The notes below the pieces were generated by a model that was not told the origin of the DNA, did not search any database, and worked only from the letters and a program-made list of their open reading frames with translations. 64,000 bases of DNA from Saccostrea cucullata (lineage: Eukaryota), in the NCBI RefSeq assembly GCF_032062105.1, contig NW_026933012.1, forward strand, positions 434,001 through 498,000, read 5' to 3'. Shown in pieces: positions 1-64,000 of the stretch. A program made the translations under genes and the position numbers. Position 1 is the first letter of the stretch, and each line of letters begins with the position of its first letter.

Positions 1-46
1 AGTAGAAGTTGGATGAATTGTTGATATTTTTACTTTGTAAAGTTAC

Positions 47-49
<3 letters not shown>

Positions 50-133
<84 letters not shown>
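50..133. repeat. (TA)n microsatellite
   Basis: About 42 uninterrupted TA units. Confidence 0.97.
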
Positions 134-135
<2 letters not shown>

Positions 136-370
136 TTAATGTTGATCTTCATTAAAAACAATATCATCAACAACAAAATAAGTTTTAAATTTATTTTGAA
201 TAATATTCTGTGATATATATTTTTTTATTTTATAAGTAATCCCATTATATGAAATTCATTTCATAGAATCATATAAGGAATAAACGTCCTGATTATTATG
301 AATGTTGATATAATTTAAAATTTTTAGGTATTCAATTATAACATCTTTAATTAATATCTGATTCCCCAGA

Positions 371-1330
371 AGAATTTCCATCATCTGTTTTTATTATTAA
401 GCCCACTCAATGCACGTTATGAAAATATTGTTTGAAAGCAAACAGTTTTATGTAGACCTTTCTGCATAAAACAACAAGAGCGCGCGATTTTCCAATATAA
501 TTGATATACGTAACCTCTAATTTATTACAAATAGTATTATAGACAAGAGGACAGCATCGCATGCACTATAAGAAACAAAAATCTCAATACATTCGTTTTT
601 TATCTTTGAAATTTACGGAATTTAAAATTTTGAAATCACGCGCATGCATGCAATCTGATTGGCTAAAACTTTAAATTAATCTTTAGAAACAGTAATTGAG
701 GGATCATCATGCACGTGCATGAAATGCATATAATTACAAAACTCATAAAAATACTTTTTTTTAAAATGCCTTGTAAGTACATTAAAATAAAATTTAATAG
801 TGTAAATAATATGCACAAGTGTCAAGTGCAATGCAAAAATTTTATAGCAATTAGGAAAAAATAAGTTAATAAATTTATTTGATGAAAGAGGGAAAACCAA
901 AATGAAAAAAAAACGGTTCCGGTTACAATTAGCACTAGTTGACTTATGTATTATGAATCAATAATTTTAAAATTAGTATCACATCTTATCTTTAGAATTT
1001 CCATCGTCTGTTTTTTATACAAGCCCACTCACTGCACGTTATGAAAATATTGTTTGAAAGCAAACAGTTTTCTTCTGTCCTTTCTGCATAAAGCAACACG
1101 ATTTTCCAGAAACCTCTAATATATTTCTAAGCATCACCGATTATCCAACTGTAAGATATTATCATTTACGGAATTTTAAATTTTTGAGGTATCAGATAAA
1201 ATTAATCTTTAGAAACAGTAATTGAGGGATACGAAGAAATGATAATTTAAACTCATAAAAATATTTTAAAACGTGCAATTTTAGGTAAATAAGCACGATC
1301 TTCAAACATGTACATTTTGGAGCAATTAAA
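371..1330 (+). repeat. Degenerate direct duplication with an offset of about 620 bp (copies at ~371-860 and ~994-1330)
   Basis: Shared blocks in the same order: AGAATTTCCATC..CTG, AAGCCCACTCA.TGCACGTTATGAAAATATTGTTTGAAAGCAAACAGTTTT, AAATTAATCTTTAGAAACAGTAATTGAGGGAT, AAACTCATAAAAATA. Many indels between copies. Confidence 0.85.
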
Positions 1331-1486
1331 AATAATTAATAATATTAAAAAAAAAAACAAAAACATTTAGCAATAAATAGTGCGTATGTATCTGTCTGTT
1401 CTGCAGTGTTTAAGTGTATTCATATTCTAATCCAAAGAGATTCATTATACAAGCTTTACACATGTTCAAGGTAAGTGTTTTGTTAA

Positions 1487-1490
<4 letters not shown>

Positions 1491-1552
<62 letters not shown>
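1491..1552. repeat. (AG)n microsatellite
   Basis: Pure AG run; it explains the spurious LSLSLS ORF at 1410..1649. Confidence 0.97.
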
Positions 1553-1553
<1 letters not shown>

Positions 1554-2474
1554 TATTATGCTTTGTTGACACATTTTAAAAGTAAAACTGAAGCTTATTC
1601 TTCTTCTTCTTCTTCTTCCAGTAATGTGCCTGGCACCAAAGTTGGGCATTATCGCACAATTTAAGTATCGTAATTTTCTGAGGACTTCAATTATTAGAAG
1701 AATGATATTAATTTGGCCTTAATTTTCTTGTTTTGTCTTTTGAGGACTAAATTAATTAATCAAGATAGATATTTAAAATAACTCACGTGTGTAATGTAAC
1801 TGTTTAATTTTCAGTAAATCATAACTTTGGTGTATGGGTTTATGATTAAAAGTACCATATAGCATAAAATTCATTCATTTATAGGCCAAGATATCAAAAT
1901 TTAAAGTGATTAATTGATAAATTAAAGTCTTAATCTTATCTTAAAACTCATGTCTGTGACGTATACTTTAAAAATAAGTAATATTTTGACATTAAGGGGC
2001 TAAAAACTAGGTTGGTAAGACAACAATCGACTAAATGCGAATTAATTTTTTCCCGGCTGAGAAGCCAAGCAATCAGTGAGTGGTTGGATTATAAATATTA
2101 GTACTAAGACAAAGAAAATCACGTATGATAATTATAAAGAGGCAGAATTGATTTAATGAATTTGATAAGTACTTTGCAATTAGATGCTGGTTTTTACATT
2201 TAAAGGTGTATGTGTTAAATTATATTAAGTTTTTCTTCCTAGAAAGACTTGGAGTTGATATATGCTAATGATTTATAACCGTCGTTGCTATCTATAACAA
2301 CCGCTTGAAAGTGAGCGAAAATATAGCAATCGAAATTCCGTTCGTCTGCTGTGCTTTTAAGTACCAATCTCTTATCCGCAACCACTGAATGAAAGATTTA
2401 ATGAGACTCTCGCTTTATTACATAATGATATTTTACTTTTTTGATGAAACTTATAGTGTAATTGTAACAAACAC

Positions 2475-2625
2475 TATTCAAGATCAAAAGTCCATAAAAC
2501 AATACAAGTTAGGAGCAGAGCAAACACAAACCTACAAAACATCAAAGGTGGGATCTGGTGCCATGGAGGAGTGAGCATCCGCTCCCGATCGGTCGCATCC
2601 GCCGTGTACTCCTTATCATGATCGG
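2475..2625 (-). mobile_element. 3' end fragment of a Penelope-like retroelement family (same family as 40680-41170)
   Basis: TTCAAGATCAAAAGT...GAGCAGAGCAAACAC...GGTGGGATC.GGTG.CATGGAGGAGT.AGCA aligns with 40690-40830, where the same sequence lies next to RT-coding DNA. Confidence 0.75.
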
Positions 2626-2900
2626 GCTTTGACACTAACATGTTTTTCGGGTCTTCCAGAGCAAAACATGGATTTTGCCGTTATAATCATATGGATGAGC
2701 GGGGATATCATTTAATGAGTTGAGTGTTCACAAAACAAGTTTTTTTTTCTGAATATTTTCTGTAAATATTACAATCTATACCTTAATTGAGAAGGTTAGT
2801 ATTTTCAGTGTTCAAAAGCTATATTTCATCACACGTAGGACTCCGTAAGGTGCTATGTGCTTTCGTCTCTGGGACAATTCTTTATTTTCAAATAAAAAAC

Positions 2901-3034
2901 CACAGGCACCTGACGTTACTTATTTTTCTTTTAATAAAAAAATATACATTGTGTACACATACCTAATAATAAACATATTAGGTATGTGTATATTTTTTTA
3001 TTAAAAGAAAAATAAGTAACGCCAGGTGCCTGTG
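2901..3034. mobile_element. Foldback MITE (near-perfect 134-bp hairpin) with CACAG..CTGTG termini
   Basis: CACAGGCACCTGACGTTACTTATTTTTCTTTTAATAAAAAAATATAC is mirrored at the right end with one mismatch, and there is an inner stem TACACATACCTAAT/ATTAGGTATGTGTA. Flanks TAAAAAAC / AAAAAAAC could be an 8-bp TSD. Confidence 0.8.
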
Positions 3035-3351
3035 AAAAAAACTATTCCTTATATACAAGTTTCCTATTTAATAATGGAAGTATAAGTGAGTTTTATTTTA
3101 AGATCGTTTCAGAAATAGTTGGGTAAATTCTACACGCATTAAAAACTCTCCCGGGTAATTTTACATATAGTACTTAATAAAACAAAGTATATTTACATTC
3201 CGTCCATGATAAAAAGCTGTCCGATAAAAAGTATATACCAATAATATTAATAATAAGTCGAAAAATTTTTAATCAAAAGAATAAAAACCTAATTAAGTGA
3301 GATAACTCTGCTATTTTTCTATTTATATTTGACCATATTTGTTCCCACATT

Positions 3352-6300
3352 CTACTGTTGATTGCACATTTTACATCTATGTGGACATTGTTTTTGGATA
3401 AGCGGATTCCAATGACAGAAAACGTCCGGCCAGCGAGGGCAATGTGGATCATCCGTTTCTCCACAGTTGACTACAAAATAAAAACAGTTAACAATTTATT
3501 CTATTTATATTCATATTAGTTTGATTGTACTTTATTAAATCAATATAAGGTCATTTACATGATATTTTCATAAATGGATTTGTAAATGCAACAGCCTGGT
3601 TTAACACTTCTTATTCAAAATTGTTCATAGTATTTATTGTTACTGATTTATTCATTTTTGTTACTATTAAATAACAATTAATTCTTTTCTAATAAACCGT
3701 TGATGGAATTCCAAATATGTATTTTAAAAAAAATTAATCACTAAAATATTCCAGGAGTGGCACGATTGGAATAATGTAAAAGTAAAAGCTATATTGAACC
3801 TTATTTCCATTTACAAATCAATGCAAGGTTTCTTAAATTATTTTTTCTCTCATATTTTTTATGCTTTAAAATGTTGTTTACCTTCGCATGTATCGCCAGT
3901 ATAGGGAGGAGAGCAGGAGCATTGACAAGTGTTTTCTTTGAGTGATCCGCCATTGTAGCATATCCTTCCGCCACAAAGAACTAAAAAAAATATTTATTTG
4001 TTACTAATTGAAATAAATATTAAATTTTGTAATTTAAAAAAGGTTCGTTTTAGGATATAATGTCTTATATTAGCCATAAACACGACGTTGGGGTTATACT
4101 TAAAGTTAATATCTCATACTGTGTCCTCTAGCGCAGCGTCCGCACATGTAGGGACACTCTTGATTGGCGTTAGGAAGAACCACACAGTGTTCTTTCTGAT
4201 ATTCTACTCCACAGGCAGCATTGTCGGTAAATGGACATCGCACTGAGAAAAGATGACGAGTTCAGATTAACTGAATATAACTGAGCTTTATTGTGATACT
4301 GTACATGTTGAAGATAAATTGTGTTTAGTTTTACAACTCTTCCATTAAATGAAAAGTGAAGAAATTTGAATGTTTGTATCTAAAAATGGGAAAAGAAGTA
4401 GAATATAAATTGATGTGGACAACATTTGAAAAACATTTGACATACGCAACGTTCATGTACTCATACTTTTCAGTTACATGCCTACTAATAATTTTTCAAG
4501 ATATTCTTGAATTAAAATTATAGAACTAATTAGATGATTAGGACAAAAAATCAGCATACATCACCAGGGGCTTTGAAGAGATATCAAATGACAAAAATAC
4601 TTGTGTTTGTCAATGAAAAATTAACACAAAATTATAGTTGTACAGTTCTTCAGAAGAGGTAAAAAAATCATTTGGGATAATAATAATATTTGCACCAAAG
4701 TAAATAACTGACGTTTTTAAATTGTACAAGACATAAGAAAAAAAAATGATGCGTTTGTTCTAAAAGAGGATTCCTTTAATGGTTTAAATTGAAGATCATG
4801 AATTGAGGATAACTAACTATTGTAATTTACAGAAATGTTATTATGATGGTAAGATATGGTCGTGTAAAGGTTACATGAATTTTCAAATGCATAACAGATA
4901 CAAATTTTGCATGACAATTTCTATGTGTTTTTAAGAGAAGAACTAGTAAGTTGTTAGAACATGTTTCTTATCCCTTTCCTTGCAAATAAAATATGTTCAA
5001 AACAAAACAAAAAAAAAAACAAAAACAAAAACAAAAACAAACAAACAAACAAAACAAAGAATAAAAGATTGAAAATGTAATATTTACTTATCATTTTGTA
5101 TAATTATACAAAATGATATTTAAATATCACATTTTAAATTAAAAAAAATATTTTTATAGACTGGATTGTTATGCACTTTTATGAATGGTAATTTCATTAA
5201 AGTATAACTTATTGAAGTAAATTTTCAAAAATCGAAAATCATGAAAACATAATAAATTCATTGTACAATTGTTACAGGTATATCTGCTCATGAACGATAC
5301 GGTATTATTTGAAATGAATTTCATAGAAATGAAATGGACTAATTTATTGGCAGGAAATACACAGAAGACGTGAACTTGGAAATGTTGGAAAAGAAATGCG
5401 TATCGCATGCAAATCCCCCCCCCCATTTTTTTCTATATTCAATCTTTATATATTTTCTATAATTTTTAATTTGTTTCGTACAATTTTCTAATCTGCTTTT
5501 AAGAGCCTCTAATCTTTGAACTATGGGGAAAAAATCCTAAAATCTGCCGTGCGCTCTTGACATCACAAACACACAAACTTACGGATATCACAGTTTGGTC
5601 CTGCATATAACGAGCCACACTCGCATTGACAAGTCTCTGTATTTAGTGTTCCCCCATTGTTACACACTCTATCCCCGCAATCTGTTGGTTTAGAATGAAA
5701 AACGAGTTGCATGACTTATGATGATAAATAATTGAGATAAGATCTGATTTTCAAAAATACAAAACATACAATAAAATAAAATATAAAAAATATCCTTTTT
5801 CTGAATATTGTAACTATTATATATCCCGTATATAATAATAAGGGAAAAATTTCTTTTTAAATACGCATTACTTCGTTTTATTTGACTTGATATTCCCTAT
5901 CTTACCACACTTTCCATTCCTGCACCTATGAGGACATGCCCCGCATCTTGCTCCTTTTGTGAAAGGGTGTGTGAAGCTTCGTAGTCTTTAGAATACATAG
6001 AAGATAATTCAGTAAAAAGGTCAATATGTAATAACTATAGTAAAAGAAGGACAGAAAGAAAATTATGAAGAGTGTATTTCTCAGACATGATGTGTTTTCC
6101 TTAATTAAATGAAGTATATACCCTGGAGCATAGTTACAGACGTAATATTTCTCGTATCGACTCCCGTCACATTCAGCAAATCCACAACCAACAAGGTAGG
6201 TACCATTATATGCAGCCTAAAAAGATCGTTTTCCGTTAAGTGATTTATGATTTACCAATCAATAGACAAAGGTAATTCATTTTTTTGCTTAGTTTATAAT

Positions 6301-9300
6301 AGACATTGGTGATTAAATACTCTATTCATGTATAAAACCTATACTTGCATTTTTGTTTCTTTAGAAACTACTATATGTTTCAGTTTCTCATTGAGTCTTT
6401 TATAGGTGGTATAATGTGTAATGACCATATAAAATTAGTTACAATAGTAAATTATAGTTACGTATTGTAAATATTTTTGATGCACATTCTTCGATTTTCT
6501 CTAGATCTTCTTTTTTAAGCTTAAGTTCTTACAAAACAAATAAATTATATAAATTTGTTAAGTTATATTTAGATTTTCAAGATATATTTAGATTTGATGC
6601 TCATCTGTCATGCTCAACTCATAGTATCATTTTCTAGCTTCATGCAGTATCTCCATTTCCAATGAAACGTGAGTTAATGGAGATCATTCTTAAATGGTCA
6701 TTTAACCAATACAAATTATGAGCAGAACCCATATGGACCTTAAAAAAATTGTAGATCATATGCAATGAAGGAATAAGCATCCTGTGTCCACCAACAACAT
6801 CCGCCGTGCCCTCATTTTCTTAAATGAGTAATGTAACAAAAAAAAGATCGTAGACAATTCAGTGCAAAAATACCCGCCGAACAATTCGTAAAAAAGACAT
6901 AAGACAGTCTTTGCATTAACCACATACAAATGTATATTGTATTTGCAAACAAAGCTATTGAATCAGTTACATAATTTGGGAAATTTTGGCCTTAATCGAG
7001 ATCGTTGATAACCTTGCATCCTCAAATTATTTCTCAAAACTTCGATAGTAAAGAAAAAGTTTTGAAATATGTTATTGAGAAATAGTTCATATTCAATTTG
7101 GAGACATTGCTTTAAATTTGTCTAAATCTAAGTTAAAAATAGTATGACCTGTACGAAGTGTCCAATCGTTTCAGCAACATCAATAGTTTCTGGAATATAA
7201 GTCTTTGGATCAACGCCGTATTGCCAAATAAGGTTCTCATTCCACCATTCTTCCAACACAGTCGACCAGTTCGCATATCCTCCCGCCAAGTTTTGTCCAA
7301 TTAATGTATGTTTTCCCAATGCTTTAAAGGAAAAAAAATCAAATTCCTTGATTAAAGGACTCAAGGATAAAACAACACAGACAGATTATAAAGAACTTTG
7401 AGCTAGGAATTTCCATTTTTAATCTAATTCATGATAAGAATTCATGTCATCAGAAAAAGAAGAATAAGAAGATGAAATAGGGGTTGTAATAAATTCCACT
7501 GACAATTTCACTTACATGGCACTGCTCTCATTTTATCATGGTATCTGCTACATTGATTCGCCCACTTTTGAGCAACAATGGCCAGTCTATCGTCCCATTT
7601 CTGAAGACAGAGAACATATAGTATATATTGCTATAAGGTGACTTGCTCACAGAAAGAAAGAGAACTCGTCATAGCTATTTTGCATGATCAACCTCATGGA
7701 AAATTGTCATCTATATACTAAGTACTTAAATGTATACGTCAAGAGTAAATCACTTTGAAATTTCTTTTGTCTCAATTAAGATTAAGAAAAAGCTACTTTA
7801 TTAACCATATTTTTTATTTCTATTTAGAAACTTCTCTCTATTTTCTATTAGAAACATGTGCATATATGGTCCAAATGTTCTTTTTTAAGCAAAGTAATTT
7901 GTCTCATCTTTGGGATATTTCGATAGTTCTATTAGTACTCACCATGGTAAGAATGTCAGAAGCCTCTGGTAGTACATTGCCTCGGAGTTGATTATGAATT
8001 CTCACTATCTCCAACTTCTCCGCTTCTGACACACCGGATACATTCAAAAAAGGGTTATCAACATAACACATTGTGTGGTTGGAAAGTTTTTGATACTCTT
8101 CAGTGCACGTTACTATCTTGAAAAAAAATCAATTATCATTTCAGGTAAGTTAACGTTTGTAATATTATACAGAAATAATGTTATGTTTATATTTGATTTA
8201 AAAAAAACATGGTAAAACACAAATCATAAGATGCTAGGGATAATTTGTTTGCGATCAATATTAACTATGAAAAAAAAAAGATAGCTGTCCCGAAAAATGG
8301 CTTCAGATTTATCTTTTGAATAAATTGAGCTTCAAATCCTTCTCGAAGGTTTAATACAAGTGAAAAAACTCATGAGATACGATATTTCTAGAAAAAATCA
8401 ACTTTTTACCTCGCTGTCAAATGCATCTGCCACAGTTTGAGGTACCCAGTTCCTAAATTGCACAGGTCCATGGAATGTTGTTAGGTTTTGTACTCTTTTA
8501 GGATGAAAGTCACCCTCACCAAACGGCGGAGTATTTATTGTATGGAAACTGAAAGAACTACTTTGCGATGTGTGGGTATCTGTTCCGCTGTTGGACACTT
8601 GTGGTTTCGGCGTTTCGGCTTTAAGGAATCCCTGGGATGGAAATATTCCTGGAGCATCGGGAAAATTTTGAGTAATTGAGGACTGCTTGTTTCTCTCACT
8701 TTGTGTTTGAAATACAGTATTTATATCGGTACCATGTGCTTCGTTTACCCTGTATTTTTCGGGAAGTATGAAATTTCTTGGATAAATAGGTCTTCCCATT
8801 GATGATGGCGTAAAGGGACTTTGAAATACCGGCGGTGTAAGTAAAGGCCCTGGTTTATTTTTTATCGCCTGGTCTGTTTTTACTGATGAAAATGATTTTT
8901 GAAAGAAACTATGATCATTAGCACTAGGTGTCAGCCTTGATCCATCAAAACTGCTTGTGCTGAAAGAATGGCTCTCAGAAGCAGCATGACTACCCTGCGA
9001 AGTTGGGTGCCTTTGGTTATTTGCTTCAATTTTATGAGTCTGTGGTTTAAAAAGTCCCTTTAAATCCTGCTGTCCCTGAACTGTATCAATAAAAGGCTTA
9101 CCCTGATTCAGAATTCGTTGATGACTTTGAAGGCTTTGAATTATTGGTTGTCCTGGAATTATTGCATTTCCATGTTCACCTTCGAACAACAAACTTCGCT
9201 GACGACTTTGGTTGTTTTGAGGCTCTTGTTGACCTAGTGTCATCGAATGTTCTTGCTGAACTGGAAATCCATGTTGACCTAGATGGTCTCGAAAGACAGG

Positions 9301-10619
9301 ATTTCCATGCTGAACACTAGATATCGGAGACCCTTGTTGATCTTGAAAGAATGAATGATCCTGTCTTCTTTGAATCAACTGGTTGCCCTGTCGACCTTGA
9401 ATTTTGGAGTGTTCCAGACTTTGAAAGTTTGGGGGTCCTTGTTGACTTTGACGAACTGATTCATGGAGTTGACTTTGAAAATTTGAAGATCCCTGTTGAC
9501 TTTGAAGAACTGATTCATGGGGTTGACTTTGAAAATTTGGAGGGCCTTGTTGACTTTCAGTTATTGAATGGTGAGGTTGACCTGGAAAATTTGGGGGGCC
9601 TTGTTGATTTTGAATTATTGGATGGTGAGGTTGACCTGGAAAATTCGGGGGGCCTTGTTGATTTTGAATTATTGGATGGTGAGATTGACCTGGAAAATTC
9701 GAAGGTCCTTGTTGACTTTGAATTATTGGATGTTGAGGTTGACCTGGAAAATTTGAGGGTCCTTGTTGACGTTGAAGATTGAGACGATGAGGTTGATCTT
9801 GAGTTACTAAGCTTCCTGATTGAGATTGAAGAAATGGATGGTGAGGATTTTGTTGACCCTGATTTGAGTTTCTCTGCTGACCTCCGAAAGAAGAGTGTCT
9901 CTGTTGTAAGTTATGAATTGGTTGAGAAATTGGTGATTGTGAATTTGTTGTACTTCCAGAGGACACGAAATGTTCCACAAATTTTTTTCCAAAATTGTCC
10001 GATTTAAAAGCTCCATTGCCCTGTCTTGTCGATGGTAGTTGGTTTTCTCTGGTGAAATGGCTATTTGACTGCAAGTTGGATGGATTCGCGAACAAATCGA
10101 AATTGTGTGGATCATTGGGTTCCCCAAAAGAACCAAACCTGGATAAACCTAACACAATAAAACTAAAATGAAATCAATTTAAGTATCTCTACAGGAGGCT
10201 CGTAATAAAAAATACAATGAAATGGTATACTTCGCTACAAATTAACTTTAAACAAGTTTTCTGTAAAGGGCAAGGAATACAAAAAATTGTCAAGCGTGTA
10301 AAACAATGACAAATGCATTCCATTAACCGAATTGTATTGCATTTTGTCTTGGTAATTAATGTTTACCTATAGCAACTGCTGTTATCAAGAAGCGTGCAAA
10401 AACTGTACAAATAAATTAAATGCGTAATGGGCATATTTCCCAGTGACATTTTTGCTTAAAAATGTCATTGCTTTGAATCTTACCTTGGTGATTGTTCGAT
10501 GAAGAGGATGAAGATGAAGATGAAGAAGAGGATGAATGAGAACGTGAAGAGCTTGCAATCTGTGATAGTGTGTCACGTAACAGCGCCACCAATAACAGAC
10601 CAGTTATCCATTTCATCAT
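3352..10619 (-). CDS. Secreted CAP/SCP-domain (CRISP/venom allergen 5-like) protein 1, about 973 aa: signal peptide, poly-Ser, Q/G/P/H-rich low-complexity region, CAP, hinge, EGF-ShKT-EGF-ShKT
   Basis: 11 coding exons, all GT-AG and phase-consistent (2922 nt): 10619-10484, 10148-8410, 8116-7943, 7600-7516, 7321-7149, 6216-6122, 5985-5906, 5681-5583, 4242-4120, 3980-3882, 3470-3352. CAP motifs HNQLRG, KWDDRLA..AQKWANQC, GQNLA, WWNE, IGHFVQ, LVGCG, YYVCNYAPG. EGF-like CNNGG..CQCEC..YAGPNC; ShKT-like ..CPYMCGRC and ..CPHRCKMC. Confidence 0.92.
6715..6960 (-). mobile_element. Degenerate Penelope-like 3' fragment in an intron of CAP gene 1
   Basis: GAGCAGAACCCATATGGACCT...GAAGGAATAAGCATCCTGT...CATCCGCCGTG matches the family at 2475, 20780 and 40690. 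Confidence 0.55.
9391..9768 (-). repeat. Coding tandem repeat: 54-bp unit (18 aa, consensus QQGPPNFPGQPHHPIIQN), 7 clear copies
   Basis: GCCTTGTTGA recurs at 9598 and 9652; the translated units are visible in ORF 8398..10155. Confidence 0.92.
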
Positions 10620-11071
10620 CTCATTCAGGGAACCCTCAGGGAAGTGTCTCACTTGTATGGTACAAAGCCCTGTACCACTAAACACATTGAATACAAAATA
10701 CGAATGTGCATGGGATCGTGATCTTTGTTTAAGTTAAGGAAACATACGTAATTGTCTCTCTCTCTGATGAATTAAGTTCTTTTAAATGTTAACTCTAATA
10801 ATAGCTTGCACTGTTTTAAAGAAAACATTTCCATATACAAAGGTAAATCTGAGGGCAGATGTAATTCACTTTTTCAACAAGTGTTAAATTTTTGAAAACA
10901 GCTTTTGCTCTAATTAAGTTAAATGAGCTGGAAGTACTTTACAGAAGTATATATATGTTTAAACAATGATTTTAATGTTTTATCTAGAAAACAAAGCATT
11001 TAAAAAAATCTAAAACGATATTTACGAAGAAAAAAAGAATTAAAACAGCTAATTCTTTTGAATTTCATTAT

Positions 11072-11200
11072 NNNNNNNNNNNNNNNNNNNNNNNNNNNNN
11101 NNNNNNNNNNNNNNNNNNNNNNNNNNNNNNNNNNNNNNNNNNNNNNNNNNNNNNNNNNNNNNNNNNNNNNNNNNNNNNNNNNNNNNNNNNNNNNNNNNNN
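11072..11200. other. Assembly gap (N run)
   Basis: Run of N. Confidence 1.
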
Positions 11201-11481
11201 AATATTAGCGTTTAAAAAGAATTTAATTTTGTTAAATTATAATATGAAAATTAATGCTGGAGCTGAAAAACAGTAATCAGTTTAAAATGAAAAAAAAAAT
11301 AAATACATAAAATAATTATATCAATATGCTGTGTAAGAAAGTAATGTATTTTTCTGCAATAGCTGCAACCGGTAATCCACATGCTTAAAAGCAAAGATAT
11401 AATTTATTCTATATTTATTCTGTATAAAAAGATACCATATTCACTAGATGTAAGTATGGCAAATATAGAATTATTTATTGA

Positions 11482-11670
11482 CGACGGATTTTTCCGTTAT
11501 TTCCCGATCATGAAAAGGAGCACATGGCGTTTGTGACCTGTCGGCAGTGGATGCTCACTCGTCCATGGCACCTGATCCCACATCTGATGTTTTGGAGGTC
11601 CGTATTTGTGCTGCTCCTATTTCGTATTGTTTCATGGACTTTTGGTCTTGAATACTGTTCGATATCTCCA
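11482..11670 (+). mobile_element. Penelope-like retroelement 3' fragment
   Basis: Reverse complement of the 2475/40690 family (GGATGCTCACTC.TCCATGGCACCTGATCCCAC...ACTTTTGGTCTTGAATACTG). Confidence 0.75.
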
Positions 11671-12939
11671 TATGTTTCATAAAAAACTTATGATTGAAAA
11701 GGACTAGCATTGCACAAGAAATCTACACTGGTTGTTTGGAAAGCCAGCTGAAATCAAAGCTGATATGACATGATATGGATTTTAGTATGTAATATTCTCT
11801 ATGTATGTACCAAATTTTTGTCATATCCTCCGACTAAAAGAAGGGGTCTAAAAGTCTTTGAGGTCATCTGTATGGCGGGTTTATAACTATATTCACGTAC
11901 GTATTGTTCGGAGAGAGAATGTAATATTTCAAAGTACATTCACTTTCTTTATCTGAATAATTTAGAAGATAGTATCTTCTCGCTGGGTATATAAGATAAA
12001 ACATTTGCAACTGCTGTGCAAAAATTACTCAATCCACTTACCAAGATTAATTCAATGCTTAAAAACTATTATAAATTCTATCAATTTGATTGAAATTTTC
12101 ATTATAAAAGCTGTCTCATAATTTCTATCAATTTGGTCTATGATGATTTAAAAAGGTCGATATAAAATACAAATAAGACAATGTACAAAACTATTCTATT
12201 TTGTTTTTTGAAACTTTACAAAAAACTTTCCTCTCAACAGCAATAAAAGTTTGATGATAAATAAATACAAACAGTCTTTAAAATAAAACAACGAATCTGA
12301 TTTTCCAAACAAAAACAATTTTCTGCGTTTTTCATATATAAGATAGTGGACTGACTGCACCTCTGTATGTTTCAAAGGGTTCAAATGCTCCTTAAAGATC
12401 AATTTCATTTGAAACTAAACGATAAAGTTTTTGTTAAGTAAAAAAAATATTGAAAAAATAAATTGAAGAAAATATATTATATATAAATAATCATTAAGCG
12501 ATAATTTCCGCAAAAAAGGGCCTTGTATCGAGTCAATCGGTGTTTATTGCACAAATATTTCATTATCAAAAACCCAAGATTATTAAATTTCACCGAGAAA
12601 CCTTATATCGCACTTTCTGGAAGTGGATAAACAATCCATTGCTTGTGAGTGATTACATTTCGAAATAAATGATTGCGTAAGTATAAGATTAATCATCGAA
12701 TTTTGAATTTTGATTTCTTAAACGAATGAATGAAATTAGGGAGAGACAGGTAGCCCATTAAAAGGGGGGTAATTATAAGACATCTTGTTCAATATTTGTT
12801 GTAATGTTCATTTTTATGTATCCAAAAATTGCAAATTTCAATAAAATTAGAAAAAAATATTGGATCAGAGCTTTAAGTTAGCTGCATTACAAAATCGCTA
12901 CATGTATAAACAAAATGAAATTATATAATGTATTCTACA

Positions 12940-12984
<45 letters not shown>
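12940..12984. repeat. Compound (TG)n(TA)n microsatellite
   Basis: Read directly. Confidence 0.95.
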
Positions 12985-12985
<1 letters not shown>

Positions 12986-15099
12986 GACACAAAATAAAAA
13001 TGTCATTTTCACAAAAATGTGTAATTTCTTATCTCTTTTGTATATTTATTTAAGTGAAAGGTGCACTGAATTCTACAATAAACATATAACATGAATTTAA
13101 ATAACTTAACAGAATTATTTTTTCGCAATTCTGTAATCCATCATTGATGATTAAGACGTATTATCTTGCGAGAAGATGCGAGAAAATGCAAAAAAAAAAA
13201 TGGACAATGGACAATTGTTTTTCCTTAATTTACTTCTTTACCTTTAATTTATACGTTTCATTCATTTGGTATTATTGACACCGTCCTTATGCAGTAATAT
13301 ATCATTATCACTGCACATGTGAGTTAATTTCGCCCAGTTCATTCGATTTGCAAGAGTATGCTGTACGTAGGAAAAAATTATTTCTTAAACGAAACAAGCT
13401 TTTGACAAATAGTTAGATTATACATTGTTATCCCATTTTGATAATTCTGATTGCCATGAATTTGTCTGTGAAAGTCGACTGTCCTCAGGTAAAGTGTTGA
13501 CTGTTCTCTTTCATACAAATTGGAAGACCATCATTTTTCAGACCATGTAGTCTATTTTTGATTATTTATCTATTTTGGGGTTTTTACCTTCACTCGATCA
13601 TGACAAGGGACACAAGACTGGTGTACCTGGCCAATAGATGCATGCTTCTCCATCTCTTCTTTGAGAGATCAGTGTTTGAAATCCCCACAATTTCGATTGT
13701 TTAAAAACATTTTTAGTATCTTCACATTTCAATTAAAAAAACATCAAAGTTCAGACGTACCCGTTGTATTTTAGTAGTATACGTTTCAAGAATTCACCTG
13801 TATACAATACTTTACTATCCCACAAACGAGTTATATTTATCTTTAAGAAACAACATCATGTTACGATTTTAATATTAGAAGTAGCATATACAAATGTGTC
13901 AAAACTTTCAAAAGAATTTAAATTTTATGAACCAAACACGATTTGCCAGATTTATCGAAATCGTTTGAAATAAAACATAACTCAAAAGATATATAATCCC
14001 CTGAATTATAATGCAAACATAAAAGGATTAATAAATATTTGGAAATAAGTTTATTTTAAAACTTTGTTCAAAACTTTACAATGAATAAATAAAACAATTT
14101 CTTTAGATTGTTATACAATATTACTCATTTACATTCAATCAATTGTAGAAGTGTCATTGGTAGAATTTTAACTTCACAGACAAATACTTCTCTGTTTAAA
14201 ACATTATCTTATCAATTGCCTTAATATTTTAGAAGTTAAATGTAAAAAACGGAAGATTTGGAAATGTAATTTGTACTCTTTAGATGTTTTCTGCAAATGT
14301 AAATCACTTGTAAATGAATCTGAATTCCTCCCCTTTTTATCTACAGGATACACAAAAAACAAGTTCCAAAGTGTGCCTGTATTGAACTAGAAAGCATAAG
14401 ACTTTGCTAACAGGTTAAGTCAACCAAGCTTAGATATTGAAATATTATTATAACAATTACAATTATTGATTAAAACAATCACTTTTTATGAAACATGAAA
14501 TTTTCAAACTTGGGAAAAAATGTGCAGAAGATGATGCTAAAATTGAACCTTAGTATTTATCACTCTGCAGTACCTTAACCATGGGCTTTGTTCACAGAGT
14601 CCACATTTATTTCTTGCATGATATGTGTGCGTTTGAAAACTTCAGATACATGTACATCATATAAACTTAGATAGCCTAGCTCACGAACCTAAGAATGTAA
14701 GCGCTTGGTCTATACTTGTAAGGTCAAGCCATACCACATATAATCACATTTTTGACGTGTCTTTAAAACTACTCCTTTAAACAACATAAATATATAAAAG
14801 CAATTGTCTTCTTCAGATAAAGAGTAATATTTCAATTGCTAAGTTTAAAAAATGGAATTATGTTTTTAATAATATAGTGCAAATAAATACAAAACAAAGA
14901 AGTGAAAATAATGTGGTTTGTAGCCCTCGTCTTTTCTGCACCATTCCTGGTCATTAATCTGTAAAAATATTTAAAAAGGGTATTTTAACAAATGGATATC
15001 GATGGCGGTCTATTTAATGCATGTAGACATTTTAATTCATTTATTGATTAACAAGAAAATTTTGCATTTGGATCCCCACAGTAAATCTGAGTCTTACTT

Positions 15100-18000
15100 C
15101 TAAGGGCAGATTCCACAGCGTTGGGGGCACTGTTCGGGAACATTAGCATACTTTTTACAGTAGCTCTTAGGCCAAGCAAGACAGCTTTTCCCGTCCGGCT
15201 TGCTGCAGTCAGCTGTCAAGAATTATAATCATTGATAAACATTTGCATTCAAGTAATTCAATTTCATTTAACAATGCAATATAATATGAAAAAGAGAAAT
15301 TGCATCGATTTTTTTGTCAAAATTTCTTTTCTTTGCAGATTTAGAAGATTTATAATATGAATTTACTCATGACTACAGAAAAATCCTACCATCATCGCAT
15401 GTAGGGGGTACATAGGGTGGGGCACATGCACATTCACACGTGTCTGTGTTGAGTGTTCCTCCGTTACTACAAACCTTCCCATCACATGGAGCTGAAAGTA
15501 TCGCAAAAACGCGTGTAAGTATTTAGTCAAGGAAAATATTAGATTCTCAAACTCCCCAAGATGATTATAAGTACATTGTAGTAATTTTGCGTCCACAATA
15601 AACAAGCCATTAATTTAATTATTATTCAATTTATGCTCTACAATCTTGGCTGCTTAAACTTAAGACATGAGATATGGTTTTCGAAATCAAATGCAATACA
15701 ACAGCAACCACATTGCTCTATACTTACGATCACAAAGTCCACACATCACTGGACACATTTCTGATCTAACGTTGGAGAATCTGTCGCATTCTTTACAGGA
15801 CAGGGATCCGCCCATACTTCCACACTGGGGAATGTCGTTCCCATTTTTACCGTACTTCTTTTTACATTCCTCTAGAAAAAAAGGGATATATATGTTACAT
15901 TAGCATCTTATGTAAAATAGTTGTACTTATAATGGAGATAAGGTTACGATCAAAGCTATTGCTATAATGAAGCACTTTTGAAACGCTTCAGTCAAGACGT
16001 GCATGGATAATTAAAACTTTTTAAATTCTTAAAGTTTTTATTCCTTGAAAACTGTGAGGCTGACGAATTATTTTCTCAAGCAAGTAATTTGAATATTACA
16101 ACAATGATACGAATATAAATAATTAATTAACATTTTTAAATGAAAAAATAAGTTTTTTTTATCAAGATAATTTTTTCACATCACACATATTAACAAACAT
16201 TTTTATCATGTACCTCGACTAGCTCTTTCTCCGGAATATTTACATCCATGTTTTGATGTAAAGGCGTTCTTATTTCCTGTTTTAGATGCTCCATATTTGC
16301 TTGCTTTCTTTGCTTTCTTTCCTGAAAGATGCATTGATATCATTCCATCATAGTAAATTAATGTTTAACAGGGAGTAGCAAATTATTACCGTAACATTCT
16401 GTTAACTGTATAATGATTTGTTTAAAAAAATATAAATACAGAAGTGTGAATTTCGAAAATTGATTTTTCTGTAGCTCCTATTAAGAATAGTTTTTAAAAA
16501 AAAAAAATAGATTATCTTTAATGTGCAATGCAGGATTTTGAAGTATTGATTTATGATCAATGTTAATTGTATGCTTCTGTATATTTTTTTTTCCAGTGAT
16601 GTGCTTCTAAGATTGCCACATCTTGTGTCATCTTCTTAATTGATTTCAAGTTTGCAATCTAATAAAGTATTCAGTAATAATAAATCGAGTTTAACAGAAT
16701 TTAGAATGTATTCTTGTATTAAATGTCAAAGTTTTTTTTTTATATAATATATTGAATTAACGTTTAGCTTTATAATCATACGAATAATCTGAATATATAA
16801 GTATGTAGCTATAGCCCTGTAATAGAAGGTATTGCATATGTTACATGTATAACGTTATATAGTTTTAGTGTAATACATGTAATTTAATCTCTATTCACTA
16901 GAAAGTAACTGAAATGTAACAATAACATAAGTATTAAGTTGTTCTATGACCCATACCTGTAGACTTGCACTTTCCACACATGTAGGGACAGTCAAACGGG
17001 ACATTGGCGTAATGATCACAAAGATCAGCCGTCCATGTTTTCCCGCAGACCCACATATCCTCATCGGGACAGGAAACTAAAAAAACAACAATTCCTCAGA
17101 GTACATTTTAGTGAATGCACAAAAAGTTCAAACAGATTTACAGACAGAGGGAAAATGGGGTTATTCTGCCATATGTAAAACTTACGTTGCTCGCATGATG
17201 GTCCGGTGTATAATTTCTTGCATTCACATTCACATGTTTCTACATTTAATTTCCCGCCATTATCACACTTTTTGCCGCCACAATCTGCATATAATAGAAT
17301 GGGTTTGTTGTATTTTTTGTTAAATTGAATTAAATGGACATTATTAGAAAATTAACCATCGAATACAAAACTCTTCTTATTAACCTTACCACAAAGTCCA
17401 TTTTTGCAGAAATTAGGACACTTGCTACACCGTTTACCCTGTGTGTATGGTTTGCCTAAATCTGATTGTCTGCAAAATAAATTTTAAAAAATATGTGAGA
17501 AACTTCATTGACTTTTGCAGTCTAAGTATAACTTTTAAAGATACCCTTGCCTGTTATTATGTTTTTAAACACGAATTACAGATAGCTGCATTACCCCGCA
17601 GCGTAGTTGCAGACATAGTATCTCTTGTAACGGAAAGGATCATCGTCGGTGTAAGCATATCCGCAACCAACCAGGTACGTACCATTCTGTGCCATCTGTA
17701 TAAGAATAAATACCAATTTACTTAAAGGTACTAGAATCTAAACCTTGTATACTTATATATCAAATATGGTTCTGTGCATATTGTGTTGATGCTTCTTCTT
17801 TATTGTATTATTAACTTGAAGATGAAGCTTTTCATTACAATGTTTGTACTAAATACCAATTCTAGTGTACAGTTGTCAAACCTGTGTAAAATGGCCGACT
17901 TTAAGCCACCCATTAAAACCAAGATAGGTATCGGGCTCCGGTCCATACTTCCACATCTCAATTTCGTCCCACCACATCTGAATAGCCACTGTCCAGTTTG

Positions 18001-20111
18001 GCTGTCCACCAGCTACATTCTGACCAACGGTTGTACTCCCTAGTGCTAATATACAGTATATACAAGGACATCAATTATTCTTATGCTTTAATCATGAAAA
18101 TTTACGAAAGTTTGAATGAACATGCCCTTCAGTACTTAAGAGATATTAGTATACGTACAAGGAATAGTTCGGACTTTGTCGTGTTGGTTTGTACACTGTT
18201 TTGCCCACTTCTCGGCAACTTCAGCCAATCGATCGTCCCATAGCTAAAAAGCATTGAAAAGATCTTGATTTTGATCTGTAGATGTATACTCTTTTATTAA
18301 TATTATCCTTATAAAATCTTATTGTCCGAGGTTCTATCTAAGTCGACACAAATCTTTTTTACTTCTCTTATATATAGAATGTCTTAAACTCTTTCGGTTC
18401 TTTGTAAAGGAAAAATATCCAAGTTAAAGAATTAAAAGCAAATGTAGGTCGTTCCGTTTTATTAGAAATTAGCTATTTTAATTACATTACATGACTAAAT
18501 TCTGATGAAATGGTAAAAGGAAATTAACAACCACTAAATATCAAGCATGTAATTATGTGCAATGTGGTTCCTGAATTTTGCTAATATTCATTAAGAATGA
18601 CGACCCAGTATACAGTGATTACGTATTTAGTGAGAAGAGCTAGGTCCTGGTCCTAGCAATAAGAATTCGACTACAGGGATCATCCGTGTATCCACTGATA
18701 TTAGCTCTGCATATTCATGATGTGCTGATGAATGAAGCTACTAACATCAATCAGTTAAATAACACGTAGAATGCCTTCCAAGCACCAATGTCTGAAGGAA
18801 AGACCTATTGTAGGATTATCATTAACAAATGGATCAACAAAAAAAATCAAGTTCTGAACAAATTTAATGACCCCTGAATTAAGTTTATTAAAGTTTTTCC
18901 TTCGCTAGATATAGACTATTAAGGTTCATTGACCCTCTAATATGAGAGTTACCTCTTACTAGAAATGATAACTACTTCATTAAAACAAAGGTCGAGTAAA
19001 AAGATAATTTTTTGACAAATTTTGCCTCACAAGGTTAGCACTATCTGGCCATTCCTAATCTTTTAATAGATTTCTTTCGGAAAATCATCGGTGTTAAAGC
19101 ATATAGGAGGAAGTGGGGGGGGGGGATAAAGAACATTATGGTAGTTTAGGAGAAATAAAAAGATTACCATAACCGGGAGATCAGTAGCTGGGGGTTCGAT
19201 GCTTCCTCTTAACATGTTGTGCTGTTTGACAATTTCCAATTTTTCCGTTTCAGAGACACCCCAGCGTATAGCTTTTCCCTTGTCCTTCTTACACATTGTA
19301 TGTCCTGGAATATCTCGGAATTCTTCTCTGCATGAGGAAACCTGGCACAAATATCAAGTAAAAATTGTAACCTTTTATAAACTGAATGTTCTGTACCTGC
19401 TCATTTTCGTTAACTTATTGAAAATTCTTTTAATGTTACGAAAGGTAAGCTAATGTCATTTGAACTTTTTAGAAAAAATAAATGAACTAGTTCTAGAAAA
19501 CAACCAAATTGAATAATTTTCTTTAGTATTTTTCCTTTAACTCATGTGTTTGATAATTGCCAAAAGGTTTTATTCTAGTGTTAGATTACTAGTAGCTGTA
19601 ACTTGTAACTTACATCGCTGTTTGGGGAAACTTGCTTAATTTTAACGGCGGATCCAGTGGTCTTTTTCTCGGAAGGTGGAGGTGCGTCTGGTTTCTGTGG
19701 CTTAGCAAAGAGCTGTTTAAAATCAGGAGTTGATGGAAAATACTTCATAAGGTATCGAAACAGACTATTAAAATCTAGCGGGAAAAAAGAACAAAAAATA
19801 ACAAAATGGGTCAATCTTTTTGTTTATAATGGTTTTTTTTTACCTTTCTATCTTGATATTAGTACTTGTTAGTACTTATTTTTGATTAAGTTTTACTTAC
19901 CCAGTCTCGGTGCTACAAGATAGGAAAATGATATGTGTTAATGTTAATATTGACAGTTCGGATAGAAAAAAAATATATTAAATATTCTAAAGATTTCATG
20001 ATATTTACGAAAACACATACCTTTCTTTTCTTTTTTCTCATTTGTTTTAGGATTTCCAAGCGAAGTTTCAAACAGGGCAATCACAATTAATAACAGGATA
20101 AAATATCTCAT
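15100..20111 (-). CDS. Secreted CAP/SCP-domain (CRISP-like) protein 2, about 517 aa: signal peptide, short Lys/Pro-rich linker, CAP, hinge, EGF, ShKT, Lys-rich linker, ShKT-like, EGF, ShKT
   Basis: 14 coding exons, GT-AG and phase-consistent (1554 nt): 20111-20021, 19912-19901 (microexon), 19774-19614, 19341-19168, 18243-18159, 18045-17882, 17695-17595, 17469-17390, 17284-17186, 17076-16957, 16321-16214, 15871-15728, 15491-15390, 15212-15100. Signal peptide MRYFILLLIVIALFETSLG. CAP motifs HNMLRG, LWDDRLAEVAEKWAKQC, GQNVA, WWDE, VGHFTQM, LVGCG, YYVCNYAAG. Confidence 0.92.
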
Positions 20112-20529
20112 ATTTGTAAAATATACCAACAGCGTTTTAGAGGAATATATCTTAAAATGTTCACGAATCCGCAATGAAACGAATTATAAGTTCCAGAAAA
20201 GATCGAATTTAATTAAGAAATTAATTGTATGTAGTCCCTGGGCGTTAATACATCTGTTGTTATGATGTAATAGAAACCTTTGTACCTATGTCTACAAAGA
20301 TTTTGGTTTCTGATCCGCACCAGTGGCTGCATTTTATGACAGCGCCTTTGCAGTTGCGTGAAAGTGTAGCAAAGATTGATGTTTAAAACAAAAAAAATCA
20401 GGCGACCTTGTAAACAGCTCTCTGGCGAGAGAAAAAACTGATTAACATAAATTAAAGACGCCCATTTTGCATGCTTTAGATCATTTTAAATTTGTGAACG
20501 ATTTTTTTTCATTTGACCAATCATTACAG

Positions 20530-21240
20530 AAATATACAGCGGGTGTGACCGCTCGAGAGGAGATGCTTACTCTTCTATATCACTTGATCCACACCTGATG
20601 ATTCAGAGGTTCCTATGCACTATCCTCAACATCACTGGACCTTTGAGCTTAATCACTGATAAAGTTCTTCATATAAGTTTATCTTGTATATGAAATTTAT
20701 TTAAATAGGAGCAATATACATGCGAGAGCTGTCCAAATAAGTTTTGAACACAAAATATGGAGATTACAAATAGCATTCAAGCTCAAAGTTTATTAAACAA
20801 TACAAATAGGGACCAGAGCTAATATGGACCTCTAAAACATCAGAGGTGGGATCAGGTGTCTTGAAGGAAAAAGCATCCTTAGACGATCTGTCACACCCGC
20901 AGTGTTCCTTGTCTTGATCGGGTAAATGGAAAAATCCTTAGAACTTTCGGTGTGTAAATAATGGGCTAACAATGCAATTAGTATAAAAAAAAGTTAAGTC
21001 AGTATTTGACCCCAGAACTTTCGGTGTGTAAATAATGGGCTAACAATGCAATTAGTATAAAAAAAAGTTAAGTCAGTATTTGACCCCAGTGATAGATTGC
21101 ATTTCTTAATAAGGTCATTGTAGCGACCATGGAACTTGCAAAATGCTGGCTTCAAACAAGACTGTCGACATCCTTGTTTTAAACAACTTAATATTTAATA
21201 GCTTGCCTTGTTTTAAAAATTGAAAAGGGTATATTGTTTT
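20530..21240. mobile_element. Two Penelope-like 3' fragments in opposite orientation (~20530-20670 plus; ~20780-21240 minus)
   Basis: GCGGGTGTGACCG..GGAGATGCTTACTC on plus; AGAGGTGGGATCAGGTG..AGCATCC..GTCACACCCGC..GACCATGGAACTTGCAAAATG on minus. Both match the 40690-41170 family. Confidence 0.7.
20940..21089 (+). repeat. Exact 74-bp tandem duplication inside the Penelope-like fragment
   Basis: AGAACTTTCGGTGTGTAAATAATGGGCTAACAATGCAATTAGTATAAAAAAAAGTTAAGTCAGTATTTGACCCC occurs twice in tandem. Confidence 0.95.
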
Positions 21241-22329
21241 ATGAATAAGGAGAATTCACGAATTCATACCGTTCATTATAAAGTTTTGTTGATAAGTTAC
21301 CATGGCATCAGCCGACTAGTATTTTTATAAATATTTGCCATATAATAGAATGCGCTTTTTGTTACTGAAAATTATTTACACTATATATGTTCAGTCACAA
21401 ATTATGAAGGTGCGAAAATAATTGATGTGGTAAAGGATTGTTAGGAAAATACTTTGTTTTGGGTGTACAGAAGTAAGGTACAATTACATTTATCACTCAC
21501 TTTTCAAATTCGTCAAAAAAAACCAAACCATTTGTTCCATTACTACTTCCTCTGGTTTATTATGGGATTAAGAAGTCCTTAAACGTACTGTCATTCCGTT
21601 AATTTGTTGTCGAGACTTGCGGGAATGGAGATGTATCATGATTATGCACTTGTTATAAAGCTTTCGCAGAAATATTTAGTAAAGCATCTTGCAAAACTCT
21701 GCAAACTGCCTTACAAAAGCAATCTAACAAAATATTTTAAAGGTAGAATACAACTAATAATATATAAGGCACAAAGGGGCATTTTATATCTTCACATATT
21801 ATTGATACATGTCAACCAATTTAGTATCCTATTGTCTTAGCCTTTCAGGTCATCATATTATCCTTTCTTGTTTAATTTATTTTTCAAATAAAATTTGCAA
21901 CATGTCAGAAAGGACAATATGTTCAATTTTTGTCAGAATTAAAATATTTTTTTTTTTGAAAATGAAAACATATGTATGATCGGAATTTTAGACTTATAAA
22001 TGAAAATTACCGGGAAAAGTCTTCTTTACTTTCTGGGCATGTAGGAAAAATATCATTAATGTCCATGTAGCACTCGCTAATCAATATCGGTAACAGTAAG
22101 TATTGAAAATGCTAATTTCTTTCAATTTGGATAAATGTATACATCTATTACAAATTTTCACTAGCACCTGAGGTGAAATGTGGAAATTCAGAGAAATAAT
22201 TTATATGATTTAATACGACTTCATAAACATTATATCAAAGAAGAAACACATAATTATGGAATATATTTGTTTAAAAATAACGATTATCTCTACCTAAAAC
22301 TGATTTAAATCTCTGATTCAATAATACTT

Positions 22330-23800
22330 GTTTGTAAACAAATCTAGACGCCTTTACATGCATAACCTATAACCATTCATCAAGCATTTGACATTGGAGA
22401 CAAATAATTTCTATGTCAACATTAAAAGAAGTGAATTTCCATGAATCCTTAATCAGATTAATTTGGAAAATCCGTTTGTTTTATATGTAAATTAGACACT
22501 ATCAGTGCAAACTTTGGATTGTCGATTTGAAACTTGCCTAAAGCAAGAGTTTGGGAAGAAACACAAGACGAATCGATCACAAATTACTGTAGTTTTTCTA
22601 TTCTTTTGACTTTTTTCTTCTCGTAGGAGGAATATAGTGTTCAAATGAAACAATCTGTGCACACGCCTACACCAAAGGCACTGATTTCCATACACAGACT
22701 TTGCCTTTTTCAAATTATACACGAAGTTTGTTCAATTAGTAGTGCAAAATATACATGTAACTGAATTTTTTTTCAAAAAGAAAAAAGGACATAAGTAATA
22801 TCTTTATGTTTAAGCCCTAAAAGATTTCCCTTTTTACCTATGCATATACCTATAAAGATCATTATCAGAACGCCTCAGCTTACACTCCGTTTTAGGAAGG
22901 CTCAACGACGCAATTCAATAGCACTCTGCATAATATACATGTACCTTAACTTTAATAGTCTTTCTTTGAATGCGTTTTTGGATTTTGGAATAATTAAAAC
23001 TCAGAATGACTGAACATGTAGCGAATACAGAGGATGATTGAACTCTTTAAACAACTCTTTTTAGTCTACACGTCTGTGTTTTATTTGCAGCAATATTGTT
23101 AAAACAGTTATCCCGGAGACCGGTATTTGGACTTTCCTGAATTGCCAAAATAAACGTTTAAACTTCGCATAATGCAATTTTAGCACACGAAAATATCACC
23201 TTTGTGAAAGTTTACATTAAAGGGGCCAACTAAAATGAAAAAAGTGCCAAAAAATATAGGAGTTAATGTCTTTTCATATTTAATAAAAAAAAAACAAACA
23301 TGGACGGTTCTTCTTTTTATATGTGTTTCAAATATAAAATTACTCTCTACCTTCACACTTATCATTAAACTTTAATTCCTAAAATATATGTTTGTAAACA
23401 AATATTCAAAAGCTTTTACATCATAACCATAAAATTCATCAAGCATTTGAGCAAACACAGGCCTCTAAAACAAATTATATATTTCTATGTTAAATTACAA
23501 CACATGAATTTTCATGAATCCTTAATCAGTATTAATTTGGAAAATCCGTTTGTTTTATATGTAAATTAGACACTATCAGTCTGCAAACTTTTTCTTGTCC
23601 GCAACTTTGAATACTTGCCTAGTGAAAGTTTAATGAAACACAACACGAATCTTTATCACAAATTACTGCATTTTTTACTTTTTTTTCAACTTTTTTCCTC
23701 ATAGCAAAACATGTGTGCAATTGCCATTTTTTGTTTACCTATGACGTCATATACATGTAAAGAAGCACTGGACATTTGATACAAAGACTTTCTTCTTTTT
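22330..23800 (+). repeat. Degenerate direct duplication: ~400-bp copies at ~22330-22720 and ~23390-23800
   Basis: Shared GTTTGTAAACAAAT, ATTCATCAAGCATTTGA and CATGAATCCTTAATCAG.ATTAATTTGGAAAATCCGTTTGTTTTATATGTAAATTAGACACTATCAGT, then ATCACAAATTACTG. Confidence 0.85.
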
Positions 23801-25303
23801 TTCGTAAAACAATATATTTTAACACATGGACATTATGGGATGGTTGTTCATATAGTGAGCTCAATGGAAAATGCAATTTAATAATAAGAAAAGCACACAA
23901 GTGGTGTATTTATGTTTTTTTAAGGTGCATGGAAACAGATTTGAAGTTAATATTTTCTGTCCGTCTGTTACATATATTTTAATAGCATCTCATTCACACT
24001 GAAAAATATATTAAAAATTTTATTTCATTAAAGTTATTGAAATTTCAAATTTTTACTTTTTGATGACATATATTCCTTGCACTTTCCACACAAAAATTTT
24101 ATTCATTATATTCATATGGAAATGGGCAATCTTTTGTGTATTTGAAAAATATTAGAATTTTAATCAGAAAAATAATTATTTCAACATATTGAATGAATGA
24201 AAGCAAATAACTTTTGTTCACAAATACGTCACTCCGCGCTAAGTGCTGTTCAATAAATAGCCTCGGTGATCACACCCGTTAAACGTACAAAAAGTTTTTT
24301 TCAACAGATTTACGAGCTCTGATTTCACTTATATATTCTCTTTTAATTACAACAGTGGTGCGTTAAATTGTTAAGCGTCTGCTCAGGGTCGCGAAGTGAC
24401 AATATACTGTGTGTATGTTTTGCTGTGGAACATGGAGACCTGGTTTTCTGGATTATAGTTTTAATATTTTTAGGTGCTACACAAAAGATCCACTTGCTCA
24501 ATGGCCCTGAGTGCAGGGTATATAGGATAAAATTTGTAGAAACCGACAAGTGGTGGCGAAGTGCCTATAGTGAAAAATTCTCGAGAACGTGAAAATTTTA
24601 ATCAATCATTAATTACAAATCCAAATTTTATTTGATATTTCATCTAATATTAAAATATTTTTATATAAAATATACTGGAAATTTACAAAAATCTCACAAA
24701 AACAGAAAATATTTGCCTATGAAAAAGTTTTTTACACACACTTTGGAAAATGACAACAAGTCAAATACTTTAACAAAGATTTTCGAATATGTTGGTGTGA
24801 CAAAATCGCTAACTATTTTTTTATGATCCCAAAAGTTTCCTTAAAATACACATGTTTTGGTTTACAAAAACTGAAGTGGATTCCCACTGTATCCTCTCAT
24901 AAAATTTCAATTTTTTTTTTTGAACAACTTTGATTTCGTAGATTTCCCAAAAATGAACTTCAAGTCCATTAAATCGAATTTCATACACAAGACATGATTT
25001 AATATATCATATAAAACTAGTTTTGTGCTCTTGCAATTCTTAGCTTTTCTCAGACCATGACTGTTTTTGTGTCTTATTGTAAATTTGTTTTGAGGGGTTA
25101 GAGCAATGTATTCAAGTTTTATTATCTGTCTGAATTTCAGACAAACGCTGATAACTACAATTGTTGATTTTTTAAAAATAATTATTTAGATACTCTTACA
25201 CGCTGTCGTTTTCACTCATATTTTCAAAACATAAGGTGTCCATTGAGTACTAAGCTTTTTACTGCCAAATGTTTCTTTAAAACACTGTAAGGTAGACAGA
25301 CTA

Positions 25304-25351
25304 CTCGGCCCAACGACACCTCGGCCCGTGCTGGTTGACACCTCGGCCCTG
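25304..25351 (+). repeat. Three copies of a short CTCGGCCC motif, probably a remnant of a transposon terminus
   Basis: CTCGGCCC three times (twice as GACACCTCGGCCC) within 50 bp of otherwise AT-rich DNA. Confidence 0.5.
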
Positions 25352-25981
25352 ACAGGTGTGTCAAAAATCCTCTAAAAATTTGAAGTTTTTAAAAATAACT
25401 TTTCGATGAAATAAAATGTTCTATATATTTTTGTGTTAAATTGTTTAAAATATTTTTTTTATTTTTTATGTCAAGAAAAAATTATACTTATGTATATTTA
25501 ATCACTATACCTTTTACTATAAATATAGATAATTTCAGTATTTCTTTATTTTCTAACAAACGTGATCAGAACAACATCAAAACTCCTTATAGGTAACATG
25601 ACATTTAATATTGACTTTTTTGTTTATTACAATGCAACTTTTACATTATTTATATATTTATTAGCCATTGGAAAAAAAAATTTTTTGAAAAAACTTCCCG
25701 AATGACTGACTTTGTTTATGTAGATATTTATGTGTAAACCAGTATAGGTCTACACAGAAGTTTATGTCCTGGTCCACAAGATTTATTGATTTAATTATTT
25801 TTTGGATATATAGGCCTATATATTTTACTGTTAAGTTTTAAAAACTCGTATTTTTTTCAAATCAATTCAATAAAATATCAACAGTGGTTTTTTAAATAAA
25901 ACTTTTCATAAATCTGATACTGAAAGGGCACATGCAATTGATACCCAACTTAAAGGGAATGCCCACAGATTGTTGGTAGAC

Positions 25982-26216
25982 CTGGGGTCCGTTTACAAAG
26001 GAACTTACGACGGAGACCAAAAACTTTAGTTGATTGCAATATTGTACAACATTAATTTTGCAAATCTAAAATATCTCAAGTTTACAGATTATTTTTTAAA
26101 AAAAATTAAGCCATTTTAATTTAAAGTAATATTATAACAGCATAAATTAAATATATAGATTTAATATATTTTTGTCTTAGGTGTCTTTTGTGTGAGTTCT
26201 GTAAAACGGTCCGCTG
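25982..26216. mobile_element. Degenerate MITE with imperfect TIRs
   Basis: Left end CTGGGGTCCGTTTACAAAGGAACTTAC; reverse complement of the right end CAGCGGACCGTTTTACAGAACTCAC. Confidence 0.45.
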
Positions 26217-39759: not shown

Positions 39760-40060
39760 AATCAATTAACAATAGTTCGTAGTTACTTCCATTCTTGCGA
39801 CTGGATATATCATAGTGAACTTGAAATACAACACCACAGTCTGACACATCTGTTTCATATATGATGCATATTACACTAGAAAAAGACATTAATAGCAAGA
39901 TAGCAACAAAACTTTATAATAAACGTGTTGACTTCAACTTTTCTATCGTCAAAGACCCTTACTTAATAGTATGTAGCAATATACCAATCATCTGCTTATG
40001 GGGTTTATGTATACCAAATTTATCCGATACGCATGATTAAGCTCCACGTATACGGTCATT
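39760..40060 (+). mobile_element. Decayed Penelope-like reverse transcriptase fragment
   Basis: Conceptual translation across frameshifts: IYHSELEI..., TKLYNKRVDFNFSIV..PYL..CSNIP..SAYGVY...IRYA, matching the PLE RT thumb region with its YDKRDDF-type motif. Confidence 0.7.
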
Positions 40061-40627
40061 TTTAGCTCTACTGGTCAAAGACCAGAAGAGCTTATGCAAT
40101 AGTAATATGTCTGTCGTCCGTCCGTCTAGCTGTCTGTCTATCTGTAAACTAATTGCTACTCCTCCTACAGTTTTTGTCTGATTTTAATCTAATTTTGCAC
40201 AAAAGTAGACGACACAAGGATACACAATTCTGTATGTCGGTTTTTGAAGTCGATGAACGATGTTGCCGTGGTCACTAGAAATATAAATTTCTGTGAAATA
40301 CTTTAAAAAAGCTACTTCAAATACAGTGTTTAGTCTGATTATAATATGATGTGGCATGCAAGTAGACTACACTGAGATATATAATTGTCTTTCTTGTTTT
40401 CTTTTTCATTTTGATGAATGATGTTACCATGGTAACTGTAAGATTTTTATTAAAAGCTACTCCTGAGGTTGTAGTTTTAATGAAATCTTGCCAAAAAAGA
40501 GACTTTATCAAGGATCATTTTATCTATTTATTGCCATTGTAAAGTTCCAAGTGCCAATGACTACTTTTCTCTTCCTTTATTATTAGTACAAACTGAGCTA
40601 CAGTCTCGAAAGAGATGTCTGGCTTTA
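40058..40627 (+). mobile_element. Helentron/pearl(CvA)-like non-autonomous element
   Basis: TTTTTAGCTC..GAGCTT subterminal inverted repeat, then a (GTCC/GTCT)n microsatellite and degenerate core repeats (GCTACTCCT.. at about 40156 and 40456). Confidence 0.65.
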
Positions 40628-40679
40628 GATGAGGCAAACTATTGACCAGAAAGTTGACGATGAAACATGCATGGAGATA

Positions 40680-41170
40680 ATGAACAGTATTCAAGATCAA
40701 AAGTGGGTCAAACAATACAAAATAGAAGCAGAGCAAACACGGATCTCCAAAACATTAGAAGTGGGATCAGGTGTCATGGAGGAGTCAGCACCCCCCGCCG
40801 ACCGACCACACCCGCCGTGTGCTCCTGGTTATGATAGGGAAAGAACGGAAAAACCCGTCAAGTCAGTGTATAAATAGTGGACTAACAATTAGTATGAAAA
40901 ACGTCAGTCAGCATTTGACTCAATGATAAATTGTATTTGCTGACAATATAATTGTATCAACCATAGAACTTACGATCGAAATGATCACTTTAAACGAGAC
41001 TGCTGATATTCTTGTTTCATCAGTTTGTTTGTCAATAATTTACCTCGTTTAAGAAATTGTTCATACGTAGAGCATGCTCTTGTGTATCGAATCAACTGAG
41101 ATGTATATACTTTGTATGCAGGTGATGAAGGTATAATGCTGCATAAGGGAAGTTGACGATAGAAAAGTTA
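40680..41170 (-). mobile_element. Penelope-like retroelement fragment: RT C-terminus plus 3' region
   Basis: The minus strand translates as NFSIVNFP..CSIIPSSPAYKVYTSQLIRYTRACSTYEQFLKRGKLLTNKLMKQEYQQSRLK..KFYG, followed by the repeated 3' sequence. Confidence 0.8.
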
Positions 41171-41189
41171 AAGTTATGATACAAGGATA

Positions 41190-41640
41190 TCAATCGTCTC
41201 GTTTAAAGTCAACATTTCGCAAGTTTTATGGTCGATACAGTGACATTATCAAAAATACATTCTACCATAGGGTATAATGCTAACTGACGTCTGTAACACT
41301 TATTGTTAGGCCATTATTCACACACTGAAATTTCTCCGCTTACCCTCTCATGACAAGGAGCACACAGCGTGTGGGACCGTTTGACAGCGAATGCTTACTC
41401 TTCCATAGCACATAACTTTCCACTTCTGATGTTTTTGGTTGCCCGTGCACATGTTTGCTTTTCATCTGGCCTCGGGGCCATAAAACAAAGACGAGCTCAA
41501 TTTTTATCTCAGTCTCACTCTTCATCTATATATTCCTTTGGTAAAAGTGAGACTGAGATCAAAAGTGAGCTCCTCCAAGTTTTATGGCTCCCAGGCCTGG
41601 TTTGTTTTGGTTGAATGGATTTTGAGCTTGAATACTGCAA
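41190..41640 (+). mobile_element. Inverted second Penelope-like fragment, interrupted by a MITE
   Basis: TCTCGTTTAAAGTCAACATTTCGCAAGTTTTATGGTCGATAC (SRLKSTFRKFYGRY), then the 3' motif; the sequence resumes after 41600. Confidence 0.65.
41466..41600. mobile_element. ~135-bp palindromic MITE (GGGGCCATAAAAC TIR), copy 1
   Basis: GGGGCCATAAAAC..GAGCTCA..ATCTCAGTCTCACT mirrored by AGTGAGACTGAGATC..TGAGCTC..GTTTTATGGCTCC; a second copy lies at 42013. Confidence 0.8.
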
Positions 41641-41889
41641 TGTCTTCTAAAATACATCCATATCTCATTTTTTGCGATTGAAATGCACGGTTTTAAGTCC
41701 AATTGCTAGGAATTGTTAACGCCTCAAAATCGTCAGAAATATATGCACAACAAATTATACGCTTAGATTCTTACCACACTGACAGCTGTCGGTAAATCGT
41801 AGACAAACTGTGAGAAATCAAAACCTCTGCGCGTTTCAGTAAAATTTTCAATATAAATCATCGTCTTTTGCACTCTGTGGTGTGTAGGG

Positions 41890-42590
41890 CAGCAACAGTC
41901 TTCCTCCACTCTTATCTTACATGTACCTGCAGTTCGTAGGTTTGCAGCCTGCTGGTCTTCTCTTGGATATGCTGGTGTGTGTGCCGCATCAGTACGAGGT
42001 CTTCCGCAAAGTCCAGGCTTGGGGGCCATAAAACTTAGACGAGTTAACTCTCACTTTTCACTATTAAATCCTTTGGGGAAAATGAGTCTGAGATCAAAAG
42101 TGAGCTCATCTAATTAAGTTTTATGGCCCCCAGGTTATATCCTCCAAAGTTGAGAACAGGTTCCCTTGCTTAGAATCTGTCGTCTTCCACATGACCCAAT
42201 CGATGACCAAGTTGAATAATACTGCAGTCATTACGCATGCATCCTTGCTGACTGCGGTCTTAACATCCTGTTATTGTGTGTTCTTCTATGCATCCGAAGT
42301 TTTTGTAAAAGTTCCTAATCAAATGGACAAGTTGGATGGAATACCATAATGACGTTGAATGCCCCAAAGGCTACCTCATTATATGCTGTTAAATGCCTTT
42401 TCAAAATGCACGAAGTTTACATGCAGTTGTCCCTACCACTTGGTGTACTGCTGTTTACTGATGTATGTACAAGTGAATTCCTCTTTATTCACCCATAAAC
42501 TGACGATTGCGGAACTAATTTTGAACACATATGGGGCCTTCTTGGGATTTTTATCAGAAAGTTATGGACACCATTCTTACTTCATTCCTC
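41890..42590 (-). mobile_element. Decayed RTE-clade LINE reverse transcriptase fragment
   Basis: Minus-strand translation across lesions: QLHVNFVHFEKAFNSI..SLWGIQRHYGIP, LFNLVIDWVMWKTT..LFSTLED, LDFAEDLVL..HIQEKTSRL (RTE-type RT motifs; FADD has decayed to FAED). Confidence 0.75.
42013..42134. mobile_element. Palindromic MITE, copy 2, inserted in the RTE fragment
   Basis: GGGGGCCATAAAACTTA ... TAAGTTTTATGGCCCCCAGG; homologous to 41466-41600. Confidence 0.8.
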
Positions 42591-44223
42591 AAAAAGACAT
42601 ATTTCTCTATGGCGTGCCGTCGCTTTAACTAGTTGTTGTTTGCCCGTATGTTTTTTGTTTTACCCTGGAATTTGATAAAAAAAAAATCGTAAGCTTACAA
42701 AACACCCATTTTGCTTAATAAAATGCTATCTGTCGATGATTTATTTTAATTTCTAAAACTATTTTTGTCAATTGAAAACATTGAAAACGTATACTAAACA
42801 TACAAAATTGAACTGCTCTCCAGTGCGCCGTGACGTCATAAACCGACGCAATTTAACATACACAGTGACACAACATCCAACATTTTAGCTAAAACTATCC
42901 TTTTGTACAGTTTCTCTGACACTAAACAGAGTTATGTTATAGTCTTGTTTTGTTCAGATTCGAGCGCGCATTATTTGTCAATAAAAAAAAACGTCCTCGA
43001 TGTCACCGGACATTCCCTGTATTTGGTCGTGTTTTTCCAATGACAGACAGACCTTTTTTCCCTGGTCTATCCTGTAAACAAAGTACATCTCTATTAAAAA
43101 AAACGTAAAAGGTCTAGTAGAACAGTGTACTTAAGTGTAGAATTCAGACAGGAATTATCCCTATCTCTCTCCTAAATAGAAAATTAAGGACGAGGAGCTA
43201 TTTGACTGGCGAAGCAGAGCTAATTTCTGTAGTTTTTGTATAGCCAAAAAAAAATTGATTATGCAATGCTTCATAAAAATTTCTTAATGCTTTCATGGCG
43301 GATTTTTCGTAAAAGATCGTTAACAAATATAGAAATGATACATTATTACATGACCGCTATAATCATGTCAACTGATCAGAGTCCATTAACTGAAAAAATA
43401 TCCATGCAGCAGTGCCTATTCTTATTGAAGTGTTGCGTGGTACATCGACTGACAATTTGTAAATTGACGAAGCCTACTATTTTTTATTGACATTCTCCGG
43501 AGAACAAATAATAATTAAGACAGTTATAATATGAAATATCTCCCTGGTGTTTTTTGAAACATCACTATATAAATTAAAACAGTCCGTAAAAAATTGAGTT
43601 TAATTTTCATAATGGCTGTAATGGTAGTGAATTCTTATTTCTTAATGTTGACTGTGATAGCAAATAGTAAGTGAATTATTCAATTTTTAAGTTTTGAATA
43701 CTAAATAACGTATCTACGGAAAATTGTATTTAATTGTTTATGCAAAATCAAAAATCAATGTAAAAAATGAAATGTTTAAAATTAGTTACTTAGACATCGT
43801 TCGCACATCATTCAAATGTCCGCTTCAATAAGCAACAAATCAGTACGAGAACTAGAAGATTAAATACATTCCGGCTGAAATTCTCCATTTAATAAGTATG
43901 AATAGTTGTTATTGTTGGTTTTTTTTTAATGAATAAAAGGTATTAAAACATTAAATCAGCAATGATTTTATGGATTCTGTCTGAAGCAGTTGTTAGTACA
44001 GTTTTGACTCATTTTTAAAAAACATTTCTACGAACCCGTTATTTTATAATGAGTTTATTGACTTGTGATATCCCGATGAGTTGTACAACTCAATGGCAAT
44101 GAAAAACTTTAATTAAAAATAGAAATTTTAAACTGTACTTATAACTTGGTAGATATAATAATAATAGATATATATGTATAATATTTAGACGAAGTTGCCT
44201 TATTGTATTCCAGATTTGAAAAT

Positions 44224-44370
44224 ATGACACTTTTTCTCGTGTGATATGATTTGTAGTTTGTTTGCAACAACTCGAGAGAAGTCAAGGAAAGCTAACAACA
44301 CCAGGGTGCAGTCTTAATGAGACAATATTCACGATCTCCAATGTGACTTCATCCTACAATAATTCTTTAG
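44224..44370 (+). pseudogene. Probable first (signal-peptide) exon of GPCR copy B, disrupted
   Basis: Aligns with exon 1 of copy C (RVI*FVVCLQQLE vs RILGFLYGLDNIQ) and has a phase-1 donor at 44370/44371. The ATG at 44224 is out of frame and there is a TGA at 44247. Confidence 0.5.
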
Positions 44371-44406
44371 GTTGTTTTCTTAATTTTTGTTTTCAGATTT
44401 ATTTAA

Positions 44407-45158
44407 CGAGGCCGAGTGTAATTCGAGTGCGCATGACTTTGCGCAGCTTTTTAATTTCATGCAGTAATATGTGCGGCTGTACACCTTTGCCAAATATTTT
44501 GATTTAAATTCAAAATTAAAATTATCTTTAACCCCTACTGGTTTGAAAACGTGATTTTACTACAATAATTAGGAAAAACGCTGAAATGCTTTTAACGACG
44601 TCACCATTTTCGGATTTTGCAAGCAATGCATGGTGCTGAAAAATGACGGATGACTTGCTTGCGTGTTCAAGACTTCCTTGGATTATCCAAAGAAACATAT
44701 TAGAATTCTAAACATTGCTATTTTTAACCGAAAAAAATCATATGCAAAGATAATTCATCTGCACTGAAATGTATTTATACCGTGATATGGCAATTTTAGA
44801 GGTATTGGGCTTTGAAAAAATAAACATAATTAATTCCTAGACCAACCTAGATGGTGAACAATTTTGAAATTTCACTATTTGGTAACTTTCTACAATAACT
44901 TTCATCTACTTGAATGAAAAAGAAATCTCTAGGGCAGAAATACAAAAAATATGGGAAAAATTGGATGATTTGGCGCTTTTCCAATGAGTCCACATAGGGT
45001 CAAATAGTAAATTTTGACAAATTTTGAGATGGCCCCCGAAGAAATCGCGATGGTGAACATTCGATTTTGTAATCTTTAAACAATAAATATAACAGTAAAT
45101 ATTAATTATCAAAAAATCATCAAAATCCCTAGGGCAGAAATAATTAGACTCGGCCTCG
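44407..45158. mobile_element. 752-bp non-autonomous TIR transposon flanked by TTAA, in the putative intron of GPCR copy B
   Basis: TTAA|CGAGGCCGAGTGTAATT ... AATTAGACTCGGCCTCG|TTAA. Confidence 0.85.
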
Positions 45159-45271
45159 TTAATACAATCTTCCTATTTTGTGGTTTTATACATTGTTAAA
45201 ATTGTCTGTTTAAAAATTCTGCAAATAAAATATATGATTTTAATAATCATTTTTTGAACTAAATTTCACAG

Positions 45272-47724
45272 AAAACTCGGTGTGTCCATTTCTTCGGTGT
45301 GATGAAGAGAAGCAAGGATGGGTTTGCTCTCGCCGAAAAGATGAAGTTAAATATTGTGCTTGTGATAGTCAGTGCCATCTGTTCCAAGATTGCTGTGAAG
45401 ATAATTTTAACAGTGACATATATTTTCATTCTTACAATTATGATTCAATGATGGACTTCAATGAAACTGACTATGAGTACATGATGAAGGTTTTTAAGTA
45501 TAGTAGTTGCATATCAATTAAGTTTCAGCGTCCCAGTACATCTGAAATTAAGATAATTAGCATTAAGGTAATTAATCAATGTGCCTCTCATTACACTGGC
45601 TTACTTCGAACAAAATGTTCATCTAATTATCAGATTCTGAACATTTTAACATCGGTAACGGTAGGCATACACGACTTGGTATTTAGAAATCCATATTGTG
45701 CTCTCTGCCATGGATATAACGTAAAGGATCTCCAACTTTGGGACACATCTGTACTCTGTCCTGAAACCTACAAAGGTATCCCTAAAACCGACATTCAGAA
45801 GCTATCTAAATATTGTGAACTGGTTCATACTTTTAAGGAAAATCAGAACTTTCGATACTGTGTACATCCTTTTATCTCGGAGAAATTTCTCAGTGTAGAC
45901 CAAAGAGAAGAAACGATAGATGACATTTTATGCTTTGGATACATATCCCCTCTCACCAATGAAAACAAGAATATAAGTTTCAGAAATAAAAACTGCGCAA
46001 TCGCTTCAAGATACAACCTTTCTCTCTTACAGCCTTTTAGAGAAATGCGAAATATACAACTGATATCTTCAATAATGGACATGAACATTCTGTTTCGTTT
46101 TACAGGTAATGGGTTTGACAATAGAAACCCTTCTAAATGTGCCTCAAATTTGACATATGACCCAATCACCGGACTTTGCGCAAGTCTAATCTGTCCACAC
46201 GGATCTATCAAAAGAGCTAAATCATGCATCTACGATAATCCTAACTACGAATTCATTTATCAGCCATACTTAACAGATACGTCTGAAAACAATTCTTTAA
46301 TGTATTTTTATCTTAGGAACAAAAACTTTGATGATTCACAACGGACTTTTGTCATTAGTGCTGATGAAGGATATGTGTTTGATAACGTCATCAAATGCCT
46401 AAATTTAATATTTCTGGAGATGAATTTTTCATCAGAGGTATTTCAATTGCAAAATTTTCCACCGAATGAGTCCCTGATTTGTGAGGAAGGGGATCTAGAA
46501 ACTCTCAGAGCCGACGAATTGCTTGAAACAAAAGATGACTTTTTTCGCATTCTGTACAACCAGAAGACCATTCAAATTCCTTCTGGGAAAATTCGATTTT
46601 CTATCACAGCCAAAATTTTAAAAACTGACGCTATGGTAGTGATTGGAGGATTTTCCAATGTAACGTTCTTCTTTTGCACTAACAGATCTATTTTGAAATG
46701 CCCTACCTTTCTAACTTCATATAAAGCAAAGGAATATACACTAACCAACAATTCAGTTCACTTCAATTTAAGTTCAGTTGTGTTAATGAGCGGTCAATAT
46801 AAAATAATTAATTCTATTTTGTATATCTGTCACAAAAAGAACCCTTATTCTGATGATAATGTGCTGAATTTAATTTTGACTACAGTGTTCTTTTCTATTT
46901 CGCTATTCTGTTTATTACTAGCCATGTTTCTACAAATCAATATAAGGGGGATACAGACTTGCCCAGCCAAATGCTTTCTCTCATTTTCATTGTCGTGGTT
47001 CATCGCTCAGTTTTCGTTCACCCTTCCTCCATTTCTACCGTCACGAGTTTGTCTGACATTTGCCATGTTGTTGCATTATCTATGGCTATGTATATTTTCG
47101 TGGTCAAGCATTCTGTCCTTTGATTTGGTAAAGTCATTAAATGCATGCTCTAAAACTTTGAAAAGGGAATTCAAGAACAACAGTTTGTTTGTTAAGTACT
47201 GTATCGTTGGCTGGGGGCTACCGCTGCTTATTGTTGGTTTAAGTAATGTTCTCGAAATCAGTTTAAGTACTTTTACCTTGCAATATGGGGCTAGAAACAT
47301 TTGCTGGATAGGAAATAGTGATGCGCTGCTTTTAGCTTATATTTTACCAGCAAGTACTTTCCTATTTTTTAACATGATATGCCTAGCAGTGTCACTCCAT
47401 GGTTTGGAAATTGCTAAGCGTAATTCTAGAAATCTACAAAAAACGAGGAAGGACAGGCAGAGGTGGTTGATGTATCTTCAGATGTTTTTCCTCTGTGGTG
47501 GATGTTGGATTTTTGCTTACGTGGCAAATAATGTGTCTCTTTTATGGATGCATACATTAAATCTGATATTAAATGGCAGTCAGGGTGTTTTCATCCTCAT
47601 AATGACAACACGAGACTCTAAGGTGAAAAGGTGGATAAGAATTAAAATGAAATGCTTAGAACCAGATAATTCTAATACTTCCCAAAGTAACAGCGGTGGT
47701 GGAACTATTAGCACGAAATTATGA
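45272..47724 (+). CDS. Family-B (adhesion/Methuselah-like) 7TM GPCR with a somatomedin-B-like Cys-rich ectodomain, copy B (main exon)
   Basis: Acceptor TTTCACAG at 45271 (phase 1) and an open frame of 814+ codons. SMB-like CACDSQCHLFQDCCED, FRNPYCALCHG, FRNKNCA, seven TM segments, HYLWLCIFSW, IVGWGLP, CWIGN, LNGSQGVFI. No GPS motif before TM1. Confidence 0.85.
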
Positions 47725-48432
47725 GACAGAAAGATTTCATAGTGAGAAAAAAAAATATTTCCCCGAAGAAAATCCATCTTTATATGCTTATTTCTTTACA
47801 TATACAAGTTAGTACATGTTTTTTTTAAATCTTTATTCATAAAATTGAATTTTACTTTTTATCCTTTTTCACCTTTTCTGTTATTGTAACATTAAATTAA
47901 TCACTTGACCTGATTAATGAGATGATATTGTATGCTGAAATTATTTTTGGTAAAAGAAATATTTGCTAAAATAATTCATTGCTATTGTAGGGATAAAAAA
48001 ACCTTTGTCTTCTGTCCAATCCTTTTCACTTTCTGTAATTAAAAATTTATATATATCAAAAATTGTTATTCATTGTTTAGAGTTCAATCAAAGTTATCTA
48101 TTCATATTAAGTATATTAAGTTTATTTGTAACCAATAGACAATATCTATGTTCATAAAGTCTTAGGTCTTCCTACAATCTTTTGAAATTTTCGTGAGCAC
48201 TTACTGTGCCCCTGGATATGCCGATCTTTTTATATTCCTATGAAGCAGAATTTCATTCATAAGCTTCTATTCAGATTCCTGGCCCCAGAATCATAAAACA
48301 TCCTTATACTTAATTAAAATTTTTAATCTCCAGTAAAATATTTATTATTTATCGAATTTATCTCTAATTTTGCAAATAACAACACAATATTGTAAAACAG
48401 TTTAATTTTGACCTATTTGACTTCTACAATAT

Positions 48433-48700
48433 TATCATCTATTTTATGCATATAAAATCAGATGACTTTATTTTACGGGAAAAGGTATTAATTTTTTGGT
48501 CGGGATCCGCCTGCGGCCTTGGGTATATATAAAATTTGTATATTCGGAAAGCTCAAGGGATCAACATTCTTTTTTATTAACCATTTTAAAAATGTTAAAA
48601 AAATATTTTCATCAACTTGCTGGATACAGAGTAGGTTGAATTTTTCTTTGTCAAGTTTTTTTCATAATATTTGTAAGAAATTTTTTACATCTGCCTTAAA
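48433..48700 (+). repeat. Ngaro split direct repeat A1 (partner A2 at ~53590-53816)
   Basis: TATCATCTATTTTATGCATATAAAATCAGATGACTTT..GGGAAAAGGTATTAATTTTTTGGTCGGGATC.GCCTGCGGCCTTGGGTATATATAA..TTTTCATCAACTTGCTGGATACAGAGTAGGTTGAAT is present at both sites. Confidence 0.9.
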
Positions 48701-48935
48701 TAAATTTAAATTTTGGTTAATGGATAATAAAGTTTGTATGTTCTTAATACTTTTTTAATCCAACGTATATATTTTCTCTGGATTGTGCTGGATTTACAGC
48801 CCGATTAAATGTGACACGACAGCCATTTTGAATATATTGTTGCAAATTTTTGCCCGTAGCAAATTTATCAAAAAATTTGTATCTGGTGAATTACAATTAG
48901 TAATTTTTGTTTGTTATTTACTCTAACGAGCGGAA

Positions 48936-49949
48936 ATGCCTCCCAAAAATAAGACTAAGCGGAATTGCAGACTGAGAGACAACGAGGGCAAAGCATCAAG
49001 GTCAAAGAGGTCAAGACAAGAGCGACCAGCGGTAGCGATAGAGGTTGACGATAATCATACAGTTCAGGAACCAGGTCCTTCAGGAAGCATCGCCGCCCAA
49101 GAGAATGTAGTTGGTGCCAGAAAGTCAAACTCTACCCCACTGGCCCCAGCACCTGTGCCTGCTTTGGCAATTGAATCTCAATCAGGTACAAGCATTGGTT
49201 ATGAGAATCAATATGTAGATAGCATTCATTCACTATTGGCTAGCAATGTCTCTAACTCATTGAAGTCTAAAATCATTAGTTCAGCATACATAGAGATTAG
49301 TTTGTTGCTTGATAACACTTCCCTGACAGAATCTTCAGAGAAAAAAATATTTTTTAATGAAAAAGGGGAGTTGGTCACAAGAGAGGTTGTTAAACCTAGC
49401 AATAAGATTCAAAATATCAGTAGATGGACAGATGCATTCTTAGTTTACTCTAGCATTTATGCTTCGGCCCACCCAGAATCTTATCAGGGTTTGCTGAAAT
49501 ATTTACATGACATAAGACTCGGGGCATCAAGATGTGGGGAGGGGGATTTGGGATGGAAGAAATATGACGAGCAGTTTCGACTTCGCCGCAGTATCGATCC
49601 CACCATAGATTGGTCTAAAGTAGACTATGAGTTATGGTTGATGTTTATGTCATCATCCCCACAATCTAAACTAACAATTAAACCAAACAGCCCAGCCTAC
49701 AACAAGTGCTATAATTTCAACTTCAAGGGTCATTGTGACAGACCTTCTTGCCAGTACATGCACAAGTGCATTAAATGTTCTGGGAGTCATCCACAATATT
49801 TGTGCCCTCAATCTAATTATGTTGGGAAGTCCACAAGTTACCCAAGGGTACAACTGCAGGGACAGCCTCAAGTTAGACCCCTTTTGTCACACCCAACCCA
49901 AACCCCAAGACCACAAAGGTATATGGGCCCTAGGAAATTCCCCTATTAA
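48936..49949 (+). CDS. Ngaro ORF1, gag-like protein (337 aa)
   Basis: W..AF..Y, GWKKYDEQFR, DWSKVDYELW and a C-terminal Cys/His knuckle CYNFN..GHC....CQYMHKCIKC..SHP..LC. Confidence 0.85.
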   Translation: MPPKNKTKRNCRLRDNEGKASRSKRSRQERPAVAIEVDDNHTVQEPGPSGSIAAQENVVGARKSNSTPLAPAPVPALAIESQSGTSIGYENQYVDSIHSLLASNVSNSLKSKIISSAYIEISLLLDNTSLTESSEKKIFFNEKGELVTREVVKPSNKIQNISRWTDAFLVYSSIYASAHPESYQGLLKYLHDIRLGASRCGEGDLGWKKYDEQFRLRRSIDPTIDWSKVDYELWLMFMSSSPQSKLTIKPNSPAYNKCYNFNFKGHCDRPSCQYMHKCIKCSGSHPQYLCPQSNYVGKSTSYPRVQLQGQPQVRPLLSHPTQTPRPQRYMGPRKFPY

Positions 49950-51532
49950 TGTTGAAAAGTTAAATGAATATTTGCAGCCATATCCAGACAAATATGCTGC
50001 TAATTATATAAAAAATGGGTTTTCAAAGGGTTTTGAAATAAATTATACAGGCCCAAGGTGTCATGTGTTTTCAAAAAATCTTAAGTCTGCAAGTGAACAC
50101 CATGATGAGTTGATGGAAAAGATAAGTAAGGAAATAAAGCTTGGCCGAATCATGGGTCCTTTTGATCAACTTCCAATTTCTAACCTCCATATTTCACCAG
50201 TTGGCATTGTCCCTAAATCTGATGGAGGGTGGCGAATGATTACCCATTTATCCTATCCTAGTTCCCAGGGGATCAACGACTTTATAGACCCAGATTTATG
50301 TACAGTGCAGTATGCATCTTTTGATGGTGTAGTCAATATGATTGCAAATTTGGGAAGGGGCGCATTGATAGGTAAGATGGATATTAAAAGTGCTTTTCGT
50401 TTAGTTCCGAAATCCAGGGGATTTTGACTTGTTAGGTTTCTCTGTAGATGGATTATATTACATAGATAAATGCCTTCCCATGGGTTGTTCCATTAGTTGC
50501 AGAATTTGGGAAACATTTGCAACTTTTCTACACTGGCTTGCTCAGTTCAAGTCTGGATTGAATACATTAGATCATTATTTAGACGATTTCCTTTTTGCAG
50601 GTAGGTCTGGTAGTGATGAATGTGAAATTCTAATGTCTACTTTTAGTAACTTAGCTGGGGATTTAGGGGTACCTCTAGCCCATGAGAAAACTTCTGGTCC
50701 AACGACAAAATTAATATTTCTAGGTTTTGAAATTGATACACTAGAGATGACAATTAAGATCCCAGAAGCTAAGTTAGAAATCCTGAAGAGTCTGATTGAA
50801 AATTTTTTAGATAGGGAAAAAGTTACACTGCAAGAAATGCAGTCTTTAGTTGGAATGCTCAATTTTTTCTCAAAGGCAATCAGATCTAGTAGAGCTTTTA
50901 TTCGAAGAATGTATGATGCATTTAGTGGAGTTTTCAAGCCACATCATCATATAAGATTATCAGTAGGAATTAAAAGTGACCTTAGAATGTGGCTGGTGTT
51001 CTTGAACCATTTCAATGGGGTTGCATATTTTCCTAATACTGTATGGGAAGATTCTAGCATTTTACAGTTATTTACAGATAGTGCAGGTTCAGGTCATTTA
51101 GGTTGTGGGGGTTACTTTAGTGGAAGTTGGTTTTTTCTCCAATGGCCAAAACATTGGAACAACCAAGAAATTTTGAGAGACATGACTTTTCTTGAGCTCA
51201 TACCAGTAGTTTTAGCAATAGAGATATGGGGACCTAGGTTGTTACATAAAAAAGTTCAGTTTCATGTTGATAACCTTTCATTAGTTAGTGTCATCAATAC
51301 CCAATCTTCCAAGTCCAAAAGAGTGATGGAATTGGTAAGACATTTGGTTCTTAGACTGATGATCAACAATGTTATATTTAGGGCAAATCACATTAGTAGC
51401 TTGGATAACAAAATTGCAGATTCTATTTCTCGCAAACAGTGGTTCCGCTTCAAGACGTTAGCACCAGAGGCAAGCACCAGACCAGACCCTCTTCCAGTAG
51501 AATTAGTCAACATGATTTACAGATTCAAATGA
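49735..51532 (+). pseudogene. Ngaro ORF2, reverse transcriptase/RNase H with one frameshift near 50412
   Basis: SPVGIVPK..GWRMITHLS and KMDIKSAFRLVP in one frame; DFDLLGF, DKCLPMGCSISC, HYLDDFLF, FLGFEID and RNase H motifs FTDSAG, LELIPV, HVDN, IADSISR in the next frame. Confidence 0.9.
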
Positions 51533-52497
51533 ATAAATTGCTAGATGCTTCAATCTCTGAAAACACTAAGACAGCATACGAAACAGGACAAAATTCATTT
51601 TATAATTTCCGGAAAGAATTTGGGTACGAAATTTCATGGCCCCCACCTCTTAGAGATGTTGTTCACTTTGTTGCTTATCTGTCACTTAAGAAGTGTTCCT
51701 ATGCTACGGCAAAATCTTATCTATCTTCTATTAGTTTTCAATGCAAAATTCACAATTGGGTTGATGAAACAAAGAACTTTCTGGTTGTAAAGGTTCTTGA
51801 GGGTATGAGAAGAACTGGTAGGTCTGCAGATGCAAGGCTACCTATAACCTTGCAGTTGCTTACTAAAGTTGTTAGGGTTTTATCGAGCATTTGTAGCAAT
51901 AGTTATGAAACAAAATTGTTCAGAGCTGCTTATATATTAGCCTTCTTTGGTTTTCTCAGAATAGGGGAATTCACATTGTCTACTGGTAATAGTGTTCATA
52001 CAATTTTACAAGTGACTGATGTTCAATTTGAAGCTAATTACTCCAAGGTTTTTGTACACATAAGAATGTCAAAATGTGATCAGGATAGAAAGGGGGTTTC
52101 TTTAGCCATTGATAAAAGTGGGGGAATCCTGTGTCCAGTAGCAAGTTTGATAGATTATCTTGCAGTAAGACCAAAAATTAAAGGGCCATTATTTATCCAC
52201 TGTGGAAAAAATCCCCTTACCAGATATCAGTTCTCTTCGGTTTTGAAAAAATCACTTCAGGTTTTGGGGGTTCAGGGACATTATAGGGCCCATTCATTTT
52301 GTATCGGGGCAGCCACTGCAGCATTTGAAGCGGGGTGTTCACAAGATGTCATAATGGAAGCAGGGCGTTGGAAGTCTAGGGCATACAAATCACACATAAG
52401 ATGTCCTATTTGGCAGATGTTGGGGCGAATAAGTTGTAATTTTGTAAATATAACAAGAATTATTCAAATTATTGCATACATTTGTAGAGGTCTCTGA
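51529..52497 (+). CDS. Ngaro ORF3, tyrosine recombinase (catalytic Arg and Tyr apparently substituted)
   Basis: RLPIT, AFFGFLRIGEF, SKCDQ, LCPV, GPLF, HSFCIGAAT (consensus HSFRIG), GRWKSRAYKSHIR (consensus ..YIR). The frame is open from 51439; the likely ATG is 51529. Confidence 0.88.
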   Translation: MNKLLDASISENTKTAYETGQNSFYNFRKEFGYEISWPPPLRDVVHFVAYLSLKKCSYATAKSYLSSISFQCKIHNWVDETKNFLVVKVLEGMRRTGRSADARLPITLQLLTKVVRVLSSICSNSYETKLFRAAYILAFFGFLRIGEFTLSTGNSVHTILQVTDVQFEANYSKVFVHIRMSKCDQDRKGVSLAIDKSGGILCPVASLIDYLAVRPKIKGPLFIHCGKNPLTRYQFSSVLKKSLQVLGVQGHYRAHSFCIGAATAAFEAGCSQDVIMEAGRWKSRAYKSHIRCPIWQMLGRISCNFVNITRIIQIIAYICRGL

Positions 52498-53083
52498 AGT
52501 TAAAGTCTGGTGTGTGGGCTCCTCTATTATTAAGAATGCAATGATGGCATCAGTATGCAGACCGGGGGGAACAAATCTTGGATTGGATAGATTGAAAATA
52601 AATATCTGGTGGCAGGGATATTCAGGTTTGAATTTTTTGGGACTTAAAAGAAAGCTTTTTTTCTCACAAAAAGAGGAATCCCCAGAATTTTTGGTTATTC
52701 ACTGTGGGGCAAACGATTTAGGATCAATTGATCTGTTTACTCTAAAGATTATGAAGAAAATTAAATCCCATCTAAAGATTATCAAGACTCGCTTTCCACA
52801 TTCTACACTTGTTTGGTCACAGATGCTGCCACGAAATAAATGGAGGTATTCGGGGGACAATAAAGCAATGGAGCGTTGTCTTAAGACCAATAGGGTAGCT
52901 GCTTCATTAGTGTTAGAGTTGGGGGGTTGTTACATAAAGTACCCTGATTTATTGAAAAACATATCGCAATTTCTGTTGCCAGATGGAGTACACCTCAATG
53001 ACCTAGGAAATAAACTCTTTCTAAATAATATCCAAGGGGGGTTAGAATTTTTCCTGTCAAAGCAAGGAAATGTGTATCCTTAA
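52472..53083 (+). CDS. Ngaro ORF4, SGNH/GDSL-type hydrolase
   Basis: Block I VWCVGSSII, block III IHCGAND and block V DGVHL. There is no ATG upstream of block I in this frame. Confidence 0.85.
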   Translation: MHTFVEVSEVKVWCVGSSIIKNAMMASVCRPGGTNLGLDRLKINIWWQGYSGLNFLGLKRKLFFSQKEESPEFLVIHCGANDLGSIDLFTLKIMKKIKSHLKIIKTRFPHSTLVWSQMLPRNKWRYSGDNKAMERCLKTNRVAASLVLELGGCYIKYPDLLKNISQFLLPDGVHLNDLGNKLFLNNIQGGLEFFLSKQGNVYP

Positions 53084-53189
53084 ACAAAACATCAAGAACA
53101 TTGGTCCGTGGGGGCTTTTTGTCAGTTGCTTGGGTGCTCCCCCATGTGTGGGATGACTGCGAACTCTCCTTCGGTTGTTCGCTGTCATG

Positions 53190-54355
53190 TGGCGTTTGCG
53201 CACACCAAAGCAACTGAGGCCTACATAAACTTTGTATTGTTGTGAAGTTTTCACCATTGAACTGTGAAGGGGGTTGAAATGTTGAACCATTTTATATGTA
53301 AAATATTTGCTGATATGTTGATATAATTTGTTTTGTGCTTGAATTGTGCATATAACTAATTACACTTAAATAAGTAACCTTAAATAAGTAACCACCCGCG
53401 GTTTACCCGGGGTGGTCATTTTTTGCACATATGACTTGTTTGTGTTGATGAATTTTGTTGAATTTGTGTGGGTTTGCCCAAAAGTTGTGTGTATTAATTG
53501 GCATCCCACAAATTACTATGCCACGGCCAATGTTCGCCAAAATAAAGGTTAAAACAAACATTTTGTTGTCATTTCCCTGTATAAATAATATCATCTATTT
53601 TATGCATATAAAATCAGATGACTTTTTCATCAACTTGGGAAAAGGTATTAATTTTTTGGTCGGGATCGGCCTGCGGCCTTGGGTATATATAAGTCGGAAA
53701 GCTCGGGATCAACATTCTTTTCATCAACTTGCTGGATACAGAGTAGGTTGAATATTTCTTTGTCAAGTTTTTTCATAATATTTGTAAGAAAAATTTTGCG
53801 ATGAATTGCCTTAAATATCCCACCCACCCATTCCCATAATTTGGAGTTTAAATTATTGCAAATTTGGTTAGTTGTGCTGGCTTTTTCTTTTTATTTTACA
53901 GAATCTGTTGCACTGGATGTCGTCTTCGTGAAATATGTCGTGGCATAACCTTACAGGAATGGCGTTTGCGCACACCAAAGCAACTGAGGCCTACAGCATA
54001 ATAAACTTTGTATTGTTGTGAAGTTTTCACCATTGAACTGTGAAGGGGGTTGAAATGTTGAACCATTTTATATGTAAAATATTTGCTGATATGTTGATAT
54101 AATTTGTTTTGTGCTTGAATTGTGCATATAACTAATTACACTTAAATAAGTAACCTTAAATAAGTAACCACCCGCGGTTTACCCGGGGTGGTCATTTTTT
54201 GCACATATGACTTGTTTGTGTTGATGAATTTTGTTGAATTTGTGTGGGTTTGCCCAAAAGTTGTGTGTATTAATTGGCATCCCACAAATTACTATGCCAC
54301 GGCCAATGTTCGCCAAAATAAAGGTTAAAACAAACATTTTGTTGTCATTTCCCTG
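53190..54355 (+). repeat. Ngaro 3' B1-A2-B2 repeat region
   Basis: B1 (53190-53579, 390 bp) and B2 (53960-54355, 396 bp) look identical by eye apart from a 6-bp indel; A2 lies between them. Confidence 0.95.
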
Positions 54356-54544
54356 CTAACATTATCGTGGCACTAACATAAAGTAAAAACTGAGTAAAAT
54401 ATCGAAATTACATTTCTGGGTGTATTTGGGATTAAGGAGACCACTGAATCTCTCAAAAGGATTCATATTTGGTGTGACTACTTGTATAAACAGAAGAGGC
54501 ACATCTATACATCATTTGTATATCTGGCTTTCATTTTATATTAC

Positions 54545-55110
54545 CCTTCGTGCGTTTAGCTCCTTTTCAAAGAATTAATTTAACAAACTCTTTTTGTCTA
54601 CCATTAATATAATATACTTTGTGCGTTTAGCTCCTTTTCAAAGGAACATTTAACCTCTTTTTGTATTATTATAATATAGACACATTGATAGCTATTTTAA
54701 AAAATCACATTTTTGACCCTGACCTTTCTTTTACCTTGACTTAATTTTAAAGAGAAATTGGTTTAGTCTAATTTGATAAAAACTGTTCAAGAAACTTTTA
54801 CATGTATTTACATACTCGTGTATATTGATGAGATAATTCCAACTGCATCACCATTTCTTTTACCTTGACTTCTTTTTCTTTAATTTATACAGGTTATATT
54901 CAGCTCAATTTCCGAGAAACTTATATTAAGCCTTATAAGCTAAAATATATTAATGAAAGCAATATTTCTTGTTCTTGACCATTCCTTTTACTTGATCTCA
55001 TTTATATTGATATTTTTTGTCTAGCTTAATTTTTTTTACATTGACCTTCCCCTTCACTTTGACATAAATTTCCTTAAATTTGCATTAAGCTTAATTTCAA
55101 AGAAACCATT
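54545..55110 (+). repeat. Degenerate tandem repeats (GTGCGTTTAGCTCCTTTTCAAAG twice; TGACC..TTTTACCTTGAC motif about 4 times)
   Basis: Motifs at about 54550 and 54621, and at about 54712, 54855, 54975 and 55041; resembles a decayed satellite-bearing element. Confidence 0.5.
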
Positions 55111-55530
55111 TGTTCAAAAATGATCAGCGCTGTCCAGTTTGATTTTATTTCAAAGGTGATCTTCCAAATTACCTTTGTTGTGTTATTAAGAGTTAAAATA
55201 AGTCACCAAAATATATATTTTATCAATATTCAATATATTTTTGTAGCAATTTCAAAAACTACTTCTAATTATTTATCTCACAATAAGGCTTTTTTTTTTT
55301 TTAACTTTCTTACCTTGCAGATTCTATATTGGTAAGTACGTGAGGTTGGATAAGTTCTGCTGCGTTTGTACTACTAGTACTCTCTTATTCTGAACATATC
55401 TGTTTGATAATGATTAGTGAGATCCACCCTTCAAATGAAATTATAAATGCTTTCAAGCACACCCGTACATACAATGTTCAACCGTATCAAAACAAGGATT
55501 TTGTATAGAGAAAAAAAATAAAAGTGTAGA

Positions 55531-55852
55531 TTGATTGATTGTTTATTGTTTAAGTCCCTCTCGAGAATGTTTCACTCATATGGAGACGTCACCGTATGGC
55601 GATGAAGGGCTTCAAATTTAGACCTATACTCGGCACTCAGGGCCATTGAGCAGTAAGGATTTTTTATCGTGCCAATGCCTACCGTGATACGAGACCTAAA
55701 TGTATTCACTTCTAGTGCCGAGCGCTTGGCGAAGGAACAGTCACTGCCTATATTTTTACGCATGAGGTATGACGCGGTGCCGCGAACGAGAATCGAACCC
55801 GGGCCTCCCGTTCACGAATCGAAGGCTCTACCACTAGGCTACCGTGGACGGT
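55531..55852 (-). mobile_element. Full-length tRNA-derived SINE with a 13-bp target-site duplication
   Basis: Minus-strand head with A box TAGCCTAGTGG and B box GGTTCGATTCT, and a (CAAT)n tail. Flanks ATAAAAGTGTAGA (55518-55530) and ATAAAAGTATAGA (55853-55865). Confidence 0.9.
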
Positions 55853-56525
55853 ATAAAAGTATAGAACACGTGAAATAAATCTAGAAACATGGCCATTGTT
55901 CGAACAAATATCTGTCTCAGTGTTATATAATTATGAAATATCCGGAGTTTTAAATGATAAAATTTATCTTAATGGTAATGTATTTACTCAGAAGAATAAG
56001 CGCCAACATAATGCACTTAATTCATCGAGCTATATGGTATAATACTTGAAAAATTGGATGAATTTTTTTTTCTGAACTTCCTAATTTATTGACAAAACCC
56101 TAGACTGAACAAAGCAAACACGAAGCACATTAATGTCCCATCTGGTGATAATGGGGTATTTCTTTATAAAATTATGAAATGTGGGGGGACGCTTATTTTT
56201 AAAATGTTCGTAAGGCGGATCTTCATTATATTTTTTGGTGAGTTGAACATGTACTTGTGATACAATTTTGTAGAATAGTTTTTTTTTTCATTCTGCCATA
56301 TACCAGTATCTGAATGAATTTCTAATATTCTGGATATTAATTGTAAAATGTTTGTAATAATTTACATATACTATTTAAAAAATATATGAAATAATAAAAT
56401 AACAGCAACGCCAAGTTATTATTGAGTAAATAATTTCTTTTTCAAATGACAGATTTTTTTAAATACATATCCTCACTCTTTTCTCTGCAACCGAAAATTG
56501 CTTTCTTTACGATTAAAAAAATAAC

Positions 56526-59289
56526 ATGATTTTCCGAATTTTAGGTTTCCTTTACGGTTTAGATAATATTCAAGCTGCCACGTTTGAAACTACAGGGTCT
56601 TTTTATCCGATTAAATCATTTTCCATATCATCTAATACAACATTATTAAGGAATCAAGGGAACATTTCAGGTTTGCAAATTTACCATTGTAGAACCCATT
56701 CGTTTCATGGAATTTTAATTATATTAAGATACATTTACTAGTATTTGAATTATTCAAATCTTGTAATCCTTGATTTTATCAAATGTATTTTTATTTCAAA
56801 AATTTACATATGTTTGCTTAATTTCAGATTGCCCTTATCTTAAATGTGACCCTGGAATTAGAGATGAATGGAGTTGCACAGGCAAAAAACATGTCATTCG
56901 ATACTGCGCTTGTGATAGACAGTGCAATCTGTTCCACGATTGTTGCGAGGATAGCTTCGATAAAGAGCTTTTTCTTCAACAAATTTCAAATAAATCAACA
57001 ACGAATTACAGTAATTCGGAATCTGACTATATGCTACAAGTTAACACCTACAGTGGATGCTTTTCGATAGAGGCAAAGAATATCACTGGAAATCAGACAA
57101 AAATAATTACTGTTAAATTAATTAATCAATGTCCATCTCATTACGTCGGCAATCTTAATGCAAAATGTTCATCAGGTTATAAAATTCTGAATATTATAAC
57201 TTCCGTCAAGTCAGGGATACACCATTTAATGTTTATAAATCCCTTCTGTGCACTCTGTCATGGGTATAAGAAAAGAGATATGTTACTTTGGGACTCTTCT
57301 GTGCATTGTCCAAAGAAATATAAATGCATCCCCAAATTTGACATTCAAAGACTATCTGAACATTGTGCACTGGTTTATACTCTCAAAGAAGAGGGAAACC
57401 TTCGATACTGTCTCGACACAAACACGTCAAATGTATCCCCTGGGTCGATGTTTTTATCAAATAAGAGTACGGATCATAATCTATGCAATGGCTACATTTC
57501 TCTTCTGTTTGATAAAAATGAGAAGATATATTTCAGAAATAAGCACTGTGCTCTGGCAGTCCGACACAATATTTCACAACTGGAGCCAGTCATTGATAGT
57601 CATCCTAACAAAGGGGTACCTGCTGAAATGGACATGAATATCTTATTCCGTTTTACTGGAGAGGATATTGAAATCAGCAATACTGCAAATAAGTGTTCCC
57701 CAGGCTTGACATATGACCAAGTAACTGGGCTGTGTTCTAATTTAATCTGTCCAGTAGGATTTTTCAGAGAAGAGCAAAGATGTATTCACAATGAGTCAAG
57801 TTATGAATTTATACGTAAGCCGAAAGTTCCTAATTCGCTGGAAACCTTTTATCGCACTGATGTTTATATTTTACATGAAAATATGAATTCTTCATTTGAT
57901 ATAGAGAAAATGTCTCTAATCAGATTAGGTGTCGATGACACAGATGTTTTTCAAAAGAATATGAAACATTTAACAGAAATATTTTCCGAAATGAATACTT
58001 CATCAGATTCATTTATTTTACAAAATTTTCCTCCGAGCCAGTCACTAAATTGTGATAGGGGTATTCTTGAGAGTTTCACGACGGATGAATTCTCCGTTTC
58101 ATGGAATGGATCTCTTGATGTTGTTTTTAAGCGGAAGTTAATTTCCGTCCCTTTGTCTAGGATTCGTTTTTCATTAACTGTCATAATAACCAAATATCCT
58201 AATACAACCTTAAAGTTTACAAATGGACATTTTTACTTCTGTAGAATGAATAATATTTTAGAATGTTCATCATTTCTTACTTCATATGAGTCTGACACAT
58301 ACCAAATAGTCAACAATTTTGTCTACTTTAATTTAAGTTCTACCATTTTAAATAGTAAACAATATCTAATTATCAATTCAATTTTGTATATTTGTCACAC
58401 TGAAAAAACAAATTCTGAAAAGTATACATTAACTTTGATTTTGACATTGGTATTCTTTTCTATATCATTATCTTGCCTTTTGCTTTCAATTCTTCTTCAA
58501 ATTATGATTAGAGGGATACAGACTTGCCCAGCAAAATGTTTTCTCTCGTTTTCTTTATCTTGGTTTTTCGCACAATTTGGTTTTATTCTTCCATCTTTTT
58601 TGCCACCAGAAGTCTGTTTCTGGTTTGCTTTATCTTTACATTATTTATGGCTTTGCATATTCTCTTGGTCAAGCGTATTAGCTTTTGATCTGGTGAAAAC
58701 CCTGGCCGTTTGCTCCAAAACTCTCAAGCGGGAATTCATGAACAATAGTTTGTTTGTCAGATACTCTGTTATAGGTTGGGGGCTGCCTTTCGTCATTGTT
58801 TCGGTGAGTTATACTCTTGATATCAATCTTTCTTCATTTGAAATGCAATATGGAGCACGGGGTACATGTTGGGTGGGAAATGCAGATGCGTTACTTCTAA
58901 CTTTTATTATTCCTACTTGCATTTCTACTTTTTTCAATATGATTTGTCTTGGGGTATCTCTCCATGGTTTGGAAATTGCGAAGAAAAATACCCAAAATTT
59001 ACAAAAGACACAGAAAGAAAAACAGAGGTGGGTGATGTATCTTCAGATGTTTTTCTTCTGTGGCGGATCTTGGATATTGGCTTATGTTGCAAATAATATA
59101 TCTATGACGTGGCTTCACATTACGAATATTGTTTTGAATGGCTGTCAGGGAGTTTGTATTTTAATCATAACGACTAAAGACTCTAAAGTTCGAAAGTGGA
59201 TAAGCTTTCAATTGAATTCGGTTACATTTCAAACCTCACAGAATAGCAATAGTCAAACCCACAATGACATTGACAATACAAAAATATGA
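56526..59289 (+). CDS. Family-B (adhesion/Methuselah-like) 7TM GPCR with a somatomedin-B-like Cys-rich ectodomain, copy C, about 868 aa
   Basis: Two exons joined in phase 1: 56526-56670 (MIFRILGFLYGLDNIQAA..., donor CAG|GTTTG) and 56828-59289 (acceptor TTTCAG). CACDRQCNLFHDCCED, FINPFCALCHG and seven TM segments; collinear with copy B. Exon 1 is less certain than exon 2. Confidence 0.88.
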
Positions 59290-59648
59290 GTTTAAAAGTT
59301 TGCTGTTCAAGGATTAATTTTTAAAGTGTTTTCTTTAAATTAAATTGGTTGGTTATCTGTTTTATTATATACCTAATGTGTATCACCCAATTTTACTGTT
59401 GAATTTACGCTTTCACGTGACGTCGTGATCCGATTTTCCGGATCACCAACATGTTCTTTTTTGAATCCATATCACCACTCTCTGAAACTGATGACGTAGT
59501 ACGCAGAAACATGACGTTGTTTTTCTTGCGCGTTAAAAAGTCCCTTGTTATTATGCTTTGTTTTATGGATAAATATTATACAATTTATCTCTTAAGTTTT
59601 ATTTAGGTATATTTTGCTAGTTATGAGGGGGTATATAATAAATTTATC

Positions 59649-59805
59649 ATTATAACAGTAACTTGATCCGAAGAGCCGTATCACGTCTCGTTGACAGGCG
59701 CGGATCATCAGATCAAACTCGACGCTTCGCGTCTCGTTAGATCTGATGATCCGCGCCTGTCAACTCGACGTGATACGACCCTTCGGATCAAGTTACTGTT
59801 ATAAT
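59649..59805. repeat. 157-bp imperfect palindrome (77-bp arms, 3-nt loop), probably the core of a non-autonomous element starting near 59390
   Basis: Arms pair around centre 59727 with 7 mismatches and no indels. Confidence 0.92.
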
Positions 59806-60115
59806 AATATATATATACTTTTTTCGCGGCGAACAAGGATCTAGTCCGGGCCTCCCGATCGCTATGCTGATGCCCTAGAACGAGACTTCTGTGACCGATC
59901 CTTAAAATGCAGTATTCCACTTGGTACTTTCATTTAACAATAGTAAACTGGACATTTCTATCCTATCTGGACCTCTACCGAATCAATAATTAACATAAGA
60001 CCTATAGTAGTGCTTTTACTTTTACAGCAAAAGTTAGATATAGTCAACTTAAAATATATTTTCCAAATGACAAATATCAATGTGCTTTTGAATGTCATTG
60101 AATTTAACCAGTCAT

Positions 60116-63100
60116 CCCCTGCGAAATGATCAAGAATAATTCTTGAACTTTTAAGAAAAGTTCATGAATTATATTCTTGAATCAGCTCATGAATTGTTCA
60201 TGAAGATCCCATGAAGTTAAAATTGGACACTCATGATTTCATGGATTTTATTCATGAAAACCCAGTTCAAGAATATTCAAGAACTATTTGTTGTTCATGA
60301 ACAAACTTGGATTTTTCAAATGCCTGCAAAATGATCAAGAATAATTCTTGAACTTTCAAGAAAAGTTCATGAATTATATTCTTGAACTTTCAAGAAAAGT
60401 TCATGAATGATATTAATAGGTTCAATGCATTTTCATACCTATTCATGAATAATTTGTAAAAGTTATTTAGGAATGTTCATGAACTATTCATGAATGTTCT
60501 TGCTTTTTGTAAACAAAAATGTAATAAGTTATGCAAAATGAAAAACTGTAAAAGAAAATACTTTAATAGCATCTTGAAAGATTTCACAGAATTTTTGTTT
60601 TCCAATCATGGTAACAAAATCTTTGTTCAAGTAAACAACTCTGAAAAGTGATAACGATAATAAATAAATTATGTAGTTCATTCCTAGTAAAATTATGAAA
60701 AATTTCAATTAAAACGCGACTCTTTGCAGAATCCCTAACCTTAGTGGCTTACTTGGTCAAGAGGAAAGTGGCTTCCTTATTCAATGTATTTCAAAGCGTA
60801 TGCCTAAAATGGAATGATTTTTAATCCAAGTATCACTGTCTGGCAGAAAGTGTGTTCAGCAATTAGGGCATCAGCTAAAAGGGCTTTCAAGGATTTTGAG
60901 CAGAGGTGGTCAAATAAAAAAATCTTATTGGCTTTCCCAGGAGTGTGGAATTTGCAAAATTTCATCACTTGGATCCTTTGATCGATTACGATTCATATTT
61001 TTATTCCTTTCTTTTGATTTTCTTCAAGAGCCTGGATTTTTTATATTCTTTTTTTTTTTTGGCAGCCAGAGTTTTTTAATCTTCTGATCTCAACTCATCT
61101 ACATTATCTGTGAACTACTTCTCTTTTCCCTACAAAAACAAAGATTTACTGAAAATGCTCATAAATGTGAAAACTCAAGACTTTAATGTTTTTTTTGTTT
61201 TTTTTTTTTTTGCATATTTGTTTCATTTAATTCTGCATCATAGGCACTGCCATATTTTAAAGCATTCCGAGCGCGAGTTTAGCCTGTTTCCCTTGCCCGC
61301 CATGTTCAAGATGTTATAGGTGAACAGGATGAATGTTTGGGAAGTTTCTAGTATGCCGGTCCCCAGAAACACGCGATTGCGCATGAGCAGTTATTTCCCT
61401 TGCCGTTGCTATGCAGAATGTAAACAAACCGCAATTTCCCACTCGCTTCAACAAAACGCATCCGATCGAGTGATTAGGGTTAGGTTATATAGTTTTTAAA
61501 ATTGGGGTTGTTTTATAAATTCACTCTGAAATCTTTCTGACTTTGGGGTAATTCATATAATTTTTGCCTTTTGTGACCAAAAACTTACTTGAATCAGCCT
61601 AATGTCGAATCGTGTCGATATAGGCGTACATCGATCTCCATCACTTTGCCTTTGGGTTAGGCCTAGTTCATGAAATTTTTGCATACAAAGAACAGGAATT
61701 TTTTTATGAATGCAAGTTCGGATGAATCAATCTAGGTCTAATGTCCAAACATGACCGACTTTGAGTGCTAAGTTTAGGCAAGTTAGGCCCTACTGTAAAA
61801 GTGACTTACCATTTACTGCATCTCGATATCCTGACCTCTTAATGTCCAAATTCAGAATATTTTCCCTATCAAATCGATGATGATGCACAATGCGATCCAT
61901 CAATGACTAGTAACTAGCTAACATTTGTTAAATCCATATATTTCTCACGAAAATCTCGCAATTTTAATAACATTGCAATTTGAGTCCTATCAGGCATCTC
62001 TTCATTACGTCAAAACAGAAATGACGCATCTCATGAATATTTATGAGATTACGTCAAAAAATGATCATGTGACCACATTCATAAACAACGCAAGATGGGA
62101 GTTTGACTTCCTAAACAAGTACGTTATTTTACGAAATCTTTTAATTCTCATTTAAAAAACTGTGTTTAAAAACCAGTTTTTTAAACCCAATTTCTCACAA
62201 GGAACACGAATTTGGGGTCAAATTTGCAATTTGTGGCTTCTTTTTCGATTTTGTCGATCGCTCACGCGATCGTCTATATATTGTACACCGCCTTCGGCGG
62301 CACCTATTTTAGCGCCATATTTATGGGGACCGGTATACTAGAAGTGTCCCGAATGTTTCAATCTTTAATAACTAAATGTAACGTAATTTGGTTGGATCCT
62401 TACTCATAACAAAGTTTGACAAAATTTTCATTAAAAAAGACATAACTGAACTCTTACAAATAGACAGTAACATCTTGATAAATATCTCACAGATTCAGCG
62501 ATTGCCTTTATTTTTTTTGTAACTCACCACTAAGATCTGCAGTTATGAAGTAAATTGATCCTCTGGATATTCCTTCTTCGTATTCTGTTATTTTCTTCAA
62601 AGGTTGACAAAGAATGACTAGATCTACGCTAATAATCCTCCCACTCTACCGATTCACTTTCCAACGTCTCGCGCGTTTCAAAGTTTGCGCCTTTTAAAAA
62701 GTGTCATGCAGAGCTAATTAAGAAATAGTTTCGAATTGCCAAGATTTTTGTTAAACAAAAAATAACAAACACTATCTGAATGATTTTTCACTGAAATCAA
62801 TTTTTTTTTAAATCAATATAAGTTATATCATTTATTGAACTGGATTTTTTTTACATTATACCTGTAGAGCCATAGTTTCGTATTCAAGTATGGCCGCCTC
62901 CATATCAGAGGACAACAAATATCTCTTGGAACCACTCGTCCTCAAACTGAGTACCCTGAGCTATTAAAGTGTATAGGTGAATAGACTACAAAATACTAAT
63001 GTGGTTCATGTCATAGCTTCTTCACAACCATGCAGCCTGTGCTGTATCATTTACACACGATGGACAGAAAAATGTGACTTTATAACTGCATCAAAATATA

Positions 63101-63938
63101 AAGCTTTTCGACCCAAGAATGGTACGGTAGAGTACGGACAAGAGATATAATTTTTTAGTTGTCAATAAATTTATGATACATTTTTACGAAGATTATGAAA
63201 TTTTTCCTAGACTGCAAGTCTGTTTCATTTTCTTACAACTTGTTAAAAGTTTGACAAATAGAGAAAATTCGGTCGAACAAAGTGGTGTCTTGAAAAATGA
63301 GATAATTTAAAGCACAATATTAATATAGCTGGCCTGTGAATTTAAATGATGAAGAAACATTAGTAATTCAATATGAGAAAAAAATGCTGTCAATATTGAT
63401 GCAGTGTTTTATAAATTAATCATAATTTAATTACAATCTCCCTTCTATAAGACAGTTCATAACAGAGTTTTATTATCCCGAAGAACCTAAGTTATCAATT
63501 ACATAGAGTAGAAAATAGTGATTTTAACCTCTTATGATCCCATACTTTCAAAATCAAAACAAAAGCATGTTATTAATTAAATCAGGGGCTTGTTCAACAA
63601 TTGCATATATGCATTTAAAAGTTGTATTATGGGAGTAATGAGTGTTTTCTGGCAATCGTTTGTGACAATAATTTTTACATTTTTAGTCTTCATGAAAATT
63701 CATGAACATTCATTTCCTTGAACTATCAAGTTTTTTCTTTAAACTGAAAATTACCAATATTCATATTTGTTCATCATTTGTTCATGAACTATGAATTATG
63801 AATGTTTTCATGAATTTTATTCATGAACTACATATATGTACTTTTATGAACCTGTTAAGAATCCTTTAAGAACCATTCATGAACAATTATGAACAACTCA
63901 TGAAGGTTCTTAAAATCATGAATATCATTTCGCAGGGG
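60116..63938. mobile_element. 3.8-kb non-autonomous TIR DNA transposon with subterminal repeats (CMC/EnSpm-like organisation)
   Basis: Perfect 15-bp TIRs CCCCTGCGAAATGAT / ATCATTTCGCAGGGG. Dense TTCATGAA/TTCTTGAA motifs at ~60130-60500 and ~63690-63920, and an internal direct repeat of the left terminus near 60325. No transposase ORF and no clear TSD. Confidence 0.8.
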
Positions 63939-64000
63939 TTGTAATGAAAACTGCATTATTCCTGTAACATTATACCCTCCGTAGCCTTTAAAAATGAAAT

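Follow-up and report, generated by a model that had tools for sequence, protein, structure and literature searches.

A strand-marked terminal hairpin in a CryptonA-type element of Saccostrea cucullata, likely part of a recombination site formed by one folded strand

Cryptons of the CryptonA type have been described, in the passages of the literature drawn on here, as compact elements that encode a single DUF3504 tyrosine recombinase (YR) with the residues R-H-R-Y, measure about 2.0-2.3 kb, insert without target duplication and give rise to many short derivatives (PMC3212892, PMC13465315), published lengths ranging from 1,248 to 2,289 bp (Kojima and Jurka 2011, PMC3212892). In all these respects they resemble the element family presented below. 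Concerning their ends, the 2011 survey, in the sections consulted, marks every CryptonA row as 'n.d.' and reports that terminal repeats were not found in animal Cryptons (PMC3212892), and the 2026 Glomhopper paper reports no detectable repeats, the strings 'hairpin' and 'palindrom' not occurring in it (PMC13465315). There is no settled account of how Cryptons move: the prevailing model invokes a double-stranded circle, and the one active Crypton observed excises cleanly and gains copies, clean empty sites plus copy gain being described for CryptonF-1_cRei of Chlamydomonas, a member of another lineage (10.1101/2022.05.23.493040). No description of hairpin ends or of single-stranded DNA (ssDNA) recombination in Cryptons was found in the open literature; Repbase entries, most supplements and subscription journals (Goodwin 2003) lie outside this scope and may describe such palindromes.

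The palindrome studied here occupies 59649..59805 of the window, that is, of the whole analysed stretch of 64,000 nucleotides of AT-rich, animal-type DNA from S. cucullata (contig NW_026933012.1, positions 434,001 to 498,000). A sequence-only reading of the window had described it as two 77-bp arms with a TTC loop and seven mismatches, and all positions were confirmed: the arms run over 59649-59725 and 59729-59805 around the loop at 59726-59728 (plus strand), and the mismatches are A.C at 59674/59780, C.A at 59676/59778, an outer TC/CT tandem at 59688-89/59765-66, A.A at 59715/59739 and an inner TC/CT tandem at 59719-20/59734-35. On the minus strand the same 77-bp hairpin presents, again as that reading had it, two tandem G.A motifs (CGAG/CGAG), two G.T wobbles, one T.T and a GC-GAA-GC cap, and this strand will be called the GA strand. 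The core formed by both tandems and the loop (59688..59766, minus strand) is kept in the autonomous copy L104 and in most copies.

Folding yields a z-score of about -21 on either strand, with none of 200 shuffles folding equally well. In a nearest-neighbour model the window hairpin (176 nt) reaches -83.1 kcal/mol on the minus strand vs -77.5 on the plus strand, the values for the L104 hairpin being -90.8 vs -90.0 kcal/mol. With ViennaRNA the GA strand was favoured in 15 of 17 hairpins and the other strand in two, the mean difference being -2.9 kcal/mol. Nearest-neighbour energies probably underestimate how much sheared pairs and mini-loops contribute to stability. The earlier claim that the palindrome is built to fold on one strand only was overstated, since both strands fold strongly in silico, about 3 kcal/mol apart on average, and the strand asymmetry looks like a recognition feature rather than an on/off fold. 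A miRNA-precursor identity was rejected, all Rfam matches being sub-threshold.

The hairpin is the right end of a young non-autonomous element of 453 bp, complete at 59362..59814 (plus strand), which is an internal-deletion derivative, of CryptonA type, of a YR element of about 2.26 kb. On the GA strand, the 12-nt far-end box TTATTATATACC (59362..59373, plus strand) forms the element's 3' terminus, and this start is identical in all full copies as well as in the autonomous L333 and L148. On the opposite side the hairpin is followed by the terminal 9 nt AATATATAT (59806..59814, plus strand), a right end invariant among copies, with the crossover after 59814. These boundaries were derived from family loci, and loose ends of reads or contigs from other samples fall at 59360-59362 and 59814. 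DNA searches with the element returned about 1,260 first-look candidates; the 19-nt apex had 338 exact matches in the same genome against 0 for a control, and the genome holds at least 338 copies. The hairpin is the end of a multicopy mobile element, not the single-copy locus that would have refuted the earlier reading. Median divergence is 1.6% at stable columns (37 copies). The hairpin was present in 30 of 30 copies chosen by the body alone, two of them with a 460-bp insert in between, and mobile copies devoid of it numbered 0 among these 30. The further small palindromes noticed in the flank, GTGATCCG..CGGATCAC at 59425-59446 and TCACGTGA at 59413-59420, do exist and belong to the body of the same element, the former being shared by the two 5' subfamilies and the autonomous copies.

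Empty sites, which had been proposed as a means to define the ends, were found as paralogous sites for L006, L038, L042 and L046, and they show no target duplication. In addition, the L333 site is found empty, with its length preserved, in sequencing run X1. In the sequencing runs nothing bridged an empty allele of the insertion in the window, and no circle junction was present among the sequencing-run joints shown. Where two copies lie head to tail, the right end is joined to the far end with zero extra bases (16 of 16 junctions). An origin of these tandem dimers from multimeric circles was rejected, overlapping units being 80-94% alike and often of different subfamilies; because the units differ, the dimers are best read as repeated insertions. 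As to which unit of a dimer is the younger, the two orders stood at 7 vs 4 (p=0.55), three more dimers being ties and two having no shared columns, and the order of insertion that the folded-strand model predicts found no confirmation. RNA reads cover both strands of the element alike, and the YR frame is scarcely covered by the reads of a single raw RNA run.

Rearranged copies were observed as well. Locus L024 (1170-2290) carries three copies arranged head-to-head and tail-to-tail, two of them with deletions into the hairpin, and in the apex of L031 the right flank has been copied in inverted orientation into the inner hairpin side, as expected of fold-back synthesis. L050, L109, L258 and L313 carry the apex, or the hairpin as a whole, in the opposite orientation with respect to the body; recombination of one arm with the other is the presumed cause. 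No amplified apex-inverted subfamily was seen, the usual inner arm being present in 91 of the first 100 listed of 293 matches; five of these first 100 have the letters of the other arm, through local conversion or because the copy is broken. In the interior of the YR of L333 (943-2805), contig depth was about 100-280 vs 8.6 for the receptor gene in run X1, and about 3-21 vs 7.3 in run X3; autonomous copy number may differ between samples, depth being no copy number.

As for its surroundings, the element is inserted 72 bp past the stop of a single-frame receptor gene of the secretin family (7tm_2), which encodes 840 aa with a cysteine-rich N-terminus (56767-59289). A stretch at about 45318-45849, 11,550 bp upstream, is 70-72% similar to this receptor and suggests a tandem paralogue. 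Between them, at 48428-54300, the frame of a tyrosine recombinase (51409-52497) precedes that of a GDSL/SGNH hydrolase (52454-53083), with four repeats arranged as A1 48428-48661, B1 53225-53524, A2 53584-53773 and B2 54001-54300; the whole resembles a retroelement of the Ngaro type, in which direct repeats are split, and has no relation to the hairpin element. The segment 60118-60420, rich in TTCATGAA and internally repeated, is deeply covered by other samples and probably represents a further repeat family, and a 54-bp tandem array lies at 9363-9856 within a G-skewed stretch.

The sequence-only reading had suggested that six of the seven mismatches were under selection. This stands for the two CGAG/CGAG tandems and falls for the two wobbles and the A.A, which, being absent from the autonomous L104 hairpin, are accidents of the family. 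The L104 hairpin is perfectly paired apart from its two tandems and loop; in many copies the A.A is paired or changed, and in several it is either paired or next to a compensatory C-G. Neighbouring pairs co-vary on both arms among L104, L148 and the window copy. Invariance of the mismatches and the loop had been proposed as a check, and from one family to the next the CGAG/CGAG mismatches and the mini-loop are indeed invariant, with stems that change completely. Arm-to-arm conversion has erased a tandem in L047, L060, L103, L327, L331 and L332, the masters keeping theirs; since conversion removes tandems in scattered copies, there is pressure to lose them.

A DUF3504 search of the same genome gave 151 matches, among which 30 short loci and 80 longer stretches, partly overlapping, were inspected. 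Six loci are long versions of the window element built around a DUF3504 frame (L104, L103, L110, L111/L148, L109 and L158), with full-length copies of 2,259 bp (L333:759-3017, at the L104 place) and 2,243 bp (L148:3480-5722). Positions 1-172 of the window element match L333/L104 at 92% and positions 166-453 at 84%, the window element being a derivative that shares both ends with the autonomous form. The frame of L111 is unbroken (522 aa), matches DUF3504 (E=1.5e-24) and Phage_integrase (E=1.3e-11), and displays the catalytic residues R245 K278 H373 R376 H399 Y408 (R-K-H-R-H-Y); L104 carries the same gene split over two frames. The protein model of L111 (mean pLDDT 72.7) has its best fold matches in QRICH1 and Cre, Cre ranking above the integron integrase IntI (2a3v), and the fold is accordingly predicted to be Cre-like. 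Homologues occur in bivalves, gastropods, hemichordates and cnidarians under KIAA1958-, ZMYM- or QRICH1-like names, the closest named ones being from oysters, and no YR relative was found in viral contigs. The YR is the only frame of the full-length copies L333 and L148, which hold no RT, DDE or GCR1_C domain. With a single DUF3504 YR, a length of about 2-2.3 kb, shared ends and no target-site duplication, the autonomous partner can be assigned to the CryptonA type. The YR tree combined frames of the same genome with database homologues. Of the two kinds of mobile element proposed at the outset, a Crypton with its tyrosine recombinase is what the longer copies revealed, and the HUH/REP logic finds no support in full-length copies that hold a YR frame only.

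The same end design recurs in other DUF3504 families. Among 110 DUF3504 loci, 77 hairpins lay within 800 nt of the YR match (68 loci) and fell into 25 sequence clusters, 17 of which carry GA/GA tandems (TC/TC on the other face) under unrelated stems. Such tandems make up 31 of the 48 two-base mismatches in the representatives, with about 2 in 144 expected by chance; 52 of 62 half-motifs read CGAG, and in none of the 12 clusters with at least two tandems are these spread over both faces. The GA face bears a GNA, GNNA, CTTG or TTT loop in 14 of 14 decidable clusters. CTTG and TTT loops are stable in DNA. GCGNAGC and GTTA loops, as well as CGAG blocks, have been described as stable DNA motifs, weaker as RNA, and the RNA counterpart r(GCGAAAGC) melts far lower, according to sections of two papers (PMC13037366, PMC10085684).

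Polarity is equally constant. On the GA strand the hairpin is the element's 5' end in 16 of 17 clusters, the exception, L189, being a different nested element. Relative to the coding strand, the GA face is sense in nine clusters and antisense in eight, which argues against an mRNA structure. The recombinases of the tandem-bearing clusters are about 20-45% identical, and the side of the hairpin with respect to the YR switches essentially once on the tree, an ancient event. Because the families share ancestry and the switch is essentially single, binomial p-values overstate independence, and the argument lies in conservation across recombinases about 20-45% identical, not in independent trials. 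The remaining eight of 25 clusters lack GA tandems, some of them being unrelated palindromes and two, F122 and F125, being true element ends with GAA loops. These two (loci L122-L126) belong to a distant DUF3504 clade in which small bulges replace the G.A tandems beside hairpin and GAA loop, F122 also keeping the far-end complement and the +2 shift presented below.

Outside this genome, 29 of 80 loci from a metagenome collection show a hairpin near the YR, with about three further families of like design (L247, L266 and L283 types) and some nested or apex-inverted copies. A raw count of the pattern CGAG..GCGAAGC..CGAG gave 74 vs 192 for a reversed control and was rejected as evidence, only the folding of individual loci being counted; by eye, a long hairpin coincides with the motif in about 18 of 30 pattern loci. 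The high control count may be explained by a further class of repeats (L063, L065, L066, L069, L074, L080, L086, L088), in which short clusters rich in GCGAG/GCGAAGC follow TTATA and no long hairpin is present.

The sequence-only reading missed that 12 nt immediately inside the hairpin, at 59630-59641, are complementary to the far end. Together with a 7-nt spacer (59642-59648) they form an internal complement of the joined ends (59630..59648, minus strand), the junction strand having 9 nt where the internal complement has its 7-nt spacer. A far-end complement of 9-16 nt was present in every multi-copy family checked except F068, whose far end was not reached. With the far end joined to the hairpin end, the junction strand exceeds the internal one by 2 nt in 12 of 13 families scored by script; the remaining family shows +2 by eye together with a further bulge.

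The target around the insertion (59352..59820) has T before the element and A-T-A-C-T after it, fitting T^D-K-A-Y-Y, with no duplication. Across the family, T precedes the element in 38 of 42 left flanks, and the right flanks (n=61) read D, K (60/61), A (56/61), Y (59/61) and Y (50/61), the first base being A in 26, T in 23 and G in 12. A weaker A-T-A is seen at -10 to -8 (23, 32 and 26 of 42; p=3e-8 for T at -9). The target half-sites (A-T-A ... T-A-T) thus lie 8 nt apart, with the crossover 1 nt inside the spacer, a placement that corresponds to one of the two cuts in loxP. In other families T occupies position 8 in 48 of 69 rows, about eight of these rows being internal sites that matched the pattern. 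End and target overlap by one T at most. Regarding the element's own site, the duplex junction would offer 9 nt and the duplex internal copy 7 nt, and we infer that only the folded strand combines both into a 9/7 site.

Taken together, these observations make the hairpin a likely part of a recombination site that forms only when the GA strand folds on itself. In the model we propose, the GA strand would become single-stranded during replication or as an excised circle and then fold, its hairpin stem being prolonged by a duplex in which the joined ends pair with the internal complement. Between its recombinase boxes the folded site would have strands of unequal length, 9 and 7 nt, against 8 and 8 in the target. 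The recombinase would then exchange the GA strand alone between folded site and duplex target, leaving a junction for replication to resolve, as in attC x attI and CTXphi recombination. The G.A blocks and the mini-loop may label this strand and start its folding. Run backwards, the reaction would bring about excision and could free a circle, the element persisting in one daughter; sites left cleanly empty, along with a gain in copies, would follow. Several results count against this model: both strands fold in ViennaRNA, the dimer order was left unconfirmed, YR transcripts are scarce in the single RNA run, eight of 25 clusters lack GA tandems, and the fold search prefers Cre to IntI.

In the main alternative, the apex would serve replication, its mismatches and loop acting on ssDNA as a primase start or for SSB exclusion so that the excised strand is made duplex, with a recombinase that reads the foot boxes only. 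GAA and GTTA mini-hairpins are indeed reported, in the part of the source used here, at complementary-strand origins of ssDNA phages (phage G4) and as poor SSB binders (PMC13037366); the tandems lie far from the crossover, about 50 and 80 nt in the window element, and F122 and F125 keep the loop without them. We nevertheless regard such a signal as unlikely, because it leaves the internal complement and its constant +2 shift unexplained and because a primase-like frame was not seen in the element, and it is partly compatible with recombination of a folded GA strand. Still less probable is a palindrome that works as a binding-site array, a cruciform or an RNA structure in an element that moves as a double-stranded circle by two-strand exchange. 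This agrees with the published Crypton model, as presented in passages of PMC3212892, with a Cre-like protein and with a target made of two half-sites. However, the end-target overlap is at most 1 nt, not 4-6, the spacer of the duplex junction has 9 nt vs 8 in targets, and strand-specific mismatches would be meaningless in duplex DNA; for the RNA variant, eight of 17 clusters have an antisense GA face, and RNA reads are alike on both strands.

Before the YR partner appeared, the element had also been considered as a Helentron, a reading then abandoned. A short asymmetric inverted repeat (59362-59373 vs 59630-59641) followed by a terminal stem-loop, without duplication, does recall a non-autonomous HLE2/Helentron moved by a RepHel HUH enzyme, as outlined in portions of PMC11417382. 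Yet the full-length copies found hold a YR frame and none of RepHel size, T-T insertion is not the rule (T follows the element in 23 of 61 sites) and the stem measures 77 bp, which largely refutes this origin and leaves it very little credit. Least credible of all is a neutral fold-back or MITE-like palindrome whose mismatches arose by chance in one master. Invariance within one young family with 1.6% median divergence would reflect descent only, and the wobbles and the A.A are indeed master-copy accidents; for the tandems and the loop, however, this account is refuted by the recurrence of CGAG/CGAG and of the loop class under unrelated stems in the 17 clusters with divergent recombinases.

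Returning to the folded GA strand, we lean, with some reserve, towards a broader proposal in which animal CryptonA elements practise a eukaryotic form of folded-ssDNA recombination. A Cre-like enzyme would recombine a 9/7-bulged, G.A-marked hairpin with a degenerate 8/8 duplex target by single strand exchange, allowing copy-out without DDE, HUH or RT; the chemistry of integrons would have been reinvented, and this would be the ancestral activity of the KIAA1958/ZMYM/QRICH1 domain. If true, eukaryotes would have their own version of the ssDNA recombination known from integrons and CTXphi, and CGAG blocks, like GNA mini-hairpins, would act as genetic signals in nature. Crypton ends could then be found by a rule that does not depend on sequence, and a tool for inserting ssDNA without duplication might be derived. 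The end design supplies exact substrates (folded strand, bulge, target spacing), together with an intact enzyme frame, for an oligonucleotide assay.

CryptonA elements themselves are already known, and what the present analysis adds is the terminal hairpin design, the +2 rule, the 8-nt target geometry, the polarity counts and an autonomous partner with the same hairpin. Compared with published CryptonA, the window element stands out by its long terminal hairpin, its internal complement of the joined ends and its strand-specific mismatches. CryptonF differs in having a 5-nt terminal motif that matches the target, according to the part of the report used (10.1101/2022.05.23.493040), and a 4-6-bp terminal direct repeat matching the target, as in CryptonF and CryptonS, is absent here, where the overlap is at most one T. 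The att sites of Vibrio SE elements are described, in the passage concerned, as having no inverted-repeat structure (PMC9345347). DIRS1 also combines a YR with an internal region complementary to the joined ends (excerpts of PMC13465315; see also PMC7192593); unlike DIRS1, the present family has no reverse transcriptase, RNase H or long inverted terminal repeats, and its loops are of DNA type.

The nearest parallels may be sought among bacterial systems. In CTXphi, attP(+) folds as a single strand that builds a duplex site, and XerC/D exchange one strand pair (sections of PMC3442271 and PMC4792948); there, host recombinases act on a fixed dif target through a stem without extrahelical marks, whereas here the target is degenerate and the enzyme is encoded by the element. 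Integron attC x attI recombination by IntI would be alike in relying on a YR, on a site defined by structure and not by sequence, on one strand chosen through imperfect pairing, on minimal homology at the crossover and on a single exchange resolved by replication (passages of PMC2727003 and PMC4792948). In the present hairpins, too, structure is conserved and sequence is not, with marks on one strand. The differences are that the window element belongs to a eukaryotic transposon with its own YR, predicted from its model to be closer to Cre than to IntI, that its site would be completed by pairing with the far end, and that tandem G.A pairs, mini-loops and a bulge of 2 nt take the place of the single extrahelical bases that mark attC.
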